Source: Thermoleophilia bacterium (lineage in GTDB: Bacteria; Actinomycetota; Thermoleophilia; BMS3ABIN01). From it: DNA of 64,000 bases. Where the stretch lies: contig JBAZZU010000002.1 of assembly GCA_041658605.1 (NCBI GenBank), forward strand, positions 1,477 through 65,476, read 5' to 3'. This document shows, one piece after another, positions 1-64,000 of this stretch; position 1 is the stretch's first letter, and the number at the start of each line of letters is the position of its first letter. The notes beneath the pieces are model-generated. The model saw nothing but the letters and a program-made list of their open reading frames with translations, did no database searches and was not told the DNA's origin. Made by a program: the position numbers and the translations under genes.

Positions 1-1
1 A

Positions 2-490
2 GGCGTACTGGCGACTGAAGCGACTGTCGCCAGCGGCAGTTACGAGCGCGCACTGCTGAACCTCGACGCCGGCATCGAGGTCTTTTCGCAGGCATGTCCA
101 AAGCTGGCCTCGATGATCCAGGAAGGCGATGTGTCATCGCCCGAGCTTGTCAAAGCGGTTAAAGCCTATACGGCGCCACTGAAGGAAGAAGGCGTTGATA
201 CGGTCATAATGGGCTGCACGCATTATCCGCTGGTCACTCCAATGTTACAGCGGATTCTTGGCAAGCGCGTGACGCTGGTAAACTCGGCCAGCGAGATCGC
301 ACGTGAAGTTGGCGATATCCTTGAGCGCAAGGATATCGAAAACGATCCGGACCGGGAAGGAAAGTATTCATTCCTCTGCACCGGTGATGTGGATTCATTC
401 GTCAGCGTGGGAGCCCGATTCCTGCAGATGCCCTTCGAGGATGTCACGCGGCTGGAGATACTGGAGCTGGAGAAAGCTGGAGTAACATGA
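2..490 (+). CDS. murI: Glutamate racemase MurI, C-terminal part. The 5' end lies outside the window.
   Basis: The frame is open from position 2. It contains the GCTHYPL motif and a racemase C-terminal fold. The murI-rph-rdgB order is conserved. Confidence 0.8.
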   Translation, partial: GVLATEATVASGSYERALLNLDAGIEVFSQACPKLASMIQEGDVSSPELVKAVKAYTAPLKEEGVDTVIMGCTHYPLVTPMLQRILGKRVTLVNSASEIAREVGDILERKDIENDPDREGKYSFLCTGDVDSFVSVGARFLQMPFEDVTRLEILELEKAGVT

Positions 491-1164
491 AAATAAACGC
501 AAAAGTAATTTTCGGAATAGCGCTGGCAGTGATCGGCAGCCTGGGCCTGATAGTACGGGAGAGCATCGTGGGCAACGCGCTCCCGGAAAACGAGCACGGC
601 ATGTTGATAGTAATGCTGGTATGTGGTCTGTTATACGCGTCAGGAGTGCTGTTCGTGGTCGCCGGCTACATGCGCAACATGACGGTTCTGCAGATAGCCA
701 GGGGAGCCATGATCGCTGCGATGTACGCGGTAATGACCCTGTCGCCGGGGCTGAACGCCATAAGCTATGGCCAGGTCCAGTTCAGGATGTCCGAGATGCT
801 GATGCCGCTGGCGGCTTTTGAGATGGCGGCGGTCCCCGGACTCTGGATCGGCTGTATAATCGCCAACATTGGCAGCCCCTTCGGGGTGATCGATCTGACA
901 TTTGGCGCGGGAATGACGCTTCTGGCTGCGATTATCATGAGATCCATCGGACCCCGCTGGGAAGGGATGGCGGCTCCGGTGATCGTCAACGCTTTCGGAG
1001 TGGCGCTGGTCCTGAACGTTGCCGGAGAGCTTCCGTACCTGTCGTCGGCACTCTGGGTGGGTCTCGGCGAGCTTGGTGTCATGGCGGTTCTGGGAGCGCC
1101 GCTGTTTGTCTTACTGAAAAATAATCCGGCCATAATCGGCCTGGGACAAGAGAAGGGTATTTAA
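487..1164 (+). CDS. QueT-like / ECF-type S-component membrane protein.
   Basis: About 6 TM segments and 225 aa. The glycine-rich hydrophobic pattern resembles the QueT transporter family. Confidence 0.45.
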   Translation: MKINAKVIFGIALAVIGSLGLIVRESIVGNALPENEHGMLIVMLVCGLLYASGVLFVVAGYMRNMTVLQIARGAMIAAMYAVMTLSPGLNAISYGQVQFRMSEMLMPLAAFEMAAVPGLWIGCIIANIGSPFGVIDLTFGAGMTLLAAIIMRSIGPRWEGMAAPVIVNAFGVALVLNVAGELPYLSSALWVGLGELGVMAVLGAPLFVLLKNNPAIIGLGQEKGI

Positions 1165-1898
1165 TGGCAATTGAAAGACCGGACGGGCGCGGACCCGGCG
1201 AGATCAGGCCCATGAAGTTCACGCCCCACTTCATAGAATGGGCGGACGGCTCGGTACTGATAGAAGCAGGCAAGACCAAGGTCATCTGTTGCGCCAAGAT
1301 CCAGGACGGTGTTCCCGCCTGGATGCGAGGTCAGGGCAGCGGCTGGGTGACGGCCGAATACAGCATGCTTCCCGCCTCCACGCCTGACCGTACGTTTCGT
1401 GAAGCGGTCAAGGGCAAGCAGGGCGGCCGCACGCTCGAGATACAGCGGCTTGTAGGCCGAAGCCTGCGCAGCGTCGTGGACTTGAGGGGACTGGCCGATC
1501 GCACCATCTGGGTCGACTGCGATGTCATCCAGGCGGACGGCGGTACGCGCTGCGCCTCGGTCTCGGGCGCCTATGTGGCGCTCCATCTGGCCCTGGCGAG
1601 CCTGGTCGACCGTGACCTGATCGCCGAGATCCCGCTCAAGGACTCGCTGGCAGCGGTGAGCGTTGGTATCTGGGAAGGAGAGCCGGTGCTCGACCTCGAT
1701 TACATCGAGGATAGCAGCGCCGAGGTGGACATGAACGTGATAATGTCCGGAGCCGGCAATATTGTGGAGCTTCAGGCGACTGCGGAGAAGACAGCCTTCT
1801 CCCGCGAATCGCTCGATCAGCTGATCGATCTTGCCGCGTCCGGTATTGGACAGATCAGCGCTGAACAGTTAAAGATCACAGCGGCCCCCCGCGGCTGA
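1164..1898 (+). CDS. rph: Ribonuclease PH.
   Basis: The N-terminus reads RPDGR...IRP, followed by the conserved RNase PH core. It is 244 aa and sits directly before rdgB. Confidence 0.9.
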   Translation: MAIERPDGRGPGEIRPMKFTPHFIEWADGSVLIEAGKTKVICCAKIQDGVPAWMRGQGSGWVTAEYSMLPASTPDRTFREAVKGKQGGRTLEIQRLVGRSLRSVVDLRGLADRTIWVDCDVIQADGGTRCASVSGAYVALHLALASLVDRDLIAEIPLKDSLAAVSVGIWEGEPVLDLDYIEDSSAEVDMNVIMSGAGNIVELQATAEKTAFSRESLDQLIDLAASGIGQISAEQLKITAAPRG

Positions 1899-1913
1899 CA
1901 GGAGCACAGGGAC

Positions 1914-2522
1914 GTGCTGCCGGAAAAAATTATCCTCGCCACTGGCAATGCCAACAAGGCCCGCGAGTTTGAGCAGCTGCTCGACGGTTTGCATGTTGAG
2001 GCGATGCCCGCTGGTTTTGAACTTCCCCCAGAGACGGGTTCCACCTTTGAGGAGAACGCCCGCCTGAAAGTCGAGTCGGTGCGGGCGCAGTATCTTGCGA
2101 AAACAACAGCAACTGGAGAGGTCCCCCCCTGGATCATGGCCGACGACTCGGGTATCGAGATCAAGGCCTTCGCGGGAGCGCCAGGTATCTACTCTGCCCG
2201 CTACGCCGGTGAGGACGCAACCGACGTCGACAACGTCAACAAGCTGCTGGCCGAGCTTAAGGACAGCGATGACCGCCGCGCCCGCTTCGTCTGTGTCATC
2301 GTCTGCTGCTCACCCGATGGCGGCGAGATAGTTGCCCGCGGCGATTTCGACGGCACCATCGCCTCGGAGCCGTACGGGGAGTTCGGCTTCGGTTACGACC
2401 CGGTATTTGTCCCGGATAATTATTCGCTAACGGTTTCCCAGCTTTCTGCCGAAGAGAAAAATCGTATCAGTCACCGTGCCCGGGCAGCCCACAGCCTGCT
2501 TGCTCAGCTTCGGGGAGGCTAA
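1914..2522 (+). CDS. rdgB: Non-canonical purine NTP pyrophosphatase (dITP/XTP), RdgB/Ham1 family.
   Basis: GTG start. The ATGNANK motif is present and overall similarity to the Ham1 family is clear. Confidence 0.85.
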   Translation: MLPEKIILATGNANKAREFEQLLDGLHVEAMPAGFELPPETGSTFEENARLKVESVRAQYLAKTTATGEVPPWIMADDSGIEIKAFAGAPGIYSARYAGEDATDVDNVNKLLAELKDSDDRRARFVCVIVCCSPDGGEIVARGDFDGTIASEPYGEFGFGYDPVFVPDNYSLTVSQLSAEEKNRISHRARAAHSLLAQLRGG

Positions 2523-2550
2523 TCTCAGAAGCGGGGCTTTCCAAGGGGGG

Positions 2551-2617
2551 GTGGAAGGCAACTTTTAGGGAAGGCAAATGCCTTGAAAGTTTTACCACCT
2601 TTTTTTCGCAGAGCGTG
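2551..2617 (+). terminator. Rho-independent terminator after rdgB. A second hairpin plus T-run lies at about 2653-2680.
   Basis: A GGTGG...CCACC stem with an inner AAGGCA-AA-TGCCTT palindrome is followed by T7. The second hairpin is CGGCC-GGAA-GGCCG followed by T6. Confidence 0.5.
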
Positions 2618-2774
2618 GGCTCCCGGACCGGACGAACATAAGAATCGTGGAATATAAAGCTGGCGGCCGGAAGGCCGTTTTTTAATGCCTGTTATCAGCC
2701 ACAAGGCCGGAGTAAAAAAAGTCCGGCGCATGCTTTTGGTTTTGGTTGTTCATCCATATGGGTAAATATCATTT

Positions 2775-3896
2775 ATGAAGTGGTCTTTTAAAGTAGCGCG
2801 CGTTTTCGGCATCGAGCTACGCATCCATATAACCTTTTTCCTCATCATCGCCTGGGCCGCCTACATCTGGGGCGTACAATTAAATGGCGGCACTCCTGGT
2901 GCGGTTTACGGCGCATTCCTTGTTTCCCTGCTGTTTATTTGTGTGATTATCCACGAACTCTGCCATTCAAGGATGGCCCAGCATTACGGCGCGGACGTGG
3001 CCAGTATAACCTTGCTGCCGATCGGCGGTGTCTCCCTGCTGAAGAACATGCCTGAGGAGCCACGCAAGGAGCTCTGGGTATCGCTCGTGGGGCCTCTCAG
3101 CAATGTCGTCATAGCCATGATGCTGGCCGTCGTGTATGTGGTTCTGCCCGGCAAGGTCATAGCTTCAACCGCCGAGCAGGCGACCGATATCCTCATGGGC
3201 ATCAGCCTGCAGGGCCTGATCGAATACTTGTTTATCATCAACCTGATGCTGGCTGTGTTCAATCTCCTGCCGGCGTTTCCGCTGGACGGCGGCCGCGTCC
3301 TGAGAAGCATTCTCGCCCAGCGCATGTCTTATGTGAGAGCGACCCGCATTGCTGTAGTCATAGGACAGTCCTTTGCTTTTATCCTTGGCATCGTTGGGCT
3401 GCTTTCCTACCAGTGGCTCTGGATCCTCATCGCCATATTCATTTACATGGGCGCCGAGCAGGAAGGCGCGGGGGCGCAGATGAAGACTGTGCTGTCACAG
3501 CTCAAGGTCGGCCAGGCGGTAACCGGAAATGTTCAGCTGCTTTCACCCGAACAAAATCTGAGCCAGGTGGTCACGCTGGTTTTACACGGATTCCAGGAAG
3601 ATTTTCCGGTTGTGGATGAGACGGGACAGGTCGTCGGCGTCCTCACGAGGGCGAATCTCATCAACGGCCTGCATGTAAAGGGAACCGGGGCGCTGGTCGG
3701 CGATGTCATGGAAAGAAATTTTCCGGTGGTTGAGGCCGACGAGCCCTTTTCGAGGGTCTATGAGAAGATGAACGACAGCGGGATCAAGGCGGTTCCGGTT
3801 ATGGAAAACGGCCACCTGCTGGGGATGGTGACCCTGGAGCATTTAAGCGAAGTCTTCATGCTGCTGAGCTCGACCGACGCACCGCTGGCGCCGTAA
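2775..3896 (+). CDS. Site-2 protease family (M50) zinc metalloprotease with a C-terminal CBS pair.
   Basis: HELCH HExxH motif and the FPLDGGRVL LDG motif, with multiple TM segments and two CBS domains at the C-terminus. Confidence 0.8.
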   Translation: MKWSFKVARVFGIELRIHITFFLIIAWAAYIWGVQLNGGTPGAVYGAFLVSLLFICVIIHELCHSRMAQHYGADVASITLLPIGGVSLLKNMPEEPRKELWVSLVGPLSNVVIAMMLAVVYVVLPGKVIASTAEQATDILMGISLQGLIEYLFIINLMLAVFNLLPAFPLDGGRVLRSILAQRMSYVRATRIAVVIGQSFAFILGIVGLLSYQWLWILIAIFIYMGAEQEGAGAQMKTVLSQLKVGQAVTGNVQLLSPEQNLSQVVTLVLHGFQEDFPVVDETGQVVGVLTRANLINGLHVKGTGALVGDVMERNFPVVEADEPFSRVYEKMNDSGIKAVPVMENGHLLGMVTLEHLSEVFMLLSSTDAPLAP

Positions 3897-4314
3897 CAGT
3901 CTCCCTGCGGAGCCAGTTGCTGGTTAGCTAAACGTAGAGGCGCTTCTTTTAACGCCTCTACATTCAAAACACGGATGTCTTTTCACCATTCAATCATTAC
4001 CACCTGTCCCCTCTTTGCCCCCATGCTCATTGCGGTGCTTTTGCCGGTGGCCTCCGGCATCCGCACCCCTTATCTTCACTTCGAGAACGCCATCCTCGAA
4101 GACACCTTGAACACAATGCCAGTTGTTCTTTTTCTAAAACACCTGCTCATATTGTCTGTTTCATGAATCAAAATACAAACCCCTACTATTAATATTTCCT
4201 TTTTATGGCAAATCTAACATGAACTAAAACTCAGAACAGGGCCTGTGTTGAATTGTGGTTATTATTCCATTAGTATGAAATAACATACTTATTACACAAA
4301 ACGGGGTTAGAAAA

Positions 4315-4566
4315 ATGACAAAGGAAAACATACCCGACCCGCAGTTCTGGGGATCGGCAACCGTAGGTGAGCGGGGGCAGATAGTCATTCCCGCCGACGC
4401 GCGCCAGGAGATGGACATCAAGCCGGGCGACAAGCTTCTGATATTCTCAGGCATGCACGGAGGTTCGCTCAATGTCATCAAGGCCGAGCAGGTGACCGAG
4501 TTTGTCTCGCGCGCAATGGCAAGGCTCACAAAGATGGAAGAGATAGCCCGCAAGGAGGAAAAGTGA
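4315..4566 (+). CDS. AbrB/MazE/SpoVT-family DNA-binding small protein.
   Basis: GQIVIPADARQEMDIKPGDKL swapped-hairpin motif. It is 83 aa and is preceded by an AT-rich island. Confidence 0.6.
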   Translation: MTKENIPDPQFWGSATVGERGQIVIPADARQEMDIKPGDKLLIFSGMHGGSLNVIKAEQVTEFVSRAMARLTKMEEIARKEEK

Positions 4567-5651
4567 ACGCGCTCGACAAGTCGGCCGCGGCGACGGCCCA
4601 GGTAATCGCGGCGCGTCCTCCTGCGTCCGTGGGGCCGGTTATCGAGGTCGAGAACCTGACACGCAGGTTCAAGGATTTTACCGCGGTCGATGAAGTGAGT
4701 TTTAAAGTCGGCCGCAAGGAGATCTTCGGGTTCCTCGGACCCAACGGCGCCGGCAAGACCACTACCATCAGCATGCTCTGTACGCTGCTGAAGCCGACTT
4801 CGGGCCGCGCGACCCTCAACGGTTTTGACGTCGCCAGCCAGCAGGACGCCGTGCGGCAGTCCATCGGCATAGTCTTTCAGGATCCGACGCTCGACGATCA
4901 GTTGACTGCGTGGGAGAACCTGCAGTTCCACGCCATGCTCTATAACGTACCAGCTTCTGAACGTTTGTCGCGCGCGACGCGTGTGCTCGACATGGTGGGG
5001 CTCGTCGACCGGGCCGGCGACCGGGTGGAGACCTATTCGGGCGGCATGAAGCGGCGGCTGGAGATTGCGCGCGGCCTGATGCATTATCCGCACGTGCTTT
5101 TTCTGGACGAACCGACCCTGGGGCTCGACCCGCAGACGCGCAGCGCCATCTGGGAACACGTGCACGAGCTGAGGGCTGAGTATGACATCACAGTATTTTT
5201 GACAACTCATTACATGGACGAAGCCGAGAATTGCGACCGCATCGCCATCATCGACTCGGGGAAGATCGTGGCGCTGGACACGCCGGGCTCGCTGAAGCAC
5301 GGCGTTGGCGGTGACATCATCACCCTGCGCTCAGCGGACGCGGGCGCGACGGTCGCGGAACTGAAGGAAAAGTTCAACCTTGATGCCGCGATTCAGCCGG
5401 CGCCGGCCGACACGTCGGGCCCCGCGGGGGAACGTATCTACCTGGAGGTTCCCAGCGGCCGAACGCTGCTGCCGCAGATACTAAAGAGCATTACCACGGA
5501 GATACTTTCCGTCACCGTGCGCGAGCCGACGCTCGACGATGTCTTCCTCAGCCTGACCGGAAAGCAGATACGCGACGAGTCGGTCGACAAGATGGACGCG
5601 ATGAAGACACGTGTGCGCCGTCGCCGCTCGCAGAAAGGGATGGGGCATTGA
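4563..5651 (+). CDS. ABC transporter ATP-binding protein, DrrA-like, with a C-terminal extension.
   Basis: Walker A GPNGAGKTT, signature YSGGMKRRL and Walker B LFLDEPT. The GTG start overlaps the AbrB stop. Confidence 0.85.
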   Translation: MNALDKSAAATAQVIAARPPASVGPVIEVENLTRRFKDFTAVDEVSFKVGRKEIFGFLGPNGAGKTTTISMLCTLLKPTSGRATLNGFDVASQQDAVRQSIGIVFQDPTLDDQLTAWENLQFHAMLYNVPASERLSRATRVLDMVGLVDRAGDRVETYSGGMKRRLEIARGLMHYPHVLFLDEPTLGLDPQTRSAIWEHVHELRAEYDITVFLTTHYMDEAENCDRIAIIDSGKIVALDTPGSLKHGVGGDIITLRSADAGATVAELKEKFNLDAAIQPAPADTSGPAGERIYLEVPSGRTLLPQILKSITTEILSVTVREPTLDDVFLSLTGKQIRDESVDKMDAMKTRVRRRRSQKGMGH

Positions 5652-6418
5652 AACGTTTTCGCGCCACATACATAATCTGGCTGCGCGACCTCAAGCGGCA
5701 TTTTCGGGACCGCGCCCGCATATTCGGCTCGCTGGCCACCCCGATCATCTTTATTTTCATACTGGGGCAGGGGCTGGGTTCCTCCATCAGCGGCGGCATC
5801 CCCGCAGCCGGCGGCGCCCTGGACTACAAGACCTTCATGTTCCCGGGTATCCTGGGGATGACGGTGCTTTTTGCAGGTGTATTCTCGGCCGTCTCCATCG
5901 TCTGGGACCGTGAGTTCGGCTTCCTCAAGGAGATGCTGGTGGCGCCGGTTCCCAGCTGGAGTATCGCCCTCGGCAAAGTGATAAGCGGCGCCACGATAGC
6001 TTCGTTCCAGGGCTGCCTGATGCTTATTCTGGCCCCATTCGCCGGGGTCAGCCTGTCGCCGCTGATGATCGCCAAACTGTTGCCGACGCTCTTTCTGGTC
6101 TCGTTCTCGATGACCGGCATGGGGGTGCTGGTGGCTACGCGGCTTAAGAGCATGCAGGGCTTTCAGATGATAATGAACTTCATCATGATGCCGATGTTCT
6201 TCCTCTCCGGAGCCATGTTCCCGCTGGCAAACGCCCCCGCCTGGATGGACATCCTGTCGAAACTGGACCCGCTCACCTACGGGGTCGACGCGCTGCGCTC
6301 GATAATGCTAACCGATGTACCGTCACGGTATTCGTTCACAACCGACATCGCGTTGATCACGCTGATTTCCGCAGTCATGCTGACCGTTGCCATTTCCACC
6401 TTCAGCCGGCAATCATGA
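5648..6418 (+). CDS. ABC-2 type transporter permease.
   Basis: Six TM segments with the ABC-2 family pattern. The TTG start overlaps the ATPase stop. Confidence 0.75.
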   Translation: MKRFRATYIIWLRDLKRHFRDRARIFGSLATPIIFIFILGQGLGSSISGGIPAAGGALDYKTFMFPGILGMTVLFAGVFSAVSIVWDREFGFLKEMLVAPVPSWSIALGKVISGATIASFQGCLMLILAPFAGVSLSPLMIAKLLPTLFLVSFSMTGMGVLVATRLKSMQGFQMIMNFIMMPMFFLSGAMFPLANAPAWMDILSKLDPLTYGVDALRSIMLTDVPSRYSFTTDIALITLISAVMLTVAISTFSRQS

Positions 6419-6440
6419 CGCAAAAAGAGCGGAGCACCTG

Positions 6441-7955
6441 ATGGGACGGCGCTCCCGCCTGCAGGCGCATCCCCGTTACCGCTGGCTGGTTCTGGTCACG
6501 GTAGCGGGTGGCATGATGATGGCGATCTTAAGCTCTTCCATCGTCAACATCGCTCTGCCGACTATAACCGCCGAGTTCGGCTCCACGATCACGACCATGA
6601 CCTGGGTGGTCACCATTTTCATGATCACGCAGGCGACGCTGATGCCGGTCTGGGGCCGCGCCGGCGATATCTACGGCCATAAGAAAATCTTCATCATCGG
6701 GCTGCTGCTTTTCTCGGCGACGTCGATCCTCTGTGCCGTCGCCTGGAATCCGTACAGCCTGATCGTCGGCCGCGCCCTGCAGGCGATCGGTTCCAGCGCC
6801 CTGGCGCCGATGGCGCTGGCTTTTGTTTTTGAAGCCTTCCCGCAGAAGCATCGTGCCCAGGCGCTGGGAATCATGGGCGGGGTCATCGGCGCCGCGCCTG
6901 TGCTCGGACTGACGGGAGGCGGTCTGCTGGTCGAGGCCTTCGGATGGCGCAGCGTCTTTTTTATATATATCCCGCTTTGCGCCATCATCGTGCCGGCGGC
7001 GCTCTACATACTTAAGGAGTCGCCGCCGAACGAGCAGCGCGGATTCGATATCGCGGGCGCCGTGCTGCTAACCACGGGGCTCTTCAGCGGCCTGCTCGGG
7101 TTGAACCAGGGAAGAAACTGGGGCTGGAGCGATCCGCGCGTGCTCGGATGTTTCGCCCTGATGGCATTGCTGCTGTCGTTCTTTATTTTCTGGGAAAGCA
7201 GGACCCCGCGGCCGATGCTCGACCTTCAGCTGCTCAGGATCAGGTCGCTGGCGGCGGCCAATATCGCGGGCTTTTTCTCGTCGGGCGCCATGTTTGGCTC
7301 ACTTGTGCTGCTGCCGTACTTCTTCCAGTCGGTGCTCGGCGACGAGCCGGCGGCTACCGGCTTCGAGCTGGCGCCGCTGGCGCTGATGTTCGTGCTGGTA
7401 GCGCCCATCGGCGGCAGGCTGACCGCGAGGATCGGTCCGCGAAAGACGGCTTCATGCGGCCTGGCTGTCGCGGCCGCCGGTTTTGTCATCCTGGCAAGCC
7501 AGCTTTCCGCGGAGGCTTCCGCCCTGAGGCTGGGGCTCTCGATCGTGGTGCTGGGCATTGGCCTGGGCTTGACCATGGCACCGCTTACTACGGCCGCCGT
7601 TCATGACGCGCCGCTCGACAAACGCGGAATCGCCTCGTCGTTGCCGAACATGAGCCGCTTCATCGGCGGTTCGTTTGCAATCGCCATTTTCAGCACGGTG
7701 CTTTCTTCGCGTATTAGCTCACACATGCTAGCCGCCGGGATACAGGGCGACGGCATAACGGCAGGTGCGTCTTCAGGGGAAACGGATACCGCCGGCAGCG
7801 CCGCCTTTAAACAGGCGCTGTCGTCATCATTCCGGGATGTTTTCCTGTTCGCGATTTCTTTCATCGTTTTATCTTTTATATTCGTCCAGTTGATCCCCCG
7901 CTTGCGCAACGATATGGATGCCGCCCCGAAAACCATGTCAGACGACACCATGTGA
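6441..7955 (+). CDS. MFS transporter, DHA2 (14-TM) drug/H+ antiporter family.
   Basis: About 14 TM segments with the MFS motif GRxGDxxGxKK. I prefer the ATG at 6441, which has an RBS, over the track start at 6387 that overlaps the permease. Confidence 0.75.
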   Translation: MGRRSRLQAHPRYRWLVLVTVAGGMMMAILSSSIVNIALPTITAEFGSTITTMTWVVTIFMITQATLMPVWGRAGDIYGHKKIFIIGLLLFSATSILCAVAWNPYSLIVGRALQAIGSSALAPMALAFVFEAFPQKHRAQALGIMGGVIGAAPVLGLTGGGLLVEAFGWRSVFFIYIPLCAIIVPAALYILKESPPNEQRGFDIAGAVLLTTGLFSGLLGLNQGRNWGWSDPRVLGCFALMALLLSFFIFWESRTPRPMLDLQLLRIRSLAAANIAGFFSSGAMFGSLVLLPYFFQSVLGDEPAATGFELAPLALMFVLVAPIGGRLTARIGPRKTASCGLAVAAAGFVILASQLSAEASALRLGLSIVVLGIGLGLTMAPLTTAAVHDAPLDKRGIASSLPNMSRFIGGSFAIAIFSTVLSSRISSHMLAAGIQGDGITAGASSGETDTAGSAAFKQALSSSFRDVFLFAISFIVLSFIFVQLIPRLRNDMDAAPKTMSDDTM

Positions 7956-8336
7956 ATACTTCAAAATCGGCTTGTTAGAGCAAGAAGCTGCTTCAGAGGA
8001 CGGGACAGGAATCCTTGCCCGGGATGCCGTGGAGATGACAGCCGAAAAGCCAGGACCACAGTCGCATGCAAGATCAAGAATTGCGGGTTCCTGGCTGCGG
8101 GTAAAGCCAGATTCTGTTTCACTTGCCCGGATTTTCCCTGCGACAGCCTGATGCATTTGGACAAGCGTTACCGGACAAAATACGGCATGAGTATGATCGA
8201 GAATCTCGAGATTATCAGGCAGGTGGGCGTGAGGGATATCTTCAGGCGGGAAAAGCAACGATGGGCCTGTCCGAAATGCGGTTAGACGCTCTGTGTGCAT
8301 GACACAGGCTGCGCCAATTGCGGTCACAATTGGCGC
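7956..8336 (+). pseudogene. Decayed cysteine-rich small-protein gene with multiple CxxC pairs. It has no start codon and carries an internal TAG.
   Basis: The frame is open from directly after the MFS TGA and has no ATG, GTG or TTG. It encodes ...CPGCRG...CKIKNC...FCFTCPDFPC...RYRTKYGMSMIENL...ACPKCG. A TAG at 8283-8285 is followed by 17 more in-frame codons reading LCVHDTGCANCGHNW. Confidence 0.35.
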
Positions 8337-8371
8337 TGAGGCGCCGATCCTGCAGGAAATCCCGTCCGCTA

Positions 8372-9679
8372 TTACCCGAAGATACTGGTCACAACCAGCA
8401 GCAGGCTCAGTATGATCAAACCCGCGGTCGTCAGGCCGGCGACCACGTTATGCCTCCTGCTGTTGGCGTACTCGCCCATGATTCCCTTGTCGTTAATTAT
8501 GATCATCACGAATATCAATATGAGCGGAAGCAGGATTCCGTTCACGTCCTGCGCCAGGACCATGATCTTCAATAGCGGCAGGTTGGGGATGAGCGCGACC
8601 CCGGCGCCGATGACGATTGATGCCGTAAAGAGACCGTGGAAGATGGGCGCTTCCCTAAAGGAGCGGTTAACGCCCGACTCGAAACCGAAGGCCTCACAGA
8701 TTGCGTAGGCCGTGGCCAGGGGCAGGATACATGCGGCCAGCACTGACGCGTTGAGCAGTCCGAAGGCGAAAAGCCTTGATGCCCACTCCCCCGCCAGCGG
8801 GACAAGCGCCTCGGCCGCCTGCTCGGCACTGTCTACATCCCCCCCAGTTGCGTGGATCGTAGCCGCGCAGGAAATGATGATGAACAGCGCCACCAGGTCA
8901 GTGATTACGGCCCCCATTATCACCTCTGCTTTTGTATAGCGGAAATGCTTGATCGAGATGCCTTTATCCACCACGTAGGCCTGGATAAAGAACTGGCCCC
9001 AGGGGGTGATGGTGGTGCCGATTACGGCGATGAAGAGCAGGATATAGCCGGCGTTCATCTCAAACGATGGCACCACCGTGCTGTGCAGCGCCTCGCCCCA
9101 GTCCGGGTGGGCCATGAAACCCGACACAACGTACGCGAGGTAAAAACTGGAGAAGACAAGGAAGGCCCGCTCGGCGATCTTGTAGGAGCCGCGCACGACC
9201 AGCAGCCAGATGAAGACGGCCACGAACGGCACCGTGTAATACTTGGACGCCCCGAATAGCTGAAAGCTCGATGCGATGCCGGAGAACTCGGAGATGGTCG
9301 TTCCCAGGTTCGCCACCAGCATCGCCGCCATCGCGAACAGGGTCAGTTTCAGCCGGAAGCGTTCACGGATCAGCGCCGCCAGCCCCTGGCCGGTCACCAC
9401 TCCCATGCGCGCACCCATCTCCTGGGTGACCGCTAGGCTGAACGTTATCAGCAGCAGCATCCACAACATGCTGTAGCCGAAACGCCCGCCCGCCATGGAA
9501 TATGTGGCGATGCCGCCGGCGTCGTTGTCGGCGTTGGCGGTGATCAGGCCCGGGCCCAGGATTGACAGAAACAGCAGCAGGCGCGTCCTGCCGATGCGCG
9601 GCAGCCGTGGCATGCGGGGGGTGGGGAGACGTGAAAGCCGCCTGCGGCCGATGCGGTGAAATGCTCTGAGGCGGCGCAT
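8372..9679 (-). CDS. NRAMP-family divalent cation transporter, NRMT-like (Mg2+-type signature).
   Basis: GPG...FGY core with 11-12 TM segments. The DPGN motif is replaced by DAGG, and the TM6 MPH motif reads TIH, so the methionine is missing. The gene is downstream of an M-box riboswitch. Confidence 0.8.
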   Translation of the reverse strand: MRRLRAFHRIGRRRLSRLPTPRMPRLPRIGRTRLLLFLSILGPGLITANADNDAGGIATYSMAGGRFGYSMLWMLLLITFSLAVTQEMGARMGVVTGQGLAALIRERFRLKLTLFAMAAMLVANLGTTISEFSGIASSFQLFGASKYYTVPFVAVFIWLLVVRGSYKIAERAFLVFSSFYLAYVVSGFMAHPDWGEALHSTVVPSFEMNAGYILLFIAVIGTTITPWGQFFIQAYVVDKGISIKHFRYTKAEVIMGAVITDLVALFIIISCAATIHATGGDVDSAEQAAEALVPLAGEWASRLFAFGLLNASVLAACILPLATAYAICEAFGFESGVNRSFREAPIFHGLFTASIVIGAGVALIPNLPLLKIMVLAQDVNGILLPLILIFVMIIINDKGIMGEYANSRRHNVVAGLTTAGLIILSLLLVVTSIFG

Positions 9680-9694
9680 GAAGTTAACTTAAGA

Positions 9695-10936
9695 CTAGCC
9701 GAAAATCTTCGGCAGCCTCTTCTTCCAGCTCAGGGGGAGGATTATATCTATGGCGTCATCGACGGTGACTATCCCGCGCAGCACGTTTTCCCCGTCGGTT
9801 ATCGGCAGCGCCAGCAGGTTGTATTTGGCGACCACATGGGCTACTTCGTCCAGCGATGCGTCGGCGCGCATGCTGATGAGGTGATGCTCCATGAATTCCT
9901 CGACCTTCTGGTCGCGTCGGGCCAGGATCAGGTCGCGTAGCGAGAAGACTCCCGCGAGATGGCCGTCGTCATCGACGACGTAGATGTAATAGATGGTCTC
10001 GGCGTCCGGTTCCAGCTCACGCAGGCGGCCGATGGCCTGGCCGGCAGTCATCCCCGGAGGCACTGAAACGAATTCGGTGGTCATTACACCGCCGGCTGTG
10101 TCCTCCTCGTACCTGAGCAGGTGCTGGACGTCCCGCGCCTCTTTCGTCCTCATCGAGGCCAGCAGCGACGCGGCTTTTTCCTCCGGCAGGTCGGCCAGCA
10201 GGTCGGCTGCGTCATCCGGGTCCATGTTGGAGAGGATAGTCGCCGCTTTCTTTTCGTCCATGTCATTGAGCAGGATGGCCTGTAAGTTCGGGTGCATCTC
10301 CTCGACCGTGTCGGCCGCGACCTCGTCCTCGAGCGCTTCGACGACCGCGACCCGCTCTTCAGGAGAAAGCTCGTTGGCGATGTCGGCGATATCGGCCGGA
10401 TGGAGCAAAGCCAGTTTGTCGTGGGTCAGCTGAAGCTTCATGCCGCTGGATTCACCACTGACAGGCTCGACGGTTTTCCAGTCGATCAGGCGCGGTTCCA
10501 CTCTGCGGGAAAACCGTTCTGCCAGTCTCGAGAGTCCGAGCCGGCGCATGATGGCGCCGCCCGATATGTCCACACCCACGACCCTCAGGGAACCGTTAGC
10601 GCGCGCAAGCTGCAGGTCGTTGACACGGATGAGCTTGTGGCCCTCGGTATCGACTATCTGCTTGTCGAGGATGTCTCCAGCCAGGAAGATCTCGCCCTCG
10701 CCGGGTTCGACCGCCTCAAGCTGGTCGAGCGGCAGGCGCAGCAGCGTCTGGGATTCCTCAAAATTGCGCACCAGCTCCCAGGGCAGCAGTATTTTCTTGC
10801 GCCCCTGTTTTACCACCAGCTTTGTGGCCGAGGGATACTTGCGCTTGATGGTCACCACTATGTCGTCGAGCACGCCCACAGTGCGGGATCTCGAGTCCTT
10901 GACCTGCTGTCCCAGGATCTTGCTGAGAAAAAACAC
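9695..10936 (-). CDS. MgtE N-terminal domain plus CBS-pair protein without a membrane domain. An N-terminal PRC-barrel-like region is present.
   Basis: MgtE_N helical repeats followed by two CBS domains, with no TM segment. The GTG start at about 10936 has a GGAGGT RBS, which is why I trim the track start at 11068. Confidence 0.7.
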   Translation of the reverse strand: MFFLSKILGQQVKDSRSRTVGVLDDIVVTIKRKYPSATKLVVKQGRKKILLPWELVRNFEESQTLLRLPLDQLEAVEPGEGEIFLAGDILDKQIVDTEGHKLIRVNDLQLARANGSLRVVGVDISGGAIMRRLGLSRLAERFSRRVEPRLIDWKTVEPVSGESSGMKLQLTHDKLALLHPADIADIANELSPEERVAVVEALEDEVAADTVEEMHPNLQAILLNDMDEKKAATILSNMDPDDAADLLADLPEEKAASLLASMRTKEARDVQHLLRYEEDTAGGVMTTEFVSVPPGMTAGQAIGRLRELEPDAETIYYIYVVDDDGHLAGVFSLRDLILARRDQKVEEFMEHHLISMRADASLDEVAHVVAKYNLLALPITDGENVLRGIVTVDDAIDIILPLSWKKRLPKIFG

Positions 10937-10956
10937 GGTTATTACCTCCGGCCAAT

Positions 10957-11240
10957 AAAAAAACCTTCCCCAAAGGGAAGGTTTGCATGCGCACGAAAAC
11001 GTCACTGTCCGGCGCTTATGGATTTGCAGCCTTATCCAAAGCACTACGGCAGTACCGTCTACAGTCACATGGCCTTCCCCAACTCATACAAGCTTTGGCA
11101 CAGCGCATCGTAGAGATTTCTCTCAGCCGTTTCGGGCAAAACCTTATGCCGGTAATGCCTGTTCTACCCGTTGGGGTCTTTGGACCTTTCCGGGCAACGG
11201 CCTGTGTCCGCGCTGGAGCCTCACCTAACGAGGATTAGCT
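10957..11240 (-). ncRNA. M-box (ykoK-leader) Mg2+ riboswitch with its terminator expression platform.
   Basis: The minus strand reads CGUUAGGUGAGGCUCC...UUGCCCGGAAAGGUCCAAAGACCCCAACGGGU...CAUAAGGUU...GUGCCAAAGCUUG, which matches the conserved M-box segments. The terminator CCUUCCC-UUUG-GGGAAGG plus U7 at 10985-10957 lies about 20 nt before the gene start. Confidence 0.8.
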
Positions 11241-11347
11241 ATGTACCAGTAAACTAGACCCGCGCGGGGGGGATTGTCAAGCCTGAAGGCGGTGCTGCCT
11301 GTTGACGTGTGACTGCTGATGGCGGCCGTCTCTGATAAAATCAAAGC

Positions 11348-12064
11348 ATGATGGATAATGGCGAAGTGCCCGCACGCATACTGGTTGTTGAAGACGATGA
11401 GAGCATCTCCGAGGCGATTGTTTTCAGCCTTGGAAAGAAGGGCTTCCGCTGCCTGGCCGCGGCCGATGGTCTGGAGGGTCTGCGGCTGCTGCGGCGTGAA
11501 AAACCCGACCTTATGATTCTGGATCTCATGCTTCCCGGCCTTGATGGCTGGAAGCTGTGCGAGACGGTCCGGCAGGAGGGATACAGCCTTCCCATAATCG
11601 TGGTGAGCGCCCGCACAAGCGAATTCGACAAGGTGCAAGTCCTGTCGCTCGGGGCGGATGATTATCTGACAAAGCCTTTCGGCATGGGCGAGCTTGTGGC
11701 CAGGGTGCAGGCCAACCTGCGGCGCGCTTCGCGTTCGGAGGTTGCGCCTCAAGGCATCGTCGAGGCTGGTCCGCTGGTTGTTGACCCCGACAGAAAGGAA
11801 GCCTTCAGCAGAGATGAACCGCTGGAGCTGACCTCCAGGGAATTCGCGGTGCTTTATCTATTGGCGAAGTCGGCCCCGCTTGTGATTTCCAGGGAAGATA
11901 TTTACAAGGCTGTCTGGGGGTACGAGATGATGCACGGTGACCGTTCTGTGGATGTCTTTGTCAGAAGAATAAGGAAGAAGATAGCCGCTGGTATCCAAGG
12001 GTATACTTTCGTACAGACCCACTATGGTTTCGGTTACAAGTTCGAGGCAAGGAAGACAGACTGA
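11348..12064 (+). CDS. OmpR/PhoB-family response regulator.
   Basis: Receiver domain (the D at LMILDLMLPG, KPF) followed by a winged-helix domain containing GYKF. Confidence 0.9.
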   Translation: MMDNGEVPARILVVEDDESISEAIVFSLGKKGFRCLAAADGLEGLRLLRREKPDLMILDLMLPGLDGWKLCETVRQEGYSLPIIVVSARTSEFDKVQVLSLGADDYLTKPFGMGELVARVQANLRRASRSEVAPQGIVEAGPLVVDPDRKEAFSRDEPLELTSREFAVLYLLAKSAPLVISREDIYKAVWGYEMMHGDRSVDVFVRRIRKKIAAGIQGYTFVQTHYGFGYKFEARKTD

Positions 12065-12136
12065 AGCTTCAGTCTGAGCGGCATCAGGGGCAGAGTTCGA
12101 TGATTTCTGCCCATCTGACAGGATCGCTGCGTCGGC

Positions 12137-13390
<1,254 letters not shown>

Positions 13391-13417
13391 AACGGCGCTG
13401 CTGGCAACCTGAAGCCG

Positions 13418-14113
13418 CTATTCGCCAAAACGCTTGTCGGGTTCGTTGTCAAAATACCTTCCATCGAGTTTGCCGGTAACGAGAAAATCTATACGCGCCC
13501 CCATATCCACGACCTGGTCGGCTATGCGCTCGATATAGCGGCTTGCCAGCGCGATATGAGTAGCCCATTCGGTTGATTCAACCGCCTCCAATTCTCCCTT
13601 GGGGTGTAAAAGCCGCGTAAGGATCTCCTTGTACATCTCATCGATGGGCTCATCGATCTCGACCAGGGAATTAGCCAGCCGCGCATCGCGGTCCGCGAAA
13701 GCCTTGATGCCCTGGCGCAATACTTCGAGGGCCTGCGCCGACATCTTGCCCAGTAGCTCCAGATAGGGCTCCGCCGCCTCGGTGCGCTCCAGGCGTTTGG
13801 CTATCTTGGCTATGTTGACAGCCAGGTCACCGACGCGCTCCAGGTGCAGGCTCACCAGCAGGCAGGTGTGGAGCAGCCGCAGGTCACGCGCCACCGGCTG
13901 TTGCTGTGCCTGCAGGGCCAGGCAGTTGCCTTCGATCCTGAGCGTCAGCTCGTTGATGTCATCATCCCCGGCGATAACGGAGTTCGCCAGCGAGCGGTCA
14001 CTTTTCAGCAGCGCCTGCGTCGAGAGGTCGACGGCCTCGACTACCAGGCTCGCTTCGCGCAGGATCTCCTCGTTAAGCTGTTTCAGCCCTTCATGAAAAG
14101 ACTGTCTGGTCAT
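13418..14113 (-). CDS. phoU: Phosphate signalling complex protein PhoU.
   Basis: Duplicated PhoU domain, 231 aa. Confidence 0.9.
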   Translation of the reverse strand: MTRQSFHEGLKQLNEEILREASLVVEAVDLSTQALLKSDRSLANSVIAGDDDINELTLRIEGNCLALQAQQQPVARDLRLLHTCLLVSLHLERVGDLAVNIAKIAKRLERTEAAEPYLELLGKMSAQALEVLRQGIKAFADRDARLANSLVEIDEPIDEMYKEILTRLLHPKGELEAVESTEWATHIALASRYIERIADQVVDMGARIDFLVTGKLDGRYFDNEPDKRFGE

Positions 14114-14115
14114 GG

Positions 14116-14898
14116 TTAACCGAACCTTCCCGTGATGTAATTTTCAGTTTCCTTGCGGTCTGGCATTGTGAAGATCTTGCTTGTAGGTCCATATTCCACG
14201 AGCCGCCCCGGCTCCCCTGTCTCCGTGATCAGCATAAAGCCTGTAAACTGCGAGACCCTGGCGGCCTGTTGCATGTTGTGGGTCACTATAACAATGGTGT
14301 AATTCTCCTTGAGTCTGTCCATCGTGTCCTCGATCTGTTGTGTCGCCACAGGGTCCAGGGCAGAACATGGTTCGTCCATCAGGATAACTTCGGGTTCCAC
14401 CGCCAGCGTCCGGGCGATGCAGAGCCGCTGCTGCTGGCCGCCGGAAAGCTCCAGAGCGGAATGCTTGAGCTTATTCTTTACTTCCTTCCAGAGAGCCGCC
14501 TGCCTGAGAGCTTTCTCAACTATGCCGTCCAGTTCGTCATTGCTCCTTCTGCCCTGGATGCGTGGTCCGTAAGCCACATTATCGTAAATTGATTTGGGGA
14601 ACGGATTCGGCTTCTGGAATATCTCCCCGACACGGGAACGCAGCTCGACGACATCGACATCGGCCGCATAGATATCCTTTCCGTCCAGCAGAACGCTGCC
14701 CTCGACCCTGGTTTTCCCCATAACTTCGTGCATGCGATTCATCAATCTGAGCACCGTGGACTTGCCGCAGCCGGAAGGGCCGATCAGTGCCGTGACCTGG
14801 TTAGGCTCGATATCGAGGTTGATGTCCTCAAGAGCCTTAAAACTGCCGTAGTAGAAATTCACCCCATGAAGCTGCGCCTTTTTTTGAAGCTCTGCCGT
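14116..14898 (-). CDS. pstB: Phosphate ABC transporter ATP-binding protein PstB.
   Basis: Walker [10 protein letters not shown], signature LSGGQQQRL and the PstB-specific N-terminus. The likely start is the GTG overlapping the pstA stop; the track start extends into pstA. Confidence 0.9.
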
Positions 14899-14900
14899 TT

Positions 14901-15758
14901 TTACCACCTTTTCTTTCTCCGAAAACGGGCACGAATTATCGCAGCCGTTAGCGTAAACATCAGGACCAGTAACAAAAGTACCAGTGCCGTACCCCATTTT
15001 ATCTCATCGGGCATGCCTGGCACCTGTGTGGAAATCGTGTAGAGATGGTATGGCAGGGCCATCGCCTGGCTGAATGGTGAGTCAGGCAGCGTGGGCAGGA
15101 AGAAGGCGGCGACGGTGAACATTATCGCGGCTGTCTCTCCGGCGGCGCGTCCCACCGCCAGGACCGTACCTGTGATTATGCCGGGGACGGCGTTTGGGAG
15201 GACCACGCGCCGTATCGTCTGCCAGCGTGTAGCGCCCAGCGCCAGTGAAGCCTGGCGGAAAGACTGGGGCACGGCGAGCAGCGCCTCTTCGGCCGCGGTG
15301 ATGACAACCGGCAGCACCAGCAGCCCCAGCGTCAGCGAGCCCGAGAGCAGCGAGGTCCCGAATTGCATCAGCAGCACGAACAGGCCCAGGCCGAACAGTC
15401 CATAGACAACCGATGGTACGCCGGCCATGTTGGCGATCGCCAGCCTGATCGCCCGGGTGAGCCGGCCCTGGGTGGCGTACTCGGTCAGGTATACGGCCGC
15501 CAGCGTCCCAACGGGAACCGCGAAGACTATGGTGCCGAGAACCAGGTAGAAGGTACCGACGATTGCCGGGAAGATGCCACCGGCCTTCATGCCGTTCCTT
15601 GGCATTTCGGTCAGGAATTCCAGCGTGATGGCCGGTGCACCCTTGATGACAAGAAAAATGATGATGGCGATGACCGGCGCCACGGCGATGGCGGTCAGCA
15701 GCGCCATAAGGCCGTGCGCCGCTTTTTCATAAACAAGCTGCTTGCGGTGGCCGGCCAT
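14901..15758 (-). CDS. pstA: Phosphate ABC transporter permease PstA.
   Basis: Six TM segments with an EAA-like motif, in operon position. Confidence 0.85.
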
Positions 15759-15759
15759 T

Positions 15760-16689
15760 CTATTCCCCTTCCTGGAAGCGTCGAAGGATCAGGTCGGCGA
15801 AAAGGTTTACTGCAAAGGTGATGATGAAAAGCACCAGGCCGACAGCAAAGAGCGCAAAGTAATGAGGGCTCTGGAAGACGGTCTCGCCCATCTCCTGGGC
15901 GATGGTGCCGGTAAGCGTGCGGACAGGCTTCAGGACCGAATCGACCGAAGTGGGCATGACGGCGGCGTTACCGGTCACCATCAGAACCACCATCGTCTCA
16001 CCTATCGCCCGGCCGATCCCCAGCATGATCGATGCCGAGATGCCTGACATCGCAGCTGGGACGACCACGCGTCTGGTAGTCTGCCAGCGGGTTGCTCCCA
16101 TCGCCAGTGATCCCTCGCGGTAGGAGCGCGGTACGGCGTTGATCGCATCCTCGGCGATCGACACGATCGTGGGCAGCGCCATGAAGGCCAGCATGATACC
16201 ACCGGTCAGTGCTGTCAGCCCCGTGTTCAGGTGTAGCAGTCCCTGCAGATATGGCGCCAGCAGCGTGAGGCCGATGAACGCCAGCACCACAGAGGGGATG
16301 GCCGCTACTATCTCCATCAGCGGTTTCAGGATCTCCTTGAGCCAGCCCGGCGCGATTTCGGCGATATAGACGGCCGTCCCGATTCCCATCGGTATGGCGA
16401 TGATGATCGCTATTGCAGTTACCAGCATGGAGCCAAGTACCAGCGGCAGGATGCCGAAGACCGGCGGTTCGGAGATCGGATACCAGTTGCGGCCGGTGAG
16501 GAAATCGATTGGCGAATAACTGCCGAACAGCAGGAAGGCGTCTCTCAGAAGATACGCGAAGATAAGGACCACCACGGCGATTGACAGGATGCCGCAGGCA
16601 AGGATGATCTTGCCGATGAGGCCTTCCTTAAATTTTTGTGCGGTCTTCATTCTGTCTGGTCCTGCTCCTGTTTCTATATGCCGAAACAT
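15760..16689 (-). CDS. pstC: Phosphate ABC transporter permease PstC.
   Basis: Six TM segments with the PstC family pattern. Confidence 0.85.
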   Translation of the reverse strand: MFRHIETGAGPDRMKTAQKFKEGLIGKIILACGILSIAVVVLIFAYLLRDAFLLFGSYSPIDFLTGRNWYPISEPPVFGILPLVLGSMLVTAIAIIIAIPMGIGTAVYIAEIAPGWLKEILKPLMEIVAAIPSVVLAFIGLTLLAPYLQGLLHLNTGLTALTGGIMLAFMALPTIVSIAEDAINAVPRSYREGSLAMGATRWQTTRRVVVPAAMSGISASIMLGIGRAIGETMVVLMVTGNAAVMPTSVDSVLKPVRTLTGTIAQEMGETVFQSPHYFALFAVGLVLFIITFAVNLFADLILRRFQEGE

Positions 16690-16755
16690 CCCAGGCGCCG
16701 TGTGGCCCGGGATGTTTCATTTGCTATTCCGCTTAAACAGCGCCAACTGACGCTG

Positions 16756-17688
16756 CTATTTTTTCAGCGGCACGAACTCGAGATCCTCGACGACCTTCTG
16801 TCCCGCGGGGCTCTTGATCCAGGCGAGGTAATCCTGCACCGTCTGCGAAGCGCCCTGCTTGGTGTACATGTACAGCGGCCTAGATACCGGATAACTGCCG
16901 TCCTGTACCGAGGCGACCGTGGCTGTGACCGCGGCCGAAGCGTCGTCCTTTTTGACCTTCAGCGACTTGAGGTCGCCCTTGACATATCCCAGCCCGACAT
17001 AACCGATGCCCCTGGGGTTCTGTTTGACCTCGTCTACGATAGCCTGCGATGAGGGCAGCAGCAGGGCGCTCGACGCGTACTCGACCTTGCCGTCGCTCTT
17101 GCCCTTGTTGAGGATATGCTCCTTGAAGAAAACGTGTGTTCCCGAGTTGCTCTCACGGGAGAGGATGACGATCTGCCCGGGGGTGCCGCCGACGTCCTTC
17201 CAGTCGGTGACCTTGCCGGAGAAGATGTCGGCCAGCTGGTCGATGCTCAGCTCGCTGATCCCGTTATCCATATTTACGACGATGGCGATGCCGTCCAGGG
17301 CCACCTTGTTCTCGACCACCTCGACGCCATTGGCTTTGGCGTCATCCTTTTCTTTCTGCTTCATCTCGCGGGACGCGTCGGCGATGTCGGTCGTGCCGTT
17401 GATGATGGCGGTGATGCCGGTGCCGGAGCCGCCGCCGGTCACGGCGATATTGACCTGGGGGTTATCCTTCATGTAGTCCTCGGCCCACATCTGGGCGAGG
17501 TTCACCATCGTGTCTGAACCCTTGACCTGGATGGAGCCGCTCTTGCCGCCACCCGCAGATGAATTCTGATTGCCACAGCCGGCAACAGCGAACATGAAGG
17601 CAGCCATCAGGCCGGCCGCCAGAAGTGCGAAGAAGCCTTTCGTAAATCGTTTTGCTGTCATTTCTTTGAGTCTCCTTTTATTGATCAT
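16756..17688 (-). CDS. pstS: Phosphate-binding lipoprotein PstS.
   Basis: VAGC lipobox and the PBP fold motifs SGSGTG/TDIAD. Confidence 0.85.
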   Translation of the reverse strand: MINKRRLKEMTAKRFTKGFFALLAAGLMAAFMFAVAGCGNQNSSAGGGKSGSIQVKGSDTMVNLAQMWAEDYMKDNPQVNIAVTGGGSGTGITAIINGTTDIADASREMKQKEKDDAKANGVEVVENKVALDGIAIVVNMDNGISELSIDQLADIFSGKVTDWKDVGGTPGQIVILSRESNSGTHVFFKEHILNKGKSDGKVEYASSALLLPSSQAIVDEVKQNPRGIGYVGLGYVKGDLKSLKVKKDDASAAVTATVASVQDGSYPVSRPLYMYTKQGASQTVQDYLAWIKSPAGQKVVEDLEFVPLKK

Positions 17689-17724
17689 GGTAATTGCAGG
17701 TTAGCAGATGAAAAATCCGCGCAG

Positions 17725-17763
17725 GTTACAATGAGGTGAATGAAATGTGAATAAAATGTGAAC
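17725..17763 (-). promoter_or_regulatory. Pho box: 3-4 direct GTTCAC-type repeats at 10-12 bp spacing, upstream of pstS.
   Basis: The minus strand reads GTTCACATTTT ATTCACATTTC ATTCACCTCAT TGTAAC, 40-70 bp before the pstS start. Confidence 0.55.
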
Positions 17764-17818
17764 GGGCGGTGCGACCGCCCTGAATCATTCAGAGGATAAA
17801 ATGGTAAATGGCCGTACA

Positions 17819-18079
17819 TCAGGAGATGTATACGGCCTTGCTGGAGCAGCTTGCCTTGTGCAGATACGCGATTTCCCCGTCGCCGTTTCCGGTAATGTAG
17901 CCTTCGAGATCGCTGATGGCTTTTTCGACTCGCCATAACGGTATCTGCAGAGCCTCGCTGATGTCTGCGATTTCGATGGGGTAATCCGCATTGTCCTTCA
18001 GCATATAAAGAACATAGATCCGGTCCTCGTTGCTGCTGACTTCCTTTTCCGGAAGTATTGTTGTGGTGCTCACTTTCAC
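17819..18079 (-). CDS. Small hypothetical protein (86 aa, possibly winged-helix) preceded by a Pho box.
   Basis: GTG start with a GAGGAGG RBS. There is no confident family match. Confidence 0.45.
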   Translation of the reverse strand: MKVSTTTILPEKEVSSNEDRIYVLYMLKDNADYPIEIADISEALQIPLWRVEKAISDLEGYITGNGDGEIAYLHKASCSSKAVYIS

Positions 18080-18137
18080 CTCCTCTCATCAGTTCCAGTC
18101 TTCCCTACGTATGCTAGAGGGTTTTTTAAGCAGGCAG

Positions 18138-18176
18138 GTTAATAGGTGGTGAACAGAATGTGACAAACCGGTGAAT
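18138..18176 (-). promoter_or_regulatory. Second Pho-box-like array: 4 units at exact 11-bp periodicity.
   Basis: On the plus strand, GTTAAT / GTGAAC / GTGACA / GTGAAT begin at 18138, 18149, 18160 and 18171. The array is about 65 bp upstream of the small gene. Confidence 0.5.
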
Positions 18177-18260
18177 GGGCCGAAGCGGCCCGCCGTACGG
18201 GTCGGGGAGGGTGAGTTGCGGCACGGATACCGGGGCTGGGCGAAACGCCAGCACTGGAGT

Positions 18261-18980
18261 CTAGCCCAGAACCAGCGCTGTCGCCAGCATCAGGGCAAAG
18301 CCTGCGGTGAAGGCGGCGGGAACGCCGTAGTCGCGCCAGTTTGTTTCGTGGGCGATCGGCAGCAGATCGCTGGTGGAGATATAGACAAAAGTGCCGGCGG
18401 AGAGGCCGATGGCAAAGCCGAGTACCGCCTCGCTGGCTTCCGCGAAGAAAAGTCCCACGACGGCGCCGACAACCGCCTGCAGGGCGAGGATTATCAGCAC
18501 GATCCACGCCTTTTTGCGTCTGTAGCCGCAGGAGAGCATCACCCCGGCTACCGAGACGCCGCTGGGAAAACTGTGGGCGAGTACCGCAAAGGCGACGATC
18601 AATCCCAGAGATGCGCGTACCGAGCCGCTGACGGCGATTGAAAAGCCGTCCAGCATCGTGTGAAAACCGATGCCGACCAGTGCGAAGAAACCGAAGGGGT
18701 GTACCTTGCAACCATGCTCGCGGCAGGCATGCACCATTGTGACTTTTTCCATGAGGTAAAGGAGAATAAAGCCGACGCTCACTCCGATGGCAGCCGTGCT
18801 TCCCGCCAGCGCGAAACTTTCCGGCAGCATGTCGTTGACGCCGGCGGAGAGGAGCACTCCGGCGGAGAACGCCACCAGCAGCGAAATCCCGCGTTCCCCC
18901 ATCTCCCGGCTCAGCAGCGGCAGACTGCCGCCGGCGATGGTGAAGAAGGAGGCAAGCAGGGCCAGCAGCAGGGCCGTCAT
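18261..18980 (-). CDS. ZIP-family metal transporter, ZupT-like.
   Basis: Eight TM segments with His-rich HxxxD/HSxPxG motifs. Confidence 0.8.
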   Translation of the reverse strand: MTALLLALLASFFTIAGGSLPLLSREMGERGISLLVAFSAGVLLSAGVNDMLPESFALAGSTAAIGVSVGFILLYLMEKVTMVHACREHGCKVHPFGFFALVGIGFHTMLDGFSIAVSGSVRASLGLIVAFAVLAHSFPSGVSVAGVMLSCGYRRKKAWIVLIILALQAVVGAVVGLFFAEASEAVLGFAIGLSAGTFVYISTSDLLPIAHETNWRDYGVPAAFTAGFALMLATALVLG

Positions 18981-19061
18981 AGTCCGCGCTTCCGGAATGT
19001 CGAAATCAATTGGCTCAATCTGTGGGGGCAGGTTTCGTTAATCATACTGGTGCGAAACCTA

Positions 19062-19457
19062 TCAGTCCGGGGTTACTTTTACCAACACTTTCCGCGTCCG
19101 CGGCCCGTCGAACTCACAGAAGTAAATCGCCTGCCAGGTTCCGAGAACCAGCTGTCCGTCGCTGACCAGAACTGTTTCAGAGGAGCCCACCAGGCTGGTT
19201 TTAATATGGGCGGCGGAATTTCCTTCAGCATGCGAGTAAGCGTCGTTCCAGGGAATGGCCTTGTCCAGGCCGGCTATCACGTCGAGTTTAACCGCGGGGT
19301 CCGCACCCTCGTTGATGGTCACAGCGGCAGTTGTGTGAGGGACGAAAACGATGCAGACACCGTCAACGACGCCACTGTCACCGACCGCCTGCATAACTTC
19401 AGCCGTTATGTCCACAAGTTCACTGCGTGAGCCGGTCGATACCGTGAATTTCCGCAT
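19062..19457 (-). CDS. YjbQ/UPF0047 family protein (secondary thiamine-phosphate synthase-like).
   Basis: Conserved YjbQ core. The likely start is MRKFTV. Confidence 0.7.
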   Translation of the reverse strand: MRKFTVSTGSRSELVDITAEVMQAVGDSGVVDGVCIVFVPHTTAAVTINEGADPAVKLDVIAGLDKAIPWNDAYSHAEGNSAAHIKTSLVGSSETVLVSDGQLVLGTWQAIYFCEFDGPRTRKVLVKVTPD

Positions 19458-19539
19458 ACCTTTCGTCCTCCAGACCCAGATCAACTGTCTTTTGCCCAGA
19501 TTACGTGTTCTCACAGCTTACGAACCCGATCCAAACATA

Positions 19540-19730
19540 TATTAACTGTCATTCTGAGGAGCAAAATTAACTGTCATCCTGAGGAGCAAACATCAGCTCA
19601 GGTTGACTGTCACATTGGCTGTCATTCTGAGGAGCAAAGCGACGAAGAATCTGCTTTTCGGGTTCCTCATAGCCAAAGCAGATTCTTCGGCACTCTCCGC
19701 TTCGCTCCGAGTGCCTCAGAATGACAATTT
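19540..19730. repeat. Composite palindromic repeat element. Two truncated tandem units are followed by a ~110-bp nested inverted repeat.
   Basis: TTAACTGTCATYCTGAGGAGCAAA occurs twice. Then TGTCATTCTGAGG...ACGAAGAATCTGCTTT-17nt-AAAGCAGATTCTTCG...CCTCAGAATGACA, with a perfect 13-bp outer arm and a perfect 15-bp inner arm. Confidence 0.7.
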
Positions 19731-19764
19731 CTGATGGAATTGCAGGCAGTACAGGCGCCCGCAT

Positions 19765-20352
19765 TTAAAAAACAATAAAGAAAAGCGTCCATAGCGCTCC
19801 TGTGAGCAGACCGACCGCGGTGCCCGCCAGAACGTCCGAGGGATAGTGAACTCCGACGTAGACGCGCGACCACGACATCAGTAAAGCCAGGCCATAAAAC
19901 AGAGGCGCCAGCGAAGGCTGGATATATGTGAGGATCGTCGCCGCGCCAAAGGACATCGCCGCATGTGACGAGGGGAACGACTTGCTGGACGGAACACCTA
20001 CGAGCGGTTTTAAGGCCGGGTCATCGGAAGCGGGCCTTTCGCGCCGGAGGGATTCCTTTAAAAAAGAATTGAACACCATGGTGGAAAAGACCACCACGGG
20101 GACGGAGACGATCATGGGCCTGCCGTGTTCGGAGCCGGAGCGCCAGTAAGCCAGCGCAAAAACCGATGCCAGCGCCACCCAGAAAATTCCCCAGTTGCCG
20201 GTTCTGGAAAACATGGATATCGCGAGCTCCAGTGGGCGTGAGTGGCACTTCGTCCTGAAGGCGCGGTAAACGCGGTAATCGAGGCTTTCACTCTTGTCAG
20301 CGGCGGGTTGCGACAGGTTCATATTGATTTCACTTTCAGGGTTAGAGTTCAA
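19765..20352 (-). CDS. PAP2-family phosphatase, membrane-bound.
   Basis: KxxxxxxRP, PSGH-like PSSHAA and SRxxxxxHxxxD motifs. Confidence 0.75.
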   Translation of the reverse strand: MNSNPESEINMNLSQPAADKSESLDYRVYRAFRTKCHSRPLELAISMFSRTGNWGIFWVALASVFALAYWRSGSEHGRPMIVSVPVVVFSTMVFNSFLKESLRRERPASDDPALKPLVGVPSSKSFPSSHAAMSFGAATILTYIQPSLAPLFYGLALLMSWSRVYVGVHYPSDVLAGTAVGLLTGALWTLFFIVF

Positions 20353-20621
20353 TGTGCTTCCACTTCCGGTTGGTAGATTTCAAAAGGAATACCCTCTGAG
20401 ATTAACAAATTACGGACGTCTTTGACGTCAACCGCCGTCACCTCGATGGCCAGTCCGCACAGCGAAGTCATCGTGCCCGGAGGCCGCGGGACGACATCGC
20501 ACCAGAAACCGGCGTCGATTACCAGCTGTTCGGCCGCCATGGCCGCGTGGGTGGTATCGAACAGAAAAATAGCTCTCCCGCCGGGGGAGGATGTCGATGA
20601 ATTGTCGCTGCCGGGTGGCAC
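20349..20621 (-). CDS. DUF3343-like small protein (putative Se/S carrier-like fold).
   Basis: 90 aa. The pattern IFLFDTTHAAMAAEQ...DVVPRP...CGLAIE matches DUF3343. Confidence 0.55.
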   Translation of the reverse strand: MPPGSDNSSTSSPGGRAIFLFDTTHAAMAAEQLVIDAGFWCDVVPRPPGTMTSLCGLAIEVTAVDVKDVRNLLISEGIPFEIYQPEVEAH

Positions 20622-20628
20622 TTATGCC

Positions 20629-21441
20629 CTACCGGGCACGGAAACGCATCTGGTTGCCCGGGGTTATCTGGAACACTCTCGCGGCGTCACCCTGGTTTAC
20701 CGCAAAAGAGATCTGCCTGTAGGAATCCTCATAGACGAGGATATTTTCCTGGTCGACGTCTGCGAAAGACTGCACGAAAGGAACTTCCCAGCGCTCATCG
20801 CCGTGCGTAACCTCGACTTTTCCTCCCAGCCCGGCGCCGATGCTTTCAAGCTCACCCCTTGTGAGGTTGAGCTGTACGTTGCCGAAGCGGTCGGTGTAAA
20901 CAACGGTGGCTATTACGCCACCATCCGCCATCAGGGGTTCCGGCAAAGTCACGCGCTGGAGTGTATCGACATCGACCGGCGCTCCCAGTTTTTCGATCGC
21001 CACGCCCCGCGAAAGGTGGGCCGCCGCCGGGGAAAACAGGTCCCGGCCTTCGAAGGTCTTGCAGACTTCAGGCAGGCTGTAGGTTGAGCAGGCCAGCTCC
21101 ACCGCCATATCGGCTCCGCCGAGGGCGTCGGCCGCCAGCGAGAGCAGTCCGTTATCCGGTCCCACGAGATAGCGGCCCTGGGCCGTGCGGATGGCCAGCG
21201 GCTTGCGGTCACCGCCGACACCGGGGTCGACTACGCCCAGGATGACGCTCTCCGGCATATAGGGAAGCGTGTTCTTTATGACGATGGCGCCCTCGAGGAT
21301 ATGATGGCGCGTGATCTCATGGGTGAGGTCGATGATCTGCACTTCGGGGGCGATCTTCTTGATGACCCCGTGGCAGGTGCCGACGAAATCGTCGGTGAGG
21401 CCGAAATCGCTTAAAAAGGTTATGAATCTATGTTCCGTCAT
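20629..21441 (-). CDS. SAM hydroxide adenosyltransferase / SAM hydrolase family (DUF62).
   Basis: N-terminus ITFLSDFGLTDDFVGTCHGVI and the C-terminal beta domain typical of DUF62. The start is taken at MTEHRF. Confidence 0.75.
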   Translation of the reverse strand: MTEHRFITFLSDFGLTDDFVGTCHGVIKKIAPEVQIIDLTHEITRHHILEGAIVIKNTLPYMPESVILGVVDPGVGGDRKPLAIRTAQGRYLVGPDNGLLSLAADALGGADMAVELACSTYSLPEVCKTFEGRDLFSPAAAHLSRGVAIEKLGAPVDVDTLQRVTLPEPLMADGGVIATVVYTDRFGNVQLNLTRGELESIGAGLGGKVEVTHGDERWEVPFVQSFADVDQENILVYEDSYRQISFAVNQGDAARVFQITPGNQMRFRAR

Positions 21442-21486
21442 GACGACTCCCAATGAAGTGAAGGCCAAATATGCGTAGCACTCCGC

Positions 21487-21522
21487 ATTGTCATCCTGAG
21501 GCGCGCAGCGCCGAAGGATCTC
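21487..21522. repeat. Dispersed short copy of the TGTCATCCTGAGG...GAAGGATCT motif.
   Basis: ATTGTCATCCTGAGGCGCGCAGCGCCGAAGGATCTC. A third copy lies at 48634-48666. Confidence 0.5.
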
Positions 21523-21603
21523 AACAATACCACTCCAGCATTCGCCCCACCCTGCAAGTATATCAAATCAAATCTTTCCACTTTTACCGCAACATTCGTC
21601 AGT

Positions 21604-22404
21604 TCACCCAAGCTGAAAACCAAGCGACCCCAGCGTCACGCTCGCGGCGATGTCCAGCACTGGCGTTACTCCGTCCATCGCGGCTTTCGTCCAGAAGGCG
21701 CCCTCCTGCTTGGTAAATCCGTCGCCTACATCCAGTCCGCCGATCACCGAGCTCGGCGTGATCTTCGCGGCTGTCGCCGCCGGGACGGTGATTTTGACAG
21801 CGGCCATGCCGACGTCGATCCTGACGCTGGCGTCACGCTTCAGCTCGCCGCCGAAATCGAACTCGTACGAGGAGGCGCCGCCGTTCATCCGCATCTCGGC
21901 GAAGTTGGCGTTGGCCAGGTTGCGCATCGAGAGGCTAACCGCGCCGGTATCGATGTCGATCAGCCCCATTTCCTGCGGGTTGGGTTTGGAGAAATCAAAC
22001 GAGCTCTTGCCCGCCCCCTGTCTGACGGTGAGGCCGGTCACCGGCAGCCCGCCAAGCTCGAAACTGTTGTTGCTGGCGCCGCCCTCGAGCGTCAGCCGGT
22101 AGGGGGTTTTATCCCCCAGCCTGAGCGCCATCCGCGGTGCTCCGGAAAAAGCCGTCTTGAAGCGCGACAGGCTGGATTTCTGGGTTACCCTGACGGTGTC
22201 GCCTTCCTGCACGACTTTGGATTCCAGGCCGCCAGTCGGGTCTTCATATGTCCCGCTGACCAACGCGATCTCTTCCCCCGGCGTGACCTCCAGATGGCAG
22301 GCGCCGACGCTGATCTTCAGATGCGGTTCTCCGGAGGCCGGCCATCCGGCGACGAGTTGTTCGGTTTGCAGCTCAGACATATCCATCTCCTTTTTGGAAT
22401 CCAA
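21604..22404 (-). CDS. DUF4097/LiaG-like beta-strand repeat protein (putative adhesin / toast-rack fold).
   Basis: Repetitive G/T/V-rich beta-strand segments. The family assignment is tentative. Confidence 0.45.
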   Translation of the reverse strand: MDSKKEMDMSELQTEQLVAGWPASGEPHLKISVGACHLEVTPGEEIALVSGTYEDPTGGLESKVVQEGDTVRVTQKSSLSRFKTAFSGAPRMALRLGDKTPYRLTLEGGASNNSFELGGLPVTGLTVRQGAGKSSFDFSKPNPQEMGLIDIDTGAVSLSMRNLANANFAEMRMNGGASSYEFDFGGELKRDASVRIDVGMAAVKITVPAATAAKITPSSVIGGLDVGDGFTKQEGAFWTKAAMDGVTPVLDIAASVTLGSLGFQLG

Positions 22405-22603
22405 TCAATTTCAAGCTCGGTCCGGATAATTCATATATTCTGTATGGCAGTCTTTATGTGTAGCAGATGCCCCGCGCTGAGCGAGTTCAAACACGGGCTT
22501 CGGATGTTATACCGCCCCGAATTTATTCCGTCCACCGCTTCTGCTATACTCTTTTCTTCCTCAAACAGAAGAATATCTTCCACTCCTGCTCCATGCCAGA
22601 CGC

Positions 22604-22942
22604 ATGGGGCCGCCCAGACCGAAGGAGGTGAGAACCACGAGCAATTACGAAATAATGCTTCTGCTGAACCCGGAAGCGGAGCCCGAGCGCCAGAAGGAAA
22701 TCCTGGAGCGCATCACAAAAACGGCCGACGACGGCCAGGGCAAGGTTGAAAAGGTCGAGGAATGGGGCAAGAGACGCCTCGCCTACGAGATCAACCACAT
22801 CCGCGACGCCTTCTATTATGTAATCACTCTCACCGCACCTGCGGCTGCGCTTGACGAAATCTCGCGCATCCTGAGAATAACCGACGAGGTCATCCGCTTC
22901 ATGCCGGTGGCACTCAAGGAAAAAGTAGCCAGTGAGAGTTAA
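22604..22942 (+). CDS. rpsF: 30S ribosomal protein S6. The exact start is uncertain.
   Basis: NYEIMLLLNP...WGKRRLAY signature. Confidence 0.85.
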   Translation: MGPPRPKEVRTTSNYEIMLLLNPEAEPERQKEILERITKTADDGQGKVEKVEEWGKRRLAYEINHIRDAFYYVITLTAPAAALDEISRILRITDEVIRFMPVALKEKVASES

Positions 22943-22954
22943 AGGAGGCCCAAA

Positions 22955-23407
22955 ATGGCCAGCATCAACAGAGTAGTACTGGTAGGAAACCTGACCCGCG
23001 ACCCCGAGCTGAGGACTACGCCGAACGGCAAGTCCGTCTGCACGCTGGGATTGGCGGTCAACGAAGGTTACAAGAACGACGCCGGACAGTGGGTCGAGAA
23101 ACCCAACTTCTTCGACATCGTCGTCTGGGGAGCGCAGGCGGAGAACTGCAGCCGCTACCTGGCCAAGGGACGGCCAATCGCCGTAGACGGACGTTTGAGC
23201 TACCGCGCCTGGGAAGCCCAGGACGGGAGCAAGCGCTCGAAGGTCGAAGTCATCGCCAACACCGTGCAGTTCCTCGGTTCGAAGCAGGACTCGGGTTCTT
23301 CGGCGGGCGCTCCGGTAGCGGCGGGCGCGCCTTCAGGGCTGGAGCCGGACACGTCCGACTTCAACGCTCCGGCAGCCGCGTCCAGCGACGACGACATACC
23401 GTTCTAG
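22955..23407 (+). CDS. ssb: Single-stranded DNA-binding protein.
   Basis: OB fold with a Gly/Ala-rich tail ending in DDDIPF. Confidence 0.9.
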   Translation: MASINRVVLVGNLTRDPELRTTPNGKSVCTLGLAVNEGYKNDAGQWVEKPNFFDIVVWGAQAENCSRYLAKGRPIAVDGRLSYRAWEAQDGSKRSKVEVIANTVQFLGSKQDSGSSAGAPVAAGAPSGLEPDTSDFNAPAAASSDDDIPF

Positions 23408-23532
23408 CGAAAGCGTAATAAACCGGTTTCCGGGATAAATGGAACCTGCCGGGCTTCGGCTGATCGAAGTGGAAAAGCCGTGCCTGGCCGGAAACCGGAT
23501 TCACATTAATAACGAATCGAAGGTAAGGATAT

Positions 23533-23808
23533 ATGCCACCATCAAAAGGACCGCGCAAAAGCGGCACCAAGCGCCCTTCCTGGCGGAGCGGAGCCGGCTC
23601 CCAGAGGCGTAAGTACTGCTACTTCTGCAAGGAAAAAATCGTAGAGATCGACTACAAGAACTACAACCAGCTGCGGCGTTACGTTTCCGACCGCGGCAAG
23701 ATACGTGCCCGTCGGGTAACCGGAACCTGCCGGCGCCATCAGGCCCAGCTGGCAATCGCGGTCAAGCGTTCCCGCGAGATGGCGCTGCTGCCCTACGTGG
23801 CCAGATAG
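23533..23808 (+). CDS. rpsR: 30S ribosomal protein S18.
   Basis: Conserved YCYFC...[10 protein letters not shown] core. Confidence 0.9.
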
Positions 23809-23836
23809 CTCCGGTCCTGGTGTTTGCGGGAGCGGC

Positions 23837-24832
23837 ATGAGCGATGGAACCGAACCGGTATTGCCGGACAGCGGCAAGGCACTGGCGGCATCGACGGGCC
23901 TTGGGATAATGATTGCTTTCATGCCGCTGCTGGCGGTTGTGGCCGTACCGGCGCTTCCGGTCCCGGTGGCTTACATCACCTCGCGCCATGGATTCCTTTC
24001 AGGATTCCTCGTCAGCATGCTGGCGGGAGCGATATGCATGGGGCTGACCGTACCGCTGCTCGGTGTTTACGCGGGGCTGCTGATCTTCGTTGTCCTGGTG
24101 TTCGCGGGCATCGGCGGCGGATTTGCCATAAAAAGCGGCATGCCCCAGTTCAGGCTGTTCATGTTAATGGTCGGGATCTTTTTCGTGACGCTGTTTATCT
24201 GGCTGGGCGCCCTGCTGCTGGTCACAGGCAATGATCCGGTGAGCGCTGCCAATGCCATGTTTGATACGGCACTGGAGCCGAGCCGGGAGATTTACCAGCA
24301 GATTGGCCTGAGCGAACAGGACATCGACTCGAATATCTCGGATGCGCGGGATTTCGCCTCGTCACTGCCTTATATGGCGCCGTCACTGGTATTGCTGGTT
24401 TCCTTCCTGTTTTCAGGAGTCAACCTGGCCTTAGCGAGGCGGTCATTTGAGCGGTTGCACCAGCCGTTCCCGGTGGATTTCCTTTTCCGGGATTTCCGGG
24501 TGCACTGGACGTTCGCCTACGTGTTTATATTCGGGCTGTTATGCCAGCTGATGGTGCCGTACGCGCCCGACACATATTCGTACGCGCTCGAGCTGACTGG
24601 TGCCAATGTCTACCTCGTTACATCGGTGCTTTTTTTCATACAGGGCCTGGCGGTGGCGAGTTTCTTCCTCCGGGCATACAAGCTTACGCGAGGGAAACGG
24701 CTGGCGGTCTACGCGGGCCTTTTCCTTCTGGAGCTGGCCTTATCGCTGACGATGTGGATGGGCCTTTTCGACACGTGGCTGGACTATCGGCATCGCTTTG
24801 GCAAGAACAAGATGCAGGGAACGCAGCTCTGA
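23837..24832 (+). CDS. YybS-like DUF2232 membrane protein.
   Basis: Polytopic membrane protein in the conserved rpsR-yybS-rplI position. Confidence 0.6.
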   Translation: MSDGTEPVLPDSGKALAASTGLGIMIAFMPLLAVVAVPALPVPVAYITSRHGFLSGFLVSMLAGAICMGLTVPLLGVYAGLLIFVVLVFAGIGGGFAIKSGMPQFRLFMLMVGIFFVTLFIWLGALLLVTGNDPVSAANAMFDTALEPSREIYQQIGLSEQDIDSNISDARDFASSLPYMAPSLVLLVSFLFSGVNLALARRSFERLHQPFPVDFLFRDFRVHWTFAYVFIFGLLCQLMVPYAPDTYSYALELTGANVYLVTSVLFFIQGLAVASFFLRAYKLTRGKRLAVYAGLFLLELALSLTMWMGLFDTWLDYRHRFGKNKMQGTQL

Positions 24833-24906
24833 AAACCGCAAAGAGCGGCATAAAAAAATATCTGTAAATAGCTGATTTAACTGGAATAGAGAGGAGACCG
24901 GAAGGC

Positions 24907-25356
24907 ATGGACGTGATATTGTTGCAGGACGTTGAGAACCTTGGCGACAAGGGTAAGGTTGTTTCCGTCTCAGACGGATACGTGCGAAATTACCTGCTGC
25001 CGCGCAAGCTGGTAGAGGTGGCTTCGCCCGGCAGGATCGAAGAGATAAGGCGCAGGCAGGAAGCCGAGGAGGCCAAAAAGATCAAGGATGTCGAGCGCGC
25101 CGGCGAGACGGCGGAGGTTCTCGGCAAGACCGTTATAACCGTAACCGCCAAGGCCGGCGAGGATGGCAAGCTGTTCGGTTCGGTCACATCCGCGGACATC
25201 TCCAAGGGGATCCTGCAGGCCCGCGACGTCAAGATCGACAAGAAGAAGATCAACCTCGAGGAGCCCATCAAGGAGCTCGGCGACTACATGGTTGAAGTGG
25301 AAGTCAATACAGGCGTCATAACCAAAGTGAAAGTCATAGTCGCGGCCGAAGTCTGA
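24907..25356 (+). CDS. rplI: 50S ribosomal protein L9.
   Basis: MDVILLQDVENLG N-terminus. Confidence 0.9.
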   Translation: MDVILLQDVENLGDKGKVVSVSDGYVRNYLLPRKLVEVASPGRIEEIRRRQEAEEAKKIKDVERAGETAEVLGKTVITVTAKAGEDGKLFGSVTSADISKGILQARDVKIDKKKINLEEPIKELGDYMVEVEVNTGVITKVKVIVAAEV

Positions 25357-25414
25357 AACCGCCCGGAGGTATCAGGGATACGGTAAGCCGCAAACAGGAC
25401 GACCCGGGAATAGA

Positions 25415-26755
25415 TTGGCACAAAATCTGAAAAATGCCGTGGCAACCGGCCTGCCTCCCCAGAACCTGGAGGCGGAAGAGTCGGTGCTGGGCGCGATGAT
25501 GATCTCGCCCGGGGCCATCTCCGCCTTGATAGAGCTCGTGCACGAGCAGGACTTCTACCGCGACTCGCACCGGGCGATATTCAGCAGCATCGTCGATCTT
25601 TTTAACAAGGGCGAGCCGGCAGACCCCGTCACGGTAGCCGAGCATCTCACCAGCCGCGGCAAGCTGGAACAGGTCGGCGGCACGCCTTACATCCATACCC
25701 TGATATCAACAGTGCCTGCGGCCTCGAACGCCTCGCGCTACGCCGGTATCGTCAGGGAGAACGCCGTCCTCAGGTCACTTATCGAGGTAGGCAACCGGAT
25801 AGCACAACTCGGTTACGAGCGTCCTGGCGAAGTCAGGGATCTGCTGGACGAGTGCGAGAAGATGGTTTTCGACATCTCGCAGAACCAGCTGCGCGGCGAA
25901 GTGCGAAGTTTGAACGAGCTCATGAACGAGCAGTTCTCAAAGATAGAGAAGATGCACGAGGCGGGCAAAGCCATCACCGGAACTCCCTCGGGCTTCATCG
26001 ACCTCGACAAGGTCACTTCGGGGTTTCAGCCATCCAACCTAATCATCCTTGCGGCAAGGCCATCCATGGGCAAGACCGCCCTGGCCCTGGACATTGCCCA
26101 GAATGTGGCGCTCAAGGAAAAAAAGCACGTCGTCTTCTTCAGCCTGGAGATGAGCGACAGCGAACTTGCCCAGAGGCTCATGTGTACCCAGGCAAGGGTG
26201 GACAGCCACCGCATGCGCACCGGAGCTCTCGGCTCCGACGACTGGGCCAAGCTGACCGACGCCTGCAATCGCCTGGAGGGCGCGCCGATGACTATCGTCG
26301 ATTGCCCGGGCGCCAACATGCTCGAGATCAGGGCGCAGTCACGGCGACTGGCCAGCAAACACGACCTCGGGCTGGTGATAATCGACTACATGCAGCTGAT
26401 GGAGTCAGACAGCCGCTCGCAGAGCCGGGAACAGGAAGTCGCGAAGATGTCACGTTCGCTCAAGTTTCTGGCGCGCGATCTGAAAGTGCCGGTGCTGGCC
26501 CTTTCGCAGCTGTCACGCGCGACGGAATCGCGCACGCCGCCACGGCCGGTCCTCTCCGACCTGCGTGAGTCCGGCTCCATCGAACAGGACGCCGATCTCG
26601 TGATGTTCATCTATCGGCCCCGCAACGAGGATAACCACCTTGAGAATACCGCGGAGCTTCATCTGGCCAAGCACCGTAACGGTCCGACCCGGACTCTCGA
26701 TCTTGTGTTCCAGGAAAAGTACGCCTCTTTCAGCAGCGCGGCCTCCCGGGGCTGA
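25415..26755 (+). CDS. dnaB: Replicative DNA helicase DnaB. No intein.
   Basis: LPPQNLEAEESVLG N-terminus plus Walker A/B and the RecA-like core. Confidence 0.9.
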   Translation: MAQNLKNAVATGLPPQNLEAEESVLGAMMISPGAISALIELVHEQDFYRDSHRAIFSSIVDLFNKGEPADPVTVAEHLTSRGKLEQVGGTPYIHTLISTVPAASNASRYAGIVRENAVLRSLIEVGNRIAQLGYERPGEVRDLLDECEKMVFDISQNQLRGEVRSLNELMNEQFSKIEKMHEAGKAITGTPSGFIDLDKVTSGFQPSNLIILAARPSMGKTALALDIAQNVALKEKKHVVFFSLEMSDSELAQRLMCTQARVDSHRMRTGALGSDDWAKLTDACNRLEGAPMTIVDCPGANMLEIRAQSRRLASKHDLGLVIIDYMQLMESDSRSQSREQEVAKMSRSLKFLARDLKVPVLALSQLSRATESRTPPRPVLSDLRESGSIEQDADLVMFIYRPRNEDNHLENTAELHLAKHRNGPTRTLDLVFQEKYASFSSAASRG

Positions 26756-26794
26756 CAGCCGCCCCGGCGCCGATCATGTGAACCGGGTTCAAAC

Positions 26795-28297
26795 GTGAGC
26801 CGGATTTATGAAAAACGCATCCAGGGGGCACACTCGGTGTCTCACAGCGCTGTTCCAGCGCAATGGATCTCTCCCACGCGCCTCATCAGGGAACTCGGGC
26901 TGCCCGGCGGCGGCAAATATATTCTTCTCGATAGCGCCGGCGGCAATCCCCACCTGTGCCGTTATTCCTTTCTTGCCTGGGACCCAAGGCTTGAACTGAC
27001 TCTGCACAGCGGCAGCGCGGCGATTACCCTTTCAGAAGGGCCGGGCTCCATGGAGATGGATACAGACTACATCGAAGTTACCGACCCCTTCGCTCTTCTC
27101 AGACAGTTGCTTCACGACCTGGCTCCGGAAGCATCGGCCGGCGCAGACGCGACAGGCTTCCCGGTTTCCGGCGGCGCTTTCGGCATGCTGGGATATGACG
27201 CCGGCCGCTATATCGAGAAGCTTCCCAGTCTTGCGAATGACGACCTCGACCTGCCTGAATTCCACTTCATCTTCCCCCGGAAACTGATCTGTTTCGATCA
27301 TGAGACCGGAACCGCCAACCTGTTCTTCGAGGACGCCGCTCCCGGCGAGCTGGCCGCCGCCGAAGAGGCCCTGCGCATGCAGTCGCCGGACAGCGAAACT
27401 TCCGCCGACGCCTCTGCTGGCAGGCACGAATTCAGCCTCAGCCATGAAACGCAGTCAAACATGACGCAGGAGGGTTTTACGAGGATCGTCCGGCGCGCGA
27501 AGGAATATATACTCGCTGGCGACATCTTTCAGTCCAACCTCTCACAGCGCCTCGAGCTCGAATATGACGGCGACAGCCTCGCGCTCTATGACGCGCTCAG
27601 GGCTGTAAATCCGTCGCCCTTCGCCGGGTTCCTCGATATGGGCGATTACCAGATCATCTCGTCGTCACCGGAGCGGCTCGTGCAGCTGGACGGCCGCGAA
27701 GCCCAGACCCGCCCTATCGCCGGCACCCGTCGCCGGGGTGTCGATAACGCCGAGGACGACGATCTCAGGGAGGAGCTCAACCTCGACCCCAAGGAGCGCG
27801 CCGAGCACATCATGCTGGTGGACCTGGAGAGGAACGACATGGGCCGGGTCTGCGATTACGGCAGCGTGCGGGTCGACGAGCTGATGGTCAACGAGGCGTA
27901 CTCGCACGTCACGCATATCGTCTCCAACGTCCAGGGCGAGCTTTACAGAACCAGGGACGCCATCGACCTTCTGAAAGCCATGTTTCCCGGCGGCACCATC
28001 ACCGGCTGCCCCAAGGTCCGCTGCATGGAGATCATCGACGAGCTGGAGCCGGTCCGACGTGGCCCCTACACCGGCAGCTTCGGCTACATCGGTTACAATG
28101 GCAACATGGACATGAATATAATCATCAGGACCCTGGTCCGCATCGGAAGCTTTGTTTTCGTCCAGGCGGGCGCCGGCATTGTCGCCGACTCCGACCCCGA
28201 ACGCGAGTACCGCGAGACCCTCCGCAAGGCGGAGGCCATGGTGCGGGCGGTCCAGCTGGCGAAAAAAACCGTCCCCGACTCCGGGCCGATTGTCTGA
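26795..28297 (+). CDS. pabB: Aminodeoxychorismate / anthranilate synthase component I (chorismate-binding).
   Basis: Chorismate-binding domain motifs: PFAGFLD, SSSPERL, GTRRRG. Confidence 0.75.
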   Translation: MSRIYEKRIQGAHSVSHSAVPAQWISPTRLIRELGLPGGGKYILLDSAGGNPHLCRYSFLAWDPRLELTLHSGSAAITLSEGPGSMEMDTDYIEVTDPFALLRQLLHDLAPEASAGADATGFPVSGGAFGMLGYDAGRYIEKLPSLANDDLDLPEFHFIFPRKLICFDHETGTANLFFEDAAPGELAAAEEALRMQSPDSETSADASAGRHEFSLSHETQSNMTQEGFTRIVRRAKEYILAGDIFQSNLSQRLELEYDGDSLALYDALRAVNPSPFAGFLDMGDYQIISSSPERLVQLDGREAQTRPIAGTRRRGVDNAEDDDLREELNLDPKERAEHIMLVDLERNDMGRVCDYGSVRVDELMVNEAYSHVTHIVSNVQGELYRTRDAIDLLKAMFPGGTITGCPKVRCMEIIDELEPVRRGPYTGSFGYIGYNGNMDMNIIIRTLVRIGSFVFVQAGAGIVADSDPEREYRETLRKAEAMVRAVQLAKKTVPDSGPIV

Positions 28298-28340
28298 TGG
28301 GAGAGAGCAGCCATGAAGAGCCTGTGGGAAAAACCAAAGG

Positions 28341-29222
28341 TTGCCTGATCCGTTGAGCTTCGTATGTCTGAATAACGAAATAATCAAGGCTTCCGAGGCG
28401 AAGGTCTCTGTTTTCGATCGCGGCTTTCTCTATGGCGACGCCCTTTTCGAGACGCTTAAGGTCATGAGCGGGAAACCGGTTTTTCTGAGCGAACACTACG
28501 GGCGCCTGAAAACAGGGATCAGGGACGCGGGTTTCGGCGCCGTCCCCGGACTGGCGGAGATGAGCAGGCAGGCGGTTCTGCTGGCGCAGAAGAACGAGGT
28601 GGAGCTGGGACGGCTTCGCATCCTTGTGACCAGGGGGGCCACGGAAGAATCATCCGGGCCTGACCCGGTCGAAGGTATGGAGCCCACGGTGCTGATCACG
28701 CTCGAGGCGTTCCAGGGATTCCCGGGGGAGATCTACGAAACCGGCGTGGCCGTAAAGACGGTTCCGGCTAACCGCGGAAGATACGCCGGCCTCAAGTCAT
28801 CGGGGCTGATGGGAGCGATCATGGCCAGAAAACTGGCTCAGGACGCGGGTGCCCACGAGGCCATTCTGACGACCGGCCACGGCCGTATCCTCGAGGGGGC
28901 CTATTCCAACATCTTCTTCCTCGCGGGAAATATACTGGTCACAGCGGCGGCATCAGACCCGATCCTTCCCGGAGTGACAAGGCAGAAGGTTATTGACATG
29001 GCTCCGGAAATGGGATTCATCGTGGAGGAGCACGCGCCAAAAATAGAAGCGCTGGGTTTTGGCGAAACCACCGCTTTTCTGACCAGCAGCCTGCTGGGTG
29101 TCTGCCCGGTCAGCGAGATAAATGGAACGCCGCTCAGGCTGGATCAGGAAGTCTGCGGCCGGCTGGCCGGCAAACTCACGGCACTGGAGCTGAGGGATAT
29201 CGAGGGCATCCCGCTCCCCTGA
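28341..29222 (+). CDS. pabC: Class IV aminotransferase / aminodeoxychorismate lyase.
   Basis: DRGFLYGDALFET motif. TTG start. Confidence 0.7.
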   Translation: MPDPLSFVCLNNEIIKASEAKVSVFDRGFLYGDALFETLKVMSGKPVFLSEHYGRLKTGIRDAGFGAVPGLAEMSRQAVLLAQKNEVELGRLRILVTRGATEESSGPDPVEGMEPTVLITLEAFQGFPGEIYETGVAVKTVPANRGRYAGLKSSGLMGAIMARKLAQDAGAHEAILTTGHGRILEGAYSNIFFLAGNILVTAAASDPILPGVTRQKVIDMAPEMGFIVEEHAPKIEALGFGETTAFLTSSLLGVCPVSEINGTPLRLDQEVCGRLAGKLTALELRDIEGIPLP

Positions 29223-29228
29223 TTCCCA

Positions 29229-30221
<993 letters not shown>

Positions 30222-30272
30222 CTTCCTTCGTCTAGTTTGCTTGCCGCCAAGCGGCGCCGGCCTTCGTCTCTT

Positions 30273-31238
30273 CTATTTTTCCCTGACCTGCTGCCGCCAG
30301 TAATCAAGGGTGTCTTCAAGACTCTGCCTGAGCGTTATGTCGGCAGCCCAGGGATGAAGCGACTTCAGCTTTGATGAGTCACCTTCAACAACCGGTGTAT
30401 CCGACGGTCGCATCAGTTCGGGGATATTCTCTATTTTGGGTGAGATTCCCGCGATATCGAGCATCATTTCGAGTATCTCACTGATCGTGTGTGACTCTCC
30501 CGACGCTATATTATATACCTCTCCCGCCAGCCCGTGCGCCACCAGCAGATAGTATGCCCTGACGATATCCCTGACGTCGGTAAAATCACGCCGCGACTCA
30601 AGATTACCCACCCTGATGACCGGTTCGCGCATGCCCGCTTCGATCTCGGCTATCTGCGCGGCGAACGCCGGCACGACGAAATTGCCCACCTGCATCGGCC
30701 CGATGTGGTTGAACGGCCTGGCGACCACCACGTTCATGTCAAAGGCCTCATGATAGGCCAGGCCGACAAACTCCTGCGCCGCCTTGCTGACCGAATACGG
30801 ATTGTTTGGTCTCAGCGCCGCCGTCTCAGCCAGCGGCAGCTCCTGCGGGGTCACCCTGCCATAGACTTCGCTGGAGCTGATCAGCAGAACCTTTGCCTTG
30901 GGAGCGGCCTCCTGGACGGCCTGCATGAGTATCTGCGTGCCGACGACGTTCGTCTCCAGTATGGCGCCCGCCTGCTGCCAGGCGCCGGCTACCTGCGCGC
31001 GCGCCGCCAGATGGATGATGGCATCGGGATTCTCGATCCGAAGTATCTCATCCAGAAGTCCTCCGTCCGCCATATCGCAACCATGGACGTTCGGACCACC
31101 ATCATCAAACAGGCTCCTGAACCGGTCAGTCGGACCCAGCAGGTCCAGGCCGGCGACCTCAATACCATCAATGCCGCGAAGATACGAAGTCAGATGGCTG
31201 CCCGCGAAACCGGTTATGCCTGTGATCAGGATTTTCAA
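30273..31238 (-). CDS. NAD-dependent epimerase/dehydratase, probably GDP-4-keto-6-deoxy-D-mannose reductase (Rmd-like).
   Basis: ILITGITGFAGSHL Rossmann motif and YxxxK. It is adjacent to gmd. Confidence 0.6.
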   Translation of the reverse strand: MKILITGITGFAGSHLTSYLRGIDGIEVAGLDLLGPTDRFRSLFDDGGPNVHGCDMADGGLLDEILRIENPDAIIHLAARAQVAGAWQQAGAILETNVVGTQILMQAVQEAAPKAKVLLISSSEVYGRVTPQELPLAETAALRPNNPYSVSKAAQEFVGLAYHEAFDMNVVVARPFNHIGPMQVGNFVVPAFAAQIAEIEAGMREPVIRVGNLESRRDFTDVRDIVRAYYLLVAHGLAGEVYNIASGESHTISEILEMMLDIAGISPKIENIPELMRPSDTPVVEGDSSKLKSLHPWAADITLRQSLEDTLDYWRQQVREK

Positions 31239-31343
31239 AAATATCTCCCATTTGTTTCATCAACCCGGATGTGCCGAGTAGTGGGCACGAATTGAGATTA
31301 TAGCAACTCGCATTGTGTATTGAAGCCAGCGGGGGTGATATAT

Positions 31344-31371
31344 TATAATCATGCAAATATTTGAATATTCA
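31344..31371 (+). promoter_or_regulatory. Candidate -10 box plus a palindromic operator for the ArsR-family regulator.
   Basis: TATAAT at 31344-31349. A perfect 10-bp palindrome TGAATATTCA lies at 31362-31371, about 25 bp before the arsR-like start. ArsR/SmtB operators typically carry a TGAA...TTCA core. Confidence 0.4.
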
Positions 31372-31393
31372 CATATACACAGGGGCGTAGAAC

Positions 31394-31753
31394 ATGACTG
31401 ACGAGTTAAACCGAAAGCTATACGAGATGCACGCGGAGATCTGCAAGGTGCTGACCAATCCGAAGCGCATCGAGATCCTCAATCTCCTGCGCGATGGTGA
31501 AAGGTCCGTGGGCGACCTGGCGCTGCTTGCCGAACTGCCGCAGACCAGCGTGTCCCAGCACCTCTCCTTTTTGCGGCAGAAGGGCATGGTTGTATCGAGG
31601 CGCGACGGTTCGAGCATTTATTACACCGTCGCCAACGAAAAGATATTCAGTGCGATGGACATCATGAAGGAGCTGTTGCTGGAAAGACTGCAGGCGGACC
31701 AGGAACTTGTGGCCGGTCTTGCGGGGAGTCCGGCCTCAGCGGGGCGACCGTAA
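31394..31753 (+). CDS. ArsR/SmtB-family transcriptional regulator.
   Basis: HTH region ILNLL...SVGDLA...QTSVSQHLSFLRQKGMV. A single Cys. Confidence 0.8.
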   Translation: MTDELNRKLYEMHAEICKVLTNPKRIEILNLLRDGERSVGDLALLAELPQTSVSQHLSFLRQKGMVVSRRDGSSIYYTVANEKIFSAMDIMKELLLERLQADQELVAGLAGSPASAGRP

Positions 31754-31778
31754 AAAATTACAGGAGAAAGGCGGCACA

Positions 31779-32033
31779 ATGATGGATCCGGTTGTTATTT
31801 ATACCAGCTCTACGTGACACGACTGCCAAAAAGCGAAAGAGTTCTTTTCGCAAAGCGGGGTAGAGTACATAGAACGTAACCTGGAGGAGCCTGGAGTTCC
31901 CGAGGAATGCTTCGAGAGAACCGGGCTTATGACAAAGACTACTATGATAATCAGCGGCGAGGTTGTCAGCGGTTATGCAGCCAACGCCCAGCATGTCAGC
32001 GAATTGATCAATGACCTGAAAGCACGGGATTGA
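31779..32033 (+). CDS. Glutaredoxin-like thioredoxin-fold protein with an in-frame TGA at the first active-site Cys. This is a candidate selenoprotein with a UxxC motif.
   Basis: It translates as MMDPVVIYTSST-[TGA 31815-31817]-HDCQKAKEFFSQSGVEYIERNL...TTMIISGEVVSGY. This aligns to Grx/NrdH (VxIYT...CxxC...K...G; PxIxIxG..IGG). An AGGAGA RBS is present. A hairpin lies 16 nt after the TGA. Confidence 0.55.
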
Positions 32034-32100
32034 CAGAAGCGGGACTCAGCCGGAAGAACATGATCATTCAACTGGAAGAAAAAACGCGGGAGGTCGCGGG

Positions 32101-33255
32101 ATGGCTGGAAAAACTGTAATAGTTCTGGGTGGCGGCATCGGCGGCCTGGTGGCCGCCAACAGGCTTCATCATCTCCTCGGGCGTGATCACAGGGTCATCG
32201 TGGTCGACAAAAACTCCCGGCACAGTTTCACGGGCTCCTATTTATGGATTCTCAACGGGAAGCGTACAACCGGACAGGTTGAACGGGAATTATCCCGGCT
32301 CGAGCGCAAGGGCATCGATTTCATCAGGGGCGAAGTAACCTCGATCGACCCGGCGGCATCGAAAGTCACTGTCGGGGGAAAAGACCTGGATTACGATTAC
32401 CTGGTGGTTTCGCTCGGAGCCGAGCTGGACATGGGCTCAATCCCCGGCCTCTCCCGTGCGGCCATCAATATCTATGGGACCGACGGCCTGACCGAAGCCA
32501 GCAAGGCGCTGAAGTCTTTCAGCGGAGGCCGGCTGGTAATAGCCATCTGCCGCATGCCTTACAAATGCCCCGCCGCGCCCTACGAGACAGCCCTGATCGC
32601 GGACAACGTCCTGCGTTCCACGGGTGCGCGCGACACGACCGAGATCGAGATTGTCACATGGGAGCCGGCGCCCATGCCCGTGGCCGGTCCGGTGATGGGC
32701 CAGGCGATCCTGTCCCTGACTGAACCAAGGGGCATCAAATACCGGCCTAATTCCACGATCAATTCGGTCGATCCGGACACCAGACAGGTTTTGCTGGAAG
32801 GCGATGAGCCGGCGCCATATGATCTGCTCCTGACTGTGCCGCCGCACAAGTGTCCCCAGGTCATCAAGGACGCCGGGCTGACCGGCGATGCTCCCTGGGT
32901 GCCGGTGGATCCCGGTACGCTGGCCACGCAGCACGAAAACATATTCGTTATCGGCGACGCCACCATGATCAAGCTTCCCAACGGCAAGATGCTTCCCAAG
33001 GCGGGAGTTTTTGCCCACAAGCACGCCGAGACCGTGGCGCACGGGATAGCCGCGAGCATAAAAGGCAAGCCGCAGCCGAAACCGTACGACGGCGAAGGAT
33101 TTTGTTTCGTCGAGGTCGGCGACGGATCGGCGGGTTTCGCAAAAGGCAATTTCTACGCGGAACCCGATCCCGCCGTGAACGCGCGCAAACCCTCCAGGAG
33201 ACTGCACTGGGGCAAGGTCGCCTTCGAAAAGTACTGGTTCTGGAAGTACCTGTAA
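32101..33255 (+). CDS. FAD-dependent pyridine nucleotide-disulfide oxidoreductase, sulfide:quinone oxidoreductase-like.
   Basis: VIVLGGGIGG FAD motif. Conserved Cys in KCPAAPYE and a C-terminal Cys. About 384 aa. Confidence 0.55.
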   Translation: MAGKTVIVLGGGIGGLVAANRLHHLLGRDHRVIVVDKNSRHSFTGSYLWILNGKRTTGQVERELSRLERKGIDFIRGEVTSIDPAASKVTVGGKDLDYDYLVVSLGAELDMGSIPGLSRAAINIYGTDGLTEASKALKSFSGGRLVIAICRMPYKCPAAPYETALIADNVLRSTGARDTTEIEIVTWEPAPMPVAGPVMGQAILSLTEPRGIKYRPNSTINSVDPDTRQVLLEGDEPAPYDLLLTVPPHKCPQVIKDAGLTGDAPWVPVDPGTLATQHENIFVIGDATMIKLPNGKMLPKAGVFAHKHAETVAHGIAASIKGKPQPKPYDGEGFCFVEVGDGSAGFAKGNFYAEPDPAVNARKPSRRLHWGKVAFEKYWFWKYL

Positions 33256-33284
33256 GCTAAAGGCGCATCAGATTTCCAGAGTTA

Positions 33285-33310
33285 AGGGGCGCGCCTTCGG
33301 CGCGCCCCTC
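33285..33310. terminator. Bidirectional GC-rich hairpin terminator between convergent genes.
   Basis: AGGGGCGCGCC-TTCG-GGCGCGCCCCT: a perfect 11-bp stem with a UUCG loop. Confidence 0.6.
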
Positions 33311-33341
33311 TTAATTCAGGTCCAGTTACCTCGCCCGGCGG

Positions 33342-34031
33342 CTATTCCCTGCTGATCAGAATCATTCGTACCAGGGTCAGGATGGACATCAGCGCAGCCG
33401 CGACATATGTGAGCGCCGCCGCGGACAGCACCTTGCGGGCGCTTTTCGCTTCCTCGCCGACGATGATGCCGTTGTTCTGCAGGAGCTTCATGGCGCGGCT
33501 GGATGCGTCGAATTCAACCGGCAGGGTCACGATCTGGAATATCACGGCTGCCGTGAAAAGTACGATGCCTACGGTCATCAGTGGACGAAAAGAGCTGATG
33601 AAAATACCTGCCAGGAAAATCATCGGTCCCAGGCTGGAGCCGAAAGAAGCCGCGGGAACCACAGCCGAGCGGATCTTCATCGGGACATAACCATTCGCAT
33701 GCTGGATCGCATGCCCGGCCTCATGAGCGGCTACCCCGAGTGAAGCCAGTGAATCCTTGCTGGCAACCGCCTCGCTCAGCCTCAGGACACGCTTGCGGGG
33801 GTCGTAATGGTCCGACAGGTTACCGGGAATCACTTCGATCGGCACATCGGTCAGCCCTGCCTGGTCAAGCAGCCGCCGGCTCGCCTGGGCGCCGGTCATG
33901 CCGCTTGCGGCCTTGACCTGCGAGTATTTCTTAAACGTACTCTTGACCTTGAACTGCGCATACAGGCTCAGGATTATCGCCGGCACAAGCAGCAGCAAGC
34001 TGGTAAAGAAGATTGGTGATGCTGGAAACAT
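33342..34031 (-). CDS. YugP-family putative neutral zinc metallopeptidase.
   Basis: HEAGHAIQH HExxH motif and TM segments. Confidence 0.7.
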   Translation of the reverse strand: MFPASPIFFTSLLLLVPAIILSLYAQFKVKSTFKKYSQVKAASGMTGAQASRRLLDQAGLTDVPIEVIPGNLSDHYDPRKRVLRLSEAVASKDSLASLGVAAHEAGHAIQHANGYVPMKIRSAVVPAASFGSSLGPMIFLAGIFISSFRPLMTVGIVLFTAAVIFQIVTLPVEFDASSRAMKLLQNNGIIVGEEAKSARKVLSAAALTYVAAALMSILTLVRMILISRE

Positions 34032-34109
34032 ACTTGATTCCTCCTGGATGGTCTTGTCCCGCGGGAGCGGTCAAAGCAGATACATAAAATTATATCACAG
34101 AGGCGCCGT

Positions 34110-35027
34110 CTATCCAGCTGGCGGTTTCTTTATCGGAGCTGTCTTTCCAGACCCGGGTTCCAGCCTGTTCTTGAAATGGCCGTACTTGACTATCGCCATG
34201 AGTGTCGCGGCAAGACCGACTTCGATCAGCGTCTGCCAGAATCTTACCAGGATGGCGAAAGCCGTTGCGATCGCCACCGACGGTTCGCCATTATTGCCAA
34301 GGAAAACAAAGTCGAGAGTGAATGCGTAGACTCCTTCACGCACGCCAAGCCCGCTGGGAGAGATAAAGAAAAGAACCGAAGTCAGCCACGCCAGGGATGT
34401 GCTGGCGATAACGATGGGCAGATCGGTCCATGCGATCCCGGTGACGGTCCGCACGCTTGCGAAGAGCGCCAGACCGGATACGATCCAGAAAATACAGTAA
34501 TAGAAAAAGACCCAGATTATTTCCCGAAACGGCAGGAATACTTCGATAGTCTCCCGGCCTAGCTTTCTGAAGACAAAGTTGCCTACCCGTCCCAGGACCG
34601 CCGGATGCAATCCGATGATTGCCAGCGGCGGGATGATCAGCACGAGCCAGATGAGCTCAGAGAAACTCTGCAACTTGGGCCACAGGGGCAGCGCGATCGC
34701 CAGTACGGTTGTCGCCGACGCTGCCAGCAGCGCCTGCTCATAGGCCACACTGGTAAGCGTGACGCGTTTCGGCACGCCGTAGGGTTCGGTCATCATGACC
34801 CTGCCTACGATCATGAGCACGTTGCCGGGCACATACCTGGCCAGCAGCGATTTAAACCAGATATAGACACCGGGCAGGAAGGGCACGGAGTGATGAAATC
34901 GCCAGAGGATGATAAGCCAGCCGGAAGCATGTCCAATATAAAGGCCGCAGAAAAAAACAAATGAAAGGGCCAGCCAGGTAAAATCGAATTGCCAGTCATG
35001 GGATCTTATTTCATCCCAGTCAGACAT
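34110..35027 (-). CDS. UPF0104 / LPG_synthase_TM-like membrane protein. The true N-terminus probably lies upstream; see findings.
   Basis: Seven to eight TM segments. The frame stays open upstream of the annotated Met and encodes a TM1-like segment, KKALRLAVQVILVGIVFFFLGRKI, with no canonical start codon. Confidence 0.65.
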   Translation of the reverse strand: MSDWDEIRSHDWQFDFTWLALSFVFFCGLYIGHASGWLIILWRFHHSVPFLPGVYIWFKSLLARYVPGNVLMIVGRVMMTEPYGVPKRVTLTSVAYEQALLAASATTVLAIALPLWPKLQSFSELIWLVLIIPPLAIIGLHPAVLGRVGNFVFRKLGRETIEVFLPFREIIWVFFYYCIFWIVSGLALFASVRTVTGIAWTDLPIVIASTSLAWLTSVLFFISPSGLGVREGVYAFTLDFVFLGNNGEPSVAIATAFAILVRFWQTLIEVGLAATLMAIVKYGHFKNRLEPGSGKTAPIKKPPAG

Positions 35028-35225
35028 GATCTTCCTGCCCAGGAAGAAGAATACGATGCCGACAAGGATGACCTGAACCGCCAGACGCAGCGCTTTTTTT
35101 GATTTAGGAGTGATCTTTCCTCCCGGGAATTTGACACGCAGGCTTGTTGAGGACGCCGCAAAGTATATACTAATCTCGTCAGGAAAATCCCCTAAGACTG
35201 GTTGGGTCGGATAGAGGTATGGATA

Positions 35226-36173
35226 ATGTCTGAAGCTGAAATTAAGAAAACACGCGTCGGCGTCCTCATGGGAGGGTTCTCCCGGGAGAGGGAAATATCA
35301 CTTCGCTCGGGGCAGAACTGCCTTGAGGCGATACAGGAACTCGGCTATGAGGCGGTCGGCATCGACGTGGACCGTTCGATTGCCGAAACGCTGCGGCGCG
35401 AAAAAATCGGTTTTGCGTTTCTGGCCCTGCATGGCAAGTATGGAGAGGATGGCTCGATCCAGGGCCTGCTCGAAATGATGCAGATCCCGTATACGGGATC
35501 ACGAGTTCTGGCGAGCGCCATTGGCATGAACAAGGTCAGGACCAAACAGATCGCGTCCTATCAGGGAGTTCCCACAGCGCCCTTCGAGAGTTTCAGCAGC
35601 AAGCAGGACATGGCGGAGATAGTTCAAAAGGCCAAGGAGAAGCTCAGGTTCCCCGTCATGATCAAGCCCTGCGAGGAGGGTTCGAGCCTCGGTGTTTCCA
35701 AAGTCGACAGCCCGGATGATTTTGATGCCGCCATCACGAAGGCAAGAAGTGATTTCGGAGAAGTCATGGCCGAGGAGTTTATCGAGGGAGACGAGGTCAC
35801 GGTCGGGATGCTTGAAACGCGTCGCAGCCTCACGGCCCTGCCGGTGCTCCAGCTTAAGCCCAAGACGGATTTTTATGACTTCGAGGCCAAGTACAGCCAC
35901 GGCATGACGGAGTTTGTCGTGCCGGCGCTGATTCCCGACGAGACAGCCATGCTGGTACAGGAGCAGGCTATGAAAGTACACACTATCATAGGCTGCCGCG
36001 GTTTCAGCCGGGTTGATTTCATCATCGACAGTAGCGGCATCCCGCAGCTTACTGAGATCAATACGTTGCCCGGCATGACCGATACGTCCGATTTTCCAGC
36101 GCAGGCAAAAGCGGCAGGCATCAGTTATTCGGATCTGGTCGAGAAGATGCTGCGTTCAGCGATTCTGCCCTAA
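35226..36173 (+). CDS. ddl: D-alanine--D-alanine ligase.
   Basis: ATP-grasp motifs and the N-terminus VGVLMGGFSREREISLRSG. Confidence 0.9.
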   Translation: MSEAEIKKTRVGVLMGGFSREREISLRSGQNCLEAIQELGYEAVGIDVDRSIAETLRREKIGFAFLALHGKYGEDGSIQGLLEMMQIPYTGSRVLASAIGMNKVRTKQIASYQGVPTAPFESFSSKQDMAEIVQKAKEKLRFPVMIKPCEEGSSLGVSKVDSPDDFDAAITKARSDFGEVMAEEFIEGDEVTVGMLETRRSLTALPVLQLKPKTDFYDFEAKYSHGMTEFVVPALIPDETAMLVQEQAMKVHTIIGCRGFSRVDFIIDSSGIPQLTEINTLPGMTDTSDFPAQAKAAGISYSDLVEKMLRSAILP

Positions 36174-36205
36174 AGCCCCCGGCCGTCCTTTGAGAAAATC
36201 CGGGG

Positions 36206-36397
36206 TCAGTCGTCAGCCGGACGGTGCGACGCGGTTTCTTCCCAGGCTTCCCGCAGGATACCGCTGGCAACCTGGTCGTAATTGACCTCGTACCTGTTTT
36301 GCTCGAGCGACCTTTTAATGCGTTCCAGCCTGCGCTTGCGCTCAGCATGGTTTTGCGGGGAAATTTCTCTTACGTCAATTAGGGGCATTTTGTTCAC
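36206..36397 (-). CDS. Small FlgM-like anti-sigma-factor-family protein. Tentative.
   Basis: The C-terminal pattern RIKRSLEQNRYEVNYDQVASGIL resembles the FlgM C-terminal domain. There is no flagellar context. Confidence 0.3.
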   Translation of the reverse strand: MNKMPLIDVREISPQNHAERKRRLERIKRSLEQNRYEVNYDQVASGILREAWEETASHRPADD

Positions 36398-36566
36398 TTG
36401 TCCAAAGCGACTTCAAGTATCAGGCGTGTGGGCAATTTCCATCTGTTGTCGCCTCTCATAATTGATATCGGAGTCTGGTGCCCAATAAGTAGGATACTGC
36501 GAAATACCTTAAGAAAAAGACCACCGGATCTTTTGGCTCTGAAACGGTAATACAGGTACAATAATC

Positions 36567-37325
36567 TTGGTTTTGCAGGATAATAAAACACATCAGAGCA
36601 ATTTCAGATTTGGCGGCCAGTCCGCCAGTCTCGAAGGAATCAACTTCCTCGCCGGCAACGGTTTTGACTTCGCGGATCTGAACCTGAACGAGCTGGGCAA
36701 GATCCGCCGGGAAGAGTCAGCCATGCTGGAGGCAGCCGCGCGCGGCGGGATCTTTTTCGTCGCCCATGCTCCCGATCTTCGTGTGGACAACAAGGAAGGG
36801 CTTGCCAGGATAAAGGAAGCCGTCATGTATTCCGCCCGCTTCAGGCCCAGGACCATAACAATTCATCCGATCCTTGCCTCGCCATCGAACACGCCTGAAA
36901 TAATCAGGGTCAAGATCAGGGAGATCGTGAAGCTCGCGGAACTTGCCGCGCAGTTCGGCGCGAAGATCGCCTGCGAGAACACGGCCGAAGTCGCGGCCGA
37001 CATGGCCGACGTGCTGGCGGCCGATCCCGGAATCGTACTGACACTGGACATCGGCCATGGCGAGCTGCTCGGCGAAGAGAATAAATCCCTGGGTTTTATC
37101 AGAACCTGGCCGGACCGGATCGCCCATGTCCATATCCATGACAACGTGGGCGGCAGCACTCACTTCGAAGACCTGCATCTTCCCCTTGGCGAGGGCAGGA
37201 TCGATTTCAAACCGATCATGGAAGCGCTGGCGCTTCTTCCCCAGGAAGTCACGATCACTTTTGAGATGCCGCGGCACAAGGCCCTGGAGGGACTTGAGTG
37301 GTTGCGCGAACGTGGACTCGCATGA
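36567..37325 (+). CDS. Sugar phosphate isomerase/epimerase, xylose-isomerase-like TIM barrel.
   Basis: AP_endonuc_2-type motifs: ENT, HxHD, and HVHIHDN. The start is uncertain. Confidence 0.6.
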   Translation: MVLQDNKTHQSNFRFGGQSASLEGINFLAGNGFDFADLNLNELGKIRREESAMLEAAARGGIFFVAHAPDLRVDNKEGLARIKEAVMYSARFRPRTITIHPILASPSNTPEIIRVKIREIVKLAELAAQFGAKIACENTAEVAADMADVLAADPGIVLTLDIGHGELLGEENKSLGFIRTWPDRIAHVHIHDNVGGSTHFEDLHLPLGEGRIDFKPIMEALALLPQEVTITFEMPRHKALEGLEWLRERGLA

Positions 37326-37951
37326 CGGCCATGAATTACATATACAGGGCCAGGGGCAATATATACCTCAATATCACCAACCGCTGTTCATCGGACTGCA
37401 CGTTCTGCCTGGCGAAATTCACCGACAAGGTATTCGGTTATGATTTGAAGCTCGAGGTCGAGCCCGAGCTGGAAGACATTCTGCGTGACCTGGAGCTCGA
37501 ATTCATCGAAGGGTCCGTGGAAGAAGTCGTCTTCTGCGGCCTGGGAGAGCCCACCATGCGTTTCGAGGAATTACTGAAGATCGTGGAATGGCTCAGGCTG
37601 AGGAGAATCCCGTCCAGGCTCGACACCAACGGCCACGGCCAGCTGCTCAATCCCGGGCATGATGTCGCCATGGAACTGGCCGCCGCCGGGCTGGATTCCG
37701 TTTCCATCAGCCTTGTGGCCCACAATTCGGAAGTTTACAATCAGATCAGCAGGCCCATATTTAGTAAGGCATTCAGGGCTGTGCTGAAATTCGCAGAGGA
37801 TTGTATCCGCGAAGGGATAAAGGTAACCATGAGCGTGGTTGACCTTCCTGAGGTCGATATCGAAGCCTGCAGAAGCATTGCGGGAAAAATCGGAGCACAA
37901 TTCCGTATCCGGAAGCTGATCACGCCGGAGTCGGAGGAGGTAAAGGCTTGA
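37322..37951 (+). CDS. Small radical SAM protein.
   Basis: CSSDCTFC CX3CX2C motif. About 200 aa. The ATGA start overlaps the upstream stop. Confidence 0.6.
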   Translation: MTAMNYIYRARGNIYLNITNRCSSDCTFCLAKFTDKVFGYDLKLEVEPELEDILRDLELEFIEGSVEEVVFCGLGEPTMRFEELLKIVEWLRLRRIPSRLDTNGHGQLLNPGHDVAMELAAAGLDSVSISLVAHNSEVYNQISRPIFSKAFRAVLKFAEDCIREGIKVTMSVVDLPEVDIEACRSIAGKIGAQFRIRKLITPESEEVKA

Positions 37952-38655
37952 ACGAGAACAGGGCGCCGCGTATATTGCTGGTCGATGATGAAGAAGCCAT
38001 CCAGAAGCTGCTTACATATCCCATGGAAAAAGAGGGTTACGACATCGTGCAAGCCATGGACGGGGAATCCGCGCTGGAGAAGTTCCGCGAGCAACCGTTC
38101 GACCTGGTGGTGCTGGATATCATGTTGCCGGGGATCGACGGCACCGATGTCTGCCGTATCATCCGCGCCGAAAGCACGGTGCCGATCATAATGCTCACGG
38201 CCAAGTCGGATGAGTTCGACAAGGTCCTGGGCCTCGAGATAGGCGCCGACGACTATATCACGAAACCATTCAGCATCCGCGAGTTCCGCAGCCGCGTAAA
38301 GGCCCAGCTGCGCCGCATGCAGATGGTGGCCCAGCCGGCCGACTCGAAACGCGAAGTGCTAGAGATTGAAAAGCTGCGCATAGATTTTCTCAAGCGCAAC
38401 GTGTATATCTCCGAACAGAAGGTGGATCTTACCTACAAGGAGTTCGAGCTGCTGAAAACGCTGGTCAGCCATCCCGGCCGTGTTTTCGGAAGGGACTCGC
38501 TGTTGCAGCTGGTCTGGGGCGACGCCGACTTCCGTGACCCGAGGACGGTAGACGTGCACATACGGCATTTAAGGGAAAAGATCGAACCCGACCCGCATGA
38601 CCCCGAGTACATATTCACTGTCCGGGGCGCGGGCTACAAATTCAGGGATATGTAA
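37948..38655 (+). CDS. OmpR-family response regulator.
   Basis: Receiver domain plus a winged-helix domain containing GYKF. Confidence 0.9.
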   Translation: MNENRAPRILLVDDEEAIQKLLTYPMEKEGYDIVQAMDGESALEKFREQPFDLVVLDIMLPGIDGTDVCRIIRAESTVPIIMLTAKSDEFDKVLGLEIGADDYITKPFSIREFRSRVKAQLRRMQMVAQPADSKREVLEIEKLRIDFLKRNVYISEQKVDLTYKEFELLKTLVSHPGRVFGRDSLLQLVWGDADFRDPRTVDVHIRHLREKIEPDPHDPEYIFTVRGAGYKFRDM

Positions 38656-38688
38656 TATACCGTCCGCCTGCGGGCGGGCAAACAGTCC

Positions 38689-40470
38689 ATGTCATCGCTT
38701 CGAAATAAAATCCGTTTCAGCATCGCCAACAAACTGAGCCTGGTCTTCTTCTCGGTTTTCATTCTGGCCGTGGGCCTGATCTTCGTGGTAGTTGTGCCTC
38801 AGCTGGAAAACCGGCTCAACGAGCAGAAGAAAGCCGAGCTGGAGCGGTACGCGCAGCTCTACTCCGAGAGCTACCTGGCCGCCTACAACCAGGGCGCTTC
38901 CCCGGTATATCTCGATCTGCTCGCTCAGCAGTACGCCGAACGCGCGGATGCGCGGATCCTGCTGATCGACAGCTCCGGCAACCTGCTTGCCGATTCGCTG
39001 AAAGGCCAGGCCTACGATGCGGCGGACTATGAGGTGTCGAGCCGCGCCATCCAGTCCCGCAATGCCGCGACGGATGTCGTCAGGATCGGCGAAAAAAACT
39101 ACGCCATGGCGGCGGTGCCGCTGTTTGCCATGGCGACGACGCAGTCCGGTGTCAACAACCAGGTGTCGCGGGTGGTCGTGGTCTCCTCATCGACCTCCGA
39201 CGTGGAGTCGGCCGTCAAGCTTGTCTGGCTGCTGATGGGAATCGCCGCTTCGGCCTCACTGGTCCTGGCCCTGGTGGCCATCTACACGGTATCGCATATC
39301 CTCGCCCGGCGCATCCAGAGAATCGAGAGGGGCGCCAAACGCATCTCCGAGAACGACTTTGCGACGGACCTGCCGGTCACCTCCCAGGATGAGCTGGGCC
39401 AGCTGGCGAACACTTTTAACGAAATGGGCGAACGGCTGGGTTCGGCCTTCCAGCAGATTGATATTGAAAAGCGCCGCGCCAAGCTGCTGCTCGATGATCT
39501 GAGCGAGGGCGTCGTCGGTGTCGACATCGAGGGCAATATCATCGTCGCTAATCCGGCCGCCGAACAGCTCCTGGGACACTCGATCAATACGCCATGCCCC
39601 CTTACAAACTGTGTACCGGAGGAGATCTTCGACCTCTGGAACTCGATGAACCTTGAGCATCCCAACCGCGAGGATACGTTCATGCTCGAGGATGAGCAGG
39701 CGCTCTCCGTCCACAGTTCCTACCTGTCAGATCAGGCGGAGCTTTCCTCGCTCATCGTGCTGCGCGACGTGAGCCAGGAAGTCAAGATGGAGCGCTCGCG
39801 CCGCGATTTTATCGCCAACGCATCCCATGAGCTGAAGACACCGCTTTTTTCCCTGTCGGGATTTCTTGAGATCCTTCAGGACGAGGACGTGGATGAAAGC
39901 ACCAAGAAGGAGTTCGTAGCCACCATGCGTGAGCAGGTGGACCGCCTGGCCGAGCTGGCGCGGAACCTGCTTAACCTTTCGCAGATGGATTCCGGCGCCG
40001 TCAGCCTGCAGACCACTAGCGTCGAACTCAAGGGCGTCATTGATTCGGTGGCCCGTGAGTTTGCGGCTCAATCGGTCAGCCAGGATTCGAGGATCGTCAC
40101 CGACGCCCTGCCTGTCGATCTGGTCGCGCGTTGCGATCAGGAGCGCACAGCCCAGCTGGTTCGCATCCTGCTCGACAACGCCCTGAAATATTCACCGGCC
40201 GGCGCGACCGTCGAAGTCGCCGGCAGCAGCAACGGCGGATGGGCAAGCTTCTCCGTATCCGACAGCGGGCCGGGCATCCCCAGGGATGAGCTGACGCGCG
40301 TCTTCGAACGCTTTTACCGGGGCAAGAGCGCCGGCCGTGTGCGTGGCACCGGCCTCGGGCTTTCGATTGCCAGGGAGCTGGTCAGGCTGATGAACGGCGC
40401 CATCGAAGTTGATTCATCTGGCAAGGGCACGGTTTTCACCGTCACCCTGCCGGGCGGACAGTCCGGCTGA
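38689..40470 (+). CDS. Sensor histidine kinase with HAMP and PAS domains.
   Basis: Two TM segments, HAMP, PAS, the H-box ASHELKTPL and the HATPase motif GTGLGLSIA. Confidence 0.85.
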   Translation: MSSLRNKIRFSIANKLSLVFFSVFILAVGLIFVVVVPQLENRLNEQKKAELERYAQLYSESYLAAYNQGASPVYLDLLAQQYAERADARILLIDSSGNLLADSLKGQAYDAADYEVSSRAIQSRNAATDVVRIGEKNYAMAAVPLFAMATTQSGVNNQVSRVVVVSSSTSDVESAVKLVWLLMGIAASASLVLALVAIYTVSHILARRIQRIERGAKRISENDFATDLPVTSQDELGQLANTFNEMGERLGSAFQQIDIEKRRAKLLLDDLSEGVVGVDIEGNIIVANPAAEQLLGHSINTPCPLTNCVPEEIFDLWNSMNLEHPNREDTFMLEDEQALSVHSSYLSDQAELSSLIVLRDVSQEVKMERSRRDFIANASHELKTPLFSLSGFLEILQDEDVDESTKKEFVATMREQVDRLAELARNLLNLSQMDSGAVSLQTTSVELKGVIDSVAREFAAQSVSQDSRIVTDALPVDLVARCDQERTAQLVRILLDNALKYSPAGATVEVAGSSNGGWASFSVSDSGPGIPRDELTRVFERFYRGKSAGRVRGTGLGLSIARELVRLMNGAIEVDSSGKGTVFTVTLPGGQSG

Positions 40471-40688
40471 CAGGCAGAAGGTAAATCGCCGCCGTTTTCC
40501 CGGCGGGCCGGTTAATATAAGTTAACCTGGCTTAACGCGTTCTTTGTTGGCATTTTCCCTTAAGCGGGTATAATTACATCAGGTTTGAGTTTGTAAAGGC
40601 TCGGCCTGGGTCAGCGGGAAACCGCTAAAGATTTAAGTCGGGTGGTCTGGTCGCCGCCCGATTTTTGTTCGAATGAGAGGAATCCACA

Positions 40689-41846
40689 GTGAAGAGATTT
40701 CTGGAAAGCCTGATGAGTCTGGCGGCAGGTCTTGCCGGGGCGGTTTTATTCTTTATGGTGGCGCTCAGCCTTCACTGGGGTGGTCTGGGGCAGCAGACCG
40801 GTACTGATACGATTCCTGCCGCAACTCCCGAAGTAAGCTCGATTCCTGTATCGACCGGGAATTTCGCTGGTCCCGAACAGGTCTACGCCAAGTATGCGGA
40901 CTCTGTCGTCCAGATCGTCTCCACTTTCGAAGGACAGGGTTCAGGTTTTTATCATTCTTCCAGCCAGAGCGAGCAGGGTATCGGCTCGGGCTTCGTGGCT
41001 TCTCCCGACGGATATATACTCACGAACGCCCATGTTGTTACCAGTGACACCACGCAGCAGGCGGTCAAGGCATCCGATATCGAAGTCAAATTCAAGAACG
41101 GAAAGACGACCAAGGCCAGCATCGTCGGCTATGACCTGACCAGCAGTGACGTTGCTGTCATCAAGATCGATCCCCAGGGTCTGGACCTGACACCGGTAAT
41201 TCTGGGAGATTCAGACGCGGTCAAGGTTGGCGAGTCGGTCTTTGCCATAGGCAGCCCGTTCGGGGTTTACGAAAGCACGATGACGGCCGGTATCGTCAGC
41301 GCCACCAGGCGCACGGTTGAGTCACCCGAGGCCGGTTTCACCATCCAGGACGCTATACAGACCGACGCCGCCATCAATCGCGGCAACAGCGGCGGCCCCC
41401 TTTTCAACTCCAGGTCCGAAGTCATAGGGCTCAATGAACAGATAGCGTCGACGAGCGGCGGCTCGGAGGGTGTCGGCTTCGCGGTCCCTATCAATACCGC
41501 CAAGAAGGTAATGGAACAGATCATCTCCAACGGTTCGGTTGAATACGCATGGATGGGCGTAGTAGGACAAAGCGTCGACCAGGCTGCTGCAACACGACTG
41601 AGCCTTACTGTTAATAAGGGCGCCCTCATCTCCGAGGTTCAGGCGGGAGGCCCGTCTGAAAAGGCGGGGCTCAAGTCCAGCGACGTCATCGTGAAGATTG
41701 ATGACCAGGATGTGGCTTCCATGGAGAACGTGACCAGCATACTGGTGACGCACCGCCCCGGAGACAAGGTGAAGGTCACCTACGTACGGGGGAGCGAAAC
41801 CGGTGAAGTGGAAGTCGAGCTTGGCAAGAGGCCCGAGCGGCTTTAG
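40689..41846 (+). CDS. HtrA/DegP-family serine protease with a PDZ domain.
   Basis: The catalytic triad context (TNAHVV, the Ser in GNSGGPL) plus a PDZ domain. GTG start. The TCS-plus-htrA arrangement resembles MprAB-PepD. Confidence 0.9.
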   Translation: MKRFLESLMSLAAGLAGAVLFFMVALSLHWGGLGQQTGTDTIPAATPEVSSIPVSTGNFAGPEQVYAKYADSVVQIVSTFEGQGSGFYHSSSQSEQGIGSGFVASPDGYILTNAHVVTSDTTQQAVKASDIEVKFKNGKTTKASIVGYDLTSSDVAVIKIDPQGLDLTPVILGDSDAVKVGESVFAIGSPFGVYESTMTAGIVSATRRTVESPEAGFTIQDAIQTDAAINRGNSGGPLFNSRSEVIGLNEQIASTSGGSEGVGFAVPINTAKKVMEQIISNGSVEYAWMGVVGQSVDQAAATRLSLTVNKGALISEVQAGGPSEKAGLKSSDVIVKIDDQDVASMENVTSILVTHRPGDKVKVTYVRGSETGEVEVELGKRPERL

Positions 41847-41946
41847 TGGCGCGTAACATCGGGATCATCATCCATGATTCCGCATAGAGGATGGTTTTAC
41901 CGGCAATCATGTTAATGCTCCAGCAGGTTGCTGTTTTAGAGTAAAG

Positions 41947-41985
41947 GACCGGCCCGGCGCCGGTCCTTTTTTGATTCTTTTTGTA
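41947..41985 (+). terminator. Rho-independent terminator after htrA.
   Basis: GGACCGG-CCCGGCG-CCGGTCC followed by T6. Confidence 0.55.
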
Positions 41986-42010
41986 TTCACCGTGGTACTA
42001 TTACTCCGTT

Positions 42011-43192
42011 ATGTCAGAGGCGTGCGCCCTCATATACAGCGAAAGCTACCAGGATTACAGCTTCAGCCCGTGGCATCCCATGAAGCCTGAGCGGCTGATG
42101 CTGAGCGCGGAGCTGATGCGGTCTTATGGCCTGTTTGAGCTCGGCAATATCAGGGTTGTCGAGCCCCGTCTTGCCAGTGACGACGAGCTCGCACTGGTTC
42201 ATGATCCTGCCTACATAGAAAAAGTCAGGGAGCTCAGCGAACCCGGGGTAAGTGAGATCGGCGCCGGCAAGTGGGGTCTTGGAACTGGCGACAACCCGGT
42301 TTTTCCCAGAATGCACGATGCCGCCGGCACCATCGCCGGTGGCGCTCTCGTTGCGGCGGACATGATCATGGAAGGCGAACTGGATCATGCCTTTCACATC
42401 GGCGGCGGCCTGCATCATGCGCAGCGGGCGAGAGCTTCGGGTTTCTGTGTGTACAACGATGTCGCTCTGGCCGCGGCCTTGCTGAGGGAAAAATACCAGG
42501 CTCGTGTCCTCTATCTGGATTTTGACGCTCATCACGGCGATGGCGTACAGGGATTCTTCTTTGGCGATCCTGGCGTCATGACTGTTTCCTTTCACGAATC
42601 CGGTCATTACCTGTTCCCGGGTACCGGTTTCCCCGATGAGGCCGGCGATGGGGCCGGCCTCGGCTACGCGATCAATCTGCCGCTTGCCCCCCACACCACA
42701 GATGATATTTTCCTCAAGGCTTACGACGAGCTGGTGCCGGCGCTTGCGCGATCTTTCAAACCGGATGTCATCATCACCCAGAACGGCTGTGACGCCCACT
42801 TCAGCGATCCGCTGACACACATGTCGCTGACGCTATCAGGCTTTCGGGCGCTCGCGGCCAGGCTGCACCGGCTGGTCCATGATGTTGCCGGCGGCCGCTG
42901 GCTGGCCTCAGGCGGCGGCGGTTATCAGGCATATACAGTGGTCCCCCGAGCCTGGACTTCGCTCATGGCCGAGATGGGCGGTGTGCCTCTGCCCGAAGAG
43001 TTGCCCGCAGAGTGGCGCACGCTCTGCGCCCGGTTCGCCGACAATGAGGTGCCGCTTTACCTGACGCGTGAGCACCCGCCCGAAATCGAGCCGGCTTCCC
43101 TTGAGGCCGCGGCGGAGATTGCCATCAAAGGTACGGTGGAGATCAAAAGAACCATTTTCCCGCTCGTAGGCACGAAGGCTCCGGGTGAATAA
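42011..43192 (+). CDS. Histone deacetylase superfamily / acetoin utilization AcuC-like protein.
   Basis: HDAC motifs (DxH...D, GGGGY-like). The likely start is MSEACAL. Confidence 0.75.
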   Translation: MSEACALIYSESYQDYSFSPWHPMKPERLMLSAELMRSYGLFELGNIRVVEPRLASDDELALVHDPAYIEKVRELSEPGVSEIGAGKWGLGTGDNPVFPRMHDAAGTIAGGALVAADMIMEGELDHAFHIGGGLHHAQRARASGFCVYNDVALAAALLREKYQARVLYLDFDAHHGDGVQGFFFGDPGVMTVSFHESGHYLFPGTGFPDEAGDGAGLGYAINLPLAPHTTDDIFLKAYDELVPALARSFKPDVIITQNGCDAHFSDPLTHMSLTLSGFRALAARLHRLVHDVAGGRWLASGGGGYQAYTVVPRAWTSLMAEMGGVPLPEELPAEWRTLCARFADNEVPLYLTREHPPEIEPASLEAAAEIAIKGTVEIKRTIFPLVGTKAPGE

Positions 43193-43247
43193 AAGCAAGC
43201 GGGGCAACCGGGAACCAGGTACCGCCTTTTTGCTATACTAACCGCCT

Positions 43248-44216
43248 ATGGCCAACGGTAAAACAGACATGCTGGAGCTCGCCGTCGATCTCACAAAAGG
43301 GATCCGCGAACTGGTTCTGCCCCAGATCGGCAGCGCGGCAGCGCGAACTCATGCCGGCACCGCCGTGGGCGGCGATGTCACTTTCGGCATCGATGAGGTG
43401 GCGGAGGACTTTCTTGTCGGCTACTTAAAGGAAAGCGGCGCCAATGTCGCCATGTATTCCGAGGACCGCGGCCTGCTTAATTTCGGCGAGCCTGAATACG
43501 TTCTGATAGTAGATCCCGTCGACGGCACCAGGCCGGCTGCGGCGGGGCTGGAGGGCGCCATGGTCTCGGTGGCCGTAGCCGAATACAGCGATCAGCCAAC
43601 CATGGGCGATGTCATTTTTGGCTGTCTTATGGAAATAAAGAGCGGCACGCTGTTTACCGCCCGGCGGGGCGGGGGCGTGACGATCATGACGGCTGACGGC
43701 GAACCCGTGCCCGTGATTCTCTCGCAGAATACCGATCTCTCGAAACTCTTCTGGACGATAGGTTTCAGGGGGCGTCCGGCGCGCGTGCTCATCGAGGCCA
43801 TGGGCGACCTGGTTGATATCTCTTCTGTGGATGGAGCGGTCTTCGACCTCGGCAGCGCGACCTACTCGATCACCCGTATCCTCACCGGCCAGCTGGACGC
43901 CTATATCGATATCGGCCCCCGCATGATCGACGAGGTTCCCGAAATCAAGAGCCTTTTCGAGGAAGTGGGCAAGGGCGCCGTCCTGAACAACTCACCCCAC
44001 GATCTTGCGGCCGCCGGCCTCATATGTTCGGAAGCCGGCGCCATTTTCGGCGACGGCTGGGGCAAGTCCCTGGAGAAGAGGCTGCTGCTTGGATCTGACC
44101 ATTCTTTTCAGATGTCGTGCGTGGCGGCTGCGAACCCCGGGATGCACGCAGGCATCATCGAGGCCATGGACGCGGGTATAAAACAGCTGAAGTCCAAGTT
44201 TGGAAAAGGAAGCTAA
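43248..44216 (+). CDS. Inositol monophosphatase / FBPase family protein.
   Basis: DPVDGT motif in the IMPase fold. Confidence 0.7.
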   Translation: MANGKTDMLELAVDLTKGIRELVLPQIGSAAARTHAGTAVGGDVTFGIDEVAEDFLVGYLKESGANVAMYSEDRGLLNFGEPEYVLIVDPVDGTRPAAAGLEGAMVSVAVAEYSDQPTMGDVIFGCLMEIKSGTLFTARRGGGVTIMTADGEPVPVILSQNTDLSKLFWTIGFRGRPARVLIEAMGDLVDISSVDGAVFDLGSATYSITRILTGQLDAYIDIGPRMIDEVPEIKSLFEEVGKGAVLNNSPHDLAAAGLICSEAGAIFGDGWGKSLEKRLLLGSDHSFQMSCVAAANPGMHAGIIEAMDAGIKQLKSKFGKGS

Positions 44217-44240
44217 CGGGCAGCAACAGCCATACCCTCC

Positions 44241-45317
44241 TTGGTACGGCGAGGTATTTCTCTGGGCATGACAGACACTTTGCATGAAGGACTTCTCTAT
44301 GAATCACGCCCCGGCGGGAAAGTCCGCTGCCGGGTCTGTCCGCGGTTGTGCGTCATCGCGGAGGGCAAGCTCGGCATCTGCCGGACGAGGAAAAACGTCG
44401 GCGGCAAGTGCTACACACTGACGTACGGCAAGACGATTTCCGTCGCCGCCGACCCGATCGAGAAGAAGCCCCTGTTCCATTTCCATCCGGGGACCAGTGT
44501 GCTTTCGCTGGGAGGCCTGGGCTGTAACATGAGGTGCATCCACTGCCAGAACTGGCAGATCGCTCACGCGGACGCGCAGGAGGAAGGCGACCAGATGCGG
44601 GTCCTGCCGGCACAGAAGCTGCCGCAGATAGCGAAGCAAAATGATTGCGCCGGCGTCGCCTGGACATACAACGAGCCTACAATCTGGCTGGAGTACGCGC
44701 TCGAGGGCGCCCTCGCCTGCCATGAGAATGGTTTATATACTGCCTTTATCACAAACGGTTATATTACCAGCGAGGCCCTCGACATCATCGGGCCCCATCT
44801 GGACGCATACCGGGTTGATATCAAGGGCTGGCGTCCGGAGACATACAAGTTTCTAGCAAAGGTCAACGATGTAACACCTATCTTTGAGGCGGCGGTCAGA
44901 GCAAAGAAAGACCACGGCTGCCATGTGGAGATAGTGACCAATATAATACCTACGGTGAATGACGACGAGGAGACGCTGCGTTCAATAGCGGCCTGGGTGG
45001 CGCGGGAGCTTGGCGATAAAACCCCCTGGCATGTGACCAGGTTCTTTCCCTATATGGAGCTGTCGCATCTGCCGCCCACTCCGATTGAGACGCTGGAGAG
45101 GGCCATGGCCATAGGTCACGCGGAGGGACTGAAGTTCGTCTATATAGGAAATGTTCCAGGACACGAGGGTGAAAACACTGTTTGCCCGCAATGCAGGCGG
45201 GTGGTAATCCGCCGCGACGGCTACCTCATCCGGGATATGAAGGTCGAGGCAGGTTACTGTACCTTTTGCGGCGAAGATTTAAAGATCGTGCAATCCGTTG
45301 GATCCGGTGGGAGTTAG
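44241..45317 (+). CDS. Radical SAM enzyme, AmmeMemoRadiSam-system type (PFL-activase-like).
   Basis: N-terminal Cys cluster CRVCPRLC...GIC plus GCNMRCIHCQNW. Confidence 0.55.
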   Translation: MVRRGISLGMTDTLHEGLLYESRPGGKVRCRVCPRLCVIAEGKLGICRTRKNVGGKCYTLTYGKTISVAADPIEKKPLFHFHPGTSVLSLGGLGCNMRCIHCQNWQIAHADAQEEGDQMRVLPAQKLPQIAKQNDCAGVAWTYNEPTIWLEYALEGALACHENGLYTAFITNGYITSEALDIIGPHLDAYRVDIKGWRPETYKFLAKVNDVTPIFEAAVRAKKDHGCHVEIVTNIIPTVNDDEETLRSIAAWVARELGDKTPWHVTRFFPYMELSHLPPTPIETLERAMAIGHAEGLKFVYIGNVPGHEGENTVCPQCRRVVIRRDGYLIRDMKVEAGYCTFCGEDLKIVQSVGSGGS

Positions 45318-45485
45318 GTTGGCCCGGGTAGTCGCTACCGGTCTGCTTAACAATTACCAGAGCCCGGCCGATAGATTGCCGGCGGTTTCGATCCTGGGGT
45401 TTAGCTGGACGCGCGGGGCAATGCTGCAATATGCCCCAAATGCCATCCGGCTTGCCCCGTTTCCATTGGGAGGAGGTTCGCTCAT

Positions 45486-46718
45486 TTGCTACAGGAAGTC
45501 CATGTAGGTCACAAATCACTGGCGGATTACCAGAGCGTGGTAGTGCGTCCGCTTATCGAGGAGATACGCGAGCTGGCTGAAGGCCTGAAGGGCGCCCGCG
45601 TGCTGCATATCAACGCCACCTCTTTCGGAGGCGGTGTTGCCGAGATCCTTTACACCCTCGTTCCGCTGATGCGGGATGTCGGTCTCGACGCCGACTGGCG
45701 TGTCATCATGGCGGCCCAGGAATTCTACGAGGGCACCAAGATCACCCATAACGCCCTGCAGGGAAACCCGCTGGGGCTGAGTCAGTCACAAAAGGAGATT
45801 TACGAGGAGAACAACCGTATCGCCAGCGAATCGCTCGGTCACGGTTTCGACTTCATCGTCGTCCATGATCCCCAGCCTCTGTTGCTCAGGCATTTTTCAG
45901 GCGACCTGGGGGCCAAATGGATCTGGCGCTGCCACATCGACACGTCTACGCCAAACCAGGATGTGGGCGATTATCTCCTACCTTATGTACAGATGTACGA
46001 TACGGCCCTGTTCACAATGGAAGATTATATTTTCAAAGGGCTGAAGATCCCCATCAAGGTGATCGCGCCTGCCATCGACCCTCTTTCAACAAAAAACATG
46101 GCGCTCTCGCCCGAAGACGCCGATTACGTCGTCAGCCAGTTCGGGGTGGAAAGCGACCGCCCACTGCTGCTTCAGATCTCACGGTTCGATCCCTGGAAAG
46201 ACCCGCTCGGAGTCATCGATGCCTACCGCATTGTGAAAAAAGAATTCGCCGCGGTGCGTCTGGCGCTGGTCGGCTCCATGGCCACGGACGATCCCGAGGG
46301 CTGGACGTTCTTCACCCAGACGGTCGAGCATGCCGGTGACGACAGCGACATCCTCATCCTTTCCAACCTGAACAATGTCGGCAACCTGGAAGTGAACGCG
46401 TTCCAGTCGAGGGCGGACGTCGTGATCCAGAAATCGATACGCGAGGGATTCGGACTTACGATCAGTGAAGGTCTGTGGAAAGCCAAACCAACAATCGGCG
46501 GCAACGTCGGCGGCATCCCTACCCAGATCGATGACGGCGAATCGGGCTTCCTGGTCGACTCGGTCGAACAGTGCGCCCAGCGCTGCATGTACATGCTCGA
46601 TAACCCTGACAAGGCCAAGGCGATGGGCCGGGCCGGCAAGGAGCACGTGCGGGCCAACTTCCTGACCCCCCGTCTGCTCAGGGATTATCTGAAGCTGTTC
46701 ACAGAACTCAAGGGATAG
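45486..46718 (+). CDS. Family 4 glycosyltransferase, trehalose synthase (TreT)-like.
   Basis: INATSFGGGVAEIL and a C-terminal GT-B EX7E-like region. Confidence 0.6.
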   Translation: MLQEVHVGHKSLADYQSVVVRPLIEEIRELAEGLKGARVLHINATSFGGGVAEILYTLVPLMRDVGLDADWRVIMAAQEFYEGTKITHNALQGNPLGLSQSQKEIYEENNRIASESLGHGFDFIVVHDPQPLLLRHFSGDLGAKWIWRCHIDTSTPNQDVGDYLLPYVQMYDTALFTMEDYIFKGLKIPIKVIAPAIDPLSTKNMALSPEDADYVVSQFGVESDRPLLLQISRFDPWKDPLGVIDAYRIVKKEFAAVRLALVGSMATDDPEGWTFFTQTVEHAGDDSDILILSNLNNVGNLEVNAFQSRADVVIQKSIREGFGLTISEGLWKAKPTIGGNVGGIPTQIDDGESGFLVDSVEQCAQRCMYMLDNPDKAKAMGRAGKEHVRANFLTPRLLRDYLKLFTELKG

Positions 46719-46726
46719 ACGACTTC

Positions 46727-48238
46727 GTGGAGCAGAATATATTCGACAACGAACTCATCCTGGTTTCGAACCGGGGGCCGATGTCTTACACCCGCGATCG
46801 GCATGGCGAGCTCACCACCGTGCGCGGCGGCGGCGGTCTGGTGACCGCCCTGCTGGGAGTTGCGGCCTCATGTGACATCACCTGGATTGCCAGCGCCATG
46901 ACCCAGGAGGATGCCGAGGTCAGCCTGCGCATGGGCGGCCAGGCGGCGAAGGTAAGCCACGGCGAACACAAGCTTGGCCTGCGCTTCGTGATATCGGAAC
47001 CCGCAGCCTACGACATGTTCTACAACGTCATCGCCAATCCGATGATCTGGTTCATCCAGCACTATCTCTGGGACCTTTCCGTAGCGCCCGATATCCGCAG
47101 CAACGAGACCGAGGCGTGGGAAAAGGGTTATCTGGTTGTCAACCAGCAGTTCGCGGACGCGGTCTGTGACGAACTCGCCCAGCGCGAAGGGACCAGACCG
47201 GTGGTCATGCTGCACGATTACCATCTTTATACCTGTCCCAGCCAGGTGAGAAAAAGATATCCGGACGCATTTTTGCACCAGTTTATCCATATCCCCTGGC
47301 CGCAGTCGGATTCGTGGAGGGTGCTGCCGCGGCCCATCCGCCAGGCGATTGTGCGGGGGTTGCTCGCCAATGACATCGTCGCCTTCCATACGAGAAAATA
47401 CGTGCGCAATTTCCTGGTCTGCTGCGAAGAACTGGTCGGGTGCCCGGTTGATTACGAGCGTTCGACAGTGAGCTTCGAGGGCCGGGAGGTGTGGGTGCGC
47501 GCCTATCCCATTTCCATCGATTGCGCCGACTTCGAGCGTCTGGCGGAAAGCGGGCCGGTTTGCCTTGAAGAGGAAAAGATCGAGGAGATGCGCCGTGAAT
47601 ACCTGATCATGCGCGTCGACCGCATGGACCTTTCGAAAAACATCGTCCGCGGTTTCAAGGCTTTCGACATATTCCTCGACGAGCACCCGGAGTTCAAACA
47701 ACGGATAACCTTTCTGGCGCTGCTGCAGCCCTCACGAGAGGACGTAAAGGAATATGTGAGCTACCGCGAGCAGATCATGCGTGTCGTCGAGGTCATCAAC
47801 ACCAAACACGGTACGGCCAACTGGATGCCGGTCGATCTGCGCATGCAGGACAATTTCAATCGTTCGGTGGCGGCGTACAAACAGTTCGACGTGTTACTGG
47901 TGAACGCTATCTATGATGGCATGAACCTGATCGCCAAGGAGGCGGGTCTCATCAACCGCCGCGACGGTGTCATCATCCTCTCGGAGAACACGGGCGCTCA
48001 TGAGGAGCTGGGCGAGTACTGCCTTACGGTGAGCCCCTTTGATCTTGTCAGCCAGGCACAGGCCATCTACGAAGCGCTCACGATGGAAAAGGATGAGAAA
48101 AAGCGCAGGGCGGGTATGATAAAGGATGCCGTCAAAAGTAACGATATCCGCAAATGGATCGAGTCTCAGTTCGTTGATATCAAGGCGAAGATGGGTGAGT
48201 TAAGCCAAACTGCCGGACAGGGAGGGCAAAATGAATGA
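46727..48238 (+). CDS. GT20 family alpha,alpha-trehalose-phosphate synthase-like (OtsA/GgpS-type).
   Basis: LILVSNRGP...GGLVTAL N-terminus and the GT20 core. Confidence 0.75.
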   Translation: MEQNIFDNELILVSNRGPMSYTRDRHGELTTVRGGGGLVTALLGVAASCDITWIASAMTQEDAEVSLRMGGQAAKVSHGEHKLGLRFVISEPAAYDMFYNVIANPMIWFIQHYLWDLSVAPDIRSNETEAWEKGYLVVNQQFADAVCDELAQREGTRPVVMLHDYHLYTCPSQVRKRYPDAFLHQFIHIPWPQSDSWRVLPRPIRQAIVRGLLANDIVAFHTRKYVRNFLVCCEELVGCPVDYERSTVSFEGREVWVRAYPISIDCADFERLAESGPVCLEEEKIEEMRREYLIMRVDRMDLSKNIVRGFKAFDIFLDEHPEFKQRITFLALLQPSREDVKEYVSYREQIMRVVEVINTKHGTANWMPVDLRMQDNFNRSVAAYKQFDVLLVNAIYDGMNLIAKEAGLINRRDGVIILSENTGAHEELGEYCLTVSPFDLVSQAQAIYEALTMEKDEKKRRAGMIKDAVKSNDIRKWIESQFVDIKAKMGELSQTAGQGGQNE

Positions 48239-48614
48239 CAGGTTGCCGATGAGCGACATGCTTGAACGGGTTTTTCTTCTCGGGGTCGGGGCCGCCTCAA
48301 TTACCAGGGAAAAGGTCCAGGAGCTCGTCGACGAGCTCGTCAAAAAAGGACAGCTTACGAAGGAAGAGGGCGAAGCCCTGCTGGACAAGACAGCCGAGCG
48401 CGCCAAAGAGCAGAGCGTCAATATCAAGGAGATGGCCTCCGACGCGTACGAAGACACCCTGAGGACCATGAATATCGCCAGCCGGGAACAGATCGAGCAG
48501 CTGGAGCATCGCATCGCTGTACTGGAATCAAAGGTTTACGGCAAACCGACGCGCGCTGAAGAGCCTCAGACCGGCTTTGTCATCACGCCGACCGAGGATG
48601 AAGAGCCGAGGTAG
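48231..48614 (+). CDS. Phasin-family / PHA-granule-associated-like protein.
   Basis: Coiled-coil, 127 aa, TIGR01837-like pattern. Confidence 0.5.
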   Translation: MNDRLPMSDMLERVFLLGVGAASITREKVQELVDELVKKGQLTKEEGEALLDKTAERAKEQSVNIKEMASDAYEDTLRTMNIASREQIEQLEHRIAVLESKVYGKPTRAEEPQTGFVITPTEDEEPR

Positions 48615-48665
48615 GGTCGTGGCGAACCGCAGGCAGTCATCCTGAGGCAAAGCCGAAGGATCTTG

Positions 48666-48700
48666 AAGGGCGCGCTTTTTTCAGCGCGTCCTTTTAATGT
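48666..48700 (+). terminator. Rho-independent terminator after the phasin gene. It is preceded by a repeat-family copy at 48634-48666.
   Basis: GGGCGCGCT-TTTTTC-AGCGCGTCC followed by T4. Confidence 0.5.
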
Positions 48701-48791
48701 GACCCGGTAATCAATAATGAAATTCTGGGACACCGCTCTGCCAGGTATCCGGTTGGCTCAAGGTGACCCGACGGGTCACGACGGACTAGTC

Positions 48792-50270
48792 TCATCCGGG
48801 TTTCTTTTCCGCCTGCGGCACCCACATCGTGACCGGAGGCCACGCTTCGCTGTGCCAGTCAACCATGTAACGCGTGTCAAGTTCTGGCCCGACAATGTCC
48901 AGCATCGGCTGAGCAGATTCGAATACCGCCAGCGGGGGCTTTACCTCGTCAAGCTCCTGCCTGAGGCCGTCCATCATTGCTACCGCATCGTTATCGCCGC
49001 GCCTGTATTTTTCCTCCCACAGAAACTGGTCGAAGAAATTCAGCGTCACCGGGCGGTTGGCCTCCAGTGCGTAACAGCCTGGTAGCAGCACCGGCTGGCA
49101 GTCCGTACTGAGGTTCTGCGCCTCGGCGACGATGACGGCGACATCGCCGGCGTTGCTCCGGGAAAAGAAATCCGAGTCGCGTTCCACGGTCACCGGCACG
49201 GCCAGCACCAGCCACACCGCCGCCAGCAGTATGCCGGGCAGGGAGTATTTGCCGGTATCGGAAGACTCTCCGTCCGTGGTGCGTCTCTCCGTCAGGCCGA
49301 TGATACCCCAGGCCGCAAGCAGGGCCACGGCCGGTTCCGCCAGCAGGAACAGGTTGGTGTCATGCCCCTCGGCCGGCAGAGTCGCGAGTATTACGAGCGC
49401 GGCGCCCAGCCATCCAAACAGGAGGAATTCCTTCTCCGGGATCTTATGGTTTTCTGAACTTCTGGCATGGAAATAGCGCAGGGCGAACCAGAGGCCGATA
49501 ACCGCTGGAACCAGCAGTGGCCAGTCGATCTGCCAGATGCGGTGCAGGCTGTCGACCAGATTGGTCACGCTGTAACCCTTGCTAGCCTGCGATCCCAGGA
49601 TGTTGTCCAGGAATGCGCCGCCGGTTGCCAGCTGGAGGGCCGCATAGGAAGCGACAGTGCCGCCGGCCCCCACGGCGAGGAAAAGCTTCAGGGACTCACG
49701 CCGGTAGATCAGGACAAAAGCCGTCGCCAGAACAAAAAAAGGCAGAAACGTCAATTTCGTAAGCATGCCGAGAACGCACAGCAGAGCGGCAACCCCCCTG
49801 CGCCACCGGGGTTTTCCCATCAGGAGCAGCGCCGTGGCCGCCATCAGCAGTGAGGTCAGCGAGTCGTTCAGGAACGTTTTGGAAAAGTACAGGCCCAGGG
49901 GCGCGAACAGGGAAAAAGTGCCCGCGAGGATCGCAACCCTCTTGTCCCTCGTCATGTATAGCGCAAGCTTCCAGACAAGGAAGCCCAGCGCCGCCGTGAC
50001 CAGAAGGCTGAAAACCCTGAAGGGCAGAACACCGAGTCCCAGCTTCGCCAGCGGTGCGCCCGCCAGGTACAGCATGGGAGGATGGGCCGCAAGAAAATCC
50101 CGGTAGGGCATGAGGCCGCGCGCGATGGCGTCGGAGGAGATTACGTAGGCGCTGTCGGCGGCGTCCAGACAGCTGTGGTCGAGGCCCAGAAAACCCAGGC
50201 TCAGGAACGCGATCAGGATAACGGGGAAGATCAGCTTGTTTAAGCGGGCGAGGCTGGCACGGCCGCCCAT
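48792..50270 (-). CDS. GT39/GT83-like (ArnT/PMT-type) polytopic membrane glycosyltransferase.
   Basis: About 12 TM segments with a conserved N-terminal loop D/E motif. Confidence 0.55.
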   Translation of the reverse strand: MGGRASLARLNKLIFPVILIAFLSLGFLGLDHSCLDAADSAYVISSDAIARGLMPYRDFLAAHPPMLYLAGAPLAKLGLGVLPFRVFSLLVTAALGFLVWKLALYMTRDKRVAILAGTFSLFAPLGLYFSKTFLNDSLTSLLMAATALLLMGKPRWRRGVAALLCVLGMLTKLTFLPFFVLATAFVLIYRRESLKLFLAVGAGGTVASYAALQLATGGAFLDNILGSQASKGYSVTNLVDSLHRIWQIDWPLLVPAVIGLWFALRYFHARSSENHKIPEKEFLLFGWLGAALVILATLPAEGHDTNLFLLAEPAVALLAAWGIIGLTERRTTDGESSDTGKYSLPGILLAAVWLVLAVPVTVERDSDFFSRSNAGDVAVIVAEAQNLSTDCQPVLLPGCYALEANRPVTLNFFDQFLWEEKYRRGDNDAVAMMDGLRQELDEVKPPLAVFESAQPMLDIVGPELDTRYMVDWHSEAWPPVTMWVPQAEKKPG

Positions 50271-50274
50271 GGCC

Positions 50275-50934
50275 TCAGGAACAGGCCCGGGTTCGTTCCC
50301 TGCCGCCCGTTAATGACGAGCACATTGCCGCCGGCACCGGCTTGGGCGAGGGCCGTTTTATTCTTTCAAGTATGCGACGGTGAGTCTTTCGGGGTTCGCT
50401 TGCCACTTCGGCCTTTTCCGTCCCGCCTAGCTCGAACCGCATAAGCTGCAGCCCCCGGGAGGCCCGCACGGGATAAAATCCGCAATCCCGCAGGAACTTG
50501 TCTTCAAAGAGGCGACAGTCATGTTCCGGCCAGGGAGCCTGGCGTGAATACGCTTCCACAGATTCGATCTCGAGCATCTTCATCTCACCAAGGACCGCAA
50601 GCACCAGGCTTTTTCTTACTGATTCGAGTGAGCCGCTTTCGACGGTGCTGCAGGTAAGGAGCAGCGAATCGGAACTGACCGGTCCGCACGCAAGCTTTCG
50701 CGCGCGGGGAAACAGGTTCGATGGACCATACTGGATCATGCCAAGCAGCTTTTCATCACCCAGGGCCAGCTTGCCCCAGCCGCCGAAGTTCTCTTCAGCG
50801 GTATCTATCCAGTTTTCCGTAGCCTCGACAGATGGCCAGCCACCTTCATAACCCTGCCACCATCCACAATTATTACAGTCGTCCGGCAGGCATGAGGAGC
50901 TGCTTCTGTCGAGCTCCTGAAGTTGAAAAATCAT
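50275..50934 (-). CDS. Hypothetical protein, possibly GNAT-like, co-directional with the GT39 gene.
   Basis: 219-aa ORF with good codon usage. N-terminal CLPDDCNNCGWW segment. No confident family. Confidence 0.35.
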   Translation of the reverse strand: MIFQLQELDRSSSSCLPDDCNNCGWWQGYEGGWPSVEATENWIDTAEENFGGWGKLALGDEKLLGMIQYGPSNLFPRARKLACGPVSSDSLLLTCSTVESGSLESVRKSLVLAVLGEMKMLEIESVEAYSRQAPWPEHDCRLFEDKFLRDCGFYPVRASRGLQLMRFELGGTEKAEVASEPRKTHRRILERIKRPSPKPVPAAMCSSLTGGRERTRACS

Positions 50935-51019
50935 CTTTTCTTAACCCGTCCTCGAGAATCAGACATTCCGGGCAAACGGCTCACATGTCACCTGTTACCC
51001 ATCCTGCAGATATTATAAC

Positions 51020-51997
51020 TTATGGAGAGCTTCCAGTGGAGATATCAGGGTCTGCCCTGAGTTCGAGCAGGGTCGCCTCCGGGCGGCTGAAGAGGCGGAA
51101 GGGGAGAAGTGTGGTTCCCACTCCCCGGGAGACGTGCATCGTCAGGTTCGGCAGGCTGTACAGTCCGTCCGCGTATTGCGCACCTGAAGTCGAGAGCATT
51201 ATCTTGCCGCCGGGCTTCGGTATACATATCTGGCCGCCATGGGTATGTCCGGCCAGGATGAGCTGAAAATCGCCATTGGTAACGCAATCAGCGACATTGG
51301 GGCTGTGTGACAGGAGAATCCTCAAAGGCGCCTCGTGGTCGATCTGTGCCGAGGTTGTTTCCAGATCAGAGTACCCGTAATAAAAATCATCTATCCCACA
51401 TACCTGTACCTTCCGGGAACCTGCATCGACCAGGCGGCACTCGTTCTCCAGCAGTCTGATGCCCGCCTGCGCCAGCAGCCTGCGGTTGGTATTTACCGTC
51501 TGATCAAGATCCTCATACAGGACCTCAGCCTTGCCCGCGCCTCCCCACTGGCCTGTAAAACGCGCGGCCAGATCCTGCAAGACTGTTTTTCTCAGCCCGT
51601 GGTCATGGTTGCCGAGTACCGCGAACTTGCCATGCCTGGCTTCGATCTTCTCCAGCAGTTCGATATGGGGTTTGAGGTCCTTTTTCTTGTCGACCATGTC
51701 GCCGGTGAAGAGGACGATATCGGGTTCGGCCTGCCTGGAAGCTTCCACGAGCTTGTCCATGGCGCGGGCTCCAGGTCCGGGCGCGCCGGCATGAAGGTCG
51801 CTTATGTGAAGAAGTTTAAGGCCATCAAGGGAAGCAGGAACGCCGGGCAGCGCAACGGTCAAACGCCTGAGGCGGAGCCACTGGGCTTCGAACAGCATAT
51901 AGGCGGTACCACTCACGCCGCCCGCCGCGGCAAGCAGCAGGGCCTTCAGGGCGGACTTGCGCAGGGACCGGCGGTTATGTCTACTGGAACAAGCCAT
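51020..51997 (-). CDS. Metallophosphoesterase (calcineurin-like) with an N-terminal TM segment.
   Basis: DLH...GDxxD...GNHD motifs. Confidence 0.8.
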   Translation of the reverse strand: MACSSRHNRRSLRKSALKALLLAAAGGVSGTAYMLFEAQWLRLRRLTVALPGVPASLDGLKLLHISDLHAGAPGPGARAMDKLVEASRQAEPDIVLFTGDMVDKKKDLKPHIELLEKIEARHGKFAVLGNHDHGLRKTVLQDLAARFTGQWGGAGKAEVLYEDLDQTVNTNRRLLAQAGIRLLENECRLVDAGSRKVQVCGIDDFYYGYSDLETTSAQIDHEAPLRILLSHSPNVADCVTNGDFQLILAGHTHGGQICIPKPGGKIMLSTSGAQYADGLYSLPNLTMHVSRGVGTTLLPFRLFSRPEATLLELRADPDISTGSSP

Positions 51998-52112
51998 AGT
52001 TCAAAGGCGGCCGCATGGGAGGGATAAAAAATGAAAGATATGCACTAAAACCGGCCGTGTCTGCCTTCGGCTCCATGCGCCGGGCGCTTGAGCCCGGCTG
52101 CGGGGGGACAGG

Positions 52113-52370
52113 CTATTCTTCCTGCTGACTTTCTATCTCTGCCTTCAGGCGGGTCCTTGCCTCCTCGATCTTTTCCTTGAGGTCTTCCTCGGTGGCCATC
52201 TCTTCATTCATCGGGGCATTCGTTTCCGTACCCGGCTCGGCCATCACGTCGAGCTGGCCTCCGAAAAGCTCCCGCCTTATCTCGCGTCCGGATTTGGGGG
52301 CAAGCAGGACTCCGGCCACCGCACCGATGCCGACACCGAATAAAAAGCCTCTACATTTTCTGCAAGCCAT
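52113..52370 (-). CDS. YtxH-domain protein.
   Basis: GFLFGVGIGAVAGVLLAPKSGREIR motif. Confidence 0.6.
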   Translation of the reverse strand: MACRKCRGFLFGVGIGAVAGVLLAPKSGREIRRELFGGQLDVMAEPGTETNAPMNEEMATEEDLKEKIEEARTRLKAEIESQQEE

Positions 52371-52593
52371 CAGACTACCTCCTCAATCGCAGAGACGTCA
52401 TGTTCATGGACTCCGCGAGGCGCTTTTTATAACCTTTCTTTAATTCATTGTATTCACTTGATCAGGGAGCCGCAAGGAAGATGAAAAGTCGCCGGGTTTG
52501 CCCCGGCCCGGCATTGGTAAGACTATTGATGGATCTGTGCGATGATATGCAGATATTCGCATCCGCAACCTGTCCGGAAGGAGTAAGCGAATA

Positions 52594-52800
52594 ATGGAAG
52601 AAAGAAAGATAACCGGTGATATGGTCATCAACGAGGTTATCAGGCTCTACCCCTGGACGCTGCCCGTCTTCCACAGTCTGGATGTGGATTCATGCTGTGG
52701 CGGCGCCCGGACTGTGGCCACCATGGCCCGGGAGCACGGGCTTGAACTCGATGGGGTCCTCGACAAGCTTGAAGCCGCGGCGGAAACATCTCAATCGTAA
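52594..52800 (+). CDS. DUF1858 domain protein.
   Basis: 68 aa with the pattern I..YP...VF...CCGG...L. Confidence 0.5.
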   Translation: MEERKITGDMVINEVIRLYPWTLPVFHSLDVDSCCGGARTVATMAREHGLELDGVLDKLEAAAETSQS

Positions 52801-52844
52801 ACGCTGACTGAAAGGCCCCCCGGAAGGGGCGGAAAGGAGAGCAT

Positions 52845-53402
52845 ATGGCAATCGGAGCAATAATCGCTGTCGTGCTGGTCGTCGTCTTCCTGGGCGGGAT
52901 CATCATGATTTATAACAGCCTTGTGAGGCAGCGCAACAAGGTGGATAATTCGTGGAAACAGATCGACGTCCAGCTCAAGCGCCGCCACGATCTCATACCC
53001 AACCTGGTCGAGGTCGTCAAGGATTACATGTCCTATGAGAAAGAAGTCCTGGAGAACGTCACAAAAGCCCGCTCTCAGGCGATGCAGGCCTCGGGTCCCG
53101 CGGAAGCCGGCAAGGCTGAGAACATGCTCAGCGGAGCGCTCAAATCGCTCTTTGCCGTCGCGGAGAACTACCCCGACCTCAAGGCCAACCAGAACGTCTC
53201 CCAGCTGCAGGAAGAGCTGACCTCCACTGAGAACAAGATCGCCTTCGCGCGCCAGCTCTATAACGACGTGGTCATGTATTTCAACAACAAGGTCCAGACT
53301 TTTCCGTCGAACATCATCGCCGGTGCTTTCGGTTTCAAGGCCCGCGAGTTCTTCGAGGTGCCGGAAGAGGAAAAGGAAGCCGTCAAGGTGGACCTGCGCT
53401 AG
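52845..53402 (+). CDS. lemA: LemA family protein.
   Basis: N-terminal TM segment plus the LemA core [13 protein letters not shown]. Confidence 0.85.
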
Positions 53403-53423
53403 GCAGGCTCCGGGCGCGTCTGA

Positions 53424-54344
53424 ATGTACGAACAGATATCAAAAAACAAGCGTTTGTCGTACGTCCTGATTGTTGTTATGACGGCGCTGGTGATGGTGCT
53501 GGGCTACGTGATCGGCTACGCGGCAACCGGCGTCGGCTGGTTCGGGCTGGTGATCGCGGTGGTAATCGCGGTTGCGATGTCACTGACCAGCTATTACAGC
53601 GGTGACAAGATCGCGCTCGCCACGAGCCATGCCCGCAAGGTGACTCACGAGGAAGCCCCGCAGCTTTTCAACGTGGTCGAGGAAATGGCAATCGCCTCTG
53701 GCAATCCGATGCCGGCGGTTTACATCATCGACGATTCGGCGCCTAATGCTTTCGCTACCGGGCGCAACCCGGAGAAGTCGTCGATCGCTGTCACCCAGGG
53801 GCTGCTGGACAAGATGAACCGCGACGAGCTTCAGGGTGTCATCGCTCACGAGATGTCGCACGTGCGCAACTACGACATCCTGTTCGCGACGCTGGTCGGC
53901 GTCATGGTGGGGGCCATAGCTCTCATGGCCGACTTCTTCCTGCGCTGGAGCATTTTCGGTGGCAGCCGCCGCAGCAATGACAACGGCGGTATCTTTGGCG
54001 TGATAATGATAGTAGTCGCCCTGGTTCTGGCGATACTCGCACCTATTGCCGCCCGCATGGTGCAGCTGGCCATCTCGCGTAAAAGGGAATATCTGGCCGA
54101 TGCCTCTGCTGTCGAACTCACCCGTAATCCCAACGGCCTGGCAAACGCCCTTGAGAAGATCTCCGGCGATACGGAACAGCTCGAGGTTGCCAACCGGGCG
54201 ACGGCGCATCTTTATATCGCCCAGCCGATCAAGAAATTTGAAAAACGCAGGCGCGGACTCTTCGATACGCATCCGCCTATCGGTGAGAGGATCGCAATCC
54301 TTCGCGCCATGGCATCGGGTGGTACGGGCGAGGCCGCGGGTTAG
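53424..54344 (+). CDS. htpX: M48 zinc metalloprotease, HtpX-like.
   Basis: HEMSHV HExxH motif and TM segments. It is paired with lemA. Confidence 0.85.
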   Translation: MYEQISKNKRLSYVLIVVMTALVMVLGYVIGYAATGVGWFGLVIAVVIAVAMSLTSYYSGDKIALATSHARKVTHEEAPQLFNVVEEMAIASGNPMPAVYIIDDSAPNAFATGRNPEKSSIAVTQGLLDKMNRDELQGVIAHEMSHVRNYDILFATLVGVMVGAIALMADFFLRWSIFGGSRRSNDNGGIFGVIMIVVALVLAILAPIAARMVQLAISRKREYLADASAVELTRNPNGLANALEKISGDTEQLEVANRATAHLYIAQPIKKFEKRRRGLFDTHPPIGERIAILRAMASGGTGEAAG

Positions 54345-54484
54345 CGGCTTCGCGTAAACCAGCTTTAAGTGTACATTCAACGACATAAATCCGGACTTGA
54401 CCACAGGTTGATTTCCGGATAATATCTCAAAACCCACTCTGCTTTTTTCCCGCCTGCGTCTCTCTCTTCTCCAACGGTGCCCAA

Positions 54485-55159
54485 TTGACACACGGATATT
54501 TTTCTTCTGAAAAGAACGCCGGTTCCACTGCCCGTGAAGCCGCAGCATCCGCGGCGGGCGCGATGTTCGACCACGAGCTGGTGGGTATGATCCTTGGTCA
54601 GGAAACAGCCGGGTCCGGGCTTGCCGGCATAAGCGAGGATATTTTCATGCTCTTCTCGGGCAGGGCGCTCTCGCCTGTCAGCGCCGAGGAGATTAGCTCA
54701 AAGTGCGGCCTGCCGGAGCAGGAATCATCGCGCCTCGCAGCATCGATCGAGCTCGCGCGGCGGCTCCTGATGCCGGACGAGGGGCAGGGCCCGATCCGTT
54801 CTCCGCGAGACGCCTGCCAGGCGGCGGCATCTATCCGGTTTGAAGAGAAGGAACACTTCCTCACCCTTTACCTGAATGCCCGTAACGTCATGATTCACAA
54901 GGAGACGGTTTCCATCGGCAGCTTAAACGCCAACATCGTGCATCCCCGCGAGGTGTTCCGCCCCGCGATAGCAAGGGCCGCCGCCGCCCTGATCCTGATC
55001 CATAATCACCCGTCCGGCGATGTCACACCGAGCCAGGAAGACCTGAATCTGACCGCGCGGCTGGTCGAAGCCGGACGTCTGCTCGGCATAGAAGTGCTGG
55101 ATCATGTTATTGTTTCCAGCAGGAGTTATCTCAGTTTTCGCAGCGAATCTTACATCTAG
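54485..55159 (+). CDS. radC: RadC-family JAB-domain protein.
   Basis: HNHPSGDVTPSQED JAMM motif. Confidence 0.85.
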   Translation: MTHGYFSSEKNAGSTAREAAASAAGAMFDHELVGMILGQETAGSGLAGISEDIFMLFSGRALSPVSAEEISSKCGLPEQESSRLAASIELARRLLMPDEGQGPIRSPRDACQAAASIRFEEKEHFLTLYLNARNVMIHKETVSIGSLNANIVHPREVFRPAIARAAAALILIHNHPSGDVTPSQEDLNLTARLVEAGRLLGIEVLDHVIVSSRSYLSFRSESYI

Positions 55160-55259
55160 ACATGGTTATATTCACCCGCAAATGTTGCTCATCGCATGGA
55201 ATTCATGTGAAAAATCATCAAAAACCCGAGGATTTCAAATATGAAATTACACTTATCTT

Positions 55260-55495
55260 TGTGGAAAACAGCCGTGCGTCCGATTTCAGCGTCCGCAACT
55301 GACCGGCTGGCTGTACATTCTTAAAGACAAAAAACATTATACAAATGGCTTGCTTTGAAAATATCTCTATTAGCAGGTCCTTTGCTCAAAAATAGGGTTC
55401 CTGACTCTCTTTGTCATAATTTGGCCGCCAAGCATTGTCAACCCCATTGATGCTTTTAAGGATGCGGAATCCGGGAGTTATCCACATTTTCCACA
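55260..55495. promoter_or_regulatory. DnaA-box cluster in an AT-rich 440-bp intergenic region. Candidate oriC or DnaA-regulated region.
   Basis: A perfect TTATCCACA at 55478-55486 sits in tandem with TTTTCCACA at 55487-55495. TGTGGAAAA at 55260-55268 is the reverse complement. Two further boxes carry 2 mismatches. A/T-rich tracts lie at 55200-55260. Confidence 0.45.
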
Positions 55496-55534
55496 GTTCT
55501 GTATAAGATCGACAAACGCCGATCCGCGCATTTA

Positions 55535-55564
55535 TTGACTTTGTTTGAAATCTGCCTGTATACT
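55535..55564 (+). promoter_or_regulatory. Sigma-70-like promoter of rpmH.
   Basis: TTGACT, an 18-bp spacer, TATACT, about 33 bp before the TTG start. Confidence 0.5.
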
Positions 55565-55597
55565 AGCAAGTCGGTTTAACCGAAAAAGGACAATTCG

Positions 55598-55732
55598 TTG
55601 AAGCGTACATATCAGCCAAACAAGAGAAAAAGAAAGAAAGCCCACGGTTTCCGGATCCGGATGAGTACGAAGGCCGGTCGCCGTGTATTGAAAAGACGCA
55701 GGGCCAAGGGCAGGAAGAGGCTATCGGCCTAG
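55598..55732 (+). CDS. rpmH: 50S ribosomal protein L34. Missed by the ORF track because it is under 60 aa.
   Basis: TTG start. It encodes [44 protein letters not shown]. Confidence 0.9.
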
Positions 55733-55749
55733 GTTCCACGACGGTTCCA

Positions 55750-56118
55750 GTGGAGAAAAAAACCCGGCTAACCAAGTCGGCCGATTTCCAGCGGGTCTAC
55801 CGTCACGGCAAGTCAGTTGCCGGCCGGTATGCGGTGCTGTACTACTTTGAACGCGCCGGGGATTCAGTCGAAGGAGTATCCAGGCTGGGCCTGTCGGTAT
55901 CGAAAAAAGTCGGCACGGCTACAGTCAGGAACCTGGTAAAGCGGACGCTGAAGGAATGTTTCCGCGCTCGCCAGGAGCAGATTGCTTCAAACTATGACTA
56001 TGTAATTATCGCCCGTCCCGGGCTGGCGGATTTTATGGAGAAGAGCCAGTTTGAGGAGGTCGTCGAGATGATGATCGAACTCTTTCGGCGGGCTAACCTG
56101 ATTCAGGAAACAGAATAA
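55750..56118 (+). CDS. rnpA: Ribonuclease P protein component.
   Basis: GTG start. RNR-like basic motif and the conserved RnpA core. Confidence 0.9.
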   Translation: MEKKTRLTKSADFQRVYRHGKSVAGRYAVLYYFERAGDSVEGVSRLGLSVSKKVGTATVRNLVKRTLKECFRARQEQIASNYDYVIIARPGLADFMEKSQFEEVVEMMIELFRRANLIQETE

Positions 56119-56119
56119 A

Positions 56120-56341
56120 TTGAAACGCATACCCATTCTGATAATCGGTCTCTACCAGAGGCTGGTATCACCGCTCATACCGCAGCGCTGTAAATACTAC
56201 CCGTCCTGTTCGGCCTATTCCATTCAGGCTGTGAAGGAGTGGGGCATATTCAGGGGCTCCGCCATGTCGGTATGGCGCCTGCTTCGATGCAATCCTTTCT
56301 CGCACGGCGGCCATGACCCAGTAAGGAAGCGGCAACCATGA
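56120..56341 (+). CDS. yidD: Membrane protein insertion efficiency factor YidD.
   Basis: YQRLVSPLIPQRCKYYPSCSAY motif. Confidence 0.85.
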   Translation: MKRIPILIIGLYQRLVSPLIPQRCKYYPSCSAYSIQAVKEWGIFRGSAMSVWRLLRCNPFSHGGHDPVRKRQP

Positions 56342-57090
56342 ACCTGACAGATATGCTGGATTTTATAATCGAACCACTGGACGCGCTCCTGACGCTCATC
56401 CACGACAACCTGGGTGTTTCATGGGCTATCTCCATCATCATCCTGACGATCATTGTGCGTATCGTACTCATCCCGCTTACGGTGAAGCAGTATACGTCGA
56501 TGCGCGCCATGCAGAAGCTTCAGCCGAAGATCAAGGAGCTGCAGGCCAAATACAAGGAAGACAAGCAGAAGCTTAACGAAGAGATGATGAAGTTCTACAA
56601 GGAGAACAAGGTAAATCCCTTCGGCTCCTGTCTTCCACTGCTTTTACAGATGCCTATTTTCATGGCCCTCTATATCATGCTTTCCAACAAGGTTTTCCCG
56701 GAGGGCGATTCCCTTGCGTTCCTCTGGATCGACAGCATAAAGGACCCGGACAAGATTCTGGTTTTTGTTTATATGGCCACCCAGCTGTTTTCAAGTCTGC
56801 TGATGTCCGCTACGGTTGATAAGTCCCAGAGGATGATAATGATCCTGATGCCGCTGGGCCTCGGTGTATTCTTTCTCATCAATCCATTCCCGTCAGGCGT
56901 GCTTCTCTACTGGGTCACGACAAACGTATGGACGATCGGCCAGCAGCTGATCGTAAAACAGATTATCCAGGCTAAAGAGGGAGCGCTGGAGCCGGAGACG
57001 GTCCCGGCGATAGCGCCGCAAAAGTCTAAAAAAGTCCCTCAAAAGGCCAAGAAGACCGGAGGCAAAGGTGGAGGAAAACAAAAAAAGTAA
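56338..57090 (+). CDS. yidC: Membrane insertase YidC/Oxa1, short Gram-positive-type form with a Lys-rich tail.
   Basis: Five TM segments in the YidC core. The C-terminus ends KKTGGKGGGKQKK. Confidence 0.9.
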   Translation: MNLTDMLDFIIEPLDALLTLIHDNLGVSWAISIIILTIIVRIVLIPLTVKQYTSMRAMQKLQPKIKELQAKYKEDKQKLNEEMMKFYKENKVNPFGSCLPLLLQMPIFMALYIMLSNKVFPEGDSLAFLWIDSIKDPDKILVFVYMATQLFSSLLMSATVDKSQRMIMILMPLGLGVFFLINPFPSGVLLYWVTTNVWTIGQQLIVKQIIQAKEGALEPETVPAIAPQKSKKVPQKAKKTGGKGGGKQKK

Positions 57091-57826
57091 CGGTAATGTT
57101 CTGACGGCCAGAGGGGAAGGGAAAACCCTTCAGGAGGCCAAGTCGATAGCCCTTGAGAAACTTGAGGCACAGGTGGGCCAGCTGGATCCGGACAAGGTGG
57201 AGATAATCGTCATGTCCGAAGGCTCGAAGGGCTTTCTTGGCATGGGTTCGGCTATGGCGCGGGTTGAGGTCAGGATGCCTGGTGTAAAAATCGCCGATGA
57301 AAAAACAGAATCCCAGGCGAAGACGGATTCAGGTTCCGATGCAGTTGATACCAGGAGCACCGGCAAGGTAAATCCCGAGGCCGAAGCCCGGCTCAGGGAG
57401 CTTCTGGAAAAGGTAATAGACTCCATGGGCCTTGACGCAAGTGTCAGCATCACTGATGGGGATGAAGAAATCATCGCTAACATCGCCGGCGACGACCTGG
57501 GCCTCTTCATAGGCAGGCACGGTCAGACCATGGACGCTGTCCAGTACCTGTCGAATATCATCACCTTCCGGGGTCTTGACGAACGTAAGCGCATAGTAAT
57601 TGACGCGGAAGATTATCGCGACCGGCGGGTGGAAGTACTCGAGTCGATGGCCGACAGGGGCGCATCAGATGTGCTCAAGGGCAAAAACGATTACGAACTA
57701 AAACCGATGAGCGCCGCCGAGCGGCGCATCGTACACATGTATCTTCAGGACAGGGATGGAATTGAGACCTTCAGCGAGGGCAGGGAACCTTTCCGCCGGG
57801 TGATCATAACCCAAGCCGGCAGCTAG
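57068..57826 (+). CDS. jag: Jag/KhpB RNA-binding protein (Jag_N, KH, R3H).
   Basis: Conserved position after yidC. The R3H/KH motifs are present. The GTG start overlaps the yidC tail. Confidence 0.8.
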   Translation: MEENKKSNGNVLTARGEGKTLQEAKSIALEKLEAQVGQLDPDKVEIIVMSEGSKGFLGMGSAMARVEVRMPGVKIADEKTESQAKTDSGSDAVDTRSTGKVNPEAEARLRELLEKVIDSMGLDASVSITDGDEEIIANIAGDDLGLFIGRHGQTMDAVQYLSNIITFRGLDERKRIVIDAEDYRDRRVEVLESMADRGASDVLKGKNDYELKPMSAAERRIVHMYLQDRDGIETFSEGREPFRRVIITQAGS

Positions 57827-58036
57827 CTAGAGTTCGGTGGGATACCCCGCCTCTTCAATAGCCTTCCTGATCGTCTCCAGGTCGATAGTGCTTTCATCGT
57901 AGGAAACAACGACCTTTTTTGATTCCGGGTCCGCGTTGATCGAGCTCACACCCGTGAGCGCTGAACCTGCGCTTTCAATCGCCATCTTGCAATGACCACA
58001 AGACATCTTCTGTGCTATGAGTGTCACCTGTTCCAT
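57827..58036 (-). CDS. copZ: Heavy-metal-associated domain protein / copper chaperone CopZ-like.
   Basis: MSCGHC MxCxxC motif, 69 aa. Confidence 0.8.
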   Translation of the reverse strand: MEQVTLIAQKMSCGHCKMAIESAGSALTGVSSINADPESKKVVVSYDESTIDLETIRKAIEEAGYPTEL

Positions 58037-58146
58037 TTATGCTCCTTTGCCTTCAGGAGTTAATTCCCTGGCCGCGTCACGAAAGCCTTCCATGTCTAAA
58101 GGATAACAGAGCCATATGGAGAAAATAAGGGAACTGTTTTCGCGTA

Positions 58147-58437
58147 TTGACAATAGATGAGATGAAAGGAAATCAAATGCTGGCAGAGATCGCGTCAAGA
58201 GGAGCAACGAAACGCCATCCACTCTCCGTTAAATTGGCATGCTCCTGGTGCGGCTCAGATGTTCCCCTGCCATCAGGTGATTTCAGCGGAGTCTGCATAG
58301 ACTGCGGAACTGTCATGTTTCGTGACCCCGGGATTCCGAGTCTTATAAATCACCCTGATTTTGAGCAATGCATAAGGAGCATGGAAGAAAGCATCGCCAG
58401 CCACATCGGGAGACCCACTCCCGTGCCGGCTGTCTAG
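58147..58437 (+). CDS. Hypothetical zinc-ribbon-like small protein.
   Basis: Two CxxC pairs (CSWCG...CIDCG). Weak support. Confidence 0.3.
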   Translation: MTIDEMKGNQMLAEIASRGATKRHPLSVKLACSWCGSDVPLPSGDFSGVCIDCGTVMFRDPGIPSLINHPDFEQCIRSMEESIASHIGRPTPVPAV

Positions 58438-58466
58438 CTCTTTATCGCTGTAGTCGGGCGTCCCAC

Positions 58467-60779
58467 TCAGTGGTTGGTCACTACACTCGTGCCGCCGCCA
58501 AAATAATCCCAGACAATGTATCCACCCTGGAAATTGGTGCGCCTGCCTCCAGGTATCCCGTATTCATCCGAGACTGGTAACCCCAGTGGTCCGGCCGGTC
58601 CGCCTCCGAGCAGGTACCTGGCGAGAATTGCTCCGTAGACCTGGCTGGTTCCCGTTGCTGGAGACCAGTATATCCTGCCTCGCTCGAACTGGCCTTCGCG
58701 AGCCCCGGGCTTGCCATTTACGTCCCTTTCTTCAGCTACCGGCAATCCATAGGTCTGGGACGCGCCTACAGCCTTGTACTTGGCCAGGATGGCTCCATAT
58801 ACGGCGATGCTGCCAGCGGTCGGCGACCAGTAGATGCGCCCCCTGGAAAACTCACTCATCCTGCCGCCGGAAACACCCGGGGCACTGGTCTCATCCGTAA
58901 GAGGGAAGCCCATGCCGGCTGTGCCGCCCAGCTGGTCGAACTTTGTCATGATCGCTCCGCGAATATGATGCGGACCAGATTCCGGCGACCAGTAGATTCT
59001 GCCTGACTGCAGATTGGAGACCCTGCCGCCCGGCGTTGCATATTCGTCCGAAGTCGGTAATCCCAGGCTTGCCGGGCCGCCCATGGCCAGGTATCTGCCG
59101 AGGATGGCTCCATTCATGAACTGGGACCCGGTAGCCGCCGACCAGAAGATCTTTCCCTTCTGGAAATCCGATGCGCGTCCGCCGCTTACGGCATATTCGT
59201 CTGATGTGGGTAACCCCGCTCCGGCAGGTCCGCCCATGGCGAGATATCTGGCAAGTATCGCGCCGTTAACCAGCCGTGGGCCATAGCCAGGCGACCAGTA
59301 GATCACCCCACCTTCGAAACTGGAGGCCCGTCCGCCGGGTACATCATATTCGTCTGTTGTCGGCAGGCCTGTGGAAGCCGCTCCGCCCAACGCCAGATAC
59401 CGGTTAAGGATGCCGCCAATCACAACATGCGGGCCGCCCGCAGCCGACCAGTAGATCCTGCCGCGCTCAAATATCGTCATCCGCGCTCCGGGTTTGCCGG
59501 GGACGTCTGACTCATCGGTCGTCGGCAGGCCCATACCGCCCGCGCCCCCCATCTGGTCATATTTGACCATGATCGCACCCAGCACCCAGTGAGTCCTGCC
59601 GGTAGAACGGTTCCAGGTGATCCTTCCGGAGCTGAAATCCTGCGCCCGCCCTCCCGCTACGTCGTGCTCGGCGTTGGTGGGTTGGCCGGGGGCTCCACCC
59701 AGCTGGTCATACTTGGTCCTTATCGCTCCATAAACAGGTATGCCCGGTGCGGGCACGGGCGTGTTCTCCCAATTGAACGTGACGGTAACCCAGCCGCTGA
59801 CCAGGTAACCAAGCCCGAGCTGAACACCGGCTTTAGGTGAGAGGTCGATGCCCGCCGGGTTTGAGACCATGCGGCCAAACTGATCGAGGCCGCCGTTGTA
59901 ATCGTCGAAGTACGCGGCCTGGGCTCCCGGCAGACCTGTGGCTAGTCCGGCAAAGAGACGCCGCGGTCTCGATCCGCCAGTAGTGTTCCAGTAATTGTCA
60001 TCGATGTTCCACGGGCCGCAATCCTTAACGCGGACACCATTGAGCTGGTGACCGTTGTACCCGAGGTTCACTGAGTAGTTCGCGCCTGCCGGGTATCCGG
60101 CATGATATTCCCAGCCGAGGCTGGCGAACTTCGCGTACTTGTCCGGAACCGCAACGTCGATGCTGTCCGCACCGAAGTTGGAATAATACTGGGTTGCATA
60201 AACTCGATAGGAGCCGCTGGCTCCGGTTGTCATGGGACCAAGCGCCGCCGTGGCGGCCGCATCCGCAAAAGTCTTCCGCTGTGCTTTCATCTGGACGGAT
60301 ACCCATTCGGGCAACCTGGATTTCTGGTCGGCGTCGAACAGCGATTCAGTCTTCATTCTGGAAGAAGCGACTATCCCGCTGACCCGGCTGTTGTAGTCCA
60401 TGCCGGAGATGGCGACCTGCTTCTGATCGACACTAAGGTCTTCGCGATCCACCACCGCTTCTGATTCCTGCTTCAACTGAGCCAGGGCCGCGGTCTCCCC
60501 GATCCCGATTTCCCTGAGGATGGTTTTCTGTTCTGCGGAAAGTCCGAAATCTTCAGCGAGCAAATCCACCACGGCATCATTGGTAAACAGGAAGGATGCC
60601 ACCGGTTTGTCATCCAGCCAGGCTGACTGGGCTGTTGCGCCGCTGCCGTGCGGGAGCGGCAGGATTATCATAAGTGCCAGTAATGTCAGGACGCACGGCA
60701 TGATGACCCCGCGTACGGCAAACCACATCCGTTTCCGCGGGTGTCCTGATACGTTTTTCTTTTTCTGGAAGATAATCAT
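58467..60779 (-). CDS. Large secreted LGFP-repeat protein with a signal/TM N-terminus.
   Basis: At least eight ~54-aa repeats of the G..LG.P...E......G....F..G.IYWS type, plus an unassigned N-terminal domain. Confidence 0.7.
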   Translation of the reverse strand: MIIFQKKKNVSGHPRKRMWFAVRGVIMPCVLTLLALMIILPLPHGSGATAQSAWLDDKPVASFLFTNDAVVDLLAEDFGLSAEQKTILREIGIGETAALAQLKQESEAVVDREDLSVDQKQVAISGMDYNSRVSGIVASSRMKTESLFDADQKSRLPEWVSVQMKAQRKTFADAAATAALGPMTTGASGSYRVYATQYYSNFGADSIDVAVPDKYAKFASLGWEYHAGYPAGANYSVNLGYNGHQLNGVRVKDCGPWNIDDNYWNTTGGSRPRRLFAGLATGLPGAQAAYFDDYNGGLDQFGRMVSNPAGIDLSPKAGVQLGLGYLVSGWVTVTFNWENTPVPAPGIPVYGAIRTKYDQLGGAPGQPTNAEHDVAGGRAQDFSSGRITWNRSTGRTHWVLGAIMVKYDQMGGAGGMGLPTTDESDVPGKPGARMTIFERGRIYWSAAGGPHVVIGGILNRYLALGGAASTGLPTTDEYDVPGGRASSFEGGVIYWSPGYGPRLVNGAILARYLAMGGPAGAGLPTSDEYAVSGGRASDFQKGKIFWSAATGSQFMNGAILGRYLAMGGPASLGLPTSDEYATPGGRVSNLQSGRIYWSPESGPHHIRGAIMTKFDQLGGTAGMGFPLTDETSAPGVSGGRMSEFSRGRIYWSPTAGSIAVYGAILAKYKAVGASQTYGLPVAEERDVNGKPGAREGQFERGRIYWSPATGTSQVYGAILARYLLGGGPAGPLGLPVSDEYGIPGGRRTNFQGGYIVWDYFGGGTSVVTNH

Positions 60780-61036
60780 TGAGGTAAATATATATCTGTC
60801 TATCTATCTCTCTGCTCCGGCTGTTTACCCGCTGCCGGCGTTTAAGTAACCACTGCTATCGGCAGCAGCGGTATTTACTGAAGGAACAGGCAAACGAAGG
60901 AAGGGCGGTCCGAAGGCTATGATAGGATCGACAAAAAGGTTGCTCAGGGATTCAAATTGCCATGGTGAGGGAGAATTTCTCCTCTGGCGGCGGCTTCAAT
61001 ATCGACTAGGAAAAACACTATGCAGAATCTGGATAA

Positions 61037-61990
61037 ATGAAGAAGTCATTCATATGTGACATTTCAGAGGGCGCTTTAGTCGACGACGTCTTCTTCCTTG
61101 GAGATATCAGCAGGCGCGTTACGCGCACGGGTCATCCTTATCTGACCCTTGGGCTGAATGACAGGAGCGGCGTCATCGGCGGCCGTGTATGGCAGGATGC
61201 GGACGTTCTTGTTCACAGCCTAACTGCGGAGTCGTTCGTGCGGGTGCGCGGCAAGGCAGAGAGTTACAGGAACAGGCTATATATCAAAGTCGACGGGGTG
61301 GAAGCCGTAGACATCTCCCTGATCGACCAGCAACACTTTTTGCCAGGCACCTATCGCGATATGGAAGAACTGACTGGATATATAAGATACTTTTTGACCG
61401 AGGTTTTCGACGTCGATTATTCACGTTTGCTAGAATCGTTTTTCAGCGATGAGATCTTCATGGAGAGGTTCTGCCGGGCGCCCGGAGACGAGCGTTCACA
61501 TCACGCCTATCTGGGGGGGCTCCTCGAACACACGGTCTCCGTAGCCACCCTATGCCAGCACGTCGCGGTACAACATCCACGTCTGAACAGTGACCTGTTA
61601 TTGACAGCCGCCCTGCTGCACGACATTGGCAAGGTGGATGAGTTCAATTATCGGGGGCGTATCACCCTCAGCCGCGAAGGAGAGCTGCTTGGCCATGTAC
61701 TCCTCGGTCAGAAGATGATCGAGCAGAGGATAATGCGGCTGGGTGGGTTCCCGCCGGAGAAAGAGCTGCAGCTGATTCACGCCCTCGTCAGTCACCACGG
61801 AGAGCTGGAGTGGGGCGCTCCAAAAAGGCCACAGAGCGCTGAAGCGCTCGCGTTGCACCACCTGGATAATCTCGACGCCAGGGTGAAGGGCTTTTACGAG
61901 GTCGTCGACGGTAGTGGAGAAGTCCCCTGGGGAGAATTACAAAACCTGTTTCGCCGGCCGCTGACCGAACCCAGGGCAGCCGACCGCTAG
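61037..61990 (+). CDS. yhaM: 3'-5' exoribonuclease YhaM-like (OB-fold plus HD domain).
   Basis: N-terminal OB fold, the HD motif LLHDIGK, and conserved His residues. Confidence 0.8.
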   Translation: MKKSFICDISEGALVDDVFFLGDISRRVTRTGHPYLTLGLNDRSGVIGGRVWQDADVLVHSLTAESFVRVRGKAESYRNRLYIKVDGVEAVDISLIDQQHFLPGTYRDMEELTGYIRYFLTEVFDVDYSRLLESFFSDEIFMERFCRAPGDERSHHAYLGGLLEHTVSVATLCQHVAVQHPRLNSDLLLTAALLHDIGKVDEFNYRGRITLSREGELLGHVLLGQKMIEQRIMRLGGFPPEKELQLIHALVSHHGELEWGAPKRPQSAEALALHHLDNLDARVKGFYEVVDGSGEVPWGELQNLFRRPLTEPRAADR

Positions 61991-62895
61991 TCTGCTTCCT
62001 TCAGGGACCGGTTGATCTGGTCGCCGGTTTCCTCGTCGATATCGACACCGGGCTCTGTGGCCTTGATCGGTTCCCCCGTTTCGGGAGTGACGAAGGTTTC
62101 ACCGCTGACCATGGCATCGAAAGCTTTTGCCTTGAGCCGCGCTCGCGTCTCGTCTATCCGCTTCTTCATTTCATCGCGGTCCAGTCTCGTGGGTTCGGGT
62201 TTGGCCGGCGGCTCGGGAGTGCTGACGGCCTCATCTCCTGAATCGCCCATTGTAGGCTCTCCCTCGGCCGGTGTGCTCAGCGCCGCGAATCCTCCCTCAT
62301 CAGAAGCAGCTTCATCCGCCCCGGTTTCATCAGGCATTACCCTTGCCGATTTGGGAGCCTCACGCGGTATAGTCGTATCTTCGTCGGCGGCGACATCCTC
62401 AGGCTGTTCTTCCTCTATCGATATTTCCTCGACAACAGTCTCAGCGGTTTCGCCGGGAACGAAATCTTCAAGTGTTTCTGTAACTTCGACGGCTTCAGCG
62501 GAGCCCTCTTGTGTCGTGTCTGATATGACATCTTCCTCAACGGTCGGCGGGGCTGCTGTTTCTGTGGTTTTGGCATACTCATCAACCGGGGCGGCGACGG
62601 CCGGCTCGCCGATGACGGCTTCCGGGGTATCTGCACCCTTTTCATCCGCAGCCGTTTTGGTAAACGGCTTTTCCAGGCTGGCCTCAACCTGGCGTTTGCT
62701 CTCCTCTATTCTCGCCTCGAGGTCAATCGATGTGGTTGCGGATCCGGTAGCCGCACCCGCAGCCGGTTCATGTGCCGCCGGCAGCTGGGCCTGTCCACCA
62801 CCCATAAGCCTGCGTCTGACATCTTTTCGTGACAATAAAAACGCCAACCCGGCGCCGATAGCTCCGCCAAGCAGTAAACGTGAAAACTTTGCCAT
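61987..62895 (-). CDS. Acidic, E/T/A-rich low-complexity protein with a YtxH-like N-terminal anchor.
   Basis: The N-terminus GGAIGAGLAFLLSRK is followed by about 250 aa that look disordered. I prefer this frame over the S-rich antisense ORF. Confidence 0.45.
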   Translation of the reverse strand: MAKFSRLLLGGAIGAGLAFLLSRKDVRRRLMGGGQAQLPAAHEPAAGAATGSATTSIDLEARIEESKRQVEASLEKPFTKTAADEKGADTPEAVIGEPAVAAPVDEYAKTTETAAPPTVEEDVISDTTQEGSAEAVEVTETLEDFVPGETAETVVEEISIEEEQPEDVAADEDTTIPREAPKSARVMPDETGADEAASDEGGFAALSTPAEGEPTMGDSGDEAVSTPEPPAKPEPTRLDRDEMKKRIDETRARLKAKAFDAMVSGETFVTPETGEPIKATEPGVDIDEETGDQINRSLKEAD

Positions 62896-62992
62896 TGGAT
62901 CATACCTCCAGCATCAATAGTGAGGACAACATCATATTACCAGTGTCGGTCAAATCAAAGGATATCAGGAAAAAGTGTTCCCCCCGTATTCC

Positions 62993-64000
62993 TCATGAGT
63001 CCTTTTCCAGCCCCTCGCCCATGAACTTTCTCAACTCTTCTAATCTCCCTGACAGCTCCTTCTCAAACCCCCTGTCGCCGGGTTTGTAATAACGCTCCGG
63101 CTTCTTGCCGGGCGGGAAGTAATCCTGCGGCACGACACCACCCGGAAAGCTGTGAGGGTATTTGTAACCCGCACCGTGTCCAAGGTCTTTCGCGCCGGCA
63201 TAGCTGGAATCCCTGAGGTGTTTTGGCGGCCGCTTTGTACCCTCACGCTCGACGTCTTTAATCGCCGCGCCGATCGCTTCACAGGAGGCGTTGCTTTTAG
63301 GCGCCAGTGCCAGATAGGTGACCCCCTGGGCCAGGTTCAGCTGGCATTCCGGCAAACCGACGAATTCAACCGCACGCGAAACAGCCGTCGCGACAACAAG
63401 CGCCTGGGGGTCTGCGTTTCCAATATCCTCCGATGCAAAGATGATCATGCGGCGCACGATGAACTTCGGGTCCTCCCCACCGGCAAGCATGACTGCCAGC
63501 CAGTATATGGCGGCATCGGGATCGCTGCCTCTCATGCTTTTGATGAATGCGGAGACGGCATCGTAATGAAGGTCGCCGCCCTTCTGGTAGAAGACCGGCT
63601 TGCGGCGGATCGCCTCGCTCAGGATCTCTTCCGGTATCTCGTCTTTTTGATCTGGAGGAACAAGTCCCGCCACGGTCTCCAGGATGATCAATGCCGCTCT
63701 TGCGTCCCCGCCGCTGGCGCGCGCGATTGCATCAATACCCTGTTTGCCCAGGACAAGCTGACGATCTCCCAGGCCCCGTTCAGTGTCACCCAGGGCCTTG
63801 CTCAATACCAGCTCAAGATCGGCTGTTGTCAGCGGCTTGAATTCGTAAAGTTCGCATCGGGATATGAGCGGCCCGATAACTTCAAAATAAGGGTTCTCGG
63901 TTGTCGCCCCCACGAGTGTCACCACGCCGCTTTCCACAACAGGGAGCAGAGCGTCCTGCTGTCCCTTGCTGAAGCGGTGGATCTCATCGACGAAAAGGAT
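62993..64000 (-). CDS. rarA: Replication-associated recombination protein RarA/MgsA (AAA+). The N-terminus lies beyond the window end.
   Basis: [10 protein letters not shown]...ALLP..E.G...[11 protein letters not shown] and the C-terminal MgsA domain. The frame is open to 64000. Confidence 0.85.

What the first reader, a model, noticed from the sequence alone, without database searches (positions are those of the whole stretch)
8372..10936. The riboswitch controls a split system: a soluble MgtE-N/CBS protein plus an NRAMP relative with an NRMT (Mg2+-type) signature
The first gene after the M-box encodes the cytoplasmic Mg2+-sensing modules of MgtE: a PRC-barrel-like segment, the MgtE_N domain and two CBS domains. 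It has no membrane pore domain.

The next gene is an NRAMP-family transporter. Its TM1 DPGN motif reads DAGG. Its TM6 MPH motif reads TIH, so the metal-site methionine is missing. Loss of that Met together with M-box linkage is the hallmark reported for NRAMP-related Mg2+ transporters (NRMT) in clostridial and Eggerthella-type genomes.

Having the MgtE sensing half encoded separately and fused in operon with an NRMT is not something I recognise as a described arrangement. It suggests a modular sensor plus transporter.
Basis: partly seen in the sequence, partly recalled or inferred. Interest (0 to 1): 0.6.

Follow-up and report, generated by a model that had tools for sequence, protein, structure and literature searches.

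The report
Known riboswitch-controlled NRMT magnesium operon
This is a magnesium-sensing riboswitch in front of two genes, a pore-less copy of the MgtE channel's cytoplasmic sensor and an NRAMP-related magnesium transporter; the pairing is real and widespread, but it was published in 2014, so this is an ordinary new example whose sensor protein still has no tested function.

Summary
On the minus strand an M-box riboswitch (11239-11071, 139.5 bits) and a terminator hairpin precede two genes. Gene A (10936-9695, 413 aa) has a PRC barrel, a second PRC-like domain, MgtE_N and two CBS domains, with no membrane segment. Gene B (9679-8372, 435 aa) starts 15 nt later and is an NRAMP-family protein.

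Gene B is an NRMT. It is 49% identical to the solved Mg2+ transporter EleNRMT (E 7e-119, against about 1e-22 to 1e-25 for MntH proteins). It carries the published NRMT site signature DxxG/TxxT.

One detail is wrong. The TM6 motif reads TTITPW, not "TIH", which lies in TM7.

The novelty claim fails. Shin et al. 2014 (PLoS Genet, PMC4072509) already described nrmT genes preceded by a gene for the MgtE cytoplasmic domain. They reported that the pairs are often co-transcribed under M-boxes, and they proposed feedback regulation.

New increments found here:
- The pairing holds in 69 of 72 species-level loci across several phyla.
- An M-box is present in only 34 of 74 loci.
- Gene A matches the whole cytoplasmic part of a long-form, PRC-bearing MgtE.
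- One apparently genuine fusion protein exists.

Verdict: a new member of a known kind, of low interest.

The parts
11071..11239 (-). M-box (Mg2+) riboswitch aptamer
   Evidence: Rfam RF00380 at 139.5 bits (gathering score 44), E 2.1e-31, covering the full model 1-169.
11073..11080 (-). 3' strand of aptamer helix P1 (GGGGAAGG), the candidate anti-terminator strand
   Evidence: It is complementary over 8 bp (duplex -14.4 kcal/mol) to CCUUCCCU in the 5' arm of the terminator. The octamer occurs only 3 times in the window, and 2 of those are in this leader.
10954..10984 (-). Intrinsic-terminator-like hairpin plus U-run (expression platform)
   Evidence: Stem of 10 pairs, AAACCTTCCC-TTTG-GGGAAGGTTT, followed by TTTTATTGGC. 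It forms in the MFE and centroid folds. A similar hairpin follows the aptamer in 25 of 34 M-box-positive related loci.
9695..10936 (-). Gene A: soluble 413-aa PRC / PRC-like / MgtE_N / CBS-CBS protein (pore-less MgtE cytoplasmic module)
   Evidence: Pfam domains. No TM segment. Identical to the NCBI MAG protein P0001. The AF2 model has mean pLDDT 79. The top Foldseek hit is the MgtE cytosolic domain 2yvy, E 5e-22.
10727..10936 (-). Gene A residues 1-70: PRC-barrel domain
   Evidence: PF05239 at 23.1 bits on its own and 34.4 bits in the full protein, against a cut-off of 21.2. All-beta in the AF2 model with pLDDT 90-96.
10427..10693 (-). Gene A residues 82-170: second beta domain, weakly PRC-like
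   Evidence: PF05239 at 18.1 bits, E 0.0028, which is below the cut-off. hhalign against domain 1 gives E 0.011, aligned in register. tblastn detects this part of gene A more often than any other N-terminal part: 68 of 72 loci.
10100..10405 (-). Gene A residues 178-279: MgtE_N helical domain
   Evidence: PF03448 at 100.7 bits. It holds D209, D241 and D245, which align with TtMgtE E59 (site Mg7), D91 (Mg4) and D95 (Mg6) (site assignments from PMC5882242).
9740..10093 (-). Gene A residues 282-399: CBS pair
   Evidence: PF00571, two stretches, 72.1 bits. D394 and D397 align with TtMgtE D247 (Mg4) and D250 (Mg5). N373 replaces D226 (Mg5) and is invariant in the family alignment A2.
9698..9739 (-). 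Gene A residues 400-413: basic C-terminal tail LPLSWKKRLPKIFG, in place of the acidic MgtE plug helix
   Evidence: P401, W404, K405, K406 and R407 are invariant in alignment A2. The tail is conserved in Actinomycetota and some Chloroflexota but differs in CPR and Negativicutes. AF2 pLDDT is below 50 here.
8372..9679 (-). Gene B: NRMT (NRAMP-related Mg2+ transporter), 435 aa
   Evidence: Pfam Nramp at 324.5 bits. EleNRMT 7qia at E 7.4e-119, with 49% identity over 403 ungapped residues. Identical to the NCBI MAG protein P0121.
9512..9523 (-). Gene B TM1 metal-site motif D53-A-G-G56
   Evidence: It aligns to EleNRMT D55 and G58. This is the DxxG half of the NRMT signature (PMC8806188).
8999..9016 (-). 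Gene B TM6 metal-site motif T222-T-I-T225-P-W227
   Evidence: It aligns to EleNRMT T224 and A227 and to DraNramp A-x-x-M-P-H. This is the TxxT half of the NRMT signature. T222-Q229 are invariant in alignment A1.

Best explanation
This is a two-gene Mg2+-uptake operon of an uncultured Thermoleophilia (Actinomycetota) bacterium, switched off by Mg2+ through an M-box riboswitch.

**Riboswitch (inferred mechanism).** At high cytoplasmic Mg2+ the aptamer compacts and holds its P1 3' strand (GGGGAAGG). The downstream CCUUCCCU then pairs with the second GGGGAAGG, and the terminator forms before gene A. At low Mg2+ the P1 strand is free to pair with CCUUCCCU as an anti-terminator, and both genes are transcribed.

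**Gene B (inferred from a close homologue).** It is an NRMT, an NRAMP-fold importer with an enlarged, all-hard-ligand site (D53, G56, T222, T225, Q377). By homology with EleNRMT it should take up partly hydrated Mg2+, and also Mn2+, without proton coupling. Both TM6b histidines are replaced, by W227 and I232.

**Gene A (speculative role).** It is the complete cytoplasmic part of a long-form MgtE channel (PRC, PRC-like, MgtE_N and CBS pair) without the plug helix and pore. The most likely role, at roughly 45%, is a trans-acting Mg2+ or Mg-ATP sensor that docks on the NRMT and throttles it when cytoplasmic Mg2+ is high. That would add post-translational feedback on top of the riboswitch.

**What is shown and what is inferred.** Shown: the riboswitch, the domain content, NRMT membership by sequence, and the conserved gene pairing. 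Inferred: the direction of the switch, the substrate, and the regulatory role of gene A.
For: **Riboswitch**
- The M-box scores 139.5 bits.
- A terminator hairpin with a U-run follows it.
- Two copies of GGGGAAGG compete for one CCUUCCCU.
- Terminator-like hairpins follow the aptamer in 25 of 34 related M-box loci.

**Gene B**
- EleNRMT matches at E 7e-119 with 49% identity. D55, G58, T224, Q379 and E133 are all conserved, and A227 is replaced by T.
- PMC8806188 gives DxxG-TxxA/T as the NRMT signature. It shows that EleNRMT transports Mg2+ and Mn2+ but not Ca2+, without H+ coupling.

**Gene A**
- Pfam domains, no TM segment, an AF2 model and Foldseek matches to MgtE cytosolic domains.
- Mg4, Mg6 and Mg7 ligand positions of TtMgtE are kept as D241/D394, D245 and D209.
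- It is 41% identical over residues 1-399 to the N-terminal 427 residues of a pore-bearing 645-aa MgtE.

**Pairing**
- A gene A homologue lies directly upstream of the NRMT on the same strand in 69 of 72 species-level loci. These come from Actinomycetota, Chloroflexota, Armatimonadota, Patescibacteria and Negativicutes.
- The median distance from the gene A stop to the first aligned NRMT residue is 26 nt.
- One uninterrupted fusion ORF, P0242 (967 aa), contains both complete modules.
- Shin et al. 2014 describe the same operon type and show Mg2+ transport by two clostridial NrmT proteins.
Against: - No experiment exists for this locus.
- Shin et al. found that clostridial NrmT proteins complement Mg2+ auxotrophy without the MgtE-like gene. 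Co-expressing the A. capsulatum pair did not improve rescue. Gene A is therefore not needed for transport, and its effect is unknown.
- The A. capsulatum NrmT behaved as a Mn2+ transporter despite its MgtE-like neighbour, so membership of this clade alone does not prove Mg2+ specificity.
- The window protein has Thr where EleNRMT has Ala227. The effect of that change is untested.
- Gene A has Asn at the TtMgtE D226 position. D226N, combined with D250A, is the mutation used to disable site Mg5. The Mg2 and Mg3 plug-helix ligands are absent.
- Thermodynamic folding of the leader shows only the terminator, not the anti-terminator.
- The fusion evidence rests on one singleton metagenomic scaffold.
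Confidence: 0.8

Rival explanations
1. Gene A is not a gate. It is a metal chaperone, a delivery or buffering protein, or an assembly or stability factor for the NRMT. It would take Mg2+ from, or hand it to, the transporter's cytoplasmic vestibule, or help the transporter fold and insert.
For: Shin et al. name a chaperone role as their alternative. EleNRMT was unstable on its own in detergent and needed 11 consensus mutations, which is compatible with a missing partner. Tight synteny in 69 of 72 loci fits any obligate partner role. Several acidic Mg2+ ligand positions are retained.
Against: The MgtE_N plus CBS module is known as a Mg2+/ATP-dependent conformational switch, not as a carrier (PMC5882242). 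NrmT proteins work heterologously without it. Mg2+ is present at millimolar levels in the cytoplasm, so a chaperone has no obvious purpose.
Confidence: 0.15
2. Gene A acts independently of the NRMT, for example as a cytoplasmic Mg2+/nucleotide sensor with another target. Under this reading the two genes are neighbours only because both are needed at low Mg2+.
For: There is no direct interaction evidence. The co-expression test was negative. PRC and CBS modules occur in many unrelated regulators.
Against: The pairing persists in phyla where the M-box is absent, namely Patescibacteria, Armatimonadota and Chloroflexota. The M-box is found in only 34 of 74 loci, against pairing in 69 of 72. Shared riboswitch control therefore cannot explain the linkage. 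Intergenic gaps are very short or the genes overlap. One fusion protein exists.
Confidence: 0.1
3. The transporter is mainly a Mn2+ (or other transition-metal) importer, as reported for the A. capsulatum NrmT, and gene A senses that metal.
For: EleNRMT transports Mn2+ as well as Mg2+. The A. capsulatum NrmT rescued a Mn2+-transport mutant. The window protein has TxxT rather than the TxxA of EleNRMT.
Against: The operon is controlled by a high-scoring M-box. Shin et al. use the M-box as the marker of the Mg2+-specific subset. T222, whose equivalent T224 is critical for Mg2+ but less so for Mn2+ in EleNRMT, is present. There is no soft (Met) ligand.
Confidence: 0.1

Closest known systems
M-box-regulated 'mgtE-like fragment + nrmT' operons (Shin et al. 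2014, PLoS Genet, PMC4072509; e.g. C. acetobutylicum Ca_c0685 and A. capsulatum ACP2976/ACP2977)
   Same: The gene order is the same: riboswitch, then a gene for the MgtE N-terminal cytoplasmic domain, then an Nramp-related transporter. The transporter clade is the same. The same regulatory hypothesis for the accessory gene was already stated there.
   Different: The host is an uncultured Thermoleophilia MAG. Gene A is a single gene here, whereas it is split in two in Ca_c0685. [quoted passage not shown] A search of the paper library for 'PRC-barrel' together with 'MgtE' found nothing.
EleNRMT, Eggerthella lenta NRAMP-related Mg2+ transporter (PDB 7QIA/7QIC/7QJI/7QJJ; PMC8806188)
   Same: 49% identity over 403 ungapped residues. 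Identical D, G, T, Q and E at the positions of D55, G58, T224, Q379 and E133. The NDAGGI and GTTIxPW motifs are shared. The TM6b histidines are absent.
   Different: Thr225 sits where EleNRMT has Ala227. This is the 'T' option of the published TxxA/T signature. The EleNRMT study does not discuss the MgtE-like partner or riboswitch control ('riboswitch' occurs 0 times, and MgtE is mentioned only as an unrelated channel).
MgtE Mg2+ channel cytoplasmic domain (T. thermophilus 2YVY/2YVX) and long-form PRC-bearing MgtE (e.g. Dictyobacter arantiisoli, 645 aa)
   Same: The MgtE_N plus CBS pair is 40% identical to TtMgtE over 230 columns. The fold match has E 5e-22. Ligand positions for Mg4, Mg6 and Mg7 are kept. 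Gene A is 41% identical over residues 1-399 to the long-form MgtE, including both N-terminal beta domains.
   Different: There is no plug helix and no PF01769 pore. Gene A scores 202 bits on TIGR00400, below its 232.75 cut-off. D226 is replaced by an invariant Asn. The protein ends in a basic tail instead of the acidic plug helix with E258 and D259.
MntH / canonical bacterial NRAMP Mn2+ transporters (DraNramp, ScaDMT, EcoDMT)
   Same: The same LeuT-type Nramp fold family (PF01566) and a conserved TM1 Asp.
   Different: Only 80-92 bits to MntH structures, against 400 bits to EleNRMT. It scores 126 bits on NCBIfam MntH, whose cut-off is 430. DPGN becomes DAGG and A-x-x-M-P-H becomes T-x-x-T-P-W.

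Membership tests
NRMT (NRAMP-related Mg2+ transporters) | TM1 site motif DxxG (Asn of DPGN replaced by Gly) | tested here: met
   D53-A-G-G56 aligns to EleNRMT D55...G58. The signature is taken from PMC8806188.
NRMT (NRAMP-related Mg2+ transporters) | TM6 site motif TxxA/T (Ala replaced by Thr, Met replaced by Ala or Thr) | tested here: met
T222-T-I-T225 aligns to EleNRMT T224...A227.
NRMT (NRAMP-related Mg2+ transporters) | Clusters with characterised NRMTs rather than with MntH clades | tested here: met
   400.6 bits (E 7e-119) to EleNRMT, against at most 92 bits to any MntH/NRAMP structure. This rests on the bit-score gap. No full phylogeny with CabNRMT was built.
NRMT (NRAMP-related Mg2+ transporters) | Loss of the proton-pathway residues (the two TM6b histidines) | tested here: met
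   W227 and I232 stand at the positions of DraNramp MPH...H in the alignment. PMC8806188 reports the same loss in EleNRMT.
NRMT (NRAMP-related Mg2+ transporters) | Transports Mg2+ | not testable with these tools
   This needs proteoliposome assays or complementation. One clade member (A. capsulatum) behaved as a Mn2+ transporter.
M-box riboswitch (RF00380) | Aptamer sequence and structure reach the Rfam gathering score | tested here: met
   139.5 bits against 44, over the full-length model.
M-box riboswitch (RF00380) | Expression platform: an intrinsic terminator whose 5' arm can alternatively pair with the aptamer's P1 3' strand | tested here: met
   Terminator at 10984-10961 plus a U-run. 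An 8-bp alternative pairing at -14.4 kcal/mol. Mg2+ dependence itself cannot be tested here.
MgtE-like accessory gene of nrmT operons (Shin et al. 2014) | Homologous to the MgtE N-terminal cytoplasmic domain, lacks the pore, and is encoded immediately upstream of nrmT | tested here: met
   The intergenic gap is 15 nt. The same pairing is found in 69 of 72 related loci.
MgtE Mg2+ channel (TIGR00400 / PF01769) | C-terminal five-helix pore domain (PF01769) and plug helix | tested here: not met
   No PF01769 hit. 202 bits on TIGR00400, below the 232.75 cut-off, matching model positions 23-251 only. No hydrophobic segment.
MntH (Mn2+ NRAMP) | DPGN / A-x-x-M-P-H metal site and a score above the NCBIfam NF001923 cut-off | tested here: not met
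   126 bits against a cut-off of 430. The Met, Asn and His positions are all replaced.

The most novel reading that the evidence does not exclude
The most novel reading not excluded is that gene A is a detachable regulatory subunit. It would be the whole cytoplasmic sensor of a long-form, PRC-bearing MgtE channel, re-used in trans to gate a structurally unrelated LeuT-fold transporter (NRMT) in response to cytoplasmic Mg2+ or Mg-ATP. The PRC barrels or the basic C-terminal tail would serve as the docking element. That would be a natural case of one Mg2+-sensing module controlling two different pore types (MgtE in cis, NRMT in trans). It would also explain why purified EleNRMT is unstable and shows uncoupled, ungated transport. 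The core idea of feedback regulation was already proposed in 2014. The link to long-form PRC-MgtE, the near-universal synteny independent of the riboswitch, and the fusion protein are the new supports.
Probability: 0.4. Interest if true: 0.5.

Novelty: new member of a known kind. Interest (0 to 1): 0.2.

Why it matters
As a discovery it matters little. The operon type, the NRMT signature and the sensor-plus-transporter hypothesis are all in the literature (PMC4072509, PMC8806188).

What remains open is the function of the MgtE-like partner, which nobody has tested beyond one negative co-expression experiment. This survey sharpens that question in four ways:
- The pairing is nearly obligatory across at least five phyla and does not depend on the riboswitch.
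- The partner is a full long-form MgtE cytoplasmic module that includes PRC barrels.
- Most Mg2+ ligand positions are retained, while the plug helix is replaced.
- At least one fusion protein may exist.

Together these make a physical NRMT-partner complex a reasonable target for structural or biochemical work on how Mg2+ uptake is throttled.

Tried and rejected
1. **Cryptic TM domain in gene A with another start.** Rejected. The longest ORF (from GTG 11068) overlaps the aptamer and terminator and still has no hydrophobic segment. The 10936 start gives the N-terminus that is conserved across phyla.
Rejected by the alignments.
3. **Fusion proteins as evidence of interaction.** P0243 (835 aa) and P0244 (834 aa) were rejected as probable long-read indel artefacts. 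Their middle or C-terminal parts do not align to either module, which suggests out-of-frame stretches. Neighbouring ABC-transporter genes on the P0243 contig are fragmented. Only P0242 looks genuine: both modules are complete, the scaffold has no Ns, and the linker has a plug-helix-like acidic helix plus hydrophobic helices. It is a singleton.
4. **Internal duplication of the two N-terminal beta domains.** hhalign gives E 0.011 and probability 3.7%. The alignment is in register but weak, so the second domain is called only 'PRC-like'.
5. **NJ tree of pore-less against pore-bearing PRC-MgtE forms.** The two forms interleave and there is no bootstrap support. It is inconclusive on whether the pore was lost once.
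6. **Thermodynamic folding to show the anti-terminator.** Only the terminator appears. The anti-terminator rests on complementarity alone.
7. **Literature search for 'PRC-barrel' with 'MgtE', and for later work on NrmT, MgtE and M-box together.** Nothing was found beyond Shin et al. 2014.
8. **Link between the TM6 Thr/Ala choice and M-box presence.** Not testable with this locus set, because one of the two scan patterns was TTITPWGQ, which biases the set towards Thr.
Full report
**1. What is in the sequence**

All features lie on the minus strand.

- Rfam finds one family in the whole 64-kb window. It is an M-box (RF00380) at 11239-11071, at 139.5 bits against a gathering score of 44, with the full model matched.
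- About 85 nt downstream is a terminator-like hairpin, AAACCUUCCC-UUUG-GGGAAGGUUU, followed by a U-run (10984-10954). It forms in both the MFE and centroid folds.
- The octamer GGGGAAGG occurs three times in the window, and two copies are in this leader. One is the 3' strand of aptamer helix P1 (11080-11073). The other is the terminator's 3' arm (10971-10964).
- Both copies can pair with CCUUCCCU (10981-10974). The P1 alternative has 8 bp and -14.4 kcal/mol.
- This is the standard M-box OFF design. Mg2+-induced compaction holds the P1 strand, so the terminator forms. At low Mg2+ the P1 strand acts as an anti-terminator.
- The direction of switching is inferred from the known family. Folding alone shows only the terminator.
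- In related loci a terminator-like hairpin follows the aptamer in 25 of 34 cases, often with the same CCUUCC arm.

**2. Gene A (10936-9695, 413 aa)**

- The longest ORF starts at GTG 11068, but that start lies inside the leader. A GGAGG ribosome-binding site precedes the GTG at 10936.
- That start gives a product identical to an NCBI-annotated protein of a Thermoleophilia MAG (P0001). It also gives an N-terminus (MFFLSK.LG..V.D) conserved in homologues from Actinomycetota, Chloroflexota, Armatimonadota, CPR and Negativicutes.
- Pfam finds PRC (34.4 bits), MgtE_N (100.7) and two CBS stretches (72.1), but no PF01769 pore.
- TIGR00400 (mgtE) matches only model positions 23-251, at 202 bits. This is below its 232.75 cut-off.
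- The highest 19-residue hydropathy is 1.33, so there is no TM helix under either start.
- An AlphaFold2 model built from 45 aligned homologues has mean pLDDT 79. It shows:
  - a beta barrel at residues 1-70 (pLDDT 90-96);
  - a second beta domain at 82-170;
  - the helical MgtE_N domain at 172-274;
  - a CBS pair at about 290-400;
  - a disordered tail at 400-413.
- The best Foldseek matches are MgtE cytosolic domains (2yvy, E 5e-22).
- The second beta domain is only weakly PRC-like. Pfam gives 18.1 bits and E 0.0028. hhalign against domain 1 gives E 0.011.

**3. Mg2+ sites of gene A**

I used the HMMER alignment to T. thermophilus MgtE and the site assignments in PMC5882242. The mapping is and the conservation in alignment A2.

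| TtMgtE site | TtMgtE residue(s) | Gene A residue(s) | Status in alignment A2 |
|---|---|---|---|
| Mg4 | D91 / D247 | D241 / D394 | both invariant |
| Mg6 | D95 | D245 | invariant |
| Mg7 | E59 | D209 | nearly invariant |
| Mg5 | D226 / D250 | N373 / D397 | Asn invariant, Asp nearly invariant |
| Mg2, Mg3 | E258, D259 (plug helix) | none | plug helix absent |

- D226N, combined with D250A, is the mutation used experimentally to disable Mg5. Gene A carries that Asn naturally.
- Gene A ends in a basic tail, LPLSWKKRLPKIFG, where MgtE has the acidic plug helix.
- Gene A therefore keeps most inter-domain Mg2+ ligands but has lost the elements that couple the sensor to the MgtE pore.

**4. Gene B (9679-8372, 435 aa)**

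- It starts 15 nt after the stop of gene A and matches Pfam Nramp at 324.5 bits.
- Its best solved relative is EleNRMT (7qia), at 400.6 bits and E 7e-119. All MntH and NRAMP structures score 92 bits or less.
- Identity to EleNRMT is 49% over 403 ungapped residues.
- The NCBIfam MntH model gives 126 bits against a cut-off of 430.
- The functional residues of EleNRMT map as follows:
  - D55 to D53;
  - G58 to G56;
  - T224 to T222;
  - A227 to T225;
  - Q379 to Q377;
  - E133 to E131.
- PMC8806188 defines the NRMT site signature as DxxG-TxxA/T. The window protein reads DAGG and TTIT.
- Both TM6b histidines of canonical NRAMPs are replaced, by W227 and I232. EleNRMT shows the same loss, and its transport is not proton-coupled.
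The true TM6 motif is TTITPW. The Met is indeed missing.

**5. Is the arrangement new?**

No.

- Shin et al. 2014 (PLoS Genet, PMC4072509) named the NrmT clade. They showed Mg2+ transport by two C. acetobutylicum members.
- They also reported that many of these fragments are M-box regulated and co-transcribed with nrmT (their Fig. S5, 'mgtE-nramp operons').
- They speculated that the fragment provides cytoplasmic feedback regulation or chaperone activity.
- They found the fragment is not needed for complementation. Co-expression of the A. capsulatum pair had no added effect, and that NrmT behaved as a Mn2+ transporter.
- The later structural paper on EleNRMT does not discuss the partner.
- A library search for later work combining NrmT, MgtE and M-box returned only the 2014 paper.

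**6. Comparative survey done here**

- I scanned one genome per GTDB species with an alignment of gene B homologues. At least 543 relatives were found and 80 loci were kept.
- Of 72 loci with at least 1.4 kb of upstream sequence, 69 have the gene A CBS part upstream on the same strand. The PRC-like second domain is found in 68, MgtE_N in 64, and the more divergent first PRC barrel in 30 by tblastn.
- The median distance from the gene A stop to the first aligned NRMT residue is 26 nt, and the genes often overlap.
- Three loci (L032, L057, L061) have no gene A within 4.5 kb.
- Three loci have two tandem NRMT paralogues. In L023 and L026 the extra copy lies between gene A and the matched NRMT, and in L021 it lies downstream of it.
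- An M-box is present in 34 of 74 loci screened:
  - It occurs in nearly all Thermoleophilia and other Actinomycetota loci and in all Negativicutes loci.
  - It is absent from the loci labelled Patescibacteria/CPR, Armatimonadota or Chloroflexota.
  - One further M-box locus, L079, is labelled Gammaproteobacteria.
- The protein pairing is thus much more conserved than the riboswitch. This argues that the linkage reflects a functional partnership rather than shared regulation.

**7. Origin of gene A**

- A search with the concatenated A and B sequences returned many pore-bearing MgtE proteins of 600-650 aa. They come from Ktedonobacteria, other Chloroflexota, Armatimonadota and Actinomycetota, and they carry PRC, MgtE_N, CBS and PF01769.
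- Gene A is 41% identical over residues 1-399 to the first 427 residues of the 645-aa MgtE of Dictyobacter arantiisoli (domains confirmed).
- Gene A is therefore the whole cytoplasmic part of a long-form PRC-MgtE without the pore. The PRC barrels are not an NRMT-specific addition.
- An NJ tree does not separate pore-less from pore-bearing forms and is inconclusive.

**8. Fusion proteins**

The same search returned six proteins that combine MgtE_N or CBS with Nramp.

- P0243 and P0244 look like artefacts of noisy long-read assemblies. Large internal stretches align to neither module. Neighbouring genes on the P0243 contig are fragmented.
- P0242 (967 aa, locus L084) looks genuine:
  - it is an uninterrupted ORF in a scaffold without Ns;
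  - the gene A module aligns over residues 12-399 and the NRMT module over its full length (DAGGI, GTTIAPW);
  - its 127-residue linker begins with a plug-helix-like acidic stretch (EEHQEDLQIAG);
  - the linker contains two or three hydrophobic helices, with peak hydropathy 2.07.
- P0242 is a single sequence from one metagenome, so it is suggestive only.

**9. Mechanism and likelihoods**

- Identity as an M-box-controlled nrmT operon: about 0.9.
- Mg2+ as the physiological substrate: about 0.75. This rests on the M-box, T222 and the EleNRMT precedent, but the clade includes a Mn2+ transporter.
- Gene A as a trans-acting Mg2+/nucleotide-dependent regulator of the NRMT: about 0.45.
- Gene A as a chaperone or stabiliser: about 0.15.
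- Gene A with an independent function: about 0.1.

**10. Verdict**

- The NRMT, M-box and pore-less MgtE reading is correct.
- The claim of an undescribed arrangement is wrong.
- This is a new, uncharacterised member of a known operon type.
- The increments found here are the PRC-bearing long-form MgtE ancestry, riboswitch-independent synteny across phyla, the natural Asn at the D226 position, the basic tail that replaces the plug helix, and one possible fusion. They refine an existing open question rather than open a new one.
- Interest: 0.2.

Noticed in passing
L065 2492-2669 and 2810-2981; L066 2497-2674 and 2807-2977: In two Pelosinus genomes, two complete M-box aptamers (each 161-166 bits) lie in tandem upstream of the same gene A-NRMT operon. 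This could give a steeper or two-step Mg2+ response.
   Followed up: no
P0254-P0360 (e.g. P0337, Dictyobacter arantiisoli, 645 aa): There is a large subfamily of full-length MgtE channels with one or two N-terminal PRC-barrel domains ahead of MgtE_N, CBS and the pore. The paper library holds no text that mentions both PRC-barrel and MgtE, so the role of these barrels in MgtE appears not to have been discussed.
   Followed up: partly
L084 1601-4504 (protein P0242, 967 aa): A single ORF encodes PRC, MgtE_N, CBS, a plug-helix-like acidic helix, two or three hydrophobic helices and a complete NRMT. It looks like a genuine fusion but is a singleton metagenomic scaffold, and a transposase gene lies just upstream.
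   Followed up: partly
L082 3001-5508 (P0243); L083 3001-5505 (P0244): These apparent gene A-NRMT fusions have internal parts that align to neither module. Neighbouring genes on the P0243 contig are fragmented. They are probably indel artefacts of long-read metagenome assemblies rather than real fusions.
   Followed up: yes
L021 4501-5769 and 5883-7079; L023 3261-4496 and 4501-5778; L026 3243-4463 and 4501-5745: Some Actinomycetota and Thermoleophilia genomes have two tandem NRMT paralogues (53-60% identical to gene B) behind one M-box and one gene A.
   Followed up: partly
window 11348-17688: Directly upstream of the M-box lies a phosphate-regulon cluster. It holds an OmpR-type response regulator (11348-12064, +), a histidine kinase (12137-13390, -), PhoU (13418-14113, -) and pstB/pstA/pstC/pstS-like ORFs (14116-17688, -). 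The domains come from the identical contig L001. Phosphate and Mg2+ uptake genes are neighbours here, which may be chance.
   Followed up: no
window 6387-7955 (+): An MFS transporter gene (522 aa as the longest ORF, called as 504 aa on L001) converges on the 3' end of gene B. A palindromic GC-rich stretch lies between the two genes (around 8300-8350), with no clear U-run terminator.
   Followed up: no
L011, L017, L042: Three Actinomycetota loci have the gene A-NRMT pair (about 52% identical to gene A) but no M-box at the gathering threshold, although 450 to 3200 nt of upstream sequence is available. Close relatives such as L073 have one. The riboswitch may have been lost recently.
   Followed up: no

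What the first reader, a model, noticed from the sequence alone, without database searches (positions are those of the whole stretch)
10957..11240. M-box Mg2+ riboswitch on the minus strand, explaining the 350-bp 'empty' region
The region 10990-11340 has only weak, implausible ORFs. Its minus strand reads CGUUAGGUGAGGCUCC...GUUGCCCGGAAAGGUCCAAAGACCCCAACGGGUAGAAC...GGCAUAAGGUU...GUGCCAAAGCUUGUAUGAG. This matches the conserved blocks of the ykoK/M-box aptamer: GUUAGGUGAGGCUCCU, GCCC..AAA.GUCCAAAGAC.C.AAUGGGU, CAUAAGGUG and GUGCUAAAGCUC.

An intrinsic terminator CCUUCCC-UUUG-GGGAAGG plus U7 lies at 10985-10957, only about 20 nt before the RBS and GTG of the downstream gene. That is the classic riboswitch expression platform. 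A TTGACA -35-like element lies at about 11280-11275 on the minus strand.
Basis: partly seen in the sequence, partly recalled or inferred. Interest (0 to 1): 0.7.

Follow-up and report, generated by a model that had tools for sequence, protein, structure and literature searches.

The report
Ordinary M-box magnesium riboswitch, confirmed
The "empty" stretch is the leader RNA of a textbook magnesium-sensing (M-box) riboswitch that most likely switches off, by premature transcription termination, a two-gene magnesium-uptake operon; the call is correct, but this arrangement has already been described.

Summary
Rfam's M-box model RF00380 matches window 11239-11071 (minus strand) over its full length. 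The score is 139.5 bits against a gathering score of 44, with E = 2e-31, and it is the only Rfam hit in the 64 kb. A 10-bp hairpin plus U7 (10984-10957) lies 8 nt before a GGAGG ribosome-binding site and 20 nt before the GTG start at 10936. The 3' strand of aptamer helix P1 (GGGGAAGG, 11080-11073) is complementary to the 5' strand of the terminator (CCUUCCC, 10981-10975). P1, antiterminator and terminator are therefore mutually exclusive, as in the classic Mg2+ OFF switch. The operon encodes a soluble PRC/MgtE_N/CBS protein and an Nramp-related Mg2+ transporter, which matches EleNRMT (PDB 7QIA) at E = 7e-119. Of 80 homologous loci, 24 carry an M-box in the same place, mostly Thermoleophilia and other Actinomycetota MAGs. 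In the closest clade the terminator/antiterminator logic and a TTGACA/TAnnTT promoter are conserved. Shin et al. 2014 already described M-box -> MgtE-fragment -> nrmT operons. The finding is real, well supported and ordinary. Mg2+ response and termination are inferred, not measured.

The parts
11275..11280 (-). -35 hexamer TTGACA of the leader promoter
   Evidence: Read. CTTGAC is invariant in 9 of 9 related leaders while the flanks diverge. Function is inferred.
11251..11256 (-). -10-like hexamer TAGTTT (18-nt spacer); the inferred transcription start is near 11244
   Evidence: Read. TAnnTT is conserved at a 17-18 nt spacing in relatives. It was not called by the consensus scan. The start site is inferred.
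11071..11239 (-). M-box (ykoK-type) Mg2+ riboswitch aptamer, RF00380
   Evidence: 139.5 bits, E = 2e-31, full model. 54 of 60 conserved positions and 44 of 46 pairs are kept. Covariation is seen in relatives.
11228..11235 (-). 5' strand of aptamer helix P1 (AUCCUCGU)
   Evidence: CM alignment.
11073..11080 (-). GGGGAAGG: 3' strand of P1 and also the 5' strand of the antiterminator (the switching sequence)
   Evidence: It is paired in P1 in the CM alignment. It pairs with CCUUCCC in the MFE fold of the nascent transcript ending at 10975 or 10971. The duplex energy is -14.4 kcal/mol.
10986..11070 (-). Structured spacer hairpin enclosed by the antiterminator helix
   Evidence: MFE -32.1 kcal/mol, z = -2.9, with 1 of 200 shuffles folding as well. 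There is one compensatory U-A to C-G change against L001, and the substitutions concentrate in the apical loop. Relatives have unrelated hairpins in the same place.
10957..10984 (-). Intrinsic terminator: 10-bp stem, UUUG loop, U7 tail. Its 5' strand (10981-10975) is the 3' strand of the antiterminator.
   Evidence: Conserved, with complementarity to the P1 3' strand, in L001-L012 and L014.
10945..10949 (-). Ribosome-binding site GGAGG
   Evidence: 8 nt before the GTG.
9695..10936 (-). Gene 1: soluble PRC-barrel + MgtE_N + 2xCBS protein (413 aa), with no membrane domain
   Evidence: Pfam matches. MgtE cytosolic domain 2YVY at E = 3e-42. The same gene call appears on a public contig.
8372..9679 (-). 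Gene 2: Nramp-related Mg2+ transporter (NrmT/NRMT type, 435 aa), 15 nt after gene 1
   Evidence: Pfam Nramp at E = 1e-96. EleNRMT 7QIA at E = 7e-119. It has DAGG and GTTITPW in place of DPGN and A..MPH.

Best explanation
Window 11244-10937 (minus strand) is the roughly 308-nt leader of a two-gene operon. The genes are an mgtE-N/CBS-like gene and nrmT. The leader carries a canonical M-box Mg2+ riboswitch that acts as a transcriptional OFF switch.

At high cytoplasmic Mg2+ the aptamer compacts and holds helix P1 closed (UCCUC 11234-11230 paired with GGGGA 11080-11076). CCUUCCC (10981-10975) is then free to pair with the downstream GGGAAGG. The terminator hairpin plus U7 forms, and RNA polymerase stops about 20 nt before the start codon.

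At low Mg2+ P1 opens. GGGGAAGG (11080-11073) pairs instead with CCUUCCC, closing over an 85-nt spacer hairpin. This antiterminator blocks the terminator, and the Mg2+ importer operon is transcribed.

Shown here: the identity of the aptamer, the three mutually exclusive helices, their conservation, and the identity of the genes. Inferred: Mg2+ as the ligand in vivo, the promoter and transcription start, and actual termination.
For: - RF00380 matches at full length: 139.5 bits against a gathering score of 44, E = 2e-31. 54 of 60 conserved positions and 44 of 46 pairs are kept.
- 17 of 42 consensus pairs show compensatory changes in 19 aptamers.
- A terminator-like site is called at 10984-10961 with a T-run.
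- The nascent-transcript MFE (3' end at 10975 or 10971) forms the GGGGAAGG/CCUUCCC antiterminator. The full-length MFE forms the terminator.
- The two states are nearly isoenergetic without any tertiary Mg2+ term: -110.4 kcal/mol with the antiterminator forced, and -111.9 to -114.4 with the terminator.
- The same terminator, with a 5' strand complementary to the P1 3' strand, is present in L001-L012 and L014.
- An M-box lies upstream of the homologous gene in 24 of 80 loci.
- The promoter shows a phylogenetic footprint.
- The downstream genes are an MgtE cytosolic-domain homologue and a close EleNRMT homologue.
- Published work describes M-box -> MgtE-fragment -> nrmT operons, and states that most M-boxes act through an intrinsic terminator (PMC4072509).
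Against: - There is no experimental or transcriptomic evidence for this locus.
- The -10 element is weak, matching only 3 of 6 positions of TATAAT.
- The outer part of P1 is short and weak: the duplex is -7 kcal/mol, and the CM marks an A.A mismatch and a G.U pair. Switching therefore depends on Mg2+-driven tertiary stabilisation, which the energy model cannot evaluate.
- In another actinobacterium (M. tuberculosis), an M-box works through translation and Rho rather than an intrinsic terminator (PMC12810186).
Confidence: 0.88

Rival explanations
1. The M-box is real but regulates mainly at the level of translation or Rho-dependent termination, as reported for the M. tuberculosis pe20 M-box. 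On this view the hairpin plus U7 is incidental or secondary.
For: The host lineage is Actinomycetota, where translational platforms and Rho termination are documented for an M-box. More distant relatives (L020, L021, also L015 and L017) lack a clean U-run. L020 and L021 instead show a hairpin that sequesters the SD and competes with the P1 3' strand.
Against: In this window the RBS GGAGG lies outside the switching helices, and only a weak local hairpin touches it. A strong 10-bp stem with U7 sits exactly where a terminator platform is expected. That element is conserved, with antiterminator complementarity, across the closest clade.
Confidence: 0.06
2. The aptamer responds in vivo to another divalent cation, such as Mn2+, rather than Mg2+. 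This would match the fact that the transporter family also moves Mn2+.
For: EleNRMT transports Mn2+ as well as Mg2+ (PMC8806188). A related A. capsulatum transporter rescued Mn2+ rather than Mg2+ uptake. Shin et al. raised the possibility of variant specificity explicitly.
Against: The aptamer is a canonical, high-scoring M-box with 54 of 60 conserved positions unchanged. In the Shin et al. phylogenetic tree, all M-box-regulated Nramp homologues clustered in one branch. The two C. acetobutylicum genes they tested rescued growth of a Mg2+-transport-deficient strain, one fully and one only at low-millimolar Mg2+.
Confidence: 0.04
3. The match is a decayed or non-functional relic, or a chance similarity, and the region is simply a long divergent intergenic spacer.
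For: None beyond the absence of experimental data.
Against: E = 2e-31. The aptamer, promoter and terminator are conserved in relatives whose flanking leader sequence has diverged, and the aptamer shows compensatory base-pair changes.
Confidence: 0.01

Closest known systems
Bacillus subtilis ykoK (mgtE) M-box riboswitch, Rfam RF00380
   Same: The aptamer architecture and conserved nucleotides are the same. It is also an OFF switch built from P1, an antiterminator and an intrinsic terminator, and it lies upstream of a Mg2+ transport gene (for the published mechanism).
   Different: The regulated genes are an MgtE-cytosolic-domain protein plus NrmT, rather than full-length MgtE. An 85-nt structured spacer hairpin sits inside the antiterminator loop. 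The L4-type loop reads CAAA instead of the consensus GAGA. The host is a Thermoleophilia-like actinobacterium.
M-box-regulated mgtE-fragment/nrmT operons of Clostridium acetobutylicum (Ca_c0685, Ca_c3329) and relatives (Shin et al. 2014, PMC4072509)
   Same: The order of elements is the same: M-box, then a gene for an MgtE N-terminal cytoplasmic-domain homologue, then an Nramp-related Mg2+ transporter.
   Different: The published cases were mostly Clostridia and Deltaproteobacteria; this one and its 20-odd relatives are mostly Actinomycetota. The accessory protein here carries an extra N-terminal region of about 170 aa with a PRC barrel, which the Bacillota homologues lack.
Mycobacterium tuberculosis pe20/rv1535 M-boxes (PMC12810186)
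   Same: Both are actinobacterial M-boxes, and in both an SD-like purine run at the 3' end of the aptamer acts as the switching strand. Here GGGGAAGG is followed by a minimal AUG-UGA.
   Different: The Mtb switch uses SD sequestration of a conserved uORF plus Rho. This window has a canonical intrinsic terminator and no conserved uORF.
EleNRMT, the Eggerthella lenta Nramp-related Mg2+ transporter (PDB 7QIA; PMC8806188)
   Same: Gene 2 aligns over residues 33-435 at E = 7e-119. It keeps the TM1 sequence D-A-G-G and the TM6 Thr equivalent to Thr224.
   Different: The position that is Met in classical Nramps and Ala in EleNRMT is Thr here (GTTITPW). This is a common variant among the 80 loci.

Membership tests
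M-box / ykoK Mg2+ riboswitch (RF00380) | Covariance-model score at or above the curated gathering score, over the full model | tested here: met
   139.5 bits against 44, model positions 1-169 of 169, E = 2.1e-31.
M-box / ykoK Mg2+ riboswitch (RF00380) | The family's helices can form, and the conserved junction and loop nucleotides are present | tested here: met
   44 of 46 model pairs are canonical or wobble, and 54 of 60 highly conserved positions are identical. The MFE fold of the aptamer alone gives the same helices.
M-box / ykoK Mg2+ riboswitch (RF00380) | The structure is maintained by compensatory substitutions in homologous leaders | tested here: met
   17 of 42 consensus pairs have double compensatory changes among 19 aptamers.
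M-box / ykoK Mg2+ riboswitch (RF00380) | Located in the 5' leader of a Mg2+ transport gene | tested here: met
   It lies upstream of the MgtE_N/CBS gene and the NRMT-type gene. The same position is seen in 24 of 80 homologous loci.
M-box / ykoK Mg2+ riboswitch (RF00380) | Expression platform with mutually exclusive terminator and antiterminator coupled to P1 | tested here: met
   Nucleotides 11080-11075 are shared by P1 and the antiterminator, and 10981-10975 by the antiterminator and the terminator.
M-box / ykoK Mg2+ riboswitch (RF00380) | Mg2+-dependent compaction and Mg2+-dependent termination | not testable with these tools
   This needs in-line probing, SHAPE, in vitro transcription or RNA-seq.
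NrmT / NRMT (Nramp-related Mg2+ transporter) | Nramp fold with the TM1 D-P-G-N motif changed to D-x-G-G, and the TM6 A-x-x-M motif changed to T-x-x-(A or other small residue) | tested here: met
   Pfam Nramp at E = 1e-96. 7QIA at E = 7e-119, with DAGG and GTTITPW. Signature residues are taken from PMC8806188.
NrmT / NRMT (Nramp-related Mg2+ transporter) | Mg2+ transport activity | not testable with these tools
   Only homology is available. One member of the wider group (A. capsulatum) was reported to favour Mn2+.
MgtE-fragment accessory protein of nrmT operons (Shin et al. 2014) | A soluble protein homologous to the MgtE N-terminal cytoplasmic domain (MgtE_N + CBS pair), lacking the MgtE membrane domain, and encoded next to nrmT | tested here: met
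   MgtE_N at E = 6e-29 and CBS at E = 3e-20, with no MgtE transmembrane-domain hit. 2YVY at E = 3e-42 over residues 173-399. The gene is 15 nt upstream of nrmT.

The most novel reading that the evidence does not exclude
The most novel reading not excluded concerns the 85-nt structured spacer (11070-10986) inside the antiterminator loop. Every close relative has a spacer there, with unrelated sequence, and in most of them its MFE fold contains a hairpin. It might be more than a passive connector: a programmed pause or timing hairpin, or a docking site for a second input. That would make the clade's M-boxes kinetically or combinatorially tuned variants. Together with the co-transcribed PRC/MgtE_N/CBS protein acting as a Mg2+-sensing gate on NrmT, the locus would then have two stacked Mg2+ feedback layers, one RNA and one protein.
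Probability: 0.1. Interest if true: 0.4.

Novelty: already known. Interest (0 to 1): 0.15.

Why it matters
The finding correctly explains a 411-bp gene-free stretch and assigns a regulatory logic to an operon in an uncultured Thermoleophilia-like actinobacterium. Expression of an Nramp-related Mg2+ importer and its MgtE-like accessory protein is predicted to be shut off by high Mg2+. That is useful for annotation.

It adds only slightly to what is known. It extends the published M-box -> mgtE-fragment -> nrmT association from Clostridia and Deltaproteobacteria to many Actinomycetota. It also shows that this lineage uses a canonical intrinsic-terminator platform, whereas M. tuberculosis uses translation and Rho. 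No open question is resolved, and a specialist would not be surprised.

Tried and rejected
1. The long ORF 11068-9695 (457 aa), which extends gene 1 through the terminator, was rejected. Homologues and the public gene call start at the GTG at 10936, after GGAGG.
2. The plus-strand ORFs 10983-11228 and 10987-11238 and the minus-strand ORF 11225-11752 overlap the aptamer or the response-regulator gene. They are not called on the public contig and were treated as spurious. They were not searched for homologues.
3. A regulatory uORF like the one in M. tuberculosis was considered. Only an AUG-UGA start-stop follows the aptamer, and nothing comparable is conserved in relatives.
4. SD sequestration as the main mechanism was considered. 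The RBS lies outside the switching helices in this window, although this mechanism seems plausible for L020 and L021.
5. The Thr at the "Met position" of the transporter was checked as a possible marker of M-box-regulated members. It does not correlate with M-box presence.
6. My first forced-antiterminator fold used coordinates shifted by 2 nt and gave a meaningless -95.1 kcal/mol. It was redone correctly, giving -110.4.
7. The consensus promoter scan found no minus-strand promoter. The promoter assignment rests on conservation instead.

Full report
**Observation.** A scan of the whole 64-kb window against all 4227 Rfam families at gathering thresholds returns a single hit. It is RF00380 (M-box, ykoK leader) at 11239-11071 (-). 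The score is 139.5 bits against a gathering score of 44, with E = 2.1e-31, covering model positions 1-169 of 169. Parsing that alignment, 54 of 60 highly conserved consensus positions are identical and 44 of 46 model base pairs are canonical or wobble. The exceptions include the L4-type loop (CAAA in place of GAGA) and the outermost P1 pair. The unconstrained MFE fold of the aptamer alone reproduces the same helices. This is far beyond chance.

**Expression platform.** A terminator-like site is called at 10984-10961 (AAACCUUCCC-UUUG-GGGAAGGUUU), and the run of seven U spans 10963-10957. The local fold is -15.7 kcal/mol. The RBS GGAGG (10949-10945) and the GTG (10936) follow 8 and 20 nt after the U tract.

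In the CM alignment the 3' strand of P1 is GGGGAA (11080-11075), paired with AUCCUC (11235-11230). The same purine run, GGGGAAGG (11080-11073), is complementary to CCUUCCC (10981-10975), which is the 5' half of the terminator. P1, antiterminator and terminator therefore share nucleotides pairwise and cannot coexist.

Folding nascent transcripts that end at 10975 or 10971, before the 3' half of the terminator exists, gives an MFE structure with the GGGGAAGG/CCUUCCC helix formed and the outer part of P1 open. The full-length leader folds with the terminator. With correct constraints, the antiterminator state is -110.4 kcal/mol and the P1-plus-terminator state is -111.9 kcal/mol, against an MFE of -114.4. 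The two states are thus nearly isoenergetic before any Mg2+-dependent tertiary stabilisation, which is what a switch needs.

Between P1 and the terminator lies an 85-nt hairpin (11070-10986). Its MFE is -32.1 kcal/mol with z = -2.9, and 1 of 200 shuffles folds as well. The antiterminator helix closes over it.

**Promoter.** After an 18-nt spacer comes TAGTTT (11256-11251). The consensus scan does not call this promoter. In an alignment of nine related leaders, however, CTTGAC is invariant and TAnnTT is kept, while the sequence further upstream is not alignable. I infer a transcription start near 11244, about 5 nt before the aptamer.

**Genes.**
- Gene 1 (10936-9695, 413 aa) has PRC, MgtE_N and two CBS domains and no membrane domain. 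It matches the cytosolic domain of Thermus MgtE (2YVY) at E = 3e-42 over residues 173-399.
- Gene 2 starts 15 nt later (9679-8372, 435 aa). It is an Nramp-family protein (E = 1e-96), and its best solved relative is the Eggerthella lenta Mg2+ transporter EleNRMT (7QIA, E = 7e-119). Classical MntH structures score only about 1e-22 to 1e-25.
- Gene 2 has DAGG where classical Nramps have DPGN, and GTTITPW where they have A..MPH. This is the NRMT-type site described in PMC8806188.
- A public assembly contig with the identical protein calls the same two genes with the same boundaries, and calls nothing in the leader.

**Relatives.** A genome-collection scan with gene 1 returned 80 loci. The closest (97% to 78% identity) are Thermoleophilia, Gaiellales or other Actinomycetota MAGs, so the window most likely comes from that lineage.

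Rfam scans of all 80 loci find an M-box on the same strand upstream of the homologue in 24 of them. These are 20 annotated as Actinomycetota-lineage MAGs (Thermoleophilia, Actinomycetes, Actinomycetota, Actinobacteria), one NC10 and three Bacillota. In 23 of the 24 it lies within about 260 nt of the homologue's start; in L078 it lies about 1.7 kb upstream. None was found in the Chloroflexota, Dormiibacterota, Margulisiibacteriota, Syntrophorhabdus or Methanocella loci. L013 and L016 lack enough upstream sequence to tell.

In a 19-sequence alignment, 17 of 42 consensus pairs show compensatory double substitutions. In the closest clade (L001-L012, L014) every leader has a GC-rich hairpin plus U-run whose 5' strand is complementary to the P1 3' strand. 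The spacer between them varies in length and sequence, and in most of these leaders its MFE fold contains a hairpin. Against L001 the spacer hairpin shows one U-A to C-G compensatory change, and its other differences cluster in the apical loop.

**Mechanism.** The best-supported reading is the classic M-box OFF switch. High Mg2+ stabilises the compact aptamer and P1, the terminator forms, and transcription stops before the operon. Low Mg2+ frees GGGGAAGG, the antiterminator forms, and the Mg2+ importer is made. The sequence elements, their exclusivity, their conservation and the gene identities are shown here. Ligand response, the start site and termination are inferred from family knowledge (PMC4072509).

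Three rivals remain:
- Translational or Rho-dependent control, as in the M. tuberculosis M-box (PMC12810186). This is unlikely to be the main mechanism here, because the RBS lies outside the switching helices and a strong conserved terminator is present.
- Response to Mn2+ rather than Mg2+. This is unlikely given the canonical aptamer.
- A non-functional relic. Conservation and covariation exclude this.

**Comparison with what is known.** Shin et al. 2014 (PMC4072509) searched for M-boxes upstream of non-canonical transporters and found them before Nramp-related genes. They showed Mg2+ transport by C. acetobutylicum NrmT. They also noted that most members of the group are accompanied by a gene for an MgtE N-terminal cytoplasmic-domain homologue, often co-transcribed under the riboswitch. 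The window is another instance of exactly this arrangement.

The differences are minor. The lineage is Actinomycetota rather than Clostridia or Deltaproteobacteria. The accessory protein has an N-terminal PRC-barrel extension. There is a structured spacer inside the antiterminator. The transporter has Thr rather than Ala at the classical Met position, a variant that is common with or without an M-box.

**Verdict.** The feature is a standard member of a curated, well-studied riboswitch family in an already published genomic context. Interest is low (0.15) and novelty is "already known". The only mildly open points are the role of the spacer hairpin and of the MgtE-like accessory protein.

Noticed in passing
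window 11065-11070 (-), just after 11073-11080: A minimal AUG-UGA start-stop follows the SD-like P1 3' strand GGGGAAGG by 2 nt. It recalls SD1 and the poorly conserved uORF1 at the end of the M. tuberculosis M-box, but nothing comparable is conserved in the relatives' leaders.
   Followed up: partly
L020:2937-3003 and L021 (leader after the aptamer); also L015 and L017: These more distant actinobacterial M-box leaders have no clean U-run terminator. In L020 a hairpin GCCUUUUCCC/GGGAGGAGGC buries the SD just before the start codon, and its 5' strand is complementary to the P1 3' strand. This looks like a translational M-box platform, a type first reported only in 2026 for M. tuberculosis.
   Followed up: partly
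L004:2858-3003 and L006:2870-3003: Two tandem terminator-like hairpins, each followed by a U-run, lie between the M-box and the gene.
   Followed up: no
L002-L006, L014, L050 (aptamer hits of 189-207 nt): These aptamers are longer than the 169-nt model. In L014 (the only one of these included in the alignment) the extra ~20 nt sit in the loop of the last hairpin before the P2 3' strand; where the insertions lie in L002-L006 and L050 was not checked.
   Followed up: no
window 10426-10936 (-), residues 1-170 of gene 1: The MgtE_N/CBS accessory protein carries an extra N-terminal region of about 170 aa with a PRC-barrel match (E = 2e-8). Bacillota homologues match only residues ~172-399, so the extension is lineage-specific. 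Its role is unknown.
   Followed up: partly
window 8372-9679 (-), TM6 motif GTTITPW: The position that is Met in classical Nramps and Ala in EleNRMT is Thr here. Among the 80 related loci, Thr and Ala (rarely Ser) are both common, independently of whether an M-box is present.
   Followed up: yes
L039, L044, L057 (Methanocella/Methanocellaceae MAGs) and L053 (Nanoarchaeia MAG): Full-length homologues of the PRC/MgtE_N/CBS protein (36-39% identity) occur in archaeal MAGs, without an M-box.
   Followed up: no
window 11348-14997: The locus next door looks phosphate-related. An OmpR-type response regulator (+, 11348-12064) is convergent with a minus-strand run of histidine kinase (13390-12137), PhoU (14113-13418) and an ABC ATPase that looks PstB-like by eye (14997-14116; not tested). 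The response-regulator gene is divergent from the riboswitch promoter, so the two promoters share about 70 bp.
   Followed up: partly
window 6387-7955 (+): A 522-aa MFS_1 transporter gene is convergent with the end of the nrmT operon. No clean minus-strand intrinsic terminator was found after nrmT (8372) by the simple scan.
   Followed up: partly

What the first reader, a model, noticed from the sequence alone, without database searches (positions are those of the whole stretch)
19540..19730. Nested palindromic repeat element between yjbQ and the PAP2 gene: a MITE/REP-like or structured-RNA locus
A 25-bp unit TTAACTGTCATYCTGAGGAGCAAA occurs twice in tandem at 19542-19591. A third unit opens a ~110-bp imperfect palindrome at 19619-19729.

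The palindrome has a perfect 13-bp outer arm, TGTCATTCTGAGG pairing with CCTCAGAATGACA. Its inner arm is a perfect 15 bp, CGAAGAATCTGCTTT pairing with AAAGCAGATTCTTCG. A 17-nt central loop separates the inner arms. The right flank carries an extra small hairpin, CACTC...GAGTG.

No ORF is involved. The features do not explain it, and it lies in the promoter region of yjbQ.
Basis: seen in the sequence. Interest (0 to 1): 0.6.

Follow-up and report, generated by a model that had tools for sequence, protein, structure and literature searches.

The report
Ssn-type hairpin repeat cluster (REP-like)
The palindrome upstream of yjbQ is a cluster of short DNA hairpin repeats found across more than 20 bacterial phyla, which flank, and are probably cut by, a small GIY-YIG single-strand DNA nuclease (the Ssn family described in 2025), so it is a known kind of element in a sequence class not yet catalogued.

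Summary
The window has a 25-nt tandem at 19541-19590, a third copy at 19614-19638 and a ~107-nt palindrome at 19620-19726.

The true unit is a 27-46 nt hairpin module: yTGTC, ATYCT, GA, a variable inner stem-loop, GA, AGRAT, Ctc. The palindrome is two such units in inverted, heads-out orientation around a 29-nt spacer. The "tandem repeat" is a duplicated head half of one unit. Two more units lie at 21489 and 48635.

The same module occurs in more than 20 phyla and in viral contigs. Its stems covary.

In 79 protein-selected metagenome loci the module is about 20-100 times denser within 300 nt of small GIY-YIG nuclease genes than further away. It typically brackets the gene heads-out. That protein family is homologous to Neisseria SsnA (E 1e-17), whose gene is flanked by NTS repeats. 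So these are Ssn-related motifs (Chenal 2025), part of the CGTC/TGTC-tagged REP superfamily (Di Nocera 2013).

The published SRM search string does not match this tandem-G·A class. No ssn gene was seen in about 73 kb of the source Thermoleophilia genome.

There is no support for a dedicated RNA element, a RAYT REP or a DDE MITE. Verdict: known kind, uncatalogued sequence class, moderate interest.

The parts
19541..19565 (+). Head-half copy 1: 6 nt of flank (ATTAAC), the TGTC tag, the 5' stem ATTCT, GA, and GGAGCAAA up to the loop. It has no 3' half.
   Evidence: the same kind of head-half duplication is seen family-wide and in the Planktothrix plasmid
19566..19590 (+). Head-half copy 2 (the ATCCT variant), in tandem with copy 1.
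   Evidence: copy number varies among relatives: none in L242, one 36-nt-period fragment plus a diverged third stretch in L245, two in L244
19597..19613 (-). Inverted head fragment (GTCAACCTGAG on the minus strand) plus a TGTCAC remnant. It pairs with head-half copy 2.
19620..19653 (+). Unit A: TGTC-ATTCT-GA-G[GA-GC-AAA-GC-GA]C-GA-AGAAT-CTG. This is the nested double tandem-G·A subtype.
   Evidence: the same subtype is seen in L248, L252 and L274; the orthologous copy in relatives has a compensatory ATCCT/AGGAT stem
19652..19680 (.). 29-nt spacer of the heads-out dimer, with complementary ends TGCTTT / AAAGCA and a 17-nt variable centre.
   Evidence: the spacer length is typical of the family (2-89 nt, median about 29)
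19681..19726 (-). Unit B: TGTC-ATTCT-GA-GGCACTC-[GGAGCGAAGCGGA]-GAGTGCC-GA-AGAAT-C.
   Evidence: predicted DNA hairpin -9.5 kcal/mol; it is decayed in L245
21489..21522 (+). Unit C: TGTC-ATCCT-GA-GGCGC-GCA-GCGCC-GA-AGGAT-CTC. It lies upstream of the SAM_HAT gene, antisense to it.
   Evidence: it is conserved at the orthologous site in relatives whose YjbQ is 82-90% identical
48635..48664 (+). Unit D: AGTC-ATCCT-GA-GGC-AAA-GCC-GA-AGGAT-CTT. It starts 22 nt after the phasin-like gene stop and is followed by a terminator-like hairpin.
   Evidence: it is decaying in relatives L332 and L333 and absent in L335
19062..19457 (-). yjbQ (PF01894), the gene downstream of the cluster.
19765..20352 (-). 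PAP2 phosphatase gene (PF01569), the gene upstream of the cluster.

Best explanation
The locus is a cluster of Ssn-related hairpin repeats (SRM), which belong to the CGTC/TGTC-tagged REP superfamily.

Each unit is predicted to fold, as single-stranded DNA, into this layout:
- an unpaired 5' tag, yGTC;
- a 5-bp outer stem, AT(Y)CT / AG(R)AT;
- a symmetric 2x2 GA/GA internal loop, presumably tandem sheared G·A pairs;
- a modular inner stem-loop, most often GC-GNA-GC;
- a short tail, C-T/C-N.

The ~107-nt palindrome is two such units in heads-out orientation around a 29-nt spacer. Elsewhere the same arrangement brackets a ~95-110-aa single-domain GIY-YIG nuclease gene homologous to Neisseria SsnA. 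The window element is therefore best read as a gene-less derivative of a unit-ssn-unit cassette, analogous to a REPIN or MITE. The 25-nt 'tandem repeat' is a duplicated head half of unit A.

How it works (inferred from the published Ssn enzymology, not tested here): when the DNA is single-stranded, during replication, transformation, conjugation or ssDNA-phage infection, a cognate Ssn binds the folded, strand-specific motif and nicks a few nucleotides 5' of the tag. This would affect recombination and DNA uptake, and probably drives the repeats' own spread and rearrangement.

In this Thermoleophilia lineage the copies are old and vertically inherited. Whether an ssn gene is still present in the genome is unknown.
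For: Shown here:
1. Unit anatomy, with four full units in the window. Units B, C and D fold as predicted with DNA parameters.
The genome hits come from more than 20 phyla, including Chloroflexota, Acidobacteriota, Bacteroidota, Nitrospirota, CPR, Bacillota, Desulfobacterota and Planctomycetota.
3. Base pairing is selected:
 - The Y6/R-4 position pairs as C-G 157 and T-A 152, with 5 not Watson-Crick (4 C·A, 1 T·G wobble).
 - A non-circular test on protein-selected loci gives 171/185 stem cells paired, against a maximum of 160 in 1000 shuffles, with four pair types at stem position 3.
 - An orthologous compensatory change is seen in unit A: ATTCT/AGAAT becomes ATCCT/AGGAT.
4. The units behave as DNA-level repeats:
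 - about 72% lie between ORFs, against about 12% inter-ORF DNA;
 - sense and antisense counts are 66 and 59;
 - convergent against divergent spacers are 49 and 23.
5. Association with GIY-YIG genes. The 79 loci were chosen by protein only, using the tail-trimmed profile A4. Units per kb are:
 - upstream: 3.6 at 1-100 nt, 1.9 at 101-300 nt, 0.03-0.05 beyond 300 nt;
 - downstream: 4.5 at 1-100 nt, 2.5 at 101-300 nt, 0.12-0.25 beyond 300 nt.
 The typical layout is a + unit 20-30 nt before the start and a - unit 20-30 nt after the end. 15 of 120 homologues end in ...DSSLRSE*, with the stop codon inside the unit head (biased by the query tail).
6. That protein family hits the N. gonorrhoeae ssnA locus (44% identity, E 1e-17), which is flanked by 10 canonical NTS repeats.
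7. Heads-out dimers dominate: TT 24, HH 5, HT 9. The window's 29-nt spacer is typical.
8. Head-half duplications are family-typical: 41/386 units have one upstream against 8 in the downstream control, most often with periods of 16-27 nt. The Planktothrix plasmid ssn locus shows the same.

From the literature: Ssn enzymes cut only ssDNA, strand-specifically, just 5' of their hairpin repeat, and occur in an SRM-ssn-SRM layout (PMC11893778). The tagged REP superfamily has a TGTC/CGTC tag, a stem beginning AT and a 3-nt tail (PMC3733652).
Against: - No GIY-YIG ORF was found in the window or in about 9 kb of extra flank, about 73 kb in total. A cognate enzyme in this genome is therefore unproven.
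- The published degenerate SRM search string does not match these units, nor any unit next to the 79 GIY-YIG loci.
- Identity of the GIY-YIG family with CDD cd10448 could not be checked directly. NCBIfam has no model for it.
- No cleavage assay exists for this tandem-G·A class.
- Mobility is inferred. I found no clean filled-site/empty-site pair.
- Units A, B and C are conserved at orthologous sites next to ribosome-binding sites. That could also reflect a locally exapted function.
Confidence: 0.8

Rival explanations
1. A cis-acting structured RNA. This could be a 5'-UTR or intercistronic element, an RNase target, an mRNA stabiliser or an attenuator that controls yjbQ or the PAP2-yjbQ operon.
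For: - The predicted fold is strong on both strands (z about -6).
- The dimer and unit C are conserved at orthologous positions just upstream of ribosome-binding sites.
- A compensatory change occurs in unit A.
- REPs in other bacteria are known to affect mRNA stability and termination (PMC3733652).
Against: - There is no Rfam hit, even at E up to 10.
- The same module sits next to unrelated genes in more than 20 phyla, in both orientations relative to transcription (66 sense, 59 antisense).
- The compensatory change preserves the single-unit hairpin but breaks the long inter-unit helix.
- There is no U-tract and no promoter-like site.
- Unit D decays in relatives.
- Ssn does not bind RNA (PMC11893778).

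A secondary, local RNA effect is not excluded.
Confidence: 0.1
2. A classical REP/REPIN, mobilised by a RAYT (a Y1 HUH transposase of the IS200 type).
For: - The architecture is analogous: a tagged hairpin, inverted doublets with a spacer, and an intergenic location.
- A RAYT-like ORF exists in one unit-bearing contig, L065.
Against: - The tag is YGTC, not GT[AG]G.
- The L065 RAYT is flanked by a different repeat (GGCGCAGGCTTCCAGCCTGTGGGG), and the nearest unit lies 3.9 kb away.
- No Y1 gene recurs next to units among 888 neighbouring ORFs.
- The strong, position-specific partner is a GIY-YIG gene.
- CGTC-type REPs were reported to lack a RAYT (PMC3733652).
Confidence: 0.06
3. A DDE-transposase MITE whose terminal inverted repeats begin TGTCAT...
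For: The heads-out inverted arrangement with a short internal region resembles a MITE.
Against: - No target-site duplication is present. The flanks are ...ATTGGC and ATTTCT....
- Most copies are single hairpins, not pairs.
- The 'TIR' is itself a covarying hairpin.
- No DDE transposase recurs nearby.
Confidence: 0.03

Closest known systems
Ssn-related motifs (SRM) / Neisseria NTS repeats with SsnA GIY-YIG ssDNA nucleases (Chenal et al. 2025, PMC11893778)
   Same: - Both are oriented hairpin repeats with an unpaired HGTC 5' tag, a stem beginning AT and a short tail.
- Both have tens to hundreds of copies and are mostly intergenic.
- Both bracket a ~95-110-aa single-domain GIY-YIG gene.
- That gene family is homologous to the NTS-flanked Neisseria gene (E 1e-17).
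   Different: - The stem is interrupted by a conserved 2x2 GA/GA loop, and the inner stem-loop is modular (3-nt GNA loops, or long inserts).
- The published degenerate SRM string does not match.
- The host range seen here (Chloroflexota, Acidobacteriota, CPR, Bacteroidota, Bacillota, Actinomycetota and others) is wider than the Pseudomonadota emphasis of the paper.
- No enzyme of this subclass has been assayed.
- No ssn gene is seen in the sampled part of this genome.
CGTC-tagged REP superfamily, including Neisseria dRS3 and Rickettsia RPE-4/6 (Di Nocera et al. 2013, PMC3733652)
   Same: - The unpaired CGTC/TGTC tag.
- Complementary A-T at the first two stem positions.
- A 3-nt untagged-end tail.
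- Dimers whose spacers have complementary ends.
- A preference for unidirectional and convergent intergenic regions.
- No RAYT.
   Different: - The published families have continuous 8-9-bp stems, 4-5-nt loops, a CCA tail and mostly head-to-head dimers.
- Here the structure is a 5-bp stem, tandem G·A and an inner stem, with a CTC-like tail.
- Tail-to-tail (heads-out) dimers predominate, 24 against 5.
REPIN/RAYT systems (Bertels & Rainey 2011; Nunvar 2010)
   Same: - Inverted doublets of a tagged hairpin act as a non-autonomous unit.
- A single-copy nuclease gene is flanked by the repeats.
- Inheritance is long-term and vertical.
   Different: - The tag differs (GTAG in REPINs).
- The enzyme class differs (a Y1 HUH transposase against a GIY-YIG nuclease).
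Cycas/Ginkgo mitochondrial Bpu elements (Chaw 2008; PMC8297867)
   Same: The 36-nt consensus AAGGTTATCCCTTTCCTGAGCGTAGCGAAGGGAAGG has the same core CTGAGCGTAGCGAAG. It has the same layout: outer stem, GA, GC-GTA-GC, GA, outer stem (pairing read from the sequence).
   Different: - It has no GTC tag.
- Its outer stem is 8 bp, and it has AAGG terminal direct repeats.
- It is in an organellar genome.
- The relationship is untested and may be convergence.

Membership tests
SRM (Ssn-related motif; PMC11893778) | A 20-50 nt inverted repeat that forms a hairpin | tested here: met
   Units are 27-46 nt. Units B, C and D fold as predicted. Covariation supports the pairing.
SRM (Ssn-related motif; PMC11893778) | A conserved unpaired 5' HGTC sequence that gives the repeat an orientation | tested here: met
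   Units A, B and C carry TGTC and unit D carries AGTC. Across the family the base before GTC is T in 79% and C in 16% of copies.
SRM (Ssn-related motif; PMC11893778) | Matches the published degenerate search sequence HGTCWYN(0-2)YYVSBRHN(0-5)WNVSBRGN(0-2)RNCYNB | tested here: not met
   The regex matches NTS. It matches none of units A-D, has no hit anywhere in the window, and has no hit within 300 nt of 79 GIY-YIG loci.
SRM (Ssn-related motif; PMC11893778) | Repeats flank genes of single-domain GIY-YIG Ssn homologues on both sides | tested here: met
   For this unit class, density near the gene is about 20-100 times higher than further away, and the heads-out bracket is seen in L266, L269, L276, L277, L310, L312, L325 and L328. 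Homology to the NTS-flanked Neisseria gene is E 1e-17.
SRM (Ssn-related motif; PMC11893778) | An ssn gene is present in the same genome as the repeats | tested here: inconclusive
   No GIY-YIG ORF was found in the 64-kb window or in about 9 kb of extra flank.
SRM (Ssn-related motif; PMC11893778) | Strand-specific cleavage of ssDNA (not dsDNA or RNA) just 5' of the motif by the cognate Ssn | not testable with these tools
   This needs biochemistry.
SRM (Ssn-related motif; PMC11893778) | The partner protein belongs to CDD cd10448 | not testable with these tools
   CDD is not available here. The precomputed Pfam domain is PF01541. NCBIfam has no family for it. The nearest PDB entries are UPF0213 proteins 1zg2 and 1ywl.
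CGTC-tagged REP superfamily (PMC3733652) | An unpaired CGTC/TGTC/CCTC tag at one end, with the stem starting with complementary A-T in positions 1-2 | tested here: met
   The units read TGTC then AT...AT.
CGTC-tagged REP superfamily (PMC3733652) | A continuous 8-9 bp stem and a 4-5 nt loop | tested here: not met
   The structure is a 5-bp stem, a GA/GA loop and an inner stem. The commonest loop is the 3-nt GNA.
CGTC-tagged REP superfamily (PMC3733652) | Head-to-head dimers predominate | tested here: not met
   Counts are TT 24, HH 5 and HT 9.
REP/REPIN-RAYT | A GT[AG]G tag and a RAYT gene flanked by the repeats | tested here: not met
   The tag is YGTC. The only RAYT-like ORF is flanked by a different repeat.
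Rfam RNA families | A covariance-model match | tested here: not met
   Only an M-box at 11071-11239 reaches the gathering threshold. Nothing meaningful appears at E up to 10 in 19300-19950.
DDE-type MITE | Terminal inverted repeats plus a target-site duplication | tested here: not met
   The flanks of the dimer are unrelated. Single units predominate.

The most novel reading that the evidence does not exclude
The tandem-G·A hairpin and its Ssn-like GIY-YIG gene form a distinct, pan-bacterial, and also virus-borne, class. The published SRM consensus misses this class. On this reading:
- unit-ssn-unit cassettes are genuinely mobile;
- heads-out gene-less dimers such as the one at 19620-19726 are their MITE-like derivatives;
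- head-half tandem duplications are footprints of Ssn nicking just 5' of the tag.

That would make this a GIY-YIG-driven counterpart of REPIN/RAYT systems. A further stretch is that the Cycas/Ginkgo mitochondrial Bpu elements are relatives.
Probability: 0.3. Interest if true: 0.65.

Novelty: new variant of a known kind. Interest (0 to 1): 0.4.

Why it matters
The nested palindrome is explained. It is not a regulator specific to yjbQ. It is a local cluster of one of the most widely distributed short repeats in bacteria, and that repeat is tied to a nuclease family recognised only in 2025.

The practical consequences are these:
- Annotation. The units generate spurious ORFs and protein tails such as ...DSSLRSE and VILSEAKNL, and they break assemblies.
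- Cataloguing. The published SRM search motif misses this tandem-G·A class, so censuses of Ssn/SRM systems are probably underestimates.
- Enzymology and tools. Each class implies a new ssDNA-nuclease specificity. The GA/GA loop plus GNA-triloop design suggests a very stable DNA mini-hairpin as the recognition scaffold.
- Evolution. Gene-less heads-out dimers and head-half duplications give testable predictions on whether Ssn cassettes are mobile.

Tried and rejected
- **Rfam.** I searched at gathering thresholds and at permissive E-values. Nothing relevant was found.
- **Literature search by sequence.** Searching literal sequence strings found only primers and the Cycas Bpu consensus.
- **Hammerhead-like reading of CUGAnGA.** I considered it and dropped it. 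Only the window's GGAGC variant fits CUGANGA, and the GAAA and stem III elements are missing.
- **RAYT partner.** One RAYT-like ORF (L065) is flanked by a different repeat. All-against-all clustering of 888 ORFs near units gave only phage structural families and no recurring transposase.
- **GIY-YIG in the source genome.** A motif scan of the window found none. Two flank extensions found none.
- **Sigma-70 promoter or intrinsic terminator in the element.** None was found.
- **Supplementary tables.** Those of the REP paper contain no such sequence. Those of the Ssn paper are not held.
- **Empty-site test at unit D.** Relatives show decay or absence but no clean insertion boundary.
- **Taxon guess.** My first guess of Bacillota, based on gene order, was wrong. 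The identical YjbQ is named from a Thermoleophilia MAG.

Full report
**1. The observation**

- TRF reports a period-25 array at 19541-19590 (2.0 copies, 96% match). A third copy lies at 19614-19638.
- The 13-nt perfect outer arms are at 19620-19632 and 19714-19726. The 15-nt perfect inner arms are at 19643-19657 and 19675-19689, with 17 nt between them.
- The 19-mer TGTCATTCTGAGGAGCAAA occurs 3 times against 0.03 expected.
- The region folds far better than shuffles on either strand. RNA z-scores are -6.2 and -6.35, and the DNA z-score for the dimer is -7.4.
- The element lies between the stop of a PAP2 gene (19765) and the start of yjbQ (19457), both on the minus strand.

**2. The real repeat unit**

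Reading other matches to GTCATYCTGAG revealed two more elements, at 21489-21522 and 48635-48664. Aligning the four shows a hairpin module:
- an unpaired tag yTGTC;
- a 5-nt stem ATYCT;
- GA;
- an inner stem-loop of variable sequence and length (GGCGC-GCA-GCGCC; GGC-AAA-GCC; GGCACTC-13 nt-GAGTGCC);
- GA;
- the complementary stem AGRAT;
- a tail Ctc.

The big palindrome is simply unit A (19620-19653, +) and unit B (19681-19726, -) in inverted, heads-out orientation around a 29-nt spacer with complementary ends TGCTTT/AAAGCA.

The 25-nt tandem copies contain only 6 nt of flank, the tag and the 5' half of a unit. They are head-half duplications. An inverted head fragment lies at 19597-19607.

Units B, C and D fold exactly as drawn with DNA parameters. 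Unit A does not fold under nearest-neighbour rules because its inner part is a second, nested GA-GC-AAA-GC-GA module. That subtype recurs in other genomes (GGAGCGGAGCGACC and similar).

**3. Distribution**

The exact pattern GTCATYCTGAGS-N(1-31)-SCGAAGRATC has about 8 chance matches expected in the genome collection (my calculation).

Those came from Nitrospirota, Chloroflexota, Acidobacteriota, Bacteroidota, CPR/Patescibacteria, Bacillota, Desulfobacterota, Planctomycetota, Gemmatimonadota, Omnitrophota, Melainabacteria, Campylobacterota and others.

The commonest form is the 25-mer GTCATTCTGAGCGNAGCGAAGAATC. Its centre, GCGNAGC, is the sequence known from the DNA-structure literature as an unusually stable mini-hairpin. 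This point rests on my own knowledge.

The source organism is a Thermoleophilia (Actinomycetota) MAG, according to the NCBI name attached to the identical YjbQ protein. The same locus occurs 100% identical in ENA metagenome ERZ27247322.

**4. Is the pairing selected?**

Yes, on three lines of evidence.
- In 314 distinct instances, the Y and R positions left free by the search pattern pair as C-G 157 and T-A 152. Only 5 are not Watson-Crick (4 C·A, 1 T·G wobble). The S/S positions pair in 296 of 314.
- I ran a non-circular test on loci chosen by protein homology only, fixing the inner hairpin and leaving both outer stems free. It gives 171/185 stem cells paired, against a mean of 152 and a maximum of 160 in 1000 partner shuffles. 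Stem position 3 shows T-A, C-G, G-C and A-T.
- At the orthologous PAP2-yjbQ spacer, relatives whose YjbQ is 82-90% identical carry unit A with ATCCT/AGGAT where the window has ATTCT/AGAAT. This double change keeps the single-unit hairpin but mismatches the long A-B helix. The unit hairpin, not the ~107-nt palindrome, is therefore what is maintained.

**5. DNA-level or RNA-level?**

I used a crude ORF-based gene map of 240 loci.
- About 72% of units lie between ORFs, although only about 12% of the DNA does.
- In unidirectional spacers the units are sense 66 times and antisense 59 times.
- Convergent spacers outnumber divergent ones 49 to 23.

This is the REP-like pattern: a preference for positions downstream of genes, with no strand preference. 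A strand-specific RNA would not show it.

Rfam has nothing. No promoter-like or terminator-like site lies in the element.

**6. The partner**

RAYT was the obvious candidate. However, the one RAYT-like ORF in the sample is flanked by an unrelated repeat, and no transposase recurs near units.

In a Gracilibacteria contig, a 109-aa GIY-YIG gene sits between units and ends inside one of them. Among its 120 best homologues, 15 end in ...DSSLRSE*, with the TGA stop inside the unit head GAATGAC. That count is biased by the query's own tail.

To remove the bias I trimmed 30 homologues to the conserved domain (alignment A4) and fetched 80 metagenome loci by protein alone. A generic detector (GTC, 5-nt stem, GA, inner hairpin, GA, complementary stem, C) gave these densities in units per kb:

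| Distance from gene | Upstream | Downstream |
|---|---|---|
| 1-100 nt | 3.56 | 4.51 |
| 101-300 nt | 1.86 | 2.48 |
| 301-1000 nt | 0.03 | 0.25 |
| 1-4 kb | 0.05 | 0.12 |

The recurrent layout is a + unit 20-30 nt before the start codon and a - unit 20-30 nt after the domain end. That is the same heads-out arrangement as the window's palindrome, but with a gene instead of a 29-nt spacer.

Most of the 'negative' loci I inspected carry variants that the detector misses, with ATTGC/GCAAT stems or GA..GT loops.

Gene-less heads-out dimers are the commonest dimer type: TT 24, HH 5, HT 9. TT spacers run 2-89 nt with a median of about 29.

**7. Comparison with what is known**

A literature search found Chenal et al. 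2025 (PMC11893778). That paper reports the following:
- Single-domain GIY-YIG proteins (Ssn, cd10448) are site-specific nucleases that cut only single-stranded DNA.
- They cut strand-specifically, just 5' of hairpin repeats (NTS in Neisseria, SRM in general).
- Those repeats flank the ssn gene in an SRM-ssn-SRM layout and occur in hundreds of copies.
- In Neisseria they modulate transformation.

The GIY-YIG family found here hits the N. gonorrhoeae chromosome (held in PLSDB as a 'plasmid') at 44% identity, E 1e-17. That locus is surrounded by 10 canonical NTS copies, CGTCATTCCCGCGCAGGCGGGAATC. The other hits are in rhizobia, sphingomonads and Azospirillum, several of them species that Di Nocera et al. 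2013 named as carrying CGTC-tagged REPs.

The window units share the defining anatomy of that superfamily: an unpaired C/TGTC tag, a stem starting AT and a 3-nt tail.

They differ in three ways:
- They have a conserved GA/GA internal loop and a modular inner stem.
- Tail-to-tail dimers predominate over head-to-head dimers.
- They do not match the published degenerate SRM search string, which matches NTS but none of units A-D and nothing near the 79 GIY-YIG loci.

**8. History at this locus**

- The A-B dimer is present at the orthologous site in relatives down to 82% YjbQ identity. Unit B is decayed in the 82% relative.
- Head-half copies vary. L242 has none. L245 has one 36-nt-period fragment plus a diverged third stretch. 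The window and the 95% relative L244 have two.
- Unit C is identical except for its loop in all relatives, immediately upstream of the SAM_HAT gene's ribosome-binding site.
- Unit D is decaying in the 91% and 87% relatives and absent in a 67% relative.

The copies are therefore old, vertically inherited and under uneven constraint.

Head-half duplication is a family trait. 41 of 386 units have an extra head within 70 nt upstream, against 8 downstream, most often with periods of 16-27 nt. The Planktothrix plasmid ssn locus shows triple head-half copies on both sides.

**9. Mechanism: what is shown and what is inferred**

Shown:
- the hairpin anatomy and covariation;
- the DNA-level distribution;
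- the tight, oriented association with Ssn-like genes;
- the homology of those genes to NTS-flanked Neisseria ssnA.

Inferred from the published enzymology: a cognate Ssn binds the folded single strand and nicks just 5' of the tag.

Inferred by me:
- heads-out dimers are gene-less derivatives of unit-ssn-unit cassettes;
- head-half duplications are by-products of nicking and repair at the head end.

Unknown: whether this genome still has an ssn gene. None was seen in about 73 kb. Also unknown is whether the cluster affects PAP2 or yjbQ expression.

**10. Verdict**

This is a known kind of element (SRM, tagged REP), in a sequence class not covered by the published motif and with an unassayed enzyme subclass. 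It is not a yjbQ-specific regulator and not a new RNA.

Interest is moderate, at 0.4. The locus itself is ordinary for this family. The family-level observations are worth a specialist's follow-up: pan-phylum breadth, the tandem-G·A design, gene-less dimers, head-half footprints and the Bpu resemblance.

Noticed in passing
window 11071-11239 (-): A full-length M-box (Mg2+) riboswitch, 139.5 bits, E 2e-31. In the syntenic contigs it lies upstream of the MgtE and Nramp transporter genes.
   Followed up: no
literature: PMC8297867: The 36-nt Bpu element of Cycas/Ginkgo mitochondria (AAGGTTATCCCTTTCCTGAGCGTAGCGAAGGGAAGG, about 500 copies) has the identical core CTGAGCGTAGCGAAG. It has the same stem / GA / GC-GNA-GC / GA / stem layout but no GTC tag. 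This could be relatedness or convergence. Plant organelles have a GIY-YIG protein, MSH1.
   Followed up: partly
L328 (Planktothrix agardhii plasmid NZ_LR882964.1 18147-19816): The unit-flanked Ssn-like gene WP_083616022.1 sits between an MmeI-type restriction-modification gene and the DISARM gene drmA, that is, inside a defence island. Both flanks carry heads-out dimers and triple head-half duplications.
   Followed up: partly
L248 vs L249 (near-identical JGI contigs Ga0210033_1006051 and Ga0210041_1006216): The arrays of units downstream of the GIY-YIG gene differ in copy number and order between two almost identical contigs. This indicates rapid expansion and contraction of unit arrays.
   Followed up: no
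L065 1000-1900: A RAYT-like Y1 transposase ORF (1167-1817) is bracketed by a different widespread palindromic repeat, GGCGCAGGCTTCCAGCCTGTGGGG / CCCCACAGGCTGGAAGCCTGCGCC. This is a separate REP/RAYT system in the same contig as one of our units.
   Followed up: partly
several viral loci (e.g. L008, L027, L038, L046): A further conserved flank motif, (A)CCCTTCGCYTCYT, recurs immediately 5' of the tag and between head-half copies. ...GACCCTTCGC also recurs 3' of some tails. This suggests a larger composite repeat in some lineages.
   Followed up: no
window 48667-48700 (+): A terminator-like hairpin (AAGGGCGCGC-TTTTTTCA-GCGCGTCCTTTT) lies directly after unit D, between convergent genes. It is conserved in relatives even where unit D is decaying.
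   Followed up: partly
Many Ssn-like homologues sit on very short contigs (0.5-2 kb), consistent with their flanking repeats breaking assemblies. NCBIfam release 20 has no model for this family.
   Followed up: no
L162 5700-6700 (Gracilibacteria MAG JBDHUY010000008.1): A dense mosaic of forward units, reverse variant units (TGTC-ACTCT-GA-AC-GGA-GT-GA-AGAGT-C) and other ~55-nt direct repeats surrounds the GIY-YIG gene. Two stem variants coexist at one locus.
   Followed up: partly
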